Shown here in pieces: positions 1-39,252 of a stretch of 39,252 nucleotides of DNA. Each line of letters begins with the position of its first letter. Positions within the stretch are counted from its first letter, which is position 1. Made by a program: the position numbers and the translations under genes. The DNA comes from Methanosarcinales archaeon (GTDB taxonomy: Archaea > Halobacteriota > Methanosarcinia > Methanosarcinales > Methanogasteraceae), in the NCBI GenBank assembly GCA_030604085.1, contig JAUVWP010000003.1, forward strand, positions 1 through 39,252, read 5' to 3'. Below the pieces are notes generated by a model. The model ran no database searches. It was not told the origin of the DNA and was given only the letters and a program-made list of their open reading frames with translations.

Positions 1-191
1 GCCTGCATGTACGTTGGAGCATTGATATTCCTCTTATGGAAGAGATCTCCGGCAATGAGCAGAAATTCTGCATCTGACTGGATCGTATAATCGACAACCC
101 GGTCGAAAGCGCGTGCAAAGTCCTTGAACCGATCGGAAAGACCGTACTGCACATATCCGAGATGGAAATCACTTGCATGCACAAAGTTCAT
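1..191 (-). CDS. mre11: Mre11/SbcD-family DNA repair nuclease, 5' part (runs off the window)
   Basis: Manual translation from ATG at 191: MNFVHASDFHLGYVQYGLSDRFKDFARAFDRVVD...LLIAGDLFHKRN; contains the DxHLG and GDLF phosphoesterase motifs I and II. Confidence 0.88.
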   Translation of the reverse strand, partial: MNFVHASDFHLGYVQYGLSDRFKDFARAFDRVVDYTIQSDAEFLLIAGDLFHKRNINAPTYMQ

Positions 192-247
192 GTTCACTTT
201 ATCGAATCCGCGGGCACATTAATATGTCGGCACGGTAGAATATATTT

Positions 248-1207
248 ATGGATGTTCTGGGTGCTCAGGTGCCTGTGCCGGTACTGGTGCTGGTTCTCGC
301 TGTCGCGATCGATCTGGTAGCAGGTGAGATGCCATACGCCGCCCACCCCGTGGTCTGGCTCGGCACGCTGATACATCGGATATCAGGATGGTGCGAGCAG
401 ACCGATAAGAGGTATCACAGAATCTGCGGACTTGTGCTGGTGCTGATATGCGTATCGTGCGCTGCCGTCACAGGCGTTCTGTTAACCCTTCTGGCAGAGC
501 GGCATAGTCTCATTGGCATCGTCTTGATGGCGTATTTCTTGAAATCGACGTTCTCGATACGGTCGCTTGTTAGTTCTTCAAACCTGATCTACAGGGATCT
601 TTCCGCGAACGATATCGAGAGTGCAAGAAAAGACTTGATCTCGCTCGTAAGCAGGGATGCCGGAGGTCTTGACGAGCCAAAAATCGCATCAGCAGCGATC
701 GAATCGACTGCCGAGAATTATGTGGACAGTATCCTCTCACCGATACTCTATTTTGCAGTCTTTGGGATTCCGGGCGCTCTTGTGTATAAGGCAGTGAACA
801 CGCTCGACTCGATGGTCGGATACAGAAACGAGCGGTTCTCTGCGATCGGTTTCGCATCTGCAAAGTTAGACGACATCGCCAACTGGATTCCTGCGAGGTT
901 ATCTATTCTCTTCATTCTTCTCCCGTCCTTCCGGTTCAGTCCGGGGTCTGCGTTACGGGTATGTCTGCGTGACCACGCGCTTCCTCCGTCCCCGAACTCC
1001 GGATACCCGATGGCGATGGTTGCGGGCGCTCTCGGTTGCAGACTCGAGAAACCCGGGAGTTACGTGCTCGGGCGCGAATATCCGGATCCGTCGCCGCACC
1101 ACATCCTTCAGGCGAACCGGATCGCCATGCTCGCCTCGTTTCTTCTGATTGCGGTGGTTGTGGTCTGTTACTGGATTGACCAGATCCCCCTGCCCCCACT
1201 TCTCTGA
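248..1207 (+). CDS. cbiB: Adenosylcobinamide-phosphate synthase CbiB (CobD)
   Basis: HPVVWLG, LVSRD, ESTAEN..D, YKAVNTLDSMVGY, KLDDIANWIPARL and SPNSGYPMA motifs; hydrophobic membrane protein. Confidence 0.95.
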   Translation: MDVLGAQVPVPVLVLVLAVAIDLVAGEMPYAAHPVVWLGTLIHRISGWCEQTDKRYHRICGLVLVLICVSCAAVTGVLLTLLAERHSLIGIVLMAYFLKSTFSIRSLVSSSNLIYRDLSANDIESARKDLISLVSRDAGGLDEPKIASAAIESTAENYVDSILSPILYFAVFGIPGALVYKAVNTLDSMVGYRNERFSAIGFASAKLDDIANWIPARLSILFILLPSFRFSPGSALRVCLRDHALPPSPNSGYPMAMVAGALGCRLEKPGSYVLGREYPDPSPHHILQANRIAMLASFLLIAVVVVCYWIDQIPLPPLL

Positions 1208-1253
1208 AAATGCGGGGGCGCAATAATTATCATCCCTGCCGCCAGAACAACCC

Positions 1254-2228
1254 ATGATGGAGCTACTATTCCTGAACGAAGGCGACGTTACCGAACTGCT
1301 CGACATGCCAGGAGCGCTCAGCGTGGTTGAGGCGGCATTTCTGGAGCACGGCATGGGCAGGACGCAAATGCCTCCGAAGTCGTACCTGTACTTCCCAACA
1401 GGTGACCTCCGCACAATGCCAGCATACCTTGAGACGGCAGGGATCGCAGGCGTCAAGATCGTCAATGTGCACCCTGGCAACCCGGAGGCTGGACTACCTA
1501 CGGTGATGGCGGTCTTCATGCTGAACTCGATAGAGACCGGGGCATCGCTTGCCGTGATGGGCGGCACGTACCTGACAGATATGCGAACTGGTGCTGCGGG
1601 AGGCGTGGCTGCGGACCGCCTCGCACGAACTGACGCCGCGGTGGTCGGCATGGTCGGTGTCGGGCGGCAGGCGCGAACCCAGTTGCGTGCGATCTGCGAG
1701 GTCAGGAGCATCGAGACCGTCAAAGTCGTTGACCGCTCGGATGCGTCCTGCAAACGGTTCAGGGACGGCATGAAGAATCTCGGCTGCGAGATCACGGTGA
1801 TGGATGGCATCCGGCAGGTCTGCGACTGCGATATACTGGTCACGACAACGCCGGTCAGGGAGCCGATCGTGGCGGACGACTGGATACTGGACGGCACGCA
1901 CATCAACGCCATCGGCGCTGATGCAGCAGGCAAGGAGGAACTCGATCCGGAGATCCTCAGGCGGTCCAGAATCGTGATCGATGATCCTGCGCAGGCATTC
2001 CACTCTGGCGAGGTGAATGTCCCGCTAAAACTGGGTATCATATCTGAGGGGGACATCTACGGCACGCTTGGCGAGATCGTCGCAGGGATAAAGCCGGGAA
2101 GAACCGATGATGGCGAGATCACGGTCTTCGACTCGACAGGACTTGCCATACAGGACGTCTCGACAGCAAACCACGTCTATCAGCAGGCTGTCCGGAAAGG
2201 TATCGGAACACGCTTAAAATTATTCTAA
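1254..2228 (+). CDS. ala: Alanine dehydrogenase (ornithine cyclodeaminase/mu-crystallin family, archaeal type)
   Basis: [56 protein letters not shown]. Confidence 0.88.
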
Positions 2229-2944
2229 TGATGAACGCAGACGTATATGAGATATTCAACTCGGTTCAGGGCGAGGGAACCCGTGTCGGCGTGAGACAGG
2301 TCTTTGTCAGGTTCTGCGGCTGCCAGTTGCACTGCGAATACTGCGATACCGGAGCGGCAAGGGTTCCGGCAAAGAGGTGCAGGATTCTCGACAGGTATAT
2401 CGACAATCCGCTCGGTATGGATGCTGTGATCGACGCCATCGATGATCTGTGGACCCCCGCTACCCGAAGTGTCAGTCTAACAGGGGGAGAGCCGCTGTTG
2501 CACTGCGATTTCATAGGAGAACTTGTGAGGGGCGTTTCACGACCGATATATCTTGAGACTAACGCCGGTCTTCCGGATTCTGCCAGAACGATAGCAGATC
2601 ACATCGATATCGCTGCATGTGATATCAAACTCCCGGAACACAGGGCAACCCGGGATTATGACAGTCTTTTAGATGCTGAATTACAGTCGATCGAGATATT
2701 CCATACATCGGGTGCCGAAACTTTTGTCAAAATTATTGTTCTTCCGGAAACAACAGAAAAAAGCATCAGTGGCGCGGTTTTTGGAATCAAAGCCATCGAT
2801 GATTCGATTCCGCTGGTCATGCAGCCGGTAACTCCTTTGAGTGTTGATCTCTGCCAGTTGCTCGACCTGATGGACTTTGCAGGCGCGCACCTCTCCGATG
2901 TCCGCATGATTCCGCAACTGCACCGGATGATCGGAATTCCTTGA
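2228..2944 (+). CDS. queE: 7-carboxy-7-deazaguanine synthase (radical SAM)
   Basis: EIFNSVQGEG, FVRFCGCQLHCEYCDT (CxxxCxxC), SLTGGEPLL, YLETN, IPQLHR. Confidence 0.88.
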   Translation: MMNADVYEIFNSVQGEGTRVGVRQVFVRFCGCQLHCEYCDTGAARVPAKRCRILDRYIDNPLGMDAVIDAIDDLWTPATRSVSLTGGEPLLHCDFIGELVRGVSRPIYLETNAGLPDSARTIADHIDIAACDIKLPEHRATRDYDSLLDAELQSIEIFHTSGAETFVKIIVLPETTEKSISGAVFGIKAIDDSIPLVMQPVTPLSVDLCQLLDLMDFAGAHLSDVRMIPQLHRMIGIP

Positions 2945-3004
2945 TGCGCTATCTCCTTATTTGCCGTACAACCGGTTAACCGGCTGCGAGTGGCTGTGCG
3001 ATAG

Positions 3005-3017
3005 ATTTCTTTTTTTT
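3005..3017 (+). terminator. Oligo-T terminator candidate after cbiB-ala-queE
   Basis: T-rich run (tttcttttttttt) about 60 nt after the queE stop. Confidence 0.45.
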
Positions 3018-3074
3018 CACTGGCTGAATGGAAGTAATTCTCTTCCCTGTTTGCGTATTGTAGGTATTTCTCAA

Positions 3075-3114
3075 AAACCTAACTTTATTAGGGTTAATTA
3101 TTTGCAAACCTAAC
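3075..3114 (+). promoter_or_regulatory. 40-bp promoter/operator motif, copy 1
   Basis: AAACCTAACTTTATTAGGGTTAATTATTTGCAAACCTAAC; same architecture at 5558 and 5967; followed by AGGAGG and the ATG at 3149. Confidence 0.8.
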
Positions 3115-3148
3115 TGCCCACATAGATGCACCCAAAAGGAGGTTTAAT

Positions 3149-5065
3149 ATGGAAGACACAAGATTTAAGGCAATTAGAAGAACTCTGTCAACAATCGTGC
3201 TGATAACGATCCTGCTATCATCGATCGCACCTGCTGTTGCCGGAGCTTACGAGAATGGCGGGGCGGATGAAAAGATCGGAGTCCTCGTCGTAGCACATGG
3301 AAGCCCGAGCGAGAGCTGGTGTAGCCATGTGCGGAATGAAACAGATGAGGTGGATCTGCCGTATCAGGTCGAACTCGGGTTCCTCGAGTTTGTACCAAAT
3401 GAGACGATCAATCTCGCTGTCGAGAGACTCGATGACGCCGGTGTAACAGAGATTATCGCTGTACCGCTCTTTATCTCATCACACAGCAGCCATATCCTGG
3501 AGATCGAGTATGTGCTCGGGCTTCGGGAGACGCTTCCACTGACAACTGAGCACGTCGTTGTCGAGGGCGTGGAGATGGAGCGGTCTGTCGTTCCGAATGG
3601 CGGTCGATACGCAATATCCCGTATGCCGCTTGAGGATGACGCTAACGGGGATATGCGAGCGCTGGGGCGCCCGGAAGAGGGGATGGAAGAGGAACTTGTG
3701 CCGGTCGAGACCGATGCAGAGATCATCCTCACCGCTGCGATGGATGACCACTGGCTTGTGGCAGGGATCGTTGCGGATCGCACGGCTGATCTGGTCGCGA
3801 ATCCGGAAGGCGAGACGCTCGTTCTCGTTGCGCATGGGACCGAGGAGGAGGATAACTTCGCCGGATGGGTGAACAGCACCTCATCGCTTGCCAATCAGGC
3901 GCGGCTGAAGCTTCTGTACTGGAGAGATCCCTCGATCGGGATTAGCGGCACAGAAGCCGCGTTTATCCACCATAACGAGACGCTTCACCCTGAATTCACG
4001 TTAAGACCGATCGTTTCAGACGCCGCGGATCCGGTCGTCGTCCCGCTGATGGTAAGTGAGGGATACTTCACAGGCACGAAGATTCCGGGTTTGCTTGAGA
4101 ACCTGACTTACGTCTACGATGGCAGTGCGCTTACGCCGCACCCGAATGTGGCTGAATGGATCGAGATCGTCGCTTCAGAAGAGTTCACAGATCTTACGCT
4201 CCGGATATCTGATGAAGGAGAACTTCTGGATATCTCGCTGGATGATGTGGGTGCTGCACACGGTCACATCTGCCCGTGCGTTGCAGCAGCGTTCAAGGCA
4301 AGCCAGACAGCGTTTCTGGCGTGGGACGGAGTTCCTCCTGCACGCGGCGATCTGGAGATTGCCAGTGCACACCCGTCCGACGGGCATACTGAGACGTTTG
4401 AGTACATCTTAAACTCAAGCGATGACGTCACAGTCAAGCTGCCCGAGGGAACTGATATCGTGAATCTGACTGCGGAGAACTACAACTACAGGTTCGTCGA
4501 GAAATCGACCGGCGACATGGTTGTGGTCAGCGCGAAGGATGGTCTTTTCCCTGACGGCTTCTTTGAGATGAGAAAGAGGTGCAAGACAGGGGTTACAACG
4601 CCTGACGAGAAGTTGGCATTCAAACTTGCGAAGGGGGAGCTTAAGGAGAAGATTCTCTATCTGCCGACAGAGGAAATCTTTGAGGTCGAGTATACCCGAG
4701 GAGGGAGTTCAACAGTACTCACCACCGAGATCATCCCCGCGATCTCGATGACGGTTCCGACGACAACTGTCGATTTCGGGAAGGTCGGGGCAGGGATGAC
4801 TTCTGCAAATCAGGTCATAACAGTCGTGAACACGGGAGCGAAATCTGCAAAGGTCTCTGCAATGATGCTGGATGACGATAGCGGATTCTACAACGAGTCG
4901 CTCTGGTTAAACAGCCTGAATATCGGTGGTTTCTCAAGCGTGGTGCCATCAGACACGTCAGACTTCAGATATGAGTATGAGATTCTCGCAAACCTTGTGG
5001 TGCCTGACTGGGCAGGAGGAAAGTATGATGGGACGATCTTTTTCGTTGCAGAAAGCGAGTCGTAG
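3149..5065 (+). CDS. Secreted CbiX-like chelatase-fold protein (two CbiX domains) fused to an FmdE-like domain and a C-terminal beta-rich domain
   Basis: N-terminal signal-like stretch; GVLVVAHGS...GFLEF...VPLFISSHSSH; second domain TLVLVAHGT...VVVPLMVSEGYFT...LTPHP; HGHICPC resembles the FmdE HGHxCP motif; AGGAGG ribosome site. Confidence 0.75.
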   Translation: MEDTRFKAIRRTLSTIVLITILLSSIAPAVAGAYENGGADEKIGVLVVAHGSPSESWCSHVRNETDEVDLPYQVELGFLEFVPNETINLAVERLDDAGVTEIIAVPLFISSHSSHILEIEYVLGLRETLPLTTEHVVVEGVEMERSVVPNGGRYAISRMPLEDDANGDMRALGRPEEGMEEELVPVETDAEIILTAAMDDHWLVAGIVADRTADLVANPEGETLVLVAHGTEEEDNFAGWVNSTSSLANQARLKLLYWRDPSIGISGTEAAFIHHNETLHPEFTLRPIVSDAADPVVVPLMVSEGYFTGTKIPGLLENLTYVYDGSALTPHPNVAEWIEIVASEEFTDLTLRISDEGELLDISLDDVGAAHGHICPCVAAAFKASQTAFLAWDGVPPARGDLEIASAHPSDGHTETFEYILNSSDDVTVKLPEGTDIVNLTAENYNYRFVEKSTGDMVVVSAKDGLFPDGFFEMRKRCKTGVTTPDEKLAFKLAKGELKEKILYLPTEEIFEVEYTRGGSSTVLTTEIIPAISMTVPTTTVDFGKVGAGMTSANQVITVVNTGAKSAKVSAMMLDDDSGFYNESLWLNSLNIGGFSSVVPSDTSDFRYEYEILANLVVPDWAGGKYDGTIFFVAESES

Positions 5066-5534
5066 GGGGATAATCCCCCTTCTCCTTCTTTTCCTGCTGA
5101 TCCCGCAAGCATCCGGGATCGGTGTTGGCGCATCACCTGACAGGATCGAGTTTGGCGTGGTGAGCCCGAAAGATGGAGCGGTACGAGAGCTGTACGTGAT
5201 CAACACCGGTGACGCGGCAGAACGAGTTTTACTCACGGTAGAAGGAGTAAATCTTACCGTAGACCCACTGGAGTTCGATCTTGCTGCAAAGGAGAACAGG
5301 GCTGTTGTGGTATCGGTAGATCATGCAGAAGCTGGCGAGCATGAGGGAAGCATCCTGATCACGGCTCGTCCGTCCGGAGACGGCGCAGGCGGGCTTGGTC
5401 TTGGCGCAGGCGTCAGGGTGCCGGTCTCGTTTGTTGTGGAGGACAGTACCTCATGGAAGGTCGTTGTCGTCGCCGGACCGCTTCTTCTTGTTGTGGCTGC
5501 TACGGTGTTCTGGAGGCGGCGAACAAAGGTGTGA
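5025..5534 (+). CDS. Exported Ig-like protein with C-terminal membrane anchor
   Basis: GGAGG upstream of ATG 5025; signal peptide (IIPLLLLFLLIPQASG); IGVGASPDRIEFG..LYVINTG beta-sandwich pattern; C-terminal TM followed by RRR. Confidence 0.7.
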   Translation: MMGRSFSLQKASRRGIIPLLLLFLLIPQASGIGVGASPDRIEFGVVSPKDGAVRELYVINTGDAAERVLLTVEGVNLTVDPLEFDLAAKENRAVVVSVDHAEAGEHEGSILITARPSGDGAGGLGLGAGVRVPVSFVVEDSTSWKVVVVAGPLLLVVAATVFWRRRTKV

Positions 5535-5557
5535 ATGATGTTTCGGGTTTTTGCGCT

Positions 5558-5597
5558 AAACCTAACTTTTTTAGGGCAACTTATTTCCATACCTAAC
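5558..5597 (+). promoter_or_regulatory. 40-bp promoter/operator motif, copy 2
   Basis: AAACCTAACTTTTTTAGGGCAACTTATTTCCATACCTAAC; followed by AGGAGGT and the ATG at 5636. Confidence 0.8.
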
Positions 5598-5635
5598 ACC
5601 ACAGTCTTCTAAAACATGAAAGGAGGTGGAGTACA

Positions 5636-5722
5636 ATGGGTTGTGAATGCGACGGAAACTGCGTACATTGCAGATGCAAGAAAGCCAAAGCGGCAAGCGA
5701 AGAAGTTGAAGACGAAGAGTGA
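5636..5722 (+). CDS. 28-aa Cys-rich peptide (metallothionein-like candidate), below the ORF-track cutoff
   Basis: MGCECDGNCVHCRCKKAKAASEEVEDEE*; AGGAGGT at 5621-5627; lies directly after motif copy 2. Confidence 0.7.
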   Translation: MGCECDGNCVHCRCKKAKAASEEVEDEE

Positions 5723-5966
5723 AAACCTGTGAGAAGATGCCTTGGAGCACCCTATGGAACGGATGAAAACCCCTCTCCGTTCCCGCACATATTGCAGGCA
5801 CATAACGAGTTTTATTGGCAAATACGTGGAGTTTGATCATCACATGAATGAGATGATTGAACAATACATCTCTTCGAAAGGTCTCTGCAGGACGATACAA
5901 TCGGCAGTGGTGATGTGGTGGGAGATTCTTGCTCAATGAATCTCAATAAGTTTGGATTTTCATTCA

Positions 5967-6006
5967 AAACCTAATATTTGTAGGGACAACTATTTGTATA
6001 CCTAAC
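5967..6006 (+). promoter_or_regulatory. 40-bp promoter/operator motif, copy 3
   Basis: AAACCTAATATTTGTAGGGACAACTATTTGTATACCTAAC. Confidence 0.78.
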
Positions 6007-6233
6007 ATCCAACTTACCGGATGCAGGCATACGCTTGCGGTAGACTCGAAAAACCCGCGTCTATGTAGCGAAATATATCGCCTCCTGGATAGTTTGATGC
6101 GGGAGTGTGGTACGGGGATCGTGGACCGGGAGTGGGGTAATCTCTCATACACATCCTCCGGCGATATGCTGCAAATCAGGACAAATGGCATCAGCATCTC
6201 AAAAACGATGCGAAAGTCGAATCGGTGAACTTC

Positions 6234-6373
6234 ATGGAAAACGTACAACAACTGACCAGATGCCCGAAGTGTGGAAAACGTCGTACGTATGCGGACATAC
6301 ACAGATCTGCAGCACATGCGGCTACTGGATCCTGAAAGGGACTGCGAGAATGGATTCGATCGTTGTCATCTGA
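6234..6373 (+). pseudogene. Small zinc-ribbon protein with a 1-nt frameshift
   Basis: GGTGA at 6224, then ATG: MENVQQLTRCPKCG. One extra A in the AAAA at 6275-6278 would join it to KTSYVCGHTQICSTCGYWILKGTARMDSIVVI*, giving CxxC...CxxCGY. Confidence 0.5.
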
Positions 6374-6631
6374 ACATCATTTTCCCACTCAGGAGAATCT
6401 GCGCATGTTCATGTCCAGGATCTTAAGAATCCTGATTTGTTCGGATTTTTGAATTTATTCGAGTTTTTGCATCACCGGTGTCGTATATATGGCGCAGTGG
6501 CCATATCCTGATCTCTTCGCAGACCTCGATCCTTCCAGTATACCTCAGGAGTATCTTGAGCGGTTTCAGGGCATGGAGGTGCCGGATAGAATCTTTGTGT
6601 ACCCGGCAAGTGAGCCATAAAGATCAGTAGA

Positions 6632-6994
6632 TCAGTGGTGTCGGTGCTCCCGGCAAGCGTTCTCGTCGGTCGCTTCCATAAGCTGTCCCTGCTGCCATGC
6701 CTCGATTGCATCGCGCACCGTACCTGATGCACCCACAAGGACGTCGATTCCGAACTGCTCGAACATCGTAACAGCCTTAGGTCCAAGCCCCCCACAGAGC
6801 ATGACATGAGTTCCGGTCTTTGATATGAACTCCGGGGGCAGCCCGACGCCACCCATATGCTCGCTGGTATTCTGGGTTACCTCAACCTCATTCGTGTCGA
6901 GATCGACGATCGTGTATGTCGGAACCCTGCCAAAGTGCTGACCGACAGGAGCGTCGATACCGCCCTCTCCTTCTGTTGGAATACATACTTTCAT
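6632..6994 (-). CDS. NifB/NifX-family (MTH1175-like) metal-cluster-binding protein
   Basis: MKVCIPT...VGQHFGRVPTYTIVD...LCGGLGPKA...GIDV; His-rich C-terminus. Start placed at ATG 6994. Confidence 0.88.
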   Translation of the reverse strand: MKVCIPTEGEGGIDAPVGQHFGRVPTYTIVDLDTNEVEVTQNTSEHMGGVGLPPEFISKTGTHVMLCGGLGPKAVTMFEQFGIDVLVGASGTVRDAIEAWQQGQLMEATDENACREHRHH

Positions 6995-7219
6995 CTCTTC
7001 TTCGCCTCTTGTTATTTCACGTTGTTCGTTTGTCTTGCGATCAACTCTATTAATACTGTGTACGTAATAGGGCTGCCAACTTGGCTCTTGCGCTTGTATC
7101 AAACCTGAAGGCACACGTTTGCATAAATCACACGAATTGGGGCATCACAAATTTTTCTAATGTCTGGAAAGACTGTATCGACCGTGTCACGCTATTCCGA
7201 ATCCTTGCATCTACTGATA

Positions 7220-8110
7220 CTATCTCTCATGTGCGATCCCGCAGATATCCGGGACCTCGTGCCCGTGCACCTGGCAGTAACCCTCGATTCCGTCCGCAAT
7301 CTCTGCAAAGACCTGGATTCCTCCGCACACCGCAGACCCGACCTGCACAGCGCTTGCTCCAGCCATCATCATCTTGACCGCATCCTGCCACGTAGAGATC
7401 CCGCCGACCCCGATTATTGGTATGTCGAGCGCAGCATACAGGTCGTAGACACATTTCACGGCAATCGGCTTGATCGCAGTCCCTGAAAGTCCGCCGAACC
7501 GGTTGCCAAGGATCGGAAATCCAGATTCGATGTCGATAGCCATTGCACGCACGGTATTGATGGCAACAACGACATCCGCCCCCCCTTCCTGTGCGGCAAG
7601 CCCGATCTTTGTGATATCTGTGACATTCGGCGTCAGTTTCGCCCAGACCGGGATGTTAACCGCGTCCTTGACCGCAGATGTGATCTCCCGGACAAGAGAC
7701 GGGTCGATGCCGATGGACGCGCCGTATCTGTCTGCGTGCGGGCAGCTGAGGTTCAGTTCGATCCCGTCCGCAAGATCGCAGAGTCCGAGCGCAACCTCGA
7801 CGAATTCGGATGCGTTTCCACCGAAGATACTTGCAATCACAGGAACTTTGCCTTTCTTTGCGGTCACCAGCTCTTCGCGATATTGTTGATACCCTGGATT
7901 CGGCAGACCGAGCGCGTTAAGGAAACCACATTCGATTTTTACCATGCTCGGGTTCGGATGTCCGGAATTGGGCGAGCGTCCGATTGATTTTGTGACGACT
8001 GCGCCTGCGCCGCTGCCTGCAACTCGCAGGAGCGATGCGCCGGTACTACCGAGGATTCCAGCGGCGAGGATCGTTGGGTTCTTCAGTTTCAGCCCTGTTA
8101 TGGTTATCAT
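7220..8110 (-). CDS. pyrD: Dihydroorotate dehydrogenase, family 1B catalytic subunit
   Basis: LKNPTILAAG, GAVVTKS, NALGLPNPG, IELNLSCPH, KLTPNVTDI, INT, GGLSG.AIKPIA, IIGVGGI. Confidence 0.95.
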   Translation of the reverse strand: MITITGLKLKNPTILAAGILGSTGASLLRVAGSGAGAVVTKSIGRSPNSGHPNPSMVKIECGFLNALGLPNPGYQQYREELVTAKKGKVPVIASIFGGNASEFVEVALGLCDLADGIELNLSCPHADRYGASIGIDPSLVREITSAVKDAVNIPVWAKLTPNVTDITKIGLAAQEGGADVVVAINTVRAMAIDIESGFPILGNRFGGLSGTAIKPIAVKCVYDLYAALDIPIIGVGGISTWQDAVKMMMAGASAVQVGSAVCGGIQVFAEIADGIEGYCQVHGHEVPDICGIAHER

Positions 8111-8431
8111 GTTCAATTCCCCTTCGTTCCAATATCTTATGATCGTTTCTATGAATCTTTTCAATGAATTTTTTTATGGCATGATTCACCATGCCGAGAG
8201 ATCATAAATTGAATTTCTCAAATATATTTTTCAATGTTGCGCAGATCAGGATCAAAAAGTATATATAGGACTTATTTCAGAAAGTAAGTTCATAGCAATA
8301 CCAAGTATGGATATGGTCATGGGATAGGGTTCTATTCTGTGCATAATTCTATGCTTGGTGTCGGTGCATGAAACCGAACACATACCGTTCGATTGCGGAC
8401 GGAATCATACCACAAAAGGAGGTAAGAACAA

Positions 8432-8659
8432 ATGGCAAAGAAAATACTACCATTGGCTCCAGTTGAGCGACTTATACGGGCTGCATCCGAAGGCGACATC
8501 AGGGTCAGCGAATCAGCATGCAGCGCTTTGACCGACGAGCTCGAGAAGATCGGAATGAAAATCGCTAAGGAAGCGATTATCGAGACGAAACACGCGGGCA
8601 GAAAGACGGTTAAGGCAGAAGACATCAACAGAGCACTTGATATACTCAAACTGGGCTGA
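8432..8659 (+). CDS. Archaeal histone (HMf family)
   Basis: LPLAPVERLIR...RVS...AKEA...HAGRKTVKAEDI; AGGAGGT ribosome site; AAAAAGTATATATA promoter-like stretch near 8255. Confidence 0.96.
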   Translation: MAKKILPLAPVERLIRAASEGDIRVSESACSALTDELEKIGMKIAKEAIIETKHAGRKTVKAEDINRALDILKLG

Positions 8660-8678
8660 ACTTCCGGTTTGAACGCTT

Positions 8679-8720
8679 GCCGCCCGGCGAATCGGTCGTT
8701 GTGGGCGGTCTTATTTTTTT
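8679..8720 (+). terminator. Hairpin plus T-tract after the histone gene
   Basis: ccgccc...gggcgg stem followed by ttattttttt. Confidence 0.55.
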
Positions 8721-8729
8721 AGGGGTACC

Positions 8730-9620
8730 ATGAACACATATTACACATCTGAAGAGATCGAGAAGTATCGGCAGGCGGGAAAGATCCTTGCAGAGGTGCG
8801 GGAGCAGACCGCAAAGAGAATAACAGTCGGAGCGAGCATCCTTGAGACCGCGGTCTTTTCAGAGAATCTGATACGCGATCTCGGCGGACAGCCCGCATTC
8901 CCGTGCAACCTTTCGCTAAACGAGGATGCTGCGCACTATACGCCCGGCGCAGACGATACAGCGGTATTCGGCGAAGATATGGTAAAACTCGACATCGGGG
9001 TCCACGTCGATGGATATATCGCGGATGCTGCCATGACCGTCGATCTTTCAGATCATCCTGAACTCGTGGACGCGTCGAGGGCAGCGCTTGAGAGCGCTAT
9101 CGGCGTGATTCACGCCGGCATCGACACAAGGGAGATTGGGGCGGCAATCGAGGAGACGATTGGTGAGTTCGGATACAGACCGATCTCAAACCTCACAGGA
9201 CACGGACTCGCACAATACCAGGCACATGCCCAACCAAGCATCCCGAACGTACATGCACGCACCGGAACCGTGCTTTACGATGGGCAGGTGGTCGCAATCG
9301 AGCCGTTCGCTACTGAGGGGGAAGGAAAGGTCAGGGATGCGACGAGATGGGAGATTTACCACGTGACGACAGAAAAACCCACGCTTTCGCGCATTCCAAG
9401 AGAAAGAGCACTGCTAAAGGAGATGATGGAGTATAAAAACCTCCCGTTTGCGAGAAGATGGTTTTCCGGAGCGAAGATCGACCTCACATTCAGGCAACTG
9501 ACAAAAGCAGGACTTATCAAACCTTATCCCATCCTGCGGGAGGTCACCGGTGCGCTCGTGTCTCAGGCAGAGCATACCGTGATCGTCACCGAGAATGGCT
9601 GTGAGGTTACAACTGCATGA
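8730..9620 (+). CDS. map: Methionine aminopeptidase type II
   Basis: [53 protein letters not shown]. Confidence 0.97.
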
Positions 9621-10531
9621 TGCATCTCATCTCCGTATCAGACCTGACGCACGAGGAGATATATGAGCTCCTCGATCTGGCTGCCCGGATAAAAGAGAGA
9701 CGCGGCCATTACACGGATGCGCTCAAAGACATGAGTCTTGCCATGATATTTGAAAAGCCGTCCACGCGCACGAGGGTTTCATTTGAGGTTGCGATGACCG
9801 AATTCGGAGGACACGCGCTCTACTTGAATTACGCCGATCTCCAGCTCGGACGGAGCGAGACGATCTGCGATACCGCAAGCGTGCTCTCCAGATACGTCCA
9901 TGTGATCATGGCGCGGGTTTATCGCCACGAGACCGTACGTGAACTTGCGAGATGCGCAGATATCCCTGTGATCAATGCGCTCTCTGATATGGAGCATCCG
10001 TGCTAGTTGCTTGCAGATCTGCTGACCATCCGGGAACGAAAAGGCGATCTTAAGGATCTGCGCATCGCGTGGATCGGGGACGGGAACAACGTCTGCAACT
10101 CACTGATACTTGGAAGTGCAATAACCGGCATGAACCTCTCGGTAGCGTGCCCTGCCGGATATGAGCCGGATGCGGGGATGGTGGCTAATGCTAACGAACT
10201 CGGAAGCGGCGTCTTGATTACAAACGACCCGATCGAGGCAGCATCCGGCGCTGATGTCCTCTACACCGATGTATGGGTATCGATGGGGGATGAGAAGGAA
10301 GAAGAGAAGCGCCTCCGGGATTTTTCCGGTTTCCAGATCAACAACGATCTTTTGAGTCATGCAAAATCCGATTGTATCGTGCTTCACTGCCTACTAGCGC
10401 ATCGCGGTCAGGAAATCTCTGCCGAGGTGTTGGATGGCGAGCATTCGGTTGTGATGGATCAGGCAGAGAACCGACTGCACGCGCAAAAAGCGCTACTGAT
10501 GACGGTGATCCCGCGCCAGTGCGATGGGTAA
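9617..10531 (+). CDS. argF: Ornithine carbamoyltransferase, interrupted by an in-frame TAG at 10004-10006
   Basis: [24 protein letters not shown] (canonical HPCQ), [25 protein letters not shown] (canonical HCLPAHRG), DQAENRLH. ORFs 9617-10006 and 10007-10531 are in the same frame. Confidence 0.92.
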
Positions 10532-10542
10532 CCCCACGCACA

Positions 10543-10556
10543 CCAAAGGTTTATAT
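10543..10556 (+). promoter_or_regulatory. BRE/TATA promoter of the tRNA gene
   Basis: CCAAAGGTTTATAT about 30 nt upstream of the tRNA 5' end. Confidence 0.65.
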
Positions 10557-10586
10557 CCTGCATGACCCAACAGATCACGTCCAGAC

Positions 10587-10660
10587 GGGCTCGTAGCTCA
10601 GCCAGGCAGAGCGGTGGGCTCTTAACCCATTCGCCAAGGGTTCGAATCCCTTCGAGCCCG
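10587..10660 (+). tRNA. tRNA-Lys (anticodon CTT)
   Basis: Acceptor stem GGGCTCG/CGAGCCC+G; D arm TAGCTCAGCCAGGCAGAGC; anticodon arm GTGGG-CTCTTAA-CCCAT; T arm AAGGGTTCGAATCCCTT; no encoded CCA and no intron. Confidence 0.96.
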
Positions 10661-10674
10661 TTTGCAACCCAAGG

Positions 10675-10995
10675 GTGGCAAACGTGGTAACGATCACCAA
10701 GTCCGCAGTAGATGAACTGAAAACCATTCTCAAAGCCGAAGCCAGCCCAGAACATGCCGATTGCGGTCTGCGAATATATGTGGTTGGAGTGGGCGATCAT
10801 GGCATAACTTATGGTCTTGAACTGGACAGTGCCCGAAACGGCAGTGACATTGTGCTCGATCTCGGCGGGATCAGGACGCTCATCGACGAGAAGATCGCGC
10901 CATCGATGCAGAACATCGTGATCGATTTTACGGATACCTGCGATGGGCGTGGATTCGTGATCAATAATCCATACATGTGCTGTGGTTGCAGGTGA
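10675..10995 (+). CDS. HesB/IscA-family Fe-S assembly accessory protein
   Basis: VTITKSAVDELK, GLRIYV, YGLELD, IDF...GFVINNP, C-terminal CCGC; GTG start. Confidence 0.8.
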   Translation: MANVVTITKSAVDELKTILKAEASPEHADCGLRIYVVGVGDHGITYGLELDSARNGSDIVLDLGGIRTLIDEKIAPSMQNIVIDFTDTCDGRGFVINNPYMCCGCR

Positions 10996-11063
10996 CGTTC
11001 CTGGCAGACATACTTTTATAGATCGCCATAACCCTATCAGAATACAGAATATGAGGAATCATA

Positions 11064-12065
11064 ATGATGAAGAAAATATTATTGATATGCATCCTACTGC
11101 TTTCCTTTGCACCCAATGCAGTCGGTTCTCCACAGTATGCGATGCAGGGTGTGACCATACCAATGAATCTCCTCGAACTGAACTACAATATCGGCGATGA
11201 TGCAGCGACAATAACCGAAACGATCGTATTCAGAAACAACGGGGATACAAACTACTCAGGGGATCTGCACATCACGATTCCCGGGAATGCACAGATCATG
11301 CAGGTTCGGAAGATGGGACATGCAGCCAATGCCACGCCGACCTCGATCCCGCATGAGTTGGATGGAGAAATCCTGCGCTGGGGTGCAGCGATTGATCCGG
11401 GGGACATGGCGATGTACTCGGTGATGTATGCCGTACCAATCGCCGAATCAGGCGAGTTTGTAAAGAATCTCGATCCGGCAGTCGTGAACTATCCGATCGG
11501 CGCATTCAGATTGAAAGTCAATACGGATGCCAGCGTCAAATTCACGGATGGTGCCAAGAATGCGATAAAACCCGATGAAACAAGTCAGGAAGAGGATGGT
11601 AGCATGCTCTATGCATGGTCAGGACCTTTAGCGTTTAAGGAGTTGCATGTGAATACATCACAGCCACAGCCATCCAGTATGGATAAATGGATTGTATACG
11701 GCATCATTGCGGTGCTAATCATCGCTGCGCTGAGCTATCCGATAATCCATGTTAGGAATAACAAACTGCGTGCGAAGGAAGGCGGAAATAAATTATCATG
11801 CGCGTCCTGCACTGTTTGCAGCGGGGACGATGAGAATGATAAAGAGCCGAGAGGGGGCGACTGGGATGAGATGGATGAGATCCTCACGGAGGTCTCCCAG
11901 ACTGAAGAGGATCTGATACGGAAGAAGAGGGCGATCCTTGCCGTGCTTAATAAACTGGAAGAGGATCGTGAAACTGGCGCGGTTTCAGATGCGTATTACA
12001 AGCGGCTATCATCGAAATATGAGAAGCAGGCAATCGAGATAATGAAACAACTGGACCGGATGTGA
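11064..12065 (+). CDS. Hypothetical single-pass membrane protein
   Basis: 333-aa ORF: signal peptide, beta-rich ectodomain, one TM (WIVYGIIAVLIIAALSYP), CASCTVC, and a helical C-terminus (LEEDRETGAVSDAYY). Confidence 0.7.
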   Translation: MMKKILLICILLLSFAPNAVGSPQYAMQGVTIPMNLLELNYNIGDDAATITETIVFRNNGDTNYSGDLHITIPGNAQIMQVRKMGHAANATPTSIPHELDGEILRWGAAIDPGDMAMYSVMYAVPIAESGEFVKNLDPAVVNYPIGAFRLKVNTDASVKFTDGAKNAIKPDETSQEEDGSMLYAWSGPLAFKELHVNTSQPQPSSMDKWIVYGIIAVLIIAALSYPIIHVRNNKLRAKEGGNKLSCASCTVCSGDDENDKEPRGGDWDEMDEILTEVSQTEEDLIRKKRAILAVLNKLEEDRETGAVSDAYYKRLSSKYEKQAIEIMKQLDRM

Positions 12066-12066
12066 G

Positions 12067-12672
12067 ATGAGAACCGGAATCATCCTCTGTGGCGGCAGAA
12101 GCAGACGTTTCGGGAAGGATAAGGCACTGCTGACAATCGATGGGGTGCCGATGGTTCGAAGGATGGCTGGTCGCATCTCACAGGTCGTGGATGATGTCAT
12201 CATCGCTGCACGGGACTCTGCATAGTGCGAATCGCTTGCAGCAATTTCAGCGGTTCCCGACGATGCAGAGGTTGTATGTGATCCGGTCAAAGGATACGGT
12301 CCCGTCGCAGGCATTCTCGCTGGATTGAGCGCATCGAAATCAGAGTATTCGATCTGTCTCGCATGTGATCTGCCTTACGTCAATCCGGATGTTATCGATG
12401 CGCTCTTTGGATGCGCAGAGGAGAATAATAGCGATGCTGCAATCCCGAAGCATCCGAATGGGATACTTGAACCGCTCCATGCCATCTACGGCAGGTCGAT
12501 GGCAGATGCGTGTCGCGATGCTATGGGGACGGGGGAGCACACCATCCGCGGAGCGATATCATTGCTGGATGATGTTCTTTTTGTGTCGGTAGAATCGCTC
12601 CGCAGGTTCGATCCTGATCTGCGTACGTTTCTGAACGTGAATTATCCGGAGGATCTTGGGGTGATGGCATGA
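12067..12672 (+). CDS. mobA: Molybdenum cofactor guanylyltransferase, interrupted by an in-frame TAG at 12223-12225
   Basis: Manual translation: [22 protein letters not shown]...ARDSA*CESL...[10 protein letters not shown]...LACDLPYV...LEPLHAIY...[10 protein letters not shown]. The ORF track shows only the part after 12325. Confidence 0.9.
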
Positions 12673-13751
12673 GAGAGAACCACATCGCAGAGAAGACACT
12701 GCTCGAGATGATCGAGGACCTCTACGACCAGTTCGAGAACGGAACGATCCCGAACATCAAGATATCTACGAGAACAAAGAAGAACATCGAGTACAACGAG
12801 GATAGTGAGGTCTGGGTATATGGCGATCAAACCAGCGTGCGAAGTGCAAAGACTGTAAAGGGCGCGTATCATCTCTTGAAGATGGCATATTCGATAGAAC
12901 TCCTCGTAAACGAGCATTTGAGGAACAACCGCGGATCCACGCTGCGAGAACTCTACTACATATCAGAGAACTGGGATATTGCAAAGTTTAAGCAGCAGTC
13001 AGAGAGCGATCGGCTGATCGAGGATCTCGAGATCATCACTGCGCTCCAGCGGGAGGATTTCCATATCCGGCCCGAGGAGGATGGGGCAACGATCTTCGGA
13101 CCCGTATCCCTACTCGAAGAGACAAAAAGGGGCGAGCGTCTCATCCACTGCCGGGAGGATGTTGGCGAGAGCGGATACCAGATACCGTTTAACGTGGACA
13201 ACGTCAGATTCAAGGATCACGATGCGAAACTCGTTGTTGCGATCGAGACCGGCGGTATGTATGCCAGGTTGATCGAGAACGGGTTTGATGAGGAGTATGA
13301 TGCGATTCTAGTGCACCTGAAGGGTCAGCCAGCACGCAGCACCCGCCGCATGGTAAAACGCATGAGCGAGGAGTTATCACTCCCTGTCGTCGTCTTCACG
13401 GACGGCGATCCATGGAGTTACCGGATCTATGCAAGCGTTGCTTACGGATCGATCAAGAGTGCGCACCTTTCTGAGTATCTTGCGGCACCGAAGGCATTCT
13501 TTCTTGGCGTGCAGCCGTCAGACATCGTAGAGTACTCACTTTCCACGGACAAGTTGACAGATCAGGATATCGCCGCTCTGAAGAGCGAACTCACCGATCC
13601 GAGATTCGATACCGAGTACTGGAAGGAACAGATCAATCTCCAGCTCAAACTCGGGAAGAAATCCGAGCAGCAGGCGTTTGCCGGGAAGGGTCTGGATTTC
13701 GTGACTGACACATATCTGCCAACCCGCCTCTCAGAGATGGGGGTCGTATAA
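12669..13751 (+). CDS. top6A: DNA topoisomerase VI subunit A
   Basis: STLRELYY (catalytic Tyr), [29 protein letters not shown] (TOPRIM), KKSEQQA. Confidence 0.96.
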
Positions 13752-14567
13752 GTGGGCAACTTCCTCTTTGCTGCCCGGTCGTGCCTCGGATTCCTGACCA
13801 CGATTCCTGTTGGCATCAGCATGGAAGGGCTTGCTGCTCTCGGTAAGCGCCTGTATCTCTTTCCGGTGATCGGCGCGGTCATCGGGCTTCTGATAGGCGG
13901 GATCGGCTATCTCTTCGGATCAGTTCTGCCGCCAGAGGCAGCTTCGGTCATGATCGTAGCCTCGCTCTATTATCTCACAGGCATCAACCACCTCGACGGG
14001 CTTTCTGACTTTGGCGACGGGTTCGTTGCACACGGTTCACGCGAAAAAAAGATCGGTGCGATGCGCGACGTCTCGCTTGGTATCGGAGGGGTTGTCTTCT
14101 GTGTGATCGCGGTTCTCGGATTGTTCGCAGCGATGAGCGGGATACTGGGGCGCGATGCGGTCGGTGTCGGCTATCAGTTTCTTGCGGTCATGATCGCTGC
14201 CGAGGTGAGCGCAAAGCAGGCGATGCTCACGATCTCGGCGTTCGGAAGAAGCATCCACCCGGGACTTGGATCGATCATGATCGATGAGACCGGATTTCGT
14301 GAGTTCGCAATCGGGCTTGTCTTTTCGGCTGCGGTCTGCGTGCTTGTCTTCGCGGTTGTGGGCGGGGGTATGTATGTTGGCCCGGGTGCAGGCGCAGGTC
14401 TGCCCTTGCTCGGTATTGCGATGCTCGGCAGCGCAATCGCATTGTCGCTCGTCGTTCTCCGAATCGCAAACCGCAACTTCGGCGGCATCAGCGGCGATGT
14501 GATAGGGGCTACGAATGAGATTGCACGGCTTGGTGCGCTGCTGGTGGCTGTGGTGTGGGTGATGTAG
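13752..14567 (+). CDS. cobS: Adenosylcobinamide-GDP ribazoletransferase (cobalamin synthase)
   Basis: GFLTTIP, FPVIG, TGINHLDGLSDFGDG, MRDVSLG, FGGISGDVIGA. Confidence 0.95.
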   Translation: MGNFLFAARSCLGFLTTIPVGISMEGLAALGKRLYLFPVIGAVIGLLIGGIGYLFGSVLPPEAASVMIVASLYYLTGINHLDGLSDFGDGFVAHGSREKKIGAMRDVSLGIGGVVFCVIAVLGLFAAMSGILGRDAVGVGYQFLAVMIAAEVSAKQAMLTISAFGRSIHPGLGSIMIDETGFREFAIGLVFSAAVCVLVFAVVGGGMYVGPGAGAGLPLLGIAMLGSAIALSLVVLRIANRNFGGISGDVIGATNEIARLGALLVAVVWVM

Positions 14568-14684
14568 CGCTATAGCTATATGCAAACCCTGTACCGGTGT
14601 GTATGATACTAGGCGGTCGAATAATACGCCCAAAGCCGTCACACACCAAACCTTTATAGGTATGTCGCAGCATACGAAACTCTG

Positions 14685-15656
14685 ATGAACAAGGAGGCGC
14701 TAACACTCCAGGTTATCGAGATCCTGAGCAAAGCCGGGTTTACGCTCTCGGATCGGTGTAATATCCGACCTCGAAGTTTCGATCTGGCTGCGCGGCGCTG
14801 CAACATCCTGCTGCTACTCCGCGTACTCTCGAACATCGATGGGTTGAGTGCCGAGACTGCACGGGAGATGCGGCACCTCTCCGGTTTTCTGGATGGGAGC
14901 CCGCTGGTCATAGGGAGTAAGTCGCGCGATCAGACGCTTGCGGATGGTGTGACATATTTCAGATACGGCATCCCATCGATCAATCCTGGCACGCTGCGCG
15001 ATTGCTTTATAGAGGGCGTGCCCCCGCTGGTTCATGCCGCACCGGGCGGACTCTACATTAAGATCGATAGCGAACGCCTGAAAAGCATCCGCACCGCTAA
15101 TAATATCTCGCTTGGGGAACTCGCAGCCGAACTTGGGATATCGCGGAGAACGGTCAGCAAGTACGAGGAAGGAGGGACGGATGCATCGATCGATGTGGTG
15201 CTCCGTCTCGAAGAGATCCTCGATGCCGAACTGGTCTGCCCGATCAAGCTACTCTCGACAGAAAGGGACCTAACCAAACAGGATCCTGTGCCGGAACCGT
15301 CAGAACAGTCCGAACCGAATGAAGTTTCGTTGCTGCTCACACCGCTTGGATTTTTCGTATTTCCTGCGAAACAGGCGCCGTTCAATGCCATATCCAACGA
15401 TAGCAGCGATAACAACACTATGCTGACCGGGTTTAGCACGTACAACCGGACGATGGTGAGAAATGCCCGCTTGATGAGCAGCATCTCATCCGTTGCAGGA
15501 ACTAAATCCGTGTACATTGTGAAAGGGGTGTGCAGACATACGCAGATCGATGGAACTGTACTGATCGAAGAGAGCGAATTCAAAAGAATCGATGACCTTG
15601 ATGATGTCATGCGACTCATTCAGGAGAGAAATGTCGATAAAGGAGATACAACATGA
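14685..15656 (+). CDS. Conserved archaeal HTH (Cro/C1) transcriptional regulator
   Basis: RPRSFDLAARR, VLSNIDGL, PGGLYIKID, SLGELAAELGISRRTVSKYEEG, APFNA; CCAAACCTTTATA promoter at about 14646-14658. Confidence 0.88.
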   Translation: MNKEALTLQVIEILSKAGFTLSDRCNIRPRSFDLAARRCNILLLLRVLSNIDGLSAETAREMRHLSGFLDGSPLVIGSKSRDQTLADGVTYFRYGIPSINPGTLRDCFIEGVPPLVHAAPGGLYIKIDSERLKSIRTANNISLGELAAELGISRRTVSKYEEGGTDASIDVVLRLEEILDAELVCPIKLLSTERDLTKQDPVPEPSEQSEPNEVSLLLTPLGFFVFPAKQAPFNAISNDSSDNNTMLTGFSTYNRTMVRNARLMSSISSVAGTKSVYIVKGVCRHTQIDGTVLIEESEFKRIDDLDDVMRLIQERNVDKGDTT

Positions 15657-16255
15657 AAGCAATCAAGATAATAATGATAATCCTTCTGGCAGTTGCCGCG
15701 TGTGCGTGCATCGTGCCAGACGAGCCGGAGATACCGACACCAACACCGACCCCCGACCAGACGCCAATAATACCGCAAGGCATCGCAGGCATGATTCCCG
15801 CGGAGAATCTCCCGAGGACGTTTAAACTGATAGCACTGGTCGATGAAAACACGACAGGGTCGATGAACATAACCGAGGAAGCACTGTCAATGATCGTTGG
15901 AAACCTAAGCGTCGGAGAGATTAAGGCAGTTCAGGGAGTCTACGACTTTGAAGCTAAGACATATTCAGTCTCTGTAACCGTCATCGAGTGCACCGATTCG
16001 GTGAATGCCGCAAATGCTGTCGAGAACTACAAGAACAATCCAGATTTCGAGAACCCCCCGTCACTGACGGTCTCTCGATTCGGGAAGGTGACGTTCAACG
16101 AGCACGAGGCGACCGAAGTTCGGAGGAAACCACTTGGAAGCGATGGCATAAGATATGGCTATATCTGGTCAAACGGCAACTTCGTCTTCATCGTTGAGCC
16201 CGGGACTGACAACAGACTGGAGAGCATGGAACTGGCTCAAATGACCCTATCCTAA
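15653..16255 (+). CDS. Hypothetical lipoprotein
   Basis: Hydrophobic leader ending AACAC; Pro/Thr linker (PTPTPTP); operonic overlap with the upstream gene. Confidence 0.7.
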   Translation: MKAIKIIMIILLAVAACACIVPDEPEIPTPTPTPDQTPIIPQGIAGMIPAENLPRTFKLIALVDENTTGSMNITEEALSMIVGNLSVGEIKAVQGVYDFEAKTYSVSVTVIECTDSVNAANAVENYKNNPDFENPPSLTVSRFGKVTFNEHEATEVRRKPLGSDGIRYGYIWSNGNFVFIVEPGTDNRLESMELAQMTLS

Positions 16256-16268
16256 AACAGGAGGCTAC

Positions 16269-17264
16269 ATGAAGAAAACTATAGTAATACTGAAGGTACT
16301 ACTGCTTGCAGCGTTTTCCGGATGCGTCGAAAGTCCGGAAGATGACGAGGCAGAAGAAGCAACAATGACACATCTCCGCATCGGATACCAGCCAAGCACC
16401 CATCAGATCGCACACATGGTTGCGATGGATAAGGGCTGGTGGGAAGAGGATCTCGCAGAGTTCGGGATCACGAAAGTTTCTGATAGCGAGTTCCCATCGG
16501 GTCCGCCAGAGATGGTTGCCATGATGGGCGGTCACCTCGATATCGCGTACGTTGGCGCTGCGCCGCCGATCACTGCGATCGCGCAAGGGCTCGATGCGAA
16601 GATCGTTGCTGCTGTGCAGACCCAAGGATCCGATCTCGTGCTCAGGCCAGAGATCAACTACACCTCACCATCCGACCTTCGCGGGCTTACGATCGCAACG
16701 TTCCCGCCGGGCTCGATTCAGGACACAGTATTCAGGAAATTCCTGATGGATAACAACATCAGCACCGATGATGTTGTGATCAAGGAGATGGGACCTGGTG
16801 ACGCGATGGCTGCGATCACAGCAGGGGCAGTGGATGGTGTCTTCCTGCCGCATCCGGGTCCGGCAGTGATCGAGATGGAGGGTAACGGCAGAAGCGTTGT
16901 CGGTTCAGGCGAGATGTGGCAGGATCATGCATGCTGCTGCCTGCTCGTAAGCGGTGAACTGATCAGGAAACACCCGGAGATGGTCAAGCAGATCATCAGG
17001 ACGCACATCAAGGCGACCGAGTATCTCAAAGGGAACCAGGACGAGGCAGCCGGGATATTCGCAAATAAGACAGGATATGATCTCGACAAGGTCAAGTATT
17101 CCTTCGAAACGTGGGACGGTGAATGGATCAGCGATCCACACCTCGAGATTAACAGCACCCTCAAATTTGCGAAGGTTCACTACGATCTCGGAAATATCGA
17201 CACAACGCTTACAGAGGAGGATCTCTTTGATACAAGGTTCTATGATGCGGTGACAGGGGAGTAA
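16269..17264 (+). CDS. ABC transporter substrate-binding lipoprotein, NitT/TauT (SsuA-like) family
   Basis: Lipobox FSGC; LRIGYQPSTHQ, FPSGP, LDIAYVGAAPP, GSIQD, HACC; GGAGG ribosome site. Confidence 0.9.
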   Translation: MKKTIVILKVLLLAAFSGCVESPEDDEAEEATMTHLRIGYQPSTHQIAHMVAMDKGWWEEDLAEFGITKVSDSEFPSGPPEMVAMMGGHLDIAYVGAAPPITAIAQGLDAKIVAAVQTQGSDLVLRPEINYTSPSDLRGLTIATFPPGSIQDTVFRKFLMDNNISTDDVVIKEMGPGDAMAAITAGAVDGVFLPHPGPAVIEMEGNGRSVVGSGEMWQDHACCCLLVSGELIRKHPEMVKQIIRTHIKATEYLKGNQDEAAGIFANKTGYDLDKVKYSFETWDGEWISDPHLEINSTLKFAKVHYDLGNIDTTLTEEDLFDTRFYDAVTGE

Positions 17265-17284
17265 TCCCCTTTTTGTTTCTTTTT
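17255..17284 (+). terminator. Hairpin plus T-tract terminator
   Basis: AGGGGA-GTAA-TCCCCT followed by ttttgtttcttttt. Confidence 0.65.
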
Positions 17285-17390
17285 AGCGCTATCGAATATA
17301 TCTGGTACTGTTCTAACATACGGTAGTTTGCCACAGTGGGTGCTATAATCGAATATGCTCAATAGCATCGGGCTGCATACCCCCCGGGTC

Positions 17391-17476
17391 TCACCACAGA
17401 GGCCGCGGAGAACGCGGAGTTTTTCACTCCGCTCCCTCTACATGCTGCCGGCTTTGCTAACGCATTCCGCGGTTAA
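17391..17476. repeat. Dispersed palindromic (REP-like) element, copy A
   Basis: ACCACAGAGgcCGCGGAGaaCGCGGAG...CTCCGCtcCCTCTACA-TGCTGCC...TTCCGCGGTTAA; related to 24891-24982. Confidence 0.6.
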
Positions 17477-17603
17477 ATCCCCTACATTGGTCCTCGTGAT
17501 TTTAACCACGCTGTATCGAGCGCGTATACCTGATTTGGGACACTACCCAAAAATCTTATATGTTCCGGAACCCATTGCAAAGGACAGGGAGTAATACGGG
17601 AGA

Positions 17604-19589
17604 GTGGTTATGGGACAAGTTGGCACAGCTGATGGTGATGCTTCCGGGCGTCCGGACTCGAATGATAAGAATATAACCTCATACAAGATCACGATCTCGA
17701 TTCTTTTCGGGTTGCTCGGATTTATAGTAAACTTCTATCCTGTGGATTTTGTATTTTACGGCACGTATAAAATGAGTTTTCTCCTCGGGCTCGTGTTTCC
17801 CATGCTGATCACGCTTGCGTGGGGCTGGAGGTACGGGCTTCTGTCCGCGCTCGCTGGCGGCTGCCAGACGCTGTGGATACTCTGGATGCCAGGAAGCGGT
17901 TACGGTCCATTTGTATCGGTGCCGCCGTTTACGCTCTGGATCGTCTGGCACGGATGGTTCTTGCGTATCAGATACAGCATCTATCTCGGAGAGCTGATAT
18001 TCCGTATATTCAATACAGCGCTCCTCTACACCGTATTCAGATGGGTATTTACCCTAAACGTCCCGCCTGCCAACACATACATGCCGCTTGCGGTAGCGCA
18101 CTCGATCGTGTTTAAAAAGGCGGTAAACGGGCTGTTAATCATCTTTATCGCACAGGGGCTCCTGTACTCAGACCCTGTAAGGCAGTTTTTTAAGCTGCCG
18201 AAGAGCACGGCAGACCCGCGCCTCTATTACACCTATACAAGCGCCGTCATTCTTGGCGGGATACTGATCTTCAGTTTCATCGGCGAGAGGTATATATGGG
18301 GGCTCTGGGGTCCCGAGTTTCAATATGCTGCCTGCATACTCGGCTCGGTACTGTTGCTGATGCTCGGAATCCTCTGCACATACAAAGCCGCCAATGTATT
18401 TGCGAAGAGGAAGACCGAAGAACTCATCCATGCGGAAGAAGTGCTGCGTGAGAGCGAGAAGAAACTCTCGCAGATCATCGATGGAAGTTCGATACCGACC
18501 TTTGTGATCGATGGAGGTCACACCGTGACACACTGGAACATAGCGTGTGAGAACCTGACAGGAATCCCTGCAAGCGCGATTGTAGGAACCAGCAGACACT
18601 GGTCGGCATTCTATCCGGCAGAGAGACCGCTCATGGCTGATATGATAGTGGATGAGCTGCCAGAGGAAGAGATGGCCAGATACTACGGCGATGAGTATCA
18701 AATATCCACCCTTATCGAAGGAGGTTGTGAAGCCGAGAAATTCTTCCCGCATCTGGGCGGGGGTGGGAAATGGATTTTTTTCACAGCAGCGCCACTTAGG
18801 AACCCCGAAGGGGAGATCGTTGGCGCTATCGAGGCGTTGCAGGACGTAACTGCGCGCAAAATCGCGGAGGCAAAGCTGAATCAGACGTTGACAGACCTGA
18901 AGCGTTCCAATGCTGAACTCGAGCAGTTCGCATACGTCGCGTCCCATGACCTGCAAGAGCCGCTTCGCATGGTCTCTGGTTACATGCAGCTTATGAAACG
19001 GCGATACGAGGGCAAACTTGACTCCGATGCCGACGAGTTCATCGGCTTTGCCGTAGACGGTGCGAACCGGATGCAGACGCTGATCAACGACCTGCTCTCA
19101 TATTCGCGGGTCGGCACACGTGGTAAGCCGCTCACACCGACCGACTGCGAAATGCTCCTTGAGCAGACACTCTCCAACCTGAAAGCATCTATTGACGATA
19201 GTGGTGCAGTGGTTACCCATGATCCCCTCCCAACCGTGATGGCGGATGGCTCGCAACTGGCTCAGATGTTTCAGAACCTGATCGGTAACGCGATCAAGTT
19301 TAAGGGCGAGGAGCCGCCGCGTATCCACATCACAGCAGAGCAAAAGGGGGATGAGTGGCTCTTCTCGGTGGCTGACAACGGCATCGGCATCGAGCATGAG
19401 TTCTTCGACCGCATCTTTGTGATATTCCAGCGCCTGCACGGCAGGGACGTGTATACGGGCACCGGGATCGGGCTTGCGATCTGCAAGAAGATTGTCAATC
19501 GGCACGGCGGCAGGATTCGGGTGGAATCGGAGCCCGGGCAGGGCTCGACGTTCTATTTCACGATCCCGACAAAAGGAGGGGGGCAGTAA
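17604..19589 (+). CDS. Membrane-bound PAS sensor histidine kinase
   Basis: Multi-TM N-terminus; PAS domain (IPTFVID..WN.ACENLTG); H-box YVASHDLQEPLR; N-box QNLIGNAIKF; DNGIGI; GTGIGLAI; GSTFYF. Confidence 0.93.
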   Translation: MVMGQVGTADGDASGRPDSNDKNITSYKITISILFGLLGFIVNFYPVDFVFYGTYKMSFLLGLVFPMLITLAWGWRYGLLSALAGGCQTLWILWMPGSGYGPFVSVPPFTLWIVWHGWFLRIRYSIYLGELIFRIFNTALLYTVFRWVFTLNVPPANTYMPLAVAHSIVFKKAVNGLLIIFIAQGLLYSDPVRQFFKLPKSTADPRLYYTYTSAVILGGILIFSFIGERYIWGLWGPEFQYAACILGSVLLLMLGILCTYKAANVFAKRKTEELIHAEEVLRESEKKLSQIIDGSSIPTFVIDGGHTVTHWNIACENLTGIPASAIVGTSRHWSAFYPAERPLMADMIVDELPEEEMARYYGDEYQISTLIEGGCEAEKFFPHLGGGGKWIFFTAAPLRNPEGEIVGAIEALQDVTARKIAEAKLNQTLTDLKRSNAELEQFAYVASHDLQEPLRMVSGYMQLMKRRYEGKLDSDADEFIGFAVDGANRMQTLINDLLSYSRVGTRGKPLTPTDCEMLLEQTLSNLKASIDDSGAVVTHDPLPTVMADGSQLAQMFQNLIGNAIKFKGEEPPRIHITAEQKGDEWLFSVADNGIGIEHEFFDRIFVIFQRLHGRDVYTGTGIGLAICKKIVNRHGGRIRVESEPGQGSTFYFTIPTKGGGQ

Positions 19590-19790
19590 TGAGTGCGCGG
19601 GGCAATCCCCTAGCGATTGTTATCCTCGCCATGTTTCTTATCCTCTCCCTGTGTGCCCTGCTTTCGTATGCGCGAGGAAGAGCCGGCAAAAGCGTGTGCT
19701 TGTACTGAATTCGTATCACAGGGGTTTGCACAGACTGATGATGCTGTAAAAAGAATTGAGTCTGTTTTGGAACCGGAAAAATGGTATTGA
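19589..19790 (+). pseudogene. Frameshifted 5' remnant of a second exported sensor protein
   Basis: ATG overlaps the kinase stop: signal peptide MSARGNPLAIVILAMFLILSLCALL; other frames give KRVLVLNSYH and GFAQTDDAVKRIESVL, the typical start of ABC-substrate-binding-like sensor domains. Confidence 0.6.
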
Positions 19791-19816
19791 ACCTGTAAAA
19801 CGTTTCGATAAATCGG

Positions 19817-20341
19817 CTATCGATCCCCGGTCTTCACCAGTTCGAGACGCTGCCCTTTGACTACCAGCTTGTCCGACCGTCTTGCAATGCCTCTTATGAA
19901 CGTCGAACTCAGGTCAAAGACCCTGGACAGTCCTGCCATCGAGCGGTTGCCCTTGGAAACTTCCTCTTCGATCGACTCGATCATATCGGCAAGCTCCCCA
20001 TCGCTCTTGAACGTGATCATGATCAGGTCGCTCATATCCTTGATCGAACACTGGAAATTTGCATGTAACTTTGAATACGATACCGTATACTCCTTGTCCG
20101 GAGTTTTGCCAGGCTCTGGCATCCGCCACTGGCTCTCGATCAGCCCGCTCTTCCGCAGGATCTCGAGACTTGGCTTGACGTCTGTACCGATGCTCTCTGC
20201 AAGTTCCTGCTCGGTCATCCATCCCTCTGATAACTCATCAAAGACGCTTTTGTGTATACCTGAGCCGAATGTCCGCAGCAATGGCACCAGATCGGAAGGG
20301 TCGTTTACGAGTTTTGTCCGTTTCCCCATCTGTGTCGTCAT
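19817..20341 (-). CDS. Archaeal ArsR-like winged-helix regulator
   Basis: LVNDPSDLVPLL, WMTE.EL, LRKSGLIESQWRMPEPGKTPDKEY. Confidence 0.78.
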   Translation of the reverse strand: MTTQMGKRTKLVNDPSDLVPLLRTFGSGIHKSVFDELSEGWMTEQELAESIGTDVKPSLEILRKSGLIESQWRMPEPGKTPDKEYTVSYSKLHANFQCSIKDMSDLIMITFKSDGELADMIESIEEEVSKGNRSMAGLSRVFDLSSTFIRGIARRSDKLVVKGQRLELVKTGDR

Positions 20342-20347
20342 GGTGCA

Positions 20348-20623
20348 CTATGTCCTTGCCAGATTGTCCAGAAACGCCTTTGCCTCGGTCTCATCGCCGT
20401 GCACGAAAATAAGTCTCATCTCATTGTTCAGTTCGATCACCATCTTATCAAAGAATTTCTTTTTGGCGTGAACCCTAATATCGTTTTCGGTGTACATACG
20501 CGCATCGTTACTGTAGTACAGATCATGCCCGCCTTCGATACGGAAGACCTTAAACCCCATCTTCGAAAGAATATCGGTGACCGATTCTACGGAGATCCTA
20601 TCCTCATACTGTCTTATAATCAT
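20348..20623 (-). CDS. Hypothetical protein
   Basis: 91-aa ORF tightly packed between co-oriented genes (gaps of 6 and 12 nt). Confidence 0.7.
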   Translation of the reverse strand: MIIRQYEDRISVESVTDILSKMGFKVFRIEGGHDLYYSNDARMYTENDIRVHAKKKFFDKMVIELNNEMRLIFVHGDETEAKAFLDNLART

Positions 20624-20635
20624 GCATCCCTATTA

Positions 20636-21736
20636 TTAGTATATTGGCTCAAGATCTTCGATATGAGAAAACGCGCTGTCGAGCTGGCTTTTTGACTTGT
20701 CCTGCCGTTCCCTCTCAAACCGAATTGCCTCTGCCGCAATGGCATACAATTTTTCAAGTTCCGGGACTGAGTTTAGCGTAAATAGCGATAAAACTCTTGG
20801 TCTGCCCTTCTGGATAAGAACCCCTTTGAAGACCTGTCCAACCTCGGTGGACAGATCTTCTATGGTCTTGGTGATCAGATCAAGATCAAGATATTTCTTG
20901 TCGCCTTTGATGATCAGCATCGCACGCGCACCTTCCTTGTAGACGTTTGTCGGGAAGAGAAGTCCGCTCGGCTTGAAACTTCCGAGAATCGCTGATTTGA
21001 TTGTACTATCCTTGGACGCCTCGTAAAATCCCATGGTTCCGATACCGATCCCCCCGTTCATCACAGTCTTGAGATCGCCAAGGTCGGTGACCATCAGCAT
21101 CTCGCTGTTGAGCGCCTCTATAAGGAAGAGCAACCGCCGCGCGGTCGTGGTGTTGAACTTGTCGTAAGCGGATTTGATGTCGCCGGCGTACTTCTTCAGA
21201 TATTGGTTATCCACGAGCAGCACTCCGGAAGGTTTCTCTTCTACGAGGTCTTTCAGGCAGAAAGCAGCGTTCTGCAGGAAGATGGATCCTTCTTCCCTGA
21301 ATGGAAGTACTGCAATGCAGATTACCGGAGCGTTGTTATATGTTTCTTTCAGTTCGCGCACGAGAAGCGGTGCAAATGATGAACCGCTCCCGCCGGCGGC
21401 AGATGTGATGATGAAAATAAGGTCGAATGTCCCTCTTCTATCGATCTCGCTCATGATAATTTCCTTATTATCCTCAAAAACTTGTTTCCCGAGGGTTCGA
21501 TTCGCGCCGACGCCGTGCAGATGCGGGACATGCAACCGGTCCTTCGCACGCGTATCCACAAGTCCTTTCAAGTCATTGATCGCTGTGTTGATCGCAATCG
21601 TCTTGACCGATGCCGGAAACTTCTGGCGTGTGTAGTATTTCGCAAATGCACCGCCGCGTCCAAACGCCTCACGATTCATCGCATCAAGTATCCGATTTCC
21701 GCATTGCCCCAGTCCAAGAACTAATATGTTAAGCAT
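20636..21736 (-). CDS. Tubulin/FtsZ-superfamily GTPase (CetZ-like, non-canonical)
   Basis: LGLGQCGNRI, AINTA..DL, GVGAN, SAAGGSGSS (variant of GGGTGSG), VLPFREEG, LVDN, TDLGDLK; AGGTGA before ATG 21736. Confidence 0.85.
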   Translation of the reverse strand: MLNILVLGLGQCGNRILDAMNREAFGRGGAFAKYYTRQKFPASVKTIAINTAINDLKGLVDTRAKDRLHVPHLHGVGANRTLGKQVFEDNKEIIMSEIDRRGTFDLIFIITSAAGGSGSSFAPLLVRELKETYNNAPVICIAVLPFREEGSIFLQNAAFCLKDLVEEKPSGVLLVDNQYLKKYAGDIKSAYDKFNTTTARRLLFLIEALNSEMLMVTDLGDLKTVMNGGIGIGTMGFYEASKDSTIKSAILGSFKPSGLLFPTNVYKEGARAMLIIKGDKKYLDLDLITKTIEDLSTEVGQVFKGVLIQKGRPRVLSLFTLNSVPELEKLYAIAAEAIRFERERQDKSKSQLDSAFSHIEDLEPIY

Positions 21737-21751
21737 GGTCACCTGTCTCTT

Positions 21752-22918
21752 TTAATAAGAATATTCTCTGCGTCGCTTTATGATCCATAACAGTATTAAG
21801 AGTATCGGGATTGCCGCAATGATATATACATAATACTTTTCCAAACCCGACTTCTCTGCCCAGAACTCGAAAACGGCGGTTGCCTCCTCGCCTGCCCACA
21901 TCATTTTCATCTCAACCACGTGTTTGCCTTCCTCGCTTGCGACCAGTGTAACCTCGTACTCCTCACCTTTATCTGGCTTGACCGATTCGTATACCGGTTC
22001 CAACTCGCCGCCTTTCGCCAATTTCACGCCGGGAGGCAGATCGCCTTTGACGTAGACCTTTTCAGAGGTGGCGTTCCCGATATTCGTGATCGTAACAACC
22101 ATCGGGACATCATCGCCGCAGGTTACGACGTAGTCGATCGGGTCGATCGAGATCGTCAGTTCCGGCAGCAGGACTTCCTTGGGTATGATCGTAAGGACGC
22201 TGGACTGTGACTCGGTAGAATCCGAAACGCCTGACTCGCCCTTATAGTTCAATACGGAAGCGGGCATCTCGCGCGTCCCTGACTGTGCATCCTCCCTGAT
22301 CTTCAGATCATACTCGATCCTTTCAGTCGCTCCTGCTGCTATATCCTCGATTGTGGACGGGCAGCCATCCTTGTACGTCTTCGCAATCGTGCCCTCATCA
22401 AGCATAATATCCGTGGCAGTGCCGTTTCCTGTGTTCTTGATCGTGAGCGTGACCTTGACGGTCTGGCCGATCTCTGCCTTGTTCGGATCGATCGTTCTCG
22501 TGATGGTAAGTTTCGGGACGGCGACTGGTTCGGTTTCTACTTCGCCAGCATTCCGGTCGGTGACGTATAGTTTTTTCGAGCTTTCTATCACAAACGAGGC
22601 GGCATTGGAGAAGACTGAATCGAGCGTAACCTCTATTATCAGACCGCTACCGCTTGGGTATTCGGTAGGAATGTCTCCTGTATACAGTGTCTTTTTTGTA
22701 CCAACTGGGTCTAGATAACTGTAAAAATGGACTTGTGCAGACCAGCCCATGTCCCCACTAACATCGAGCACCTCAATGTAAATATCATTATTCAGTACTA
22801 CGTATTCATTTACACCTATAGTAACTTTGGTAGTCTCCACGCCAGCAGCAGTCATCGGAAGTACCAGTATGAGAAGAGCCGCAGCCGCCACAACCACTAA
22901 AACTCTACAACCGTTCAT
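21752..22918 (-). CDS. Cell-surface protein with Ig-like (BatD/CARDB-like) domains and C-terminal TM
   Basis: Signal peptide; two VTLTIKNTGNGTA / VVTITNIGNATS repeats; C-terminal TM followed by KRRR. Confidence 0.78.
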   Translation of the reverse strand: MNGCRVLVVVAAAALLILVLPMTAAGVETTKVTIGVNEYVVLNNDIYIEVLDVSGDMGWSAQVHFYSYLDPVGTKKTLYTGDIPTEYPSGSGLIIEVTLDSVFSNAASFVIESSKKLYVTDRNAGEVETEPVAVPKLTITRTIDPNKAEIGQTVKVTLTIKNTGNGTATDIMLDEGTIAKTYKDGCPSTIEDIAAGATERIEYDLKIREDAQSGTREMPASVLNYKGESGVSDSTESQSSVLTIIPKEVLLPELTISIDPIDYVVTCGDDVPMVVTITNIGNATSEKVYVKGDLPPGVKLAKGGELEPVYESVKPDKGEEYEVTLVASEEGKHVVEMKMMWAGEEATAVFEFWAEKSGLEKYYVYIIAAIPILLILLWIIKRRREYSY

Positions 22919-22973
22919 CGATACTAACCTCTGTGTGTATATGTTTTAAACTTTGCGAACCACTGCACCTGAA

Positions 22974-24794
22974 TCACGCGTATCTTCTCCTGAATAGGTA
23001 TACAGCAGCAACTATGGTTAGCACCCAGTACCAACCCAGACCCGCCGTCTCCGCGGTCTCTTCGTCCACAGTCTCTCTTATTCCATCGGTTCCCTGTTCC
23101 ACAGTCCGGTTGCCCTGACCTGCGAAGAACCGCGCTGTTCTCGCAACCATCTTTGCATACCCGTAATCAACAATCCGGTCAGTATCGGATGCCGCGAGTA
23201 TTTCTGCGTGTTCATAAGCGCTCGTGGCAAGAATCGGCTCTGCCCCGCCCGTCCTCGCAGCGAGGATGGCCGACATCGCATCCCTCTCGCTCTTGTTCAC
23301 CTTCTCATCGATATCAGCGATGCCCATAAGTTCGATCGCGGTTCCCGAAAGCACCATCGCGTGCAGCGAATCGTAGATTGCGCCGGCATAGTATCCTGTA
23401 CGGAGTTCCCTTCTGGCGCGGGATAGGTCATCTGTCGCATCCATGATCCATGATCGGTCCCCTCCCGCCTCGCTGGTCAGCATCTCGGCATAAGCGAGTA
23501 TCGACGCGGATTGGCTGTAGTACCTGCCTGCACGATCCTTGAGCAGATCCTCCGGAATCTCCGCACCTCCGCCGACACATGAGAGCGTCGCCCACCACTT
23601 TGCTGACCGTGCCCGCTCCATCGCAAACGCAAGCAAGTAGATCGTATCGTCCGCGCTCTCTGCATGACTTGCCCATTCCAATCGCTCTTTCGCTATCGTA
23701 AGTCTCGATTCTGCCGCACCTATCCCCTCTAAAACCCCGTTTTCCAATCTCGCTTCCGAAACGGCAAGTTCGGCGTCTGCGATCTCGTCCTCGACGCAGA
23801 CTGTAAGATTAGAGAGATACTCGTCCTTGTCATCGGAGTCGAGATACAGAGAGTGCCACCCGATGCGCCGAATCTTGATCATCGTATTAAAACTCCTGCT
23901 CATGGACGCATAGTAGTTTCCTGAATCGTAATCGTTCTGTGCATCCTCAATCGCATGAATCTGGCTATCAAGCGCATCCTTAAGACGTGAATCCACTATT
24001 GCATCGGTCTCATTGTACTGCACTCTCGTCTCGTCCAGCAATGCAAGAGCAAGCGGCTGCATCGCATCTAAGTATCCTCTGGTTTGCACTTCACCAGTCA
24101 GTATTATCCGGGGAATCTCGTTACCAGTGTATGCGTAAACCGCGTCTCTTATGTCGTCGATTTCCCTGACCTCGACTCCTCGCGCCGCTCCGAGTTCGAT
24201 CACGTTTGTAGTGACCAGTTCATCGCTGATCGTGACAACGGGATCATCGTGTTCGATGACCTGCACGATTTCCGTGATATTTCCCTGTCCCGGCGGTATC
24301 AGGAATGTGTGCGCACCATGTCTTACGGATACGTTTAATTTTGCAGGTATTCCCCCGACCGCACCGATCGATCCGTCCGGATTGATCATGCCAGTCATAA
24401 CGACGCCGGAGTCAACAGTCCAGTTCTCAAGCGCTGCAACTGTAGCGACGGTCATTGCCGCGCCTGCTGAGGGTCCGCCGATCACTGGCGAGTCTGAGTG
24501 TATCACGTAAAAGAAGTCGTGGGCTTCGGGATCGGTGCCTGTGATGTCACATGCCACCATCGATGACAACCTGGCAGAGCCCTGCATATCGACCTGTGCG
24601 AACGGCTTGGTGTCGACGAAGACGTGTCCGGTGCCGTCTGTCACCCAGACCGTCAGATTCGTGAGCACGCCGATCTCTTCGCTTGCATATACTGCGGGAA
24701 GCAGGACCGACACCGGTGCAGCCGATGTGCATGGGGTGCAGGACAAGAGGATTGGAAGTATCAGAAGTATCAGGATCAGGCGCTTCTTTTCCAT
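22974..24794 (-). CDS. Exported Lon-like (S16) serine protease lacking the ATPase domain
   Basis: Signal peptide; LPAV, GTGHVFV, IGGPSAG (Ser), MTGMINPDGSIGAVGGIPAK (Lys); helical middle region; C-terminal TM followed by RRR. Confidence 0.88.
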   Translation of the reverse strand: MEKKRLILILLILPILLSCTPCTSAAPVSVLLPAVYASEEIGVLTNLTVWVTDGTGHVFVDTKPFAQVDMQGSARLSSMVACDITGTDPEAHDFFYVIHSDSPVIGGPSAGAAMTVATVAALENWTVDSGVVMTGMINPDGSIGAVGGIPAKLNVSVRHGAHTFLIPPGQGNITEIVQVIEHDDPVVTISDELVTTNVIELGAARGVEVREIDDIRDAVYAYTGNEIPRIILTGEVQTRGYLDAMQPLALALLDETRVQYNETDAIVDSRLKDALDSQIHAIEDAQNDYDSGNYYASMSRSFNTMIKIRRIGWHSLYLDSDDKDEYLSNLTVCVEDEIADAELAVSEARLENGVLEGIGAAESRLTIAKERLEWASHAESADDTIYLLAFAMERARSAKWWATLSCVGGGAEIPEDLLKDRAGRYYSQSASILAYAEMLTSEAGGDRSWIMDATDDLSRARRELRTGYYAGAIYDSLHAMVLSGTAIELMGIADIDEKVNKSERDAMSAILAARTGGAEPILATSAYEHAEILAASDTDRIVDYGYAKMVARTARFFAGQGNRTVEQGTDGIRETVDEETAETAGLGWYWVLTIVAAVYLFRRRYA

Positions 24795-24890
24795 CAAGTG
24801 TTGTTACTACTTATGTGCATAAAACAATATCCCGGGACTTTACTATACGGGCACGGCTTGTCCCGAACCTGCCTGAGCCAAACAGTGAAT

Positions 24891-24982
24891 TTAACCGCAG
24901 AGATCGCTGAGGGGCGCGGAGCGGAAGAGCTCTGCGACCTCCGCGTGCTGCCAACAGCAAAGCTCCCACCTTCCGCGGTTAT
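24891..24982. repeat. Dispersed palindromic (REP-like) element, copy B
   Basis: TTAACCGCAGAGatCGCTGAGgggCGCGGAG...CTCTGCgaCCTCCGCG-TGCTGCC...TTCCGCGGTTA. Confidence 0.62.
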
Positions 24983-25175
24983 TTTTCTCGCCAGAAAGCA
25001 TGGAACCGCAATCGGTGACCCGAACACCCTGATAAGTTGGTAACCCATCCCCGAATCAGTCTTATTACTATGTCCGCCCTGATATTCGTGATGATTTACG
25101 CCCCCCTCCCGATTCTTATATGTGGTTTCATGTTACTATATGAAAGCATCAGACTGCAATACGGACGATCATCCC

Positions 25176-25961
25176 ATGAACATCGAAGACAAATTCACTG
25201 AACTGAAAACCCGAAACGAGGGTGCACTCATCGCATACATCTGCGCGGGCGACCCGACACCAGACGACACGGTGGCGATCGTGCACGCACTGGTACGCGG
25301 CGGCGCGGACGTGATCGAACTGGGACTTCCGTTCTCAGACCCGATCGCTGACGGTCCGACGATTCAGGCATCGATCGAACGGGCGCTTGATGCTGGCATG
25401 AACCCGGACATATTCTTCGATCTTGCTCACTCGCTTGACGTTTCTGTTCCGCTTGTGGTGATGACCTACTACAACATCATATTCAAGCGCGGGCTCGAAC
25501 GATTCGTACGCGACTGTGTAAAGAGCGGGATCTCGGGTATCATCGTCCCTGATCTTCCGGTCGAGGAGTCAGACGGTCTCGCCACGCATTGCAGGACACA
25601 CGGGGTTGACCTTATCTTCCTGATCGCGCCGACCACGTACCCGGAACGGATGGGAAAAATCGCGGACAGGGGTTCAGGTTTCATCTATCTCGTTGCAAGA
25701 ATCGGCGTCACCGGTGCAAGGGATGACATTGCAGAATCGACACTCTCATTAATCGATCTCGTGCGCGGCACAACCCAGACAACGACGCCGCTTGCAGTCG
25801 GATTCGGTATATCGACGCCGGATCAGGCCTCCGCCATCATAAAAGCGGGCGCAGACGGCGTGATCGTCGGTTCTGCGTTCGTAAACATCATCGCAGACCG
25901 CGTGAACGTACCCGAACGCATCGAAGAACTTACACGGGAACTAAAATCCGCTGTGCTATGA
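25176..25961 (+). CDS. trpA: Tryptophan synthase alpha chain
   Basis: YICAGDP, IELGLPFSDPIADGPTIQ, MTYYN, IVPDLPVEE, GVTG, GFGIS, ADGVIVGSA. Confidence 0.97.
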   Translation: MNIEDKFTELKTRNEGALIAYICAGDPTPDDTVAIVHALVRGGADVIELGLPFSDPIADGPTIQASIERALDAGMNPDIFFDLAHSLDVSVPLVVMTYYNIIFKRGLERFVRDCVKSGISGIIVPDLPVEESDGLATHCRTHGVDLIFLIAPTTYPERMGKIADRGSGFIYLVARIGVTGARDDIAESTLSLIDLVRGTTQTTTPLAVGFGISTPDQASAIIKAGADGVIVGSAFVNIIADRVNVPERIEELTRELKSAVL

Positions 25962-25970
25962 TATGTGATA

Positions 25971-26324
25971 TCACGGCGCTGTCGGCGGATTTACCTCTTC
26001 ATCCGCATATCCAACCGTCTCAATCTCGATCTTGATGCCTTCCGAATCCACAGAGATTGGGGGATTTGGATTCATCACAGTTCCGCCGCCTTTTGAGACG
26101 AGTAACCCTTCGTGCACCAGCTGGTCGGCGGTCTGCATAATCTCTTTATCATCGACCTCCTCAAAGACGTTCTTGAACAGATCGATGATGTCAAGTATCT
26201 GGACGCCGCTTAATCCCCTGGGTTTCATATATTCGGCATACGCATCGTTGTCTGCAAGCACATTGACGACGAACATAACCCTGCGCCTGTTCTCAAAGAA
26301 GAGATCATCTTCACTTAGTCCCAT
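25971..26324 (-). CDS. Hypothetical protein
   Basis: 117-aa ORF co-oriented with aIF-2beta and 20 nt downstream of it; GGGGA ribosome-site-like sequence. Confidence 0.65.
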   Translation of the reverse strand: MGLSEDDLFFENRRRVMFVVNVLADNDAYAEYMKPRGLSGVQILDIIDLFKNVFEEVDDKEIMQTADQLVHEGLLVSKGGGTVMNPNPPISVDSEGIKIEIETVGYADEEVNPPTAP

Positions 26325-26344
26325 AATTCCCCCATTTTCGATCG

Positions 26345-26965
26345 CTATGATTTCCGTTCGAGCAGTTCAGCGAATGCGAGTGTGCCGGAGATGCTCTTGA
26401 TTTTTATGTTTACGATCTCACCTTTGATCGTCTTCGGGACGTAGATGGTGTATTTGTCGATCTGTGTAAATCCGTCGCCTTTTCGACCGACTCCGGTGAT
26501 CTTGACATCATATTCCCCGCCTTCTTCTATCGGTTCCTTTGCCTGTACCGCACGAACCTTGCGTTTCCTGATCGGTCGATGCGCGCCACATGCATCGCAT
26601 TTCAACATCAGCACACGGTCGGTGCGCACCAGTATGGTGTCAGGACGTCCGCACTCAGAGCATATCACAAACTCATCGACATAAGCCTGGATCTGGGATT
26701 GGATGGTCTCGGTGGTGAACTTTCCCTGAAAGATCACACGAGTCCCGTCGAATTTGCCAGCAGTTCCAAGTTCTCTCAGGAGATACTTCAGCAGGTGGGT
26801 CGGGTCTCGATTGATGGTATCGGTGATCTTAAGAAAGTTTCTTAAAACGGTGGTTTTCCCTTCTATGATCACGTCTGCTTCCGGAACTGAGAAACGCACA
26901 TCAGTCGTCAGGTAATCCGGCATCTGTTCGAATGCCCGGTCCAGGTTTCCTGCATAATCGGTCAT
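26345..26965 (-). CDS. eif2b: Translation initiation factor aIF-2 beta with C-terminal TRAM domain
   Basis: [32 protein letters not shown]...CDACGA zinc finger, GRKGDG TRAM domain. Confidence 0.96.
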
Positions 26966-27477
26966 TGAACCAGTTCCTGCCCCTTATCGATCACGATACG
27001 GACCGGCGTTGGCAGTTTATACCCGGCACGCCTCATCGACTCCTTTGCGTGCTGGAACTGCTGTGGTCGCACCGATACCGTAAAGACGCGCTGCCCTGCA
27101 TGTACCCGTGCGGCAGTCCCGACCAGTTTCCCAAACGCATGTCGCATGCCGCTTGATACACGGTCAGCGCCTGCGCCAGTCGCCTGTTTGTTCTCCCGAA
27201 GCACCTGGTGCGGGTATACGCGCAGTTTCATGTGGAAATTCGCACGTCCGGCTTCCCTGAGCAGATACCTGTTTGCGGTGATCCGTGCAGCTTCAAGCGC
27301 GTTGTGCCTGACCTGACACTGTTCCTTTGCGATTAAAGATATGGAAACTGGAAACTCATCTGTGAGGTTTCCCATGTCAAAACTTACGATGTGGCTGCCG
27401 GGTACCCCGCCCATGTATTCACGGCGTGTGTACGGGCGCTTAAATTTGCGGTACATTTTCGCGGGTTTGGTTACCAT
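26962..27477 (-). CDS. rpl10e: 50S ribosomal protein uL16 (L10e)
   Basis: [51 protein letters not shown]. Confidence 0.97.
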
Positions 27478-27595
27478 TTATATGCTCCTTTTTCTCTATA
27501 CATAACGGTTTTGTGGTTATAAATGTTGGGATTGCCGGAAGCATGATCGCTCTTTGAGTAAAACGCACAACCAACTCCCATCCACCATATCCACC

Positions 27596-28771
27596 CTATC
27601 TACCAATGATCAGTTTTGCAAGCGTCACAGGAGACCTGCGGGCGCACCACCTGTTAAAATCGGTATAAGTCATATCACCTCTCACGGTTCTCAGATACTC
27701 CATAAACAACCTTTTGTCCCGCCATAACGCCTTTAAAAACAGGTCCCGATGACCATAAGCAAAGTTTGCAAACTTCAGTGCGGATTTCAGATCATAATTA
27801 AACTCCTTTTCACACCTCATCACATATTCATGTAAAAATCTATCTGAGAAATCGCCGCTCTCGACAGCCCCTGCCGCAACGTCTGCTGCTATCTCGCCGC
27901 TCTTCATAGCATAATATATCCCCTCGCCAAGAAACGGATCGACAAAACCGGCAGCATCGCCTGTTAGCAGCACACGGTCGCCATGTATTCTCCGCGGGAA
28001 GCCGCCAGCAGGAATTCTATAGCTGTTTATTTGAGTTATCCTTCCTTCGATATCGATATTCTTCTGGACCGAGACGTCTCTGACAAATCTGCTGAACGAT
28101 CCCTTCAGGTTATGCGCTCGTGTGATAAGTTCGCCGATGCCTATCGAGATGTGATCCCTCTTCGGAAATACCCATCCGTAACCCCAGTCTCCGATAAAAT
28201 AAAATTCAATCAATCTATCATCGACACACTCCTCGACCACAGTCCCTCCGAGTTTTACCTCTGCTTCCAGACACATACCGATATCGTCACCCCAGCGCGT
28301 TCTTATGCCTGATCTTCTCGCTACCGTGCTGTTCACCCCGTCAGATCCGATAATCATCCTTGAACGGTACCGGTTTTCGGATGTCACCACCTCCACACAG
28401 TCTTTATTGAAAAGAACATCTTTTACAGCCTCTCCATCCTGAACCACCGCGCCTGCATCCTCTGCTTTGTTGATGAGCCAGTGATCAAGATTCTCCCGCC
28501 GAGTCATCACCGCGACCCGGTCATCAAGCATCCCTGCGAAGTTTCGGTAATCCGGGAGAAAGATGCGTGCACCGAATGCTTCGCGCTCGATCAGTTCCTT
28601 ATCGATCCCTCCGATGACATCCAGCGCTTTCTGAGAGACCGCACCGCCGCATATCTTGTTTCTCGGATATACTGCCTTCTCAAGCATCAGCACAGAAAGT
28701 CCACCTCTCGCAGCCCTCTCTGCGGCAATCGAGCCTGCAGGACCGCCGCCGACGATGATCACGTCGTACAT
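27596..28771 (-). CDS. Geranylgeranyl reductase-family FAD-dependent oxidoreductase
   Basis: YDVIIVGGGPAGS, PRNKICGG, GSDGVNS, GYGWVFPK, GDAAGFVDPFLGEGIYYA. Confidence 0.9.
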   Translation of the reverse strand: MYDVIIVGGGPAGSIAAERAARGGLSVLMLEKAVYPRNKICGGAVSQKALDVIGGIDKELIEREAFGARIFLPDYRNFAGMLDDRVAVMTRRENLDHWLINKAEDAGAVVQDGEAVKDVLFNKDCVEVVTSENRYRSRMIIGSDGVNSTVARRSGIRTRWGDDIGMCLEAEVKLGGTVVEECVDDRLIEFYFIGDWGYGWVFPKRDHISIGIGELITRAHNLKGSFSRFVRDVSVQKNIDIEGRITQINSYRIPAGGFPRRIHGDRVLLTGDAAGFVDPFLGEGIYYAMKSGEIAADVAAGAVESGDFSDRFLHEYVMRCEKEFNYDLKSALKFANFAYGHRDLFLKALWRDKRLFMEYLRTVRGDMTYTDFNRWCARRSPVTLAKLIIGR

Positions 28772-28772
28772 A

Positions 28773-29672
28773 TCATCCCGCCGCGGCAAGTTCCTCGAAG
28801 TATCTTCCGACCAGATCAGCGTCAGCAATTCGCTCCTGTGATGTTCCGGAACCAGCCGCCTCTACCGGAAACGTGGGGGACTCCGTAAACTCCTGAGCCG
28901 CTGTTTCCGATACTTCGCGGATCGAAAACTCGGATCCGATGCCGGTGTACATCGTGAGGTCAAGGTTCGTGCCCTCGATGGACGCAACCGAGGGCTCGCC
29001 ATAGATATCACCGCTGCCGCCCGTGCCTACTCCCTCGATCGTATCGCCACTGCCACCGATGCCGACATCGCCTTCACCCTCGCCAAACACAGGCAGTTTT
29101 ACACCATCGATAGACTCGACCACAGAGAAATTCGCAACCGCAAGCGATACGATGAAGAGCGCAAGCAGGATGATCAAGACAACTCTCGATGTGATCCGTT
29201 TCCGGTTCAAAAACGACGAATATGCGATCTCATCCATCTCCGCTGTGACCATCTCTGTCAGATCATCAACCACCACATTCTCAATCCCGCGGTTGTCATA
29301 CGCGGTTTTCAAGGGCTCATCCAGTCCGGGATATGCTGCACCTACGGATGCGCAGACGCCATCGCGCCTCCTGCGTGTAAACATTGCAAGCAGGATCGAG
29401 ATCGGCACCATAGCCGCAACGGCAAGCAGGATCGCACACACCGCAGGTGCCGCAATTTCCATGCCGATCTCCGAGAACGTGATGATATCGACACCTGCCA
29501 CCTCTGCGCAGATCTGGTGGATGCCGGTGAAGATGACAAGAGCGTACGAAGCCATAAAGACGAGAATCACGTCAAGCAGCGCATAATATCGCCCCAGTTT
29601 CCCAGAGAAACCGCCGAGTTCGGACAGCATCCCAGTGAATCGGTACATGCTGGATTCTCCCTCCACATCCAT
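28773..29672 (-). CDS. Conserved archaeal membrane protein of unknown function
   Basis: Three TM segments; YPGLDEPLKTAYDN; Gly/acidic linker; GDIYGEPSVASIEG; operonic spacing on both sides. Confidence 0.72.
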   Translation of the reverse strand: MDVEGESSMYRFTGMLSELGGFSGKLGRYYALLDVILVFMASYALVIFTGIHQICAEVAGVDIITFSEIGMEIAAPAVCAILLAVAAMVPISILLAMFTRRRRDGVCASVGAAYPGLDEPLKTAYDNRGIENVVVDDLTEMVTAEMDEIAYSSFLNRKRITSRVVLIILLALFIVSLAVANFSVVESIDGVKLPVFGEGEGDVGIGGSGDTIEGVGTGGSGDIYGEPSVASIEGTNLDLTMYTGIGSEFSIREVSETAAQEFTESPTFPVEAAGSGTSQERIADADLVGRYFEELAAAG

Positions 29673-29673
29673 A

Positions 29674-30219
29674 TTAACTGCTTCGCTTGCGTGCGGCAAG
29701 TTCGATCGCCCGCACAATGCTGTTCGTCGGATTGATCGTTGCCACCGGGATGCTTAATATCTTCTCAACAGTCGGGCTTACGATCGGTGCGCATACGAGC
29801 GCTGATGCGCCGTCACGCTCGGCACGAACCGCTGCTATGATCGCATCCTCCATCGTGGCTGCTGCATACTCTCGCACGACCACGCTCTCGCCCTCGATCA
29901 AGAGTTGCCTCTCTGTGATGCGGTCGAGTACCGGGCGGGCTGCAATGACCGCGATAAAGTTCTTCTCGGTCCCTTCGAGTTTTCGTATCGTCTTTACGAT
30001 CTGCCGAAGCGTCTTCACATTCGGCTCGCGGCGCCCTTCGAGTATCTTGTACATCGTGCTGTGCGGAATCGAGGCGCATTCGCTGAACTCGAGGACGGTC
30101 ATGCCAAGTTCATCCTTTATCACTCTCGAAAGCACGCTCCGAAACCGCTCATCCGATTCGAATACGGAAAGGATCACCCCATCTGCTAACGCCTCTGGCG
30201 TCGACGCTTGCGTTATCAT
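29674..30219 (-). CDS. XRE-family HTH regulator with C-terminal domain
   Basis: IPHSTMYKILEGRREPNVKTLRQI; AVIAARPVL; ALVCAPIVS. Confidence 0.85.
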   Translation of the reverse strand: MITQASTPEALADGVILSVFESDERFRSVLSRVIKDELGMTVLEFSECASIPHSTMYKILEGRREPNVKTLRQIVKTIRKLEGTEKNFIAVIAARPVLDRITERQLLIEGESVVVREYAAATMEDAIIAAVRAERDGASALVCAPIVSPTVEKILSIPVATINPTNSIVRAIELAARKRSS

Positions 30220-30258
30220 GCAATTATATAATGTTCATAGACGCTCATATACCTTCAC

Positions 30259-30606
30259 ATGACCGAGTACAAACAGTGCATCATCATCCGGGAGGATCTG
30301 AAACTCTCACGCGGGAAACTTGCGGTGCAGGTCGCACATGCTGCAGTATCTGCGGCAGAGCAAGCGGATTCGAGCACTCGCAGGGCATGGAAGGATGGCG
30401 GGCAGAAGAAGATCGTGCTGCAGGTGAAGGATATCTCAGAGATGTATGAACTGAAGATGGACGCGGAAGCAGCAGGGCTTCCGGCATCGCTGATCACGGA
30501 CGCGGGTCTAACCGAGATACCGCCTGGCACTGTCACAGCACTCGGCATAGGACCTGGCAAGTCTGATAAACTGGACGCGGTCACAGGAGAACTGCGGCTG
30601 GTGTAG
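30259..30606 (+). CDS. pth2: Peptidyl-tRNA hydrolase Pth2 (intact copy)
   Basis: KQCIIIREDLKLSRGKLAVQVAHAA, W...GQKKIVL, DAGLTEIPPGTVTALGIGP. Confidence 0.97.
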   Translation: MTEYKQCIIIREDLKLSRGKLAVQVAHAAVSAAEQADSSTRRAWKDGGQKKIVLQVKDISEMYELKMDAEAAGLPASLITDAGLTEIPPGTVTALGIGPGKSDKLDAVTGELRLV

Positions 30607-30749
30607 ATGCTCGAAGTCTCAGCCTCGTCACACCCGATTAAAATCGGGCGTATCCGTGTTGTTTCATCCTCCCCTCATCAAAAGATGTGCCACAGCTAAT
30701 AATCCTGTGATCGTAAATAAAAATTCAAATCCACTCTATTTCATGCATG

Positions 30750-32105
30750 TCATGTTTTCTTACATGCCATATCACATTTTCCATTTCCATCGAATTTGCA
30801 CTCTATTTTTTCCCTTTTATCGATTCGATATATTTTTATTTTTTCAGATTCCGGTGATTCAGGATCTATGATGATAAATGAATTGGTACACTTTCTCTCA
30901 TGGGGTTCTTTCACCCATCCGCCGCAGTTGTAAATGTTTAGATTAGTTTTCGAATCTCTTATCTTTCCCGCAACATGGGTATGTGCAAATATATAATGAT
31001 TAATCTTCTTTTTATCGTTTCCCAACTCCTCTATGAGGTTTAGGTAAGTGTAGTTTTTTCTTTCCATACTGATATCTTTTTCTGTTATTTCATGCATAAC
31101 TTTCTTGATGGTGTTCCCTCTTTTATTGCTAACAGTGTTTGTCACAACATTCGAAAGCAATATTCCACTTATTTTAGGAAGAGAATAAACTAACGCTGTG
31201 ATAGGTACGCCTATTTTAAGTATCCGTATAGGTTCAAGACTATGTAGCCACTCAGGTATTCCGGAACTATAAAGAGTTATTAAACTCGGTAAACTCGGCA
31301 ATATAAAACCTATAATAGCAGAAAAAATAAGCCAGCGCGCTTTTTTAATTCTCCAAATAAAGTCCCTTCCCGCTCGTACTACGTCATCGAATTTTGTGTA
31401 GTATATCAGTGAATAGAGAGATGAAAAATTTGATTCGAGGTCGTTTCTGATTTCTTCGGAATCGGCATCTTTTTTAATTTTTATTGGTCTTCTGTGGAAT
31501 ATACTTGAAAATATGGGAATAGTCGGGACATATTTGTAGACTTTTGCAAGAAAAACTTTCATAAACCTTTCTGCTCTCTCAGGATAATGCCCGTGATCAA
31601 AGTATATAGTTCCCAGTCCGTCGATTTCCCGTTTATAGTGTGGATAGTAGAACTTCACATTTTTCAGTTCATGGGTGAGATTTAGATTGCCTATTTCATT
31701 TATTAGCCCTTTAAATATTTTTTCCGGCTTTTTGCCGTTTATTATATCTCTATATCTTTCTAAACTATCCATTCCGAAGCTTATTTCTTTTAAAAAATGG
31801 TCATGGTTTCCTATAACATATATTAATTCTACATCACGATCTTTATTATTTTCCACATATTTCGAAAGCCTTTCAAAGAATTGTATATCACTTGCATTAT
31901 CCCATGCATCCGCAAATCCTACCCGCCATAAATCAAAAATATCTCCAAGTAAAATTATTTCCTTGGGCTTAATCTCAGTTTCTATCAAATCCAAAAGATT
32001 TATAAGATCTACAACATTTGTTTCCTCATCTTCAGTTGGGTCATGTATTACGCCGAAATGTGTATCCGAAAATACAACAATTTTGTTCAAATTATCTAAA
32101 CCCAT
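30750..32105 (-). CDS. Calcineurin-like metallophosphoesterase with two internal TM helices (AT-rich, probably acquired)
   Basis: SDTHFG, LLGDIFD, GNHD, HGH, FAHTH, YNCGGW; GGAGG before ATG 32105. Confidence 0.85.
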   Translation of the reverse strand: MGLDNLNKIVVFSDTHFGVIHDPTEDEETNVVDLINLLDLIETEIKPKEIILLGDIFDLWRVGFADAWDNASDIQFFERLSKYVENNKDRDVELIYVIGNHDHFLKEISFGMDSLERYRDIINGKKPEKIFKGLINEIGNLNLTHELKNVKFYYPHYKREIDGLGTIYFDHGHYPERAERFMKVFLAKVYKYVPTIPIFSSIFHRRPIKIKKDADSEEIRNDLESNFSSLYSLIYYTKFDDVVRAGRDFIWRIKKARWLIFSAIIGFILPSLPSLITLYSSGIPEWLHSLEPIRILKIGVPITALVYSLPKISGILLSNVVTNTVSNKRGNTIKKVMHEITEKDISMERKNYTYLNLIEELGNDKKKINHYIFAHTHVAGKIRDSKTNLNIYNCGGWVKEPHERKCTNSFIIIDPESPESEKIKIYRIDKREKIECKFDGNGKCDMACKKT

Positions 32106-32142
32106 TTTGTCCTCCAAAAAAGTCACTGTACCCCGCACTTAA

Positions 32143-32249
32143 GAGGCTGTCCCATAATTGGATATTTTGCGAAATCAGATGCTTATTTTCAGATATAAAG
32201 CTCTGTTCGGTCTTCTTTTTGCCATGATTTTGAATTGTGAGACAGCTTC
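32143..32249. mobile_element. 107-bp MITE with 17-bp terminal inverted repeats and TTAA target duplication
   Basis: Left GAGGCTGTCCCATAATT; right AATTGTGAGACAGCTTC (14/17 inverted match); TTAA at 32139-32142 and 32250-32253. Confidence 0.8.
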
Positions 32250-32284
32250 TTAAGTACAGGGCTTGTGCATTGCGATTCACCCTT

Positions 32285-32689
32285 TCACGCATAATCTTGC
32301 GTCCCGATGTATTTCTCTACAACTTCCCATCCATGACCAACCGAGCCATGATAACATCCAGGAGCCCATAGATGATCCTTGCACCATTCCCTGAGATGTG
32401 GGAAGTGTTGTCTCAGTATCCTGCTCGACCTGCCTTTTATCTTTTTGGCTATAAAACTCACAGAATACTTCGGAGGATATTCTATAAATAGATGAATATG
32501 CTCCACATTCAAGGCCATGTCGATGATCTCAATCTTCATCTCTTTACAGGTCGTACGGATAATCCCCTCTACCGCGAGCGCGATCATCTTCTCGACCAGA
32601 ATCTTTCCACGGTACTTCGGCGTAATCACCTTATGGTCAGTTAACAAAGAAACCCTGTGTCTATCGTGGCGGAGTTCTTTTCGCGCCAT
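32285..32689 (-). CDS. tnpA: IS200/IS605-family Y1 HUH transposase
   Basis: H.VITPKYR, EHIHLF (HUH), KIKGRSSR, LWAPG, VEKYIGTQ (catalytic Tyr). An alternative start exists at 32710. Confidence 0.92.
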   Translation of the reverse strand: MARKELRHDRHRVSLLTDHKVITPKYRGKILVEKMIALAVEGIIRTTCKEMKIEIIDMALNVEHIHLFIEYPPKYSVSFIAKKIKGRSSRILRQHFPHLREWCKDHLWAPGCYHGSVGHGWEVVEKYIGTQDYA

Positions 32690-32769
32690 GCACTGTGTGT
32701 CAGAACTCATCTTACATAAATTTACTTGACCGCACGATCACCGACACCAGAGGACGTGACAGCCCAATA

Positions 32770-33115
32770 ATGACCGAGTACAAACAGTGCATCATCATCC
32801 GGAAAGATCTGAAACTCTCACCGGGAAACTTGCGGTGCAGGTCGCACATGCTGCGGTATCTGCGGCAGAGCAAGCGGATTCGAGCACTCGCAGGGCATGG
32901 AAGGATGGCGGGCAGAAGAAGATCGTGCTGCAGGTGAAAGATATCTCAGAGATGTATGAACTGAAGATGGACGCGGAAGCAGCAGGGATTCCGGCATCGC
33001 TGATCACGGACGCAGGTCTAACCGGATACCGCCCGGCACTGTCACAGCACTCGGCATAGGGCTTGGCAAGTCCGATAAACTGGACGCGGTCACAGGGGAA
33101 CTGCGGCTGGTGTAG
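32770..33115 (+). pseudogene. pth2: Second pth2 copy with two 1-nt deletions
   Basis: Manual alignment to 30259-30606: 11 substitutions and 2 single-base deletions (near 32821 and 33026); 346 vs 348 nt. Confidence 0.9.
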
Positions 33116-33194
33116 ATGGTCGGGTCACCAAACTACGTGCGACGCCTTCACTTTCACTTCCTCGAGCAAAGAGCGCACACCAGTGAATCCGGAA

Positions 33195-33392
33195 TCAATC
33201 ATCATCAAAGATAAACAGCTCCTCAATCGTCGTCTCCAGAACCTTTGCGACATCATGCGCCAGCTTGAGCGACGGATTATACTTTCCCTTCTCGAGAAAC
33301 ACAATCGTCTCCCTCCTGACCCCAACCTCCTTCGCAAGTTCCTCCTGAGTCAGGTTGTATCGTGCCCGCAGCTCCTTGATTCTGGTATTCAC
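33195..33392 (-). CDS. Small XRE-family HTH regulator
   Basis: [44 protein letters not shown]; GTG start overlaps the upstream TGA. Confidence 0.92.
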
Positions 33393-33793
33393 CGGACGTC
33401 GCCCCTCCGATTGTAATACCATCTGAGTATAACAAACGAAAGCATTCCAACAAAGAAAATATCAGGCGAAACGCTCTTATAGCTAAGATTTAATCTCCCA
33501 AACATAGCTATTGATTGAACAAGAGCCATGGTCACAAGCAGAATCCAGAATGCATGATAACCTGCCTTTTCGTCGACTCTCACAGATCGTTCATCCTGTA
33601 TCAGATCTTCTTTAGGTCTTGCTGCTGTGATGATGGCTATGATGATCGCAATAATCCCCATGATGATCAGGACGAAACCAATCCCGAAATAGGTGAGACC
33701 GGAAAGAAAACTCATCATAAGGATTCCGACGAGGATCAATAGAACAGCAATGCCTGAGAAACGCAGGATATCTTTATCTTTTCTGAATTTCAT
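33389..33793 (-). CDS. DUF2178-like 4-TM membrane protein, copy 5
   Basis: MKFRKDK...[17 protein letters not shown]...[10 protein letters not shown]. Confidence 0.82.
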
Positions 33794-34200
33794 CAAACCA
33801 CGTCTCCTTTTCTGCTGTAATGCCACCTGAGTACGCTCCACGAAATTATCCCGACAAACATCGCCGCATAGTACATATCTACGAGTTCGACTCCAATCGA
33901 CCATACCCGATCCGACCAGAACAGGATGGTTATCGATAGCAGAACCAGCCAGAACGCATGATAACCTGCCTTTTCGTCGACTCTCGTGACCCGTTCGTCT
34001 ACCACCAGTTCTGTTTCCGGCTTTGTTGCGGCGTGTAACAATATAGCAAACATAAGCATCCCGGCAACGATCAAGCCCAGACTGATGAAGGACATGGCCC
34101 TGGAAGGCGCCCCAAAGGTCAGTATGGCAGCAGCCAGCACAATCACGCTCAAACTGACCCCCATAGACCGCAGAATCTTATTGTTAGTTCTTATTTTCAT
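33793..34200 (-). CDS. DUF2178-like 4-TM membrane protein, copy 4
   Basis: MKIRTN...[17 protein letters not shown]...LRWHYSRKGD. Confidence 0.82.
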   Translation of the reverse strand: MKIRTNNKILRSMGVSLSVIVLAAAILTFGAPSRAMSFISLGLIVAGMLMFAILLHAATKPETELVVDERVTRVDEKAGYHAFWLVLLSITILFWSDRVWSIGVELVDMYYAAMFVGIISWSVLRWHYSRKGDVV

Positions 34201-34517
34201 CCCACATCCCCCATCCTGCTGTAGTAACAATGCGCAACCAGAAAACTCCCGATCATCGTTCCGGAAACAGCGGCGATAACCAGACGGACAGTCAACAGTT
34301 CCGGTCTGACTATACATGCGAACGCCAGAGTCCCAACGGTCACGAATGTGAGACACCATGAGGCACTCAACGACTGTTTTGTGATCCTGTTTGTTCGCTC
34401 GTCAAATTCTATCTCGTCTACGTGCTTATACCCCCGCCGCAGCCTGCAAACCGTTTCATAAAGCACCACGATCAGCACGAAATACAGACACCATATCCAG
34501 AAATCTCCTTCCTGCAT
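34197..34517 (-). CDS. DUF2178-like membrane protein, copy 3 (divergent, possibly 5'-truncated)
   Basis: DERTNRITKQSLSASW...YYSRMGD. The ATG at 34557 that overlaps the upstream stop is out of frame and stops after 11 codons. Confidence 0.65.
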   Translation of the reverse strand: MQEGDFWIWCLYFVLIVVLYETVCRLRRGYKHVDEIEFDERTNRITKQSLSASWCLTFVTVGTLAFACIVRPELLTVRLVIAAVSGTMIGSFLVAHCYYSRMGDVG

Positions 34518-34553
34518 ATTCTCACTTCTCCCGGATTCCTAACGATATGTTCC

Positions 34554-34967
34554 TCATACGATCTCACCTCTCCTGTTGTAGTACCATCTGAGTATAAGAA
34601 ATGAATATATTCCCACTATTAGGGTCATGGTGTACATATCCTTAAGTTCGAGGTTCAGTGACCAGATTTTGTCTGCCCAGAACATGAACGTCACAGACAA
34701 CATAATTAGCCAGCCCGCAGTATAACCCGCTTTTTCAGTGATTCTCGTGACCCTTTCATCCGCTACGAGTTCTGTTTTTGGTTTTGTTGTCGTTGCGGCA
34801 TACAACGCTACAATGAATATGAATAATCCGAAAATAATTAAATTTATTCCAACAAAAAGCAGGGCTTTGGAATATAGCTGGAACTGGAACGCAAGCACAC
34901 CCAATAGGACCGACAACAGACCAATTCCTGAAGCGAGTAAAATCTTTTTATTTGTTCTTATTTTCAT
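34554..34967 (-). CDS. DUF2178-like 4-TM membrane protein, copy 2
   Basis: MKIRTN...DERVTRITEKAGY...[10 protein letters not shown]. Confidence 0.82.
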   Translation of the reverse strand: MKIRTNKKILLASGIGLLSVLLGVLAFQFQLYSKALLFVGINLIIFGLFIFIVALYAATTTKPKTELVADERVTRITEKAGYTAGWLIMLSVTFMFWADKIWSLNLELKDMYTMTLIVGIYSFLILRWYYNRRGEIV

Positions 34968-34968
34968 A

Positions 34969-35352
34969 TCATTCACCTTTTTTGTTGTACATCCATTGGA
35001 ATACAAGCCACACATATATCCCGACTAAAAATAGCAATGCGTATATTTGAGATGGTGACGGCATCCATATTTTATAAAAATAAAGCAAATTGAAGATAAT
35101 TATCAATATAAGCATTGTATTAAATGCGTGATAACCTGCCTTTTCTTTGTTTCTTACTGAACGCTCATCTTCAATAAAATCTTCCGTTGACTTTGTAGCA
35201 TTGTATAATGCGCCAAGTGTCAGGATTAACCCTGCAAGAATCCATCCATACCCTATATCAAAACCAAACATCAGGATTGCTGAACCTACTGCCATTAATC
35301 CCATGCTCATCATAAAACGATTTCTCACATCTTCATCTTTTCTTATTTTCAT
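34969..35352 (-). CDS. DUF2178-like 4-TM membrane protein, copy 1
   Basis: MKIRKD...[16 protein letters not shown]...WMYNKKGE. Confidence 0.82.
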   Translation of the reverse strand: MKIRKDEDVRNRFMMSMGLMAVGSAILMFGFDIGYGWILAGLILTLGALYNATKSTEDFIEDERSVRNKEKAGYHAFNTMLILIIIFNLLYFYKIWMPSPSQIYALLFLVGIYVWLVFQWMYNKKGE

Positions 35353-35393
35353 CCCACATCACCCAGTATAGCACAAAATAAAAAAACACGGAG

Positions 35394-36470
35394 TCATACA
35401 AGCGACTCCGCTACCTTCACCAACTCGTCCTGCTCAAACTCACCCGACAGCGAGTAATCGATGCCATCTGCGCCCCACTGAAGCGAGTTCCTGCCAAACA
35501 TCGACGTAAACTCTCCGTCTGTGCCGTTGATCTCCACGATCTCGGGTTCACCCATCGCAGGTTTTAACTGATCCGAACCATCGCTGACGCATTCCCTGAG
35601 GTGCAGTATCCCGGATCCATTTGTGTATTTCAGCGATAATATCTCCTGCTCGCTGCCGTAGAGATCGCCGAGCAACATCGCATGGTCGAACACATATCCA
35701 TCCGGCAGGTACGAGGGCGTCTTCGGATCGAACGTGAGGTTGGCTCTTGCATCCTCAAGCGTCATCTCCTTGGACACCATATCCTCAAGCGACGTCTCTA
35801 CAACATCAGCTCCAGCAGGCACCTCGAATATGAACTCGCTGTCTGGAATTCCGGTGTTAAACGTAATATCCCTGTACTCCGCCTTCGAGATGAGATTGTC
35901 GTCTCTATCGTACATCTCCATCCCGAGAACCATCCAGTTTTCACGATCGACCCATACGCGCGTATTGGAGAAGAGTCCGCGCTCGGTTTCGTTCTTCGGC
36001 GTTGCCTTGAGCACATAAGTGCTCCGTCCACCGACATCCTCGATGCCTTCGAGGGATATGTCGTTCTCGTCCAGCAGCGCCTTGACGATCTGTGTATAAT
36101 CCATCTCAGATGGCATATCCACCGGAAGCACCATCTTCGTCACCTGATTCTTTGCAGGGTCATACATCCACATCGTGCTGCCGTTTGTGACCATCACCAT
36201 GCCTGTAAGTTCGGCTGGTTCAGTGTATTCGACGCGACTCTTGTCTGGCGGTATCGTCACCATTGTCGCCCGCACAGTCATATCATCTCCGCCATACGAC
36301 GATGTTACGACCATCGTGGCTGAGAAGTCCTCAATCTCTGCCTGCTTCGCCTCCATCATGGACGCAATCTCGTCTGCGGACATTTCAGACATCTGATCGA
36401 CGCATCCTGTGAGCAGGACGGCTGCAATGACGATTGCGACTGCTGCGATCTGTTTCGTCTCTTTCTTCAT
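35394..36470 (-). CDS. LolA-like lipoprotein with C-terminal DUF4367-like domain
   Basis: Lipobox LLTGC; PDKSRVEY, VTNG..MWMYDP.KN.V, RVWVD, FNTGIPDSEF.F.VP.GA; PSYLPDGY, VEING..G, L.W. Confidence 0.85.
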   Translation of the reverse strand: MKKETKQIAAVAIVIAAVLLTGCVDQMSEMSADEIASMMEAKQAEIEDFSATMVVTSSYGGDDMTVRATMVTIPPDKSRVEYTEPAELTGMVMVTNGSTMWMYDPAKNQVTKMVLPVDMPSEMDYTQIVKALLDENDISLEGIEDVGGRSTYVLKATPKNETERGLFSNTRVWVDRENWMVLGMEMYDRDDNLISKAEYRDITFNTGIPDSEFIFEVPAGADVVETSLEDMVSKEMTLEDARANLTFDPKTPSYLPDGYVFDHAMLLGDLYGSEQEILSLKYTNGSGILHLRECVSDGSDQLKPAMGEPEIVEINGTDGEFTSMFGRNSLQWGADGIDYSLSGEFEQDELVKVAESLV

Positions 36471-36506
36471 CTGGTTTCATCCTCTGGTATTGTCTCTGTT
36501 CTTGAA

Positions 36507-36566
36507 GTTATCTATTTCTAACTCCATGTTAGATATAGATAACATTGGGGTATAAAAAAGTTTCGG
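36507..36566 (-). promoter_or_regulatory. Promoter with twin GTTA-N8-TAAC operators for the LolA/DUF2178/XRE operon
   Basis: Boxes 36507-36522 and 36528-36543 are inverted copies (15/16); minus-strand CGAAAC-TTTTTTATA lies immediately upstream. Confidence 0.78.
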
Positions 36567-36644
36567 AACTACGCCTGACGGTCGTGATTGCATCATCCCA
36601 CGCCCATTGACTTGCAATGGTGGCTACATCACAACTTATCAAGT

Positions 36645-36911
36645 TTAGGATATGGCGCCGGCTATGATTCCAAATGCGACTACCAGAAGAACGGCTATTA
36701 AAGTACCTATTATAAGTGTAACGAGCCCATAAAAAGTCATCTGCCCGTAATAACCACAAATAGTCCAGAATGGGGTTACTTCATCGTTTGACATCGATTT
36801 ATGAATTAACCACCCTATTCCGCATGGAACCAACATTAAATTCAGAGAAATTGCCCCAACTATTGTATAACCAATATTTGGCTCTTTAATCGTTATTATT
36901 TCACCAGTCAT
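36645..36911 (-). CDS. Small 2-TM hypothetical membrane protein
   Basis: GAGGTGA before the ATG; promoter-like GAAAGTTTTATC upstream; two hydrophobic stretches. Confidence 0.65.
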   Translation of the reverse strand: MTGEIITIKEPNIGYTIVGAISLNLMLVPCGIGWLIHKSMSNDEVTPFWTICGYYGQMTFYGLVTLIIGTLIAVLLVVAFGIIAGAIS

Positions 36912-37053
36912 ACACGATCACCTCAAATATCATCTCTCCACGAGTCTTTCCGGGAAACTGATAAAACTTTCCACCCTGGGAGAATTGCCAACTCTGGCGT
37001 TGGCGCCGGATTGAGACTCTGGTTATCCGTACGGTATCTATGCACCGCCGAGA

Positions 37054-37845
37054 TCAAAGCCCGAGAACCTCTTCCATACCGTGCACCCCAATCGGTGCAT
37101 CCATCACCCACCGCGCGGCTTTGATCGCACCGCCTGCGAACGCCTGCCTGCTGTGCGCCTGATGCTTAATCTCGATCCGCTCGCCATTCCCTGCAAATAA
37201 CACGAGATGATCGCCGATGATGTCGCCGCCCCGGATCGCATGGATGCCGATCTCATCACCCCTCGGAGCAAGTCCCTCACGCCCGTAGACCAGTTCCTTT
37301 CCCCCAAGAGCCTTACTGATCACGTCAGCCGCATGCATCGCTGTTCCTGACGGCGCATCCTTCTTGTGGCGGTGGTGCGCCTCAACGATCTCGATATCCC
37401 AGTCGCCGATGTATGCGGCGGCTTCTGCAAGCAATTTCCAGAAGACGTTGACCCCTACCGAGAAATTAGGTGCAATCACGGCAGGGACGTTTCCGGCTAT
37501 GATCCCTGCGATCTCCTCCTGGTACGGTTCGAGACCGGTCGTCCCGAGAACGATGGCAACGCCGTTCTCTACAGCGGCTATGACGTTTCCGACGGCGGCA
37601 CTCGCGATCGTGAAATCGATCAGGACGTCAGGAGAAGTGCTCGCAAGCAGCGCATCGATCTCGCGGGCATCCGATACCCGGACATCGCCTGCGCCAGCAG
37701 CGACGCCAGCGCCAGCGCCGATCAGCATCCCGATGTCATGGATGTCAAACGCTGCCACCAGTTCCATATCTGGCGCATCACCGACATCCTCGATTATAAG
37801 CGAGCCCATGCGCCCGAGTGCGCCTGTTACTGCAACTGTTATCAT
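37054..37845 (-). CDS. dapB: 4-hydroxy-tetrahydrodipicolinate reductase
   Basis: GALGRMG, DVLIDFT, GTTG, APNFSVG, EAHHRHKKDAPSGTA, HAIRGG; AGGTGA before ATG 37845. Confidence 0.97.
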   Translation of the reverse strand: MITVAVTGALGRMGSLIIEDVGDAPDMELVAAFDIHDIGMLIGAGAGVAAGAGDVRVSDAREIDALLASTSPDVLIDFTIASAAVGNVIAAVENGVAIVLGTTGLEPYQEEIAGIIAGNVPAVIAPNFSVGVNVFWKLLAEAAAYIGDWDIEIVEAHHRHKKDAPSGTAMHAADVISKALGGKELVYGREGLAPRGDEIGIHAIRGGDIIGDHLVLFAGNGERIEIKHQAHSRQAFAGGAIKAARWVMDAPIGVHGMEEVLGL

Positions 37846-37912
37846 GATATCACCTGTATCCATCTATCCCCAAGTCATCTAATATATTCGCACCATGGAT
37901 GCTGCCCGCCCT

Positions 37913-38518
37913 TCAGACCGTCCTGAACTGCCCGAACAGATTGTCCCGCCCGATCCGGTGCAGTCTGGATCGCACGAGTACGGCAAGCTGCGACACATCT
38001 CCTTTTTTCGCAGAGACTGGTGCAATCGTGTCGATCCACTGCTTCCATGGCGGGAGAAAGTCGAAACGCTCCACGATCTGATCGAGTGCATCGTCTCGAT
38101 CGGTTACCAGGTCCATCTTATTTGCCGCGATAACCGTATCGATATCGAGATCTGACAAAAATTCAAACAATTCGATATCAACCGGCATCTCGCCCCGTTC
38201 TGACCATCTATCCACGATATCGCAGAAAACGTTTGCATCGATCACCTGAACGGCACAGAGGATGCGGTCGCAGTTGTCTTCGATATAATGGACGATCGAA
38301 TTCTTTATGCGCTCCTGAACCACATCCGGGACACCGTGCAGAAATCCATAACCCGGCAGATCGGTTATCAACAGATCTCTAAACGTTATATGTGTCGGTT
38401 TCCTCGTGACGCCGGGGCGCCTCCCTGTTTTGACGCTTCTGCCGGTCAGTCTCTTGATCAGCGATGACTTCCCGACGTTTGATCTGCCCGCGAAGATTAT
38501 CTCATGATTAATTGCCAT
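37913..38518 (-). CDS. engB: GTP-binding protein EngB (YihA/YsxC family)
   Basis: GRSNVGKSS, PGVT, DLPGYG, NKMD, VSAKKG. Confidence 0.93.
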   Translation of the reverse strand: MAINHEIIFAGRSNVGKSSLIKRLTGRSVKTGRRPGVTRKPTHITFRDLLITDLPGYGFLHGVPDVVQERIKNSIVHYIEDNCDRILCAVQVIDANVFCDIVDRWSERGEMPVDIELFEFLSDLDIDTVIAANKMDLVTDRDDALDQIVERFDFLPPWKQWIDTIAPVSAKKGDVSQLAVLVRSRLHRIGRDNLFGQFRTV

Positions 38519-38753
38519 CTCTGTTGACCTCCGTCTGCGTACTCGTCTGGATACCTACATCAAACTCTTCAAGGAAATTTTTCAGAGCTTTATTCGTTAA
38601 GAGGATTTTGTTTCGGATGTTTTGGATGTTCATTTTTAATGGACATCTCTCTCCAATCCTAATCAAGAATTGCTCTTCAGTAGCTAACATTTTTACACCA
38701 AACCGCATCTGTTTTTGTAACTTTCGGCCGCTGTTTACACGCACCCTGCAACC

Positions 38754-39071
38754 CTACGCACCCATCGCCTCTGAGAGCATCTCGCTTAACTCGCGTCTCA
38801 GCGATTCCCCTTCCGAAAAATCCCCCGCGGTCGTTATGATGCGCAGTTCCTGTGCCGACGTGCCGGATGAGATTAAGAGGCGGAGGTTGCCTCGTGCGTC
38901 AGAGCGCAGCACCTTTGCCGTGGTCTTTCCTCCGGCGGCTCCCTTGACGCTGATGATCATAGGAATGATCCGCTTTACCTTCGGATGCCATGCTACGATC
39001 TCTGCTGCCTTCCTTTCGGTTCTGCCGCCGATTATGGTGGTGTGCGTACCGCCGAGTTTGTTCTGGGACAT
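38754..39071 (-). CDS. DUF2103-family protein
   Basis: KLGGTHTTIIGGR...VKRIIP...RGNLRLL..G.S.QELRIITTA. Confidence 0.78.
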   Translation of the reverse strand: MSQNKLGGTHTTIIGGRTERKAAEIVAWHPKVKRIIPMIISVKGAAGGKTTAKVLRSDARGNLRLLISSGTSAQELRIITTAGDFSEGESLRRELSEMLSEAMGA

Positions 39072-39141
39072 GACATCCTATTGTGCAAGATCACACATCA
39101 AGAAACCCTGCACGATACCGCGCATGTTCTGGTTTCCAGAC

Positions 39142-39252
39142 TTAATCCTTCCTCAGGCGCTTGCTGATCAGCACAGCCGCCAGACACGCAAGGATCGCAA
39201 GAATGCCAGCAAACCCGGGCTCCCTGCGCACAGGAGTCTTCGCGATCTCAAC
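39142..39252 (-). CDS. 3' end of a PGF-CTERM cell-surface protein (partial)
   Basis: Manual translation: ...TPVRREPGFAGILAILACLAAVLISKRLRKD*, i.e. PGF + TM + basic tail (archaeosortase signal). Confidence 0.78.
   Translation of the reverse strand, partial: VEIAKTPVRREPGFAGILAILACLAAVLISKRLRKD

Follow-up and report, generated by a model that had tools for sequence, protein, structure and literature searches.

The DtxR/IdeR metal-dependent repressors of Actinobacteria recognise a classical box made of the inverted pentamers TTAGG-N4-CCTAA, about 9 bp apart centre to centre, with two overlapping pairs accommodated in 19 bp. Ferrous-iron regulons of archaeal DtxR-family proteins were reportedly predicted by Leyn and Rodionov (J Bacteriol 2015), with a factor named FetR controlling feoAB and a palindromic motif preceding iron transporters in archaea that include methanogen orders; genomes of ANME-2c, GoM-Arc1 and ANME-3 are said to be absent from that study. 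MDR1 of Archaeoglobus fulgidus acts by blocking polymerase recruitment. MDR1 and a DtxR homologue of Thermococcus kodakarensis are described as archaeal DtxR-family metal-dependent repressors, MDR1 regulating its own operon and having the consensus GTT-N8,9-AAC (PMC3074139). TroR, a DtxR-family protein of Haloferax volcanii, has TTTAGGC-N3-CCTAAA as its binding sequence (PMC10783522). The general principle of an archaeal DtxR-family regulon for feoAB is already known; the operator described here departs in its geometry from the textbook DtxR box.

Archaea that oxidise methane anaerobically have a very high demand for iron (multihaem cytochromes, iron-sulfur enzymes); they are uncultured and, to our knowledge, almost nothing is known of their gene regulation. 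Literature searches combining ANME with DtxR found no report, and those combining ANME with CobN and chelatase found nothing related. The window analysed here, a 39,252-nt stretch from a Methanosarcinales archaeon, carries three copies of a motif that is, with good support, the core of a shared promoter switch placed before about 12 iron-uptake and iron-sparing operons in these archaea. The copies are probably the cores of composite promoter-operators of ~65 bp that belong to the iron-starvation regulon of an ANME-2c-type archaeon and are read by a 152-aa DtxR-family protein.

The initial annotation reported three gap-free 40-bp copies, and a scan of the window recovers AAACCTAA-N6-TAGGG-N5-TATTT-N4-ACCTAAC with 0 mismatches at 3075-3114, 5558-5597 and 5967-6006, all on the plus strand. 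Allowing up to 3 mismatches reveals no fourth match to the 40-mer pattern in the window, and the pattern is never matched in 100 shuffles that preserve the dinucleotides. The CCTAA repeat with a spacing of 31 bp is likewise confirmed in the first copy, at 3078 and 3109, together with the inverted CCTA/TAGG pair. Upstream the motif continues for another ~25 bp, as far as a fourth pentamer that is followed by a T-run. The 40-mer is the core of an element of ~65 bp in which four TTAGG/CCTAA pentamers surround an A-tract and T-rich stretches. Their order is a (TTAGG), b (CCTAA), c (TTAGG) and d (CCTAA), with centres ~19, 10 and 21 bp apart: b and c form the palindrome CCTAA-N5-TTAGG, while a and b are separated by N14 and c and d by N16 (TTAGG-N16-CCTAA). 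In all three window copies b, c and d read CCTAA, TTAGG(G) and (A)CCTAA, the pentamer type of DtxR/IdeR operators. The earlier assignment to DtxR/IdeR-type half-sites holds for the pentamers and not for their arrangement, the TTAGG-N4-CCTAA geometry being absent from the 40-mer and found only in accessory boxes outside the window.

Archaeal basal promoters combine an A-rich BRE with a T/A-rich octamer behind it, the octamer lying ~24 nt ahead of the start site. In this organism a form cRAAA-N2-3-T/A-rich octamer can be recognised by eye upstream of tRNA genes and of the regulator gene presented below. The A-run of the element followed by TAAYTTTD in the b-c spacer fits that form, and the c-d spacer holds another T-rich stretch, TATTT. 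As the A-run resembles the local BRE and the T-rich b-c spacer the local TATA box, the start site is predicted near d.

Element 1 (3059..3114, plus strand) has a as TAGG (3061-3064) with a T-rich tract and the A-run, b as CCTAA (3078-3082), c as TTAGGG (3088-3093), TATTT (3099-3103) and d as ACCTAAC (3108-3114). It is the predicted promoter-operator of an operon whose first gene (3149..5065, plus strand; ATG 3149, +35 nt) codes for a 638-aa CbiX-FmdE protein, predicted to be secreted from its signal-like amino terminus. This protein features two CbiX-type halves (AHGS 49-52, AHGT 228-231), an FmdE-like HGHICPC region and a carboxyl-terminal Ig-like region. CbiX is recognised by Pfam (E 2.6e-11); FmdE scores E 0.0071 in the window's protein, below the Pfam cut-off, and is matched by 8 of 9 homologues (best 2.7e-6). 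Matches to CfbA-type families in NCBIfam are weak and also below cut-off. The second gene (5028..5534, plus strand, start codon uncertain) codes for a protein of ~168 aa with a signal-like amino terminus, an Ig-like domain and a carboxyl-terminal membrane anchor; its homologues also follow the CbiX-FmdE gene in genomes G034 and G029.

Element 2 (5542..5597, plus strand; a TTCGG 5542-5546, b CCTAA 5561-5565, c TTAGGG 5571-5576, d ACCTAAC 5591-5597) carries the best conserved 40-mer, identical in several genera. It precedes, by 39 nt, the ATG at 5636 of a 28-aa Cys-rich peptide, MGCECDGNCVHCRCKK... (5636..5722, plus strand), which has an acidic tail and is preceded by AAAGGAGGT. An ORF of 27-28 aa with C-x-C-x3-C-x-H-C-x-C is kept in 14 distinct DNA versions from relatives; a Pfam search assigned the peptide to no family. 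Element 3 (5951..6006, plus strand; a TTTGG 5951-5955, b CCTAA 5970-5974, c GTAGGG 5980-5985, d ACCTAAC 6000-6006) is followed by a conserved leader of ~230 nt (6007..6233, plus strand) with a hairpin GCAGGC-AUAC-GCUUGC (~6024-6039), a CCUCC box and at least 4 clustered G-tracts (~6101-6140). Rfam covariance models gave 0 matches at E up to 1 over 2900-6700, leader included. The zinc-ribbon ORF (6234..6373, plus strand) begins at ATG 6234 (+228 nt) and reads MENVQQLTRCPKCGKRLYxCGHxQICSTCGYWTLKGTARMDSIVxI in intact relatives. It is frameshifted in the window because one base is missing after 6282 when compared to 8 relatives; contigs of environmental RNA runs X1, X5 and X2 have a T inserted there. 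Each copy lies upstream of a co-oriented ORF as first noted for the CbiX-FmdE fusion, the Cys-rich peptide and the zinc ribbon, with the reservations that the last is frameshifted and that FmdE is below cut-off in the window. A remnant of a fourth element (6440..6469, plus strand) retains TTCGG, a T-run and a degenerate b; relatives have a full element at this position, whose 3' half is missing in the window and in relative L026.

When up to 3 mismatches are allowed, the 40-mer pattern matches 11 times in the window's genome and a reversed control pattern 0 times; a weight matrix identifies a 12th copy. Eleven of the twelve lie 17-84 nt before an ORF start. A perfect copy precedes feoA-feoA-feoB, a target foreseen in the initial annotation, which expected further matches before feoAB or a DtxR gene; the operon indeed ends with a gene of the DtxR family. 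Other copies precede genes for flavodoxin, two triple-FeoA proteins, two CobN-type chelatases, DUF454 and DUF3793, and DUF2325 is also found in the Pfam gene content of the motif set. The feo operon and flavodoxin assignments are supported by Pfam (FeoA, FeoA, FeoB_N at E 4e-49; Flavodoxin_1 at E 1e-29), as are those of the triple-FeoA fusions, DUF454 and DUF3793, and the CobN-type proteins score 1021.6 and 1062.1 bits against CobN-Mg_chel. CbiX and CobN are cobalt/nickel chelatase families, an observation that counts against an iron reading. In each of the 4 lineages examined (G000, G034, G040 and G029) a site is followed by feoB. Sites are found before both iron-uptake and iron-sparing genes, a gene content characteristic of an iron regulon. 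The proposal of a co-regulated metal module is well served by the placement before feo, flavodoxin, triple-FeoA and CobN genes, and it is from this gene content that we infer iron as the metal and repression as the mode of control of the ~12 operons, with the element acting as an iron-starvation promoter-operator.

The DtxR-family gene at the end of the feo operon is located on contig C100, outside the window. Its intact orthologue (L060:992-1447) scores 67.6 bits for Fe_dep_repress and 57.4 bits for Fe_dep_repr_C, both above cut-off, and has the amino-terminal winged-helix and the metal-binding dimerisation domains of the family. The copy of the window's genome scores 55.9 and 53 bits and is frameshifted in an A9 run in that assembly. 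It is the sole Fe_dep_repr_C match and the sole complete DtxR-family gene in that genome, where no Fur was found. The best curated family match is NCBIfam MntR (NF003025), with 119.9 bits, which is below the equivalog cut-off of 138. B. subtilis MntR is also the nearest solved structure (PDB 1on1 and others; E 9e-24, residues 4-120). D8, E11, H77, E102 and H103 of MntR are conserved, and a Cys aligns with E99, as in iron-sensing DtxR/IdeR. The closeness to the manganese regulator MntR is a feature that counts against iron. TTAGG-N4-CCTAA boxes, in which these pentamers take up the classical DtxR arrangement, stand immediately before the regulator gene. They also occur in the 70 nt that follow d at 17 of 115 unique sites, where shuffles give 2.8 and a coding control 0. 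The most likely reader of the element is this 152-aa DtxR/MntR-family protein.

The motif is present in 30 of 41 genomes of the order, in 29 as the 40-mer and in G040 through the core pattern. A regulator orthologue at 48% identity or more is found in 29 of the 30, while the 11 genomes without the motif have 0 close orthologues and just paralogues at 28-40%. Common descent and the co-transfer of entire loci are confounders of this co-occurrence. Sites and regulator gene are at one locus in G034, G040 and G000.

Metal-loaded protein, most likely with Fe2+, would occupy the pentamers in the form of at least two dimers, masking the TATA box and start site and switching off the ~12 operons. When iron falls the protein would leave, allowing expression of Feo ferrous-iron uptake, replacement of ferredoxin by flavodoxin and production of secreted chelatase-like and small Cys-rich proteins, among them the three units of the window. 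Counting against this model, the CCTAA-N5-TTAGG array differs from TTAGG-N4-CCTAA, the geometry known for a rigid DtxR dimer, and would imply a different binding mode of the same protein, or a second protein.

That the arrays are read by a second protein, either another factor or the product of the neighbouring gene, with the DtxR-family protein acting on the TTAGG-N4-CCTAA boxes only, is unlikely. Two pentamer geometries do co-exist, and a rigid dimer as seen in DtxR/IdeR-DNA complexes is not expected on both. Between feoB and the DtxR-family gene there is also a gene for a small, Cys-rich, FeoC-like winged-helix protein with a CSCSTSNLCEQCQC insert, which occurs, G000 not counted, in 22 of 24 family f1 genomes, in G034 and in G040. 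It was, however, found in none of 3 motif-bearing f6 genomes, one of which is a single complete contig, and DUF2325 is missing from G040 (99% complete, with a full site). No other candidate gene tracks the motif, and the same pentamers in both geometries make one reader simpler. It is about equally unlikely that operator and protein are as described and serve manganese, or nickel/cobalt (F430, cobamides), instead of iron. Its case is the regulator's resemblance to MntR and the one CbiX-type and two CobN-type proteins of the regulon; against it, feoAAB, the triple-FeoA proteins and flavodoxin are iron-response hallmarks, and the Cys at the E99 position is as in iron-sensing DtxR/IdeR. The matches that had been anticipated before Ni/Co/Zn transporters did not materialise, with NRAMP, ZIP, TroA-type and Nik/Cbi transporter genes behind 0 of the 12 genome sites.

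Nickel control through NikR has very little probability. The half-sites of the E. coli NikR operator are 16 bp apart, a two-turn tetramer spacing mimicked by c-d and a-b; the genome has one NikR gene, and CbiX/CfbA-like chemistry is nickel-related. NikR orthologues nevertheless occur in 41 of 41 genomes along a smooth identity gradient, including the 11 without the motif, so that NikR presence does not track it. No site lies near the NikR gene, and neither feo nor flavodoxin counts among nickel genes. Somewhat less improbable, though still very unlikely, is a common promoter module that is strong or depends on an activator and involves no metal repression. The palindromes would then bind the activator, or would be no more than an unusually conserved BRE/TATA/initiator set that duplication has reused. 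The fit of A-run and T-rich spacer to the local basal promoter form would suit it, and the paralogues of the set (FeoA fusions, CobN, DUF3793) mean that promoter duplication could have spread the motif. However, the most informative columns in a profile of 93 core sites are the G/C-containing pentamers and not the A/T-rich parts, the pentamers are missing from the tRNA promoters of this genome, unrelated gene families carry the motif, and the set is functionally coherent for iron. Ends or relics of a small MITE-like mobile element in intergenic DNA, suggested by the imperfect palindrome and the many copies per genome, are hardly credible: each of the 12 copies precedes an ORF start and points towards it, with orientation and distance fixed, orthologous genes in four families have the motif in common, no flanking duplications or transposase were seen and the reversed control has 0 matches in 201 genomes of the order. 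The association with mobile-element ends considered at the outset is not seen.

So sharply defined an operator makes ~12 putatively co-regulated operons per genome readable straight from metagenomes. It highlights unstudied secreted proteins of the CbiX-FmdE and CobN types, along with two tiny Cys-rich products, as candidate members of the iron response, and its gene set could mark iron stress in seep metatranscriptomes. A bolder and doubtful proposal is that regulator, operator (CCTAA-N5-TTAGG arrays three helical turns apart over a basal promoter) and secreted CbiX-FmdE/CobN proteins form one package, partly transferred horizontally among unrelated seep alkane-oxidisers (ANME-2c, a second Methanosarcinales family, GoM-Arc1 and ANME-3) and almost absent from methanogenic relatives. 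If true, it would be a dedicated iron-scavenging system in which chelatases outside the cell remove metal from tetrapyrroles or minerals or otherwise handle it, with a new DNA-binding mode for a DtxR-family protein.

The closest known systems differ from this regulon in distinct ways. B. subtilis MntR, to which the regulator is closest by both structure and family, is set apart by the Cys at E99, the sub-cut-off score and the lack of a manganese transporter in the present regulon. MDR1 controls its own operon, and the present regulator is encoded inside the feo operon behind the element, with TTAGG-type pentamers unlike the MDR1 consensus. A DtxR-family factor linked to feoAB and a palindromic motif before iron transporters are common to the FetR regulons, to which the present set adds secreted CbiX-FmdE, CobN-type proteins, the Cys peptide and the zinc-ribbon gene. 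With DtxR/IdeR and TroR it shares the TTAGG/CCTAA pentamers, a DtxR-family regulator encoded with the regulon, iron-uptake targets, several sites per promoter and, in some promoters, TTAGG-N4-CCTAA boxes. The regulator is without the SH3-like third domain of DtxR/IdeR, and is closer to MntR. Compared to the DtxR/IdeR and TroR operators, the central pair is everted here (CCTAA-N5-TTAGG), the outer pentamers stand two helical turns off (N14, N16) and the element spans ~65 bp that include the predicted basal promoter.

The repeated motif of the window is a real feature. Its 40-bp pattern was found at 3075-3114, 5558-5597 and 5967-6006 of the + strand with zero mismatches, exactly as claimed in the initial annotation, and 100 dinucleotide-preserving shuffles of the window gave no match. 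No further copy appears in the window when up to three mismatches are allowed. The CCTAA repeat spaced by 31 bp (copies at 3078 and 3109) and the inverted CCTAA/TTAGG pair are also present in the sequence. Alignment of the three copies with their flanks reveals that conservation extends ~25 bp 5' of the 40-mer. This extension contains a fourth pentamer (TAGG at 3061-3064, TTCGG at 5542-5546 and TTTGG at 5951-5955, all on the + strand), then a T-run and, directly before the 40-mer, an A-run. The complete element features four pentamers, named a (TTAGG), b (CCTAA), c (TTAGG[G]) and d ([A]CCTAA[C]), whose centres are ~19, 10 and 21 bp apart.

The core pattern has 142 raw matches in all loci, 141 of them with sufficient flank. 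A weight-matrix score was passed by 122 of these 141 core sites, a filter that is not independent because 93 of these very sites went into the matrix; removal of duplicates left 115 unique sites. The consensus is TTnGGnTTTTnnnnnAAAACCTAACTTTnTTAGGGnAnnnTATTTnCATACCTAAC. The spacing between a and b is 18-20 nt in 82 of the 115, 11 nt in four and 25 nt in three, while an a-type pentamer was not found in 26.

The assembly of the window's genome (2.0 Mb in 181 contigs, 94.6% complete, the window being contig C162) has 11 sites matching the 40-mer with up to three mismatches and none matching the reversed control pattern. A weight matrix made from the 11 sites identified a twelfth copy, divergent to one of these. 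All 12 lie 5' of an ORF start in the same orientation, at 17-84 nt for 11 copies and at 228 nt for the third copy of the window. The genes behind them are the three window units, a DUF454 gene, a flavodoxin gene (Flavodoxin_1, E 1e-29), DUF3793 genes (one copy intact and one truncated on contig C172), two genes coding proteins with a triple FeoA domain, a feoA-feoA-feoB cluster (FeoB_N E 4e-49) and two genes for CobN-type proteins of 1552 and ~1429 amino acids (CobN-Mg_chel, 1021.6 and 1062.1 bits), which are accompanied by small dockerin and Ig-type proteins. The initial annotation had anticipated that a scan would find sites before feoAB, Ni/Co/Zn transporters or a DtxR gene. The element indeed heads the feoA-feoA-feoB operon, in which feoB is followed by genes for a 159-aa membrane protein, a small protein of winged-helix type that carries a Cys-rich insert and occupies the usual place of FeoC and, at the end, a DtxR-family protein. 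The annotation's reading of the motif as the mark of a metal-homeostasis regulon is supported. Further members across relatives are secreted beta-helix/NosD-type, NHL and dockerin proteins, methyltransferases, an ICMT-like membrane protein and DUF2325 proteins.

The element at C172:11113-11200 is an orphan that precedes a cut-off DUF3793 start of ~20 codons; the orthologue in genome G005 is intact, with 190 amino acids. Both giant proteins of the CobN/Mg-chelatase family, encoded at C39:2101-12962 (locus L143), share a CCC(M/I)VCCGNP motif and end in a membrane anchor, and one has an N-terminal signal-like sequence. They are apparently extracellular, a location that would be odd for a family of ATP-dependent chelatases.

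The first element of the window precedes a gene (3149-5065) coding a 638-aa protein with a signal-like amino terminus, two CbiX-type halves and an Ig-like tail. Its HGHICPC region gives a weak FmdE match under the cut-off (E 0.0071), and FmdE is matched in eight of nine homologues (best E 2.7e-6). The structure predicted from a 9-row alignment has a mean pLDDT of 44.4 and is usable at most for residues ~40-195. The next gene (~5028-5534) codes a membrane-anchored Ig-like protein. The second element precedes an ORF at 5636-5722 for a 28-aa Cys-rich peptide, MGCECDGNCVHCRCKKAKAASEEVEDEE. An ORF of 27-28 codons with five Cys and one His is kept in 14 distinct DNA versions from relatives and is thus a real gene. 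The peptide, with the pattern M[GD]CECxGxCxHC[RK]C and an acidic tail, could be a metallothionein-like metal binder. It is followed by a 65-aa ORF (5742-5939), a possible gene: the C-terminal half (MIEQYISSKGLCR..QSAVVMWWEI) is found again in relatives, among which the N-terminal part changes frame.

The third element is separated from its ORF by a conserved leader of ~230 nt (6007-6233; loci L122-L135). The leader contains a hairpin at its 5' side, in which another genus shows a compensatory change (GCAGGC/GCUUGC versus GCAGGU/ACCUGC), a CCUCC box and, in 14 of 14 sequences, at least four G-tracts within ~45 nt. A Rfam scan of 2900-6700, which includes this leader, gave no match at E up to 1. 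This leader is a candidate for an RNA G-quadruplex or for a regulatory leader of another kind. The zinc-ribbon ORF behind it has 46 codons and an unbroken frame in relatives; that of the window is one base short after 6282 when compared to eight relatives, and the extra T is present in contigs of three public runs. The missing base points either to a frameshift specific to this strain or to a mistake in the assembly. A fourth element lies after the zinc-ribbon gene, at 6440-6469, where its upstream third alone remains. The deletion is common to the window and locus L026, while in four relatives (L016, L021, L023 and L025) a full fourth element is followed by a paralogous leader (…GGTAGACTCAAAAAA…). 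An archaeal histone gene of 75 codons is located at 8432-8659.

CbiX-FmdE genes 68-90% identical to that of the window are found in Candidatus Methanogaster and ANME-2 MAGs (the closest), one GoM-Arc1 genome, Methanosarcinales and Methanosarcinaceae MAGs and Candidatus Methanovorans (ANME-3). Within a set of 41 genomes, the 40-mer is present in 24/24 of the window's family (f1), in 3/3 of f6 (the family of the GoM-Arc1 genome) and in 1/4 of f2; it is absent from the nine genomes of f3, f4 and f5, and control patterns gave no hit in any genome of the set. A wider survey covered 201 genomes of the order with at least 80% completeness. The motif occurs in 14/14 genomes of f1 (the window's genome being counted separately), 2/2 of f6, 8/15 of f2 (two of its genera having 6/6 and 2/2), 2/122 of f4, 0/46 of f3 and 0/1 of f5. 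The total is 27 of 201, the window's genome included, and the reversed control pattern was found in none of the 201. These counts show that the element is mostly restricted to seep alkane-oxidising lineages and rare among the methanogenic relatives searched.

The DtxR-family gene at the end of the feo operon is the candidate regulator. Its product has 152 amino acids and is intact in relatives, with both family domains above the cut-off. In the window's genome the gene (C100:19026-19485; L009:1501-1960) is frameshifted within a run of nine A, more likely a homopolymer error; were the frameshift real, the regulon would be permanently on in this strain. It is also the one Fe_dep_repr_C match of that whole genome, where Fur was not found and a single NikR is encoded. 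An orthologue with 48-100% identity accompanies the motif in 29 of the 30 motif-bearing genomes of the 41-genome set, the exception being an 84%-complete MAG, and the 11 motif-free genomes have paralogues alone, longer and 28-40% identical; such co-occurrence counts are not independent, as the relatives share common ancestry and loci move as blocks. Genome G040 (99% complete), from a family mostly devoid of the motif, has a single full four-pentamer site that heads its feo operon, with the regulator orthologue ~3 kb downstream. Other proteins were considered as readers of the element. The FeoC-like protein was rejected because it is found in 0/3 genomes of f6, DUF2325 because it is missing in G040, and NikR because it is present in 41/41 genomes.

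Genome G034 carries three sites and the regulator gene on one 16.5-kb contig (C177, locus L078). Compared with the query orthologue, which comes from G004, a congener of the window's genome, its regulator has 79% identity; for NikR, the identity between G034 and the window's genome is only 58%. This difference and the grouping of the whole regulon on one contig are hints of a horizontal transfer of the regulon locus between the two families.

The metal sensed is quite probably iron, a preference based on the gene content of the regulon: Feo, FeoA proteins and flavodoxin are of iron type. A manganese, zinc or nickel transporter gene lies behind none of the 12 sites. The regulator is nearest to MntR, and in the alignment, at the presumed metal-ligand positions, numbered after MntR, it keeps D8, E11, H77, E102 and H103 and has a Cys at E99.

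Inspection by eye of the regions upstream of 35 tRNA genes of the window's genome identified a promoter form cRAAA-N2-3-T/A-rich octamer (e.g. CGAAAGGTTAATATG and CCAAAGGTTTATATC), and the regulator gene has CGAAAATG-TTAAAGGT 23 nt 5' of its ATG. By analogy with this local form, the BRE would be the A-run before b, and the octamer TAAYTTTD, which extends over b and the b-c spacer, would serve as the TATA box; transcription would then begin inside d, near positions 37-39 of the 40-mer. Alternatively, the TATTT between c and d could be the TATA box and transcription would start ~12 nt past d. Such an arrangement agrees with the constant spacing of 17 nt to the leader-poor DUF454 start but offers no A-rich BRE, and we rate it a little below an even chance. 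RNA data from four runs of public libraries were available as contigs, which cannot show starts. Their summed depth is lower in bin 5875-5991 than in bin 5992-6108 in runs X1, X3 and X5. One X5 contig starts at 6000, inside d, where the strain-variable positions 5996-5999 could break assembly, and other contigs span each motif (e.g. X1 5526-5734 and X3 5949-6261). The combination of an A-run BRE with TAAYTTTD is preferred as the somewhat likelier promoter. A protein bound to b-c would then compete with TBP/TFB and one bound to d would block the start, the predicted outcome being a metal-dependent repressor.

DtxR-family dimers use sites of the type TTAGG-N4-CCTAA, and the DtxR/IdeR box has 19 bp. 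The element is built from the same pentamers but has a central CCTAA-N5-TTAGG and adds one pentamer two turns off on either side. A hidden classical partner 9 bp from each pentamer was rejected, since TTAGG-like conservation is absent at those positions. In divergent promoters and longer upstream regions, complete CCTAA-N5-TTAGG palindromes repeat ~30 bp apart, on one helix face. Classical boxes exist as well: one lies directly 5' of the regulator gene (ATAGGGCACCCTAAT in the genus and TTAGGTTATCCTAA in the GoM-Arc1 genome), and boxes within 70 nt downstream of d are found at 17 of the 115 sites, mainly in feoA and DUF3793 promoters (2.8 in mononucleotide shuffles and 0 in the coding control). 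The common pentamer argues for a single reader. The existence of two layouts speaks for two modes of binding or for an additional protein. A TAGG-N4-CCTA palindrome at 31202-31215 of the window, inside a minus-strand ORF of 462 codons, was taken as chance. The TroR motif, as given in PMC10783522, is TTTAGGC-N3-CCTAAA.

Searches of the open-access literature returned no specific description of such a regulon in ANME or methanogens and no papers on ANME with DtxR; searches for FetR and for ANME with CobN likewise gave nothing relevant, and DtxR is unmentioned in PMC8351635. PMC10783522 and PMC3074139 describe studies of metal-dependent DtxR-family regulons in haloarchaea, Thermococcus and Archaeoglobus. 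Metal-dependent control by this family is an already known principle. Comparative genomics by Leyn and Rodionov in 2015 reportedly predicted DtxR-family metal regulons for feoAB in archaea. What appears new here are the lineages that carry the regulon, the 65-bp layout merged with the basal promoter, and members such as the secreted CbiX-FmdE protein, the CobN-type proteins, the 28-aa Cys peptide and the zinc-ribbon gene with its G-rich structured leader.

Follow-up and report, generated by a model that had tools for sequence, protein, structure and literature searches.

A conserved 28-codon gene of uncultured methane-cycling archaea that probably encodes a small metal-binding protein

Introduction

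Metallothioneins are operationally recognized as proteins of low mass that contain approximately 15-30% Cys in CxC and CxxC arrangements and few or no aromatic residues, and that form metal-thiolate clusters with several ions of d10 or other metals. Their synthesis is induced by metal excess via a metal-sensing de-repressor or activator, and they include the short fungal Cu-thioneins of ~25 residues as well as the bacterial proteins SmtA and BmtA, which carry His. Small Cys-rich peptides of ~20-45 residues are further represented by the methanobactin precursor MbnA and by SCIFF, with a nearby exporter, a link to metal acquisition and a C-terminal Cys core. Methane-oxidising and methane-producing archaea have a high demand for cofactors with Ni, Co, Fe, Zn and Mo/W; to our knowledge, the intracellular trafficking of these metals in methane-cycling archaea is barely known, and we know of no characterised archaeal metallothionein-like protein. 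Literature searches yielded no paper linking ANME-1 to metallothionein or to DtxR and none on ANME-1 with FeoB, nickel and cobalt, and an archaeal metallothionein is not reported in the sections of PMC3600143 and PMC3407056 considered here.

Archaeal microproteins with Cys motifs are described in passages of PMC12704099 and PMC13525628, namely the C(P)xCG zinc-finger microproteins of Haloferax and the CxxC-x17-CxxC proteins of M. mazei, and two M. mazei members bind zinc according to ICP-MS. For metal-dependent regulation, the consensus operator of DtxR is quoted in a passage of PMC7762939.

Here we describe an ORF of 28 codons located in a stretch of 39,252 nucleotides from a Methanosarcinales archaeon (assembly GCA_030604085.1), in the following referred to as the window. 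Its product resembles metallothioneins in its tiny size, in a Cys content of 18% arranged as CxC/CxxC, in the lack of aromatics, in one His ligand and in its probable disorder in the absence of metal. It differs from them in having no sequence relation to any Pfam or NCBIfam model or PDB chain, in its only five Cys, its long acidic tail and its archaeal host, and in a promoter that is common to uptake genes and not to efflux or detoxification genes. With the zinc proteins of Haloferax and M. mazei, as far as these are covered by the cited passages of PMC12704099 and PMC13525628, it shares the archaeal origin, the fact of having been missed by annotation and a Cys motif that defines function. 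Those proteins, however, possess two CxxC knuckles ~17 residues apart forming a zinc ribbon, and a zinc ribbon as characterised in PMC12704099, in the part used here, has two CxxC/CPxCG knuckles ~10-20 residues apart, whereas the microprotein carries a single CxxC (C9-C12) and all of its ligands lie within 12 residues. The zinc-ribbon class is represented at this locus by a separate ORF of 46 aa located after the third copy of a promoter motif. In comparison to MbnA and SCIFF, the microprotein is similar in size and Cys content, in a nearby exporter and in the link to metal acquisition, but it has no conserved adjacent maturase, its Cys are N-terminal and not in a C-terminal core, and its gene survives the deletion of exporter and methyltransferase.

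Materials and Methods

The microprotein ORF was detected only once the length threshold for ORFs had been reduced to 20 aa. Relatives of the locus were obtained via the downstream ORF 5742..5939, for which four database homologues with 67-98% identity were found; protein alignment of these homologues led to 16 loci from MAGs, which do not include the window's own genome. The respective records are assigned to Methanosarcinales archaeon or Methanobacteriota archaeon, with one Candidatus Methanophagaceae (ANME-1), one Hadarchaeota and two Caldisericota. The distribution of the microprotein was assessed within these 16 loci, all collected through its neighbour gene. Copies of the 40-nt motif were listed by a fuzzy search of the window and the 16 loci allowing up to 11 substitutions in 40 nt.

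Results

The ORF, which starts with ATG and whose coordinates include the stop codon (Table 1), encodes the product MGCECDGNCVHCRCKKAKAASEEVEDEE. Cys residues 3, 5, 9, 12 and 14 together with His 11 form the arrangement CxC-x3-CxxCxC, which spans 12 residues and is followed C-terminally by KKAKA and by the acidic tail SEEVEDEE. Five of the 28 residues are Cys (18%), Phe, Tyr and Trp are absent, hydrophobic residues are almost lacking and the net charge is approximately -4. A Shine-Dalgarno sequence (AGGAGGT) is located 8 nt 5′ of the ATG, and the second of the three copies of the 40-nt motif present in the window ends 38 nt upstream of the ATG. A first-pass annotation of the DNA had proposed an unannotated peptide of this length with five Cys and one His in 12 residues, basic and then acidic tails, a strong ribosome site and its own motif copy, all of which was confirmed by the ORF translation and the positions listed in Table 1. 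Translation of the window in all six frames gave a single match to the Cys pattern; at least one match was obtained in 3 out of 300 mononucleotide shuffles (mean 0.01). A gene of 87 nt is shorter than the minimum length accepted by common gene callers.

Table 1: Features of the microprotein locus; positions refer to the window.
Feature	Position	Strand	Remarks
Motif copy 1, core	3075-3114	+	34 nt upstream of the CbiX/FmdE start codon (ATG)
638-aa protein	3149..5065	+	N-terminal hydrophobic signal-like segment, CbiX domain, weak FmdE match; motif copy 1
Small Ig-like (choice-of-anchor-D-like) protein	4926..5534	+	weak matches; hydrophobic N- and C-terminal segments
Motif copy 2, core	5558-5597	+	within 57-nt repeat 5542-5598
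Shine-Dalgarno AGGAGGT	5621-5627	+	8 nt before ATG
Cys5His microprotein ORF, 28 codons	5636..5722	+	conservation, frame-specific selection
61-aa ORF	5754..5939	+	C-terminal remnant of 274-aa SAM methyltransferase
Motif copy 3, core	5967-6006	+	followed by ~225-nt conserved leader and zinc-ribbon small ORF
Zinc-ribbon microprotein gene, 46 aa (CPKCG...CSTCG in relatives)	6234..6373	+	broken in the window

The first hint that the DNA of the microprotein is conserved was obtained from P0003, one of the database homologues, which is a gene-caller fusion with an N-terminus derived from the +1 frame across this DNA. Six of the 16 loci (L001, L003, L004, L005, L006 and L008) contain the 28-codon ORF without loss of any of the five Cys or of the His, and the Cys/His pattern is retained in all seven sequences when the window is included. 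Both tblastn with two variants and a relaxed scan for Cys-rich small ORFs were negative for additional homologues, in the window as well as in the ten loci without the ORF. Among these, L002 is uninformative, as its ~860 nt upstream of the match fall short of the ORF position in L003, L005 and L006, and L007 offers ~2.6 kb. The lack of a homologue in the available flanks of ten out of 16 loci indicates that the distribution of the microprotein is narrow or patchy.

Five of the six carriers show 86-92% nucleotide identity to the window over several kb, with L004 and L001 being closest (~91-92%). These five differ from the window by just 1-3 nt within the 87-nt ORF, resulting in V10A, A20V and three synonymous changes. 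In the six-genome alignment, 5 of 87 columns are variable in the ORF compared to 157 of 599 in the upstream gene (Fisher p = 5 × 10−6), and the respective values are 10 of 38 for the 5′UTR, 7 of 23 for the spacer and 1 of 40 for the 40-nt motif. This pattern argues for a constraint that sets in at the motif, is relaxed in the 5′UTR except for the Shine-Dalgarno sequence and resumes at the ATG. At the Shine-Dalgarno sequence, AAAGGAGGT is unchanged among the six close sequences, and the corresponding bases of L008 are GAGGTG.

The copy in L008, which reads MDCECGGNCAHCKCKGAQDVHEEVDEEE, is divergent with 24 nt differences, and nevertheless contains no indel and ends at the same stop position. 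Comparing the window with L008, the dN/dS ratio in the microprotein frame is 0.16 (Nei-Gojobori) and the lowest of the six frames, a value that depends on this single comparison with 13.8 synonymous sites and a dS saturated at 1.4, within a set of seven sequences of which six are nearly identical. The other frames open in both sequences gave 2.8, 2.9 and 0.56, and two frames contain stops. Frames +1, -0 and -2 are also free of stops in the window or L008; across all seven sequences this holds only for -0 and -2. Third codon positions are unusually conserved, with 3 of 28 variable in the ORF versus 73 of 199 in the neighbouring gene (p = 0.005), which suggests an extra constraint at the nucleotide level that is not accounted for by pure protein-level selection. 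No unusual fold of the microprotein mRNA was observed in comparison to shuffles (z = 0.16), and no Rfam family reached its gathering score, the matches at E ≤ 5 being restricted to chance-level vertebrate lncRNA and plant miRNA models; on these two grounds, a reading as an RNA element was not supported. With the frame and the Cys pattern kept in relatives, as the first-pass annotation had asked to be checked, and with frame-specific selection, the ORF very probably represents a real, lineage-restricted protein-coding gene.

Family searches with the microprotein yielded no Pfam family at E ≤ 0.1 or at E ≤ 10, no NCBIfam match at E ≤ 10 using three microprotein variants, with the model TIGR04165 for methanogen Cys-rich peptides included, and no PDB chain at E ≤ 10. 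The compositional definition of a metallothionein thus applies to the peptide (28 aa, 18% Cys, CxC-x3-CxxCxC, no aromatics), whereas its assignment to an established metallothionein sequence family was not supported.

The 638-aa protein encoded upstream matches CbiX in Pfam (2.6 × 10−11) and, below the cut-off, FmdE (0.0071). Its closest NCBIfam models are the sirohydrochlorin nickelochelatase NF002090 (6.5 × 10−10) and CfbA (2 × 10−9), both below the cut-off, and the orthologues in L003 carry a dockerin domain as well. The Ig-like ORF, the true start of which is uncertain, ends 23 nt before the core of motif copy 2 and is conserved in L001 and L003-L006.

Downstream of the microprotein, the gene order is best seen in L003, where the microprotein (7130-7216) is followed by a spacer of ~570 nt, a PadR gene (7788-8081), an MFS gene (8078-9265) and a methyltransferase gene (9314-10138). 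The last 47 residues of this 274-aa methyltransferase are homologous to the 61-aa ORF of the window. The window, L001 and L004 have a deletion of ~2.7 kb in common (the alignment jumps from 5726 to 5796, corresponding to 7217-10000 in L003), which removed the PadR gene, the MFS gene and most of the methyltransferase. The database entries P0001, P0002 and P0004 are such 61-aa stumps annotated as proteins, and P0003 combines the stump with the +1 frame of the microprotein DNA. The 61-aa ORF had also been considered as a ribbon-helix-helix regulator binding the motif, which was rejected as it is the stump of the methyltransferase. L008 contains the full methyltransferase ~190 nt after the microprotein and neither PadR nor MFS, and in L012 the motif directly precedes the methyltransferase and the microprotein is absent. 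In L003, L005 and L006, 330-570 nt separate the microprotein from a PadR gene that has its own BRE/TATA-like element. The methyltransferase or its stump is the sole neighbour that is constant in all seven sequences, and the microprotein and its promoter are unaltered where the methyltransferase is destroyed (window, L001 and L004). The spacer between microprotein and PadR of L003 additionally harbours a MITE-like insertion of ~250 nt with flanking inverted repeats (~7430-7720), which is absent in L005 and L006.

The motif preceding the microprotein belongs to a repeat family (D4) with three 57-nt copies in the window, at 3059-3115, 5542-5598 and 5951-6007. Copy 2 contains a BRE/TATA-like AAACCTAAC-TTTTTTAGGG, an A/T-rich TTATTT block and ACCTAAC, and is identical in five of the seven microprotein-bearing sequences, with one substitution in L004 and two in L008. 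Conserved blocks of the module are AAACC(T/G)AA, TTTnTAGGG, T(A/T)TTT and CCTAAC. We take the first two to be BRE and TATA and the last two to be a promoter-proximal element and the initiator region.

In total, 24 matches to the module were obtained in the window and the 16 loci. Each has the same orientation as the gene that follows it, and where a likely ATG of this gene is evident, the distance from the end of the match is 17-38 nt. Seven copies precede the microprotein, five precede CbiX/FmdE proteins with signal-like N-termini (one with a dockerin domain) and seven precede the ~225-nt conserved leader with the 46-aa zinc-ribbon ORF. Two copies (L010 and L013) head a triple-FeoA protein followed by FeoB, one (L012) heads a methyltransferase beside a ZIP transporter, one (L013) lies ~30 nt after an MntR/DtxR-family gene and a further degenerate copy was found in L003. 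The regulator gene of L013 (2834-3307) encodes 158 aa with both DtxR-family Pfam domains and has MntR as its best NCBIfam match (6 × 10−31, below the cut-off); the same gene row also includes a ZIP gene. Such a regulator gene adjoins a motif copy in one of the 16 loci, and the scanned ORFs of the window did not include a DtxR-family gene.

Similar to the regulons of DtxR, IdeR and MntR, the module precedes feoAB and, in L012, the ZIP-adjacent methyltransferase, and one copy abuts an MntR-like gene. It shares AACCTAA and TTAGG with the DtxR consensus as quoted in the relevant passage of PMC7762939, where these are the core half-sites. The DtxR operator given there is one 19-bp palindrome, whereas the half-sites of the module flank a T-rich TATA-like centre and a third site follows ~22 nt downstream; moreover, unlike in the DtxR/IdeR/MntR systems, the module is an archaeal BRE/TATA promoter. 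No paper on the 40-nt motif was found in the literature listed for DtxR, archaea, operator and TATA box. The module looks like a complete promoter with an operator, and its half-sites and gene content point to a metal-dependent repressor of the MntR/DtxR family as the most likely regulator; it could also be just a strong core promoter without a metal-sensing operator. Being common to uptake genes and adjacent to an MntR/DtxR gene, the module suggests induction under metal shortage, and the regulon looks like one of the uptake or starvation type rather than one with the excess-metal induction typical of metallothioneins.

Longer gene rows are headed by the module in two of the more distantly related loci. 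The row of L013 (3339-12834) includes DUF2325, a minimum of seven methyltransferases and a ZIP transporter. In L010 (17-10141), the module heads triple-FeoA, FeoB, an FmdE-like protein and a methyltransferase, with DUF2162, ExbB-like, DUF2149 and radical-SAM genes located upstream of the module. These rows suggest that the metal regulon is larger and, for reasons that are not apparent, rich in methyltransferases. Just after the zinc-ribbon gene, L001-L003, L005 and L006 possess a fourth, degenerate motif copy (L003 10661-10946); at position 6470 of the window this copy is truncated, and ~270 nt are missing in comparison to L003.

The unit consisting of motif copy 3, leader and zinc-ribbon gene comprises 5967-6373 in the window, 1436-1840 in L001 and 10173-10578 in L003. 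The zinc-ribbon gene of the window has lost one nucleotide near 6290 and is thereby distributed over two frames (6234.. and 6185..6373); the 46-aa ORF is intact in L001, L003, L004 and L005 and lies inside longer ORFs in L002 and L006. Going by its motif copy and its Cys pairs, this ORF would be a second Cys-rich microprotein of the same putative regulon. Covariation did not support a structure of the ~225-nt leader (term -0.11 kcal/mol; compensatory change in 2 of 54 pairs).

Three further observations concern the remainder of the window. The pyrB gene for aspartate carbamoyltransferase (9617-10531) contains an in-frame TAG at 10004-10006, where L001 and L003 have CAG (Gln) within the conserved HPCQ; possible causes are a nonsense mutation, an error of sequencing or assembly, and read-through of an amber codon. 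A direct duplication (30259-30613 and 32770-33122, 92-98% identity) covers the gene of peptidyl-tRNA hydrolase (PTH2) and brackets a segment of low GC content (0.34 at 31001-32000) with a metallophosphoesterase and an IS200-like transposase, which looks like a mobile insertion. On the minus strand at 33392-35352, four paralogues of a DUF2178 predicted membrane protein (Pfam) are arranged in tandem (repeats D2, D5 and D10).

Discussion

From these comparisons we infer translation, metal binding and regulation alike, and consider it about an even chance (probability roughly 0.5) that the gene encodes a translated, lineage-restricted metal-thiolate microprotein belonging to a metal-homeostasis regulon. 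It would form a transcription unit of its own, in which the 40-nt module provides an archaeal core promoter of the BRE/TATA type, followed by a 5′UTR of ~25-38 nt with a near-perfect Shine-Dalgarno sequence and the 28 codons. As it has no aromatics, almost no hydrophobics and a negative net charge, the peptide probably lacks a fold as long as its five thiolates and one imidazole have not enclosed one or two metal ions. It would then act as a minimal metallothionein or metallochaperone, expressed under the control of an MntR/DtxR-family metal-dependent repressor alongside metal-uptake functions, and would receive, hold or pass on incoming metal rather than detoxify an excess. Receipt and allocation of a scarce metal is favoured over detoxification by the partners, which are Feo importers, ZIP-adjacent genes and secreted chelatase-like proteins. 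Consequently, the initial proposal of a metal-buffering or chaperone microprotein is to be revised in part: the link to metal is supported by the promoter common to feoAB, the ZIP-adjacent methyltransferase and the CbiX/FmdE genes and by the MntR/DtxR gene, whereas buffering as such was not supported, as the co-regulated partners are uptake genes and point to metal shortage and not to excess.

The small number of ligands is a weakness of the metal-thiolate reading, since five Cys offer little storage capacity. The same feature would suit a small metal-dependent regulatory microprotein. In this case, the Cys5His cluster would serve as a sensor of metal or of an Fe-S cluster, and the regulon would be tuned by docking of the acidic tail to a partner, for example the repressor of the MntR/DtxR type or a Feo transporter. 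The genomic context of such a regulator would be identical to that of the metal-thiolate microprotein, and the charge pattern of KKAKA and acidic tail, kept in L008 with EEVDEEE, suggests an interaction surface. However, nothing separates this function from simple metal carriage, and we regard it as possible though improbable.

Since the methyltransferase or its remnant is the only constant downstream neighbour, the ORF might instead be a regulatory uORF or leader peptide that controls the methyltransferase, and PadR-MFS where present, for example in response to the supply of cysteinyl-tRNA or metal. In line with this, the motif lies directly before the methyltransferase in L012, and in L008 the stretch separating the ORF from the methyltransferase revealed no additional motif copy. 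A leader peptide implies a dispensable peptide sequence and tight downstream coupling; yet the amino acid sequence itself is under selection according to the dN/dS ratio, the spacers measure 190-570 nt and in L003, L005 and L006 include a separate BRE/TATA-like element before PadR, no RNA structure was detected, and in the window, L001 and L004 the ORF has outlasted the downstream gene with its promoter unchanged. Control of the methyltransferase by a leader peptide therefore appears doubtful.

The neighbourhood in L003, L005 and L006, where PadR, an MFS transporter and a SAM methyltransferase follow a short Cys-rich peptide with a promoter common to uptake genes, and the secreted CbiX/FmdE/dockerin proteins immediately upstream also recall a RiPP-type metallophore precursor, that is, an exported thiol-rich chelator methylated or otherwise processed by the methyltransferase, exported by MFS and recaptured by the secreted CbiX/FmdE proteins. 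The methyltransferase resembles a daptide-type RiPP methyltransferase model weakly (6.9 × 10−7, 29 bits versus a cut-off of 175). Nevertheless, a conserved adjacent maturase and a leader/core architecture, which define such precursors, were not found: no maturase is common to the seven loci, the radical-SAM gene of the window (2228-2944) lies 2.7 kb off behind two genes, and the peptide has no leader/core layout, no signal sequence, a highly charged C-terminus and no match to TIGR04165. Furthermore, the window, L001 and L004 lack PadR, MFS and an intact methyltransferase, and L008 has neither PadR nor MFS. We thus consider a RiPP precursor unlikely. Very unlikely, in our opinion, is the most far-reaching variant, according to which the peptide would be the ribosomal core of an archaeal thiol metal shuttle, the counterpart of methanobactin in anaerobic methanotrophs, made under shortage from an MntR/DtxR-controlled promoter, optionally methylated, exported and recaptured by secreted CbiX/FmdE-dockerin proteins. 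As part of this variant, the gene may have originated de novo within the spacer that separates the promoter from the methyltransferase, given that the promoter directly precedes the methyltransferase in L012.

Finally, the open frame might be incidental to an untranslated element of the DNA or RNA, for instance a small RNA or a binding site close to the promoter. This would explain why synonymous sites are far more conserved than in the neighbouring gene and why further frames are free of stops, but appears very unlikely in view of a 5′UTR changing at background rate while Shine-Dalgarno sequence, ATG and ORF are kept, of the length, stop position, Cys and His retained in L008 and the lowest dN/dS ratio in the microprotein frame, and of the ordinary fold energy and the lack of an Rfam family.

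Conclusion

The 28-codon gene represents a conserved gene whose length of less than 30 codons hides it from standard annotation. With 28 residues, the candidate is accessible by chemical synthesis. The sharply defined 40-nt promoter/operator could delimit a whole metal regulon in uncultured archaea, the candidate members of which are feoAB, ZIP-adjacent genes, secreted CbiX/FmdE proteins and two Cys-rich microproteins. Judged by its conserved ligands and its genomic context, the microprotein is probably a new small metal-binding protein of uncultured methane-cycling archaea.
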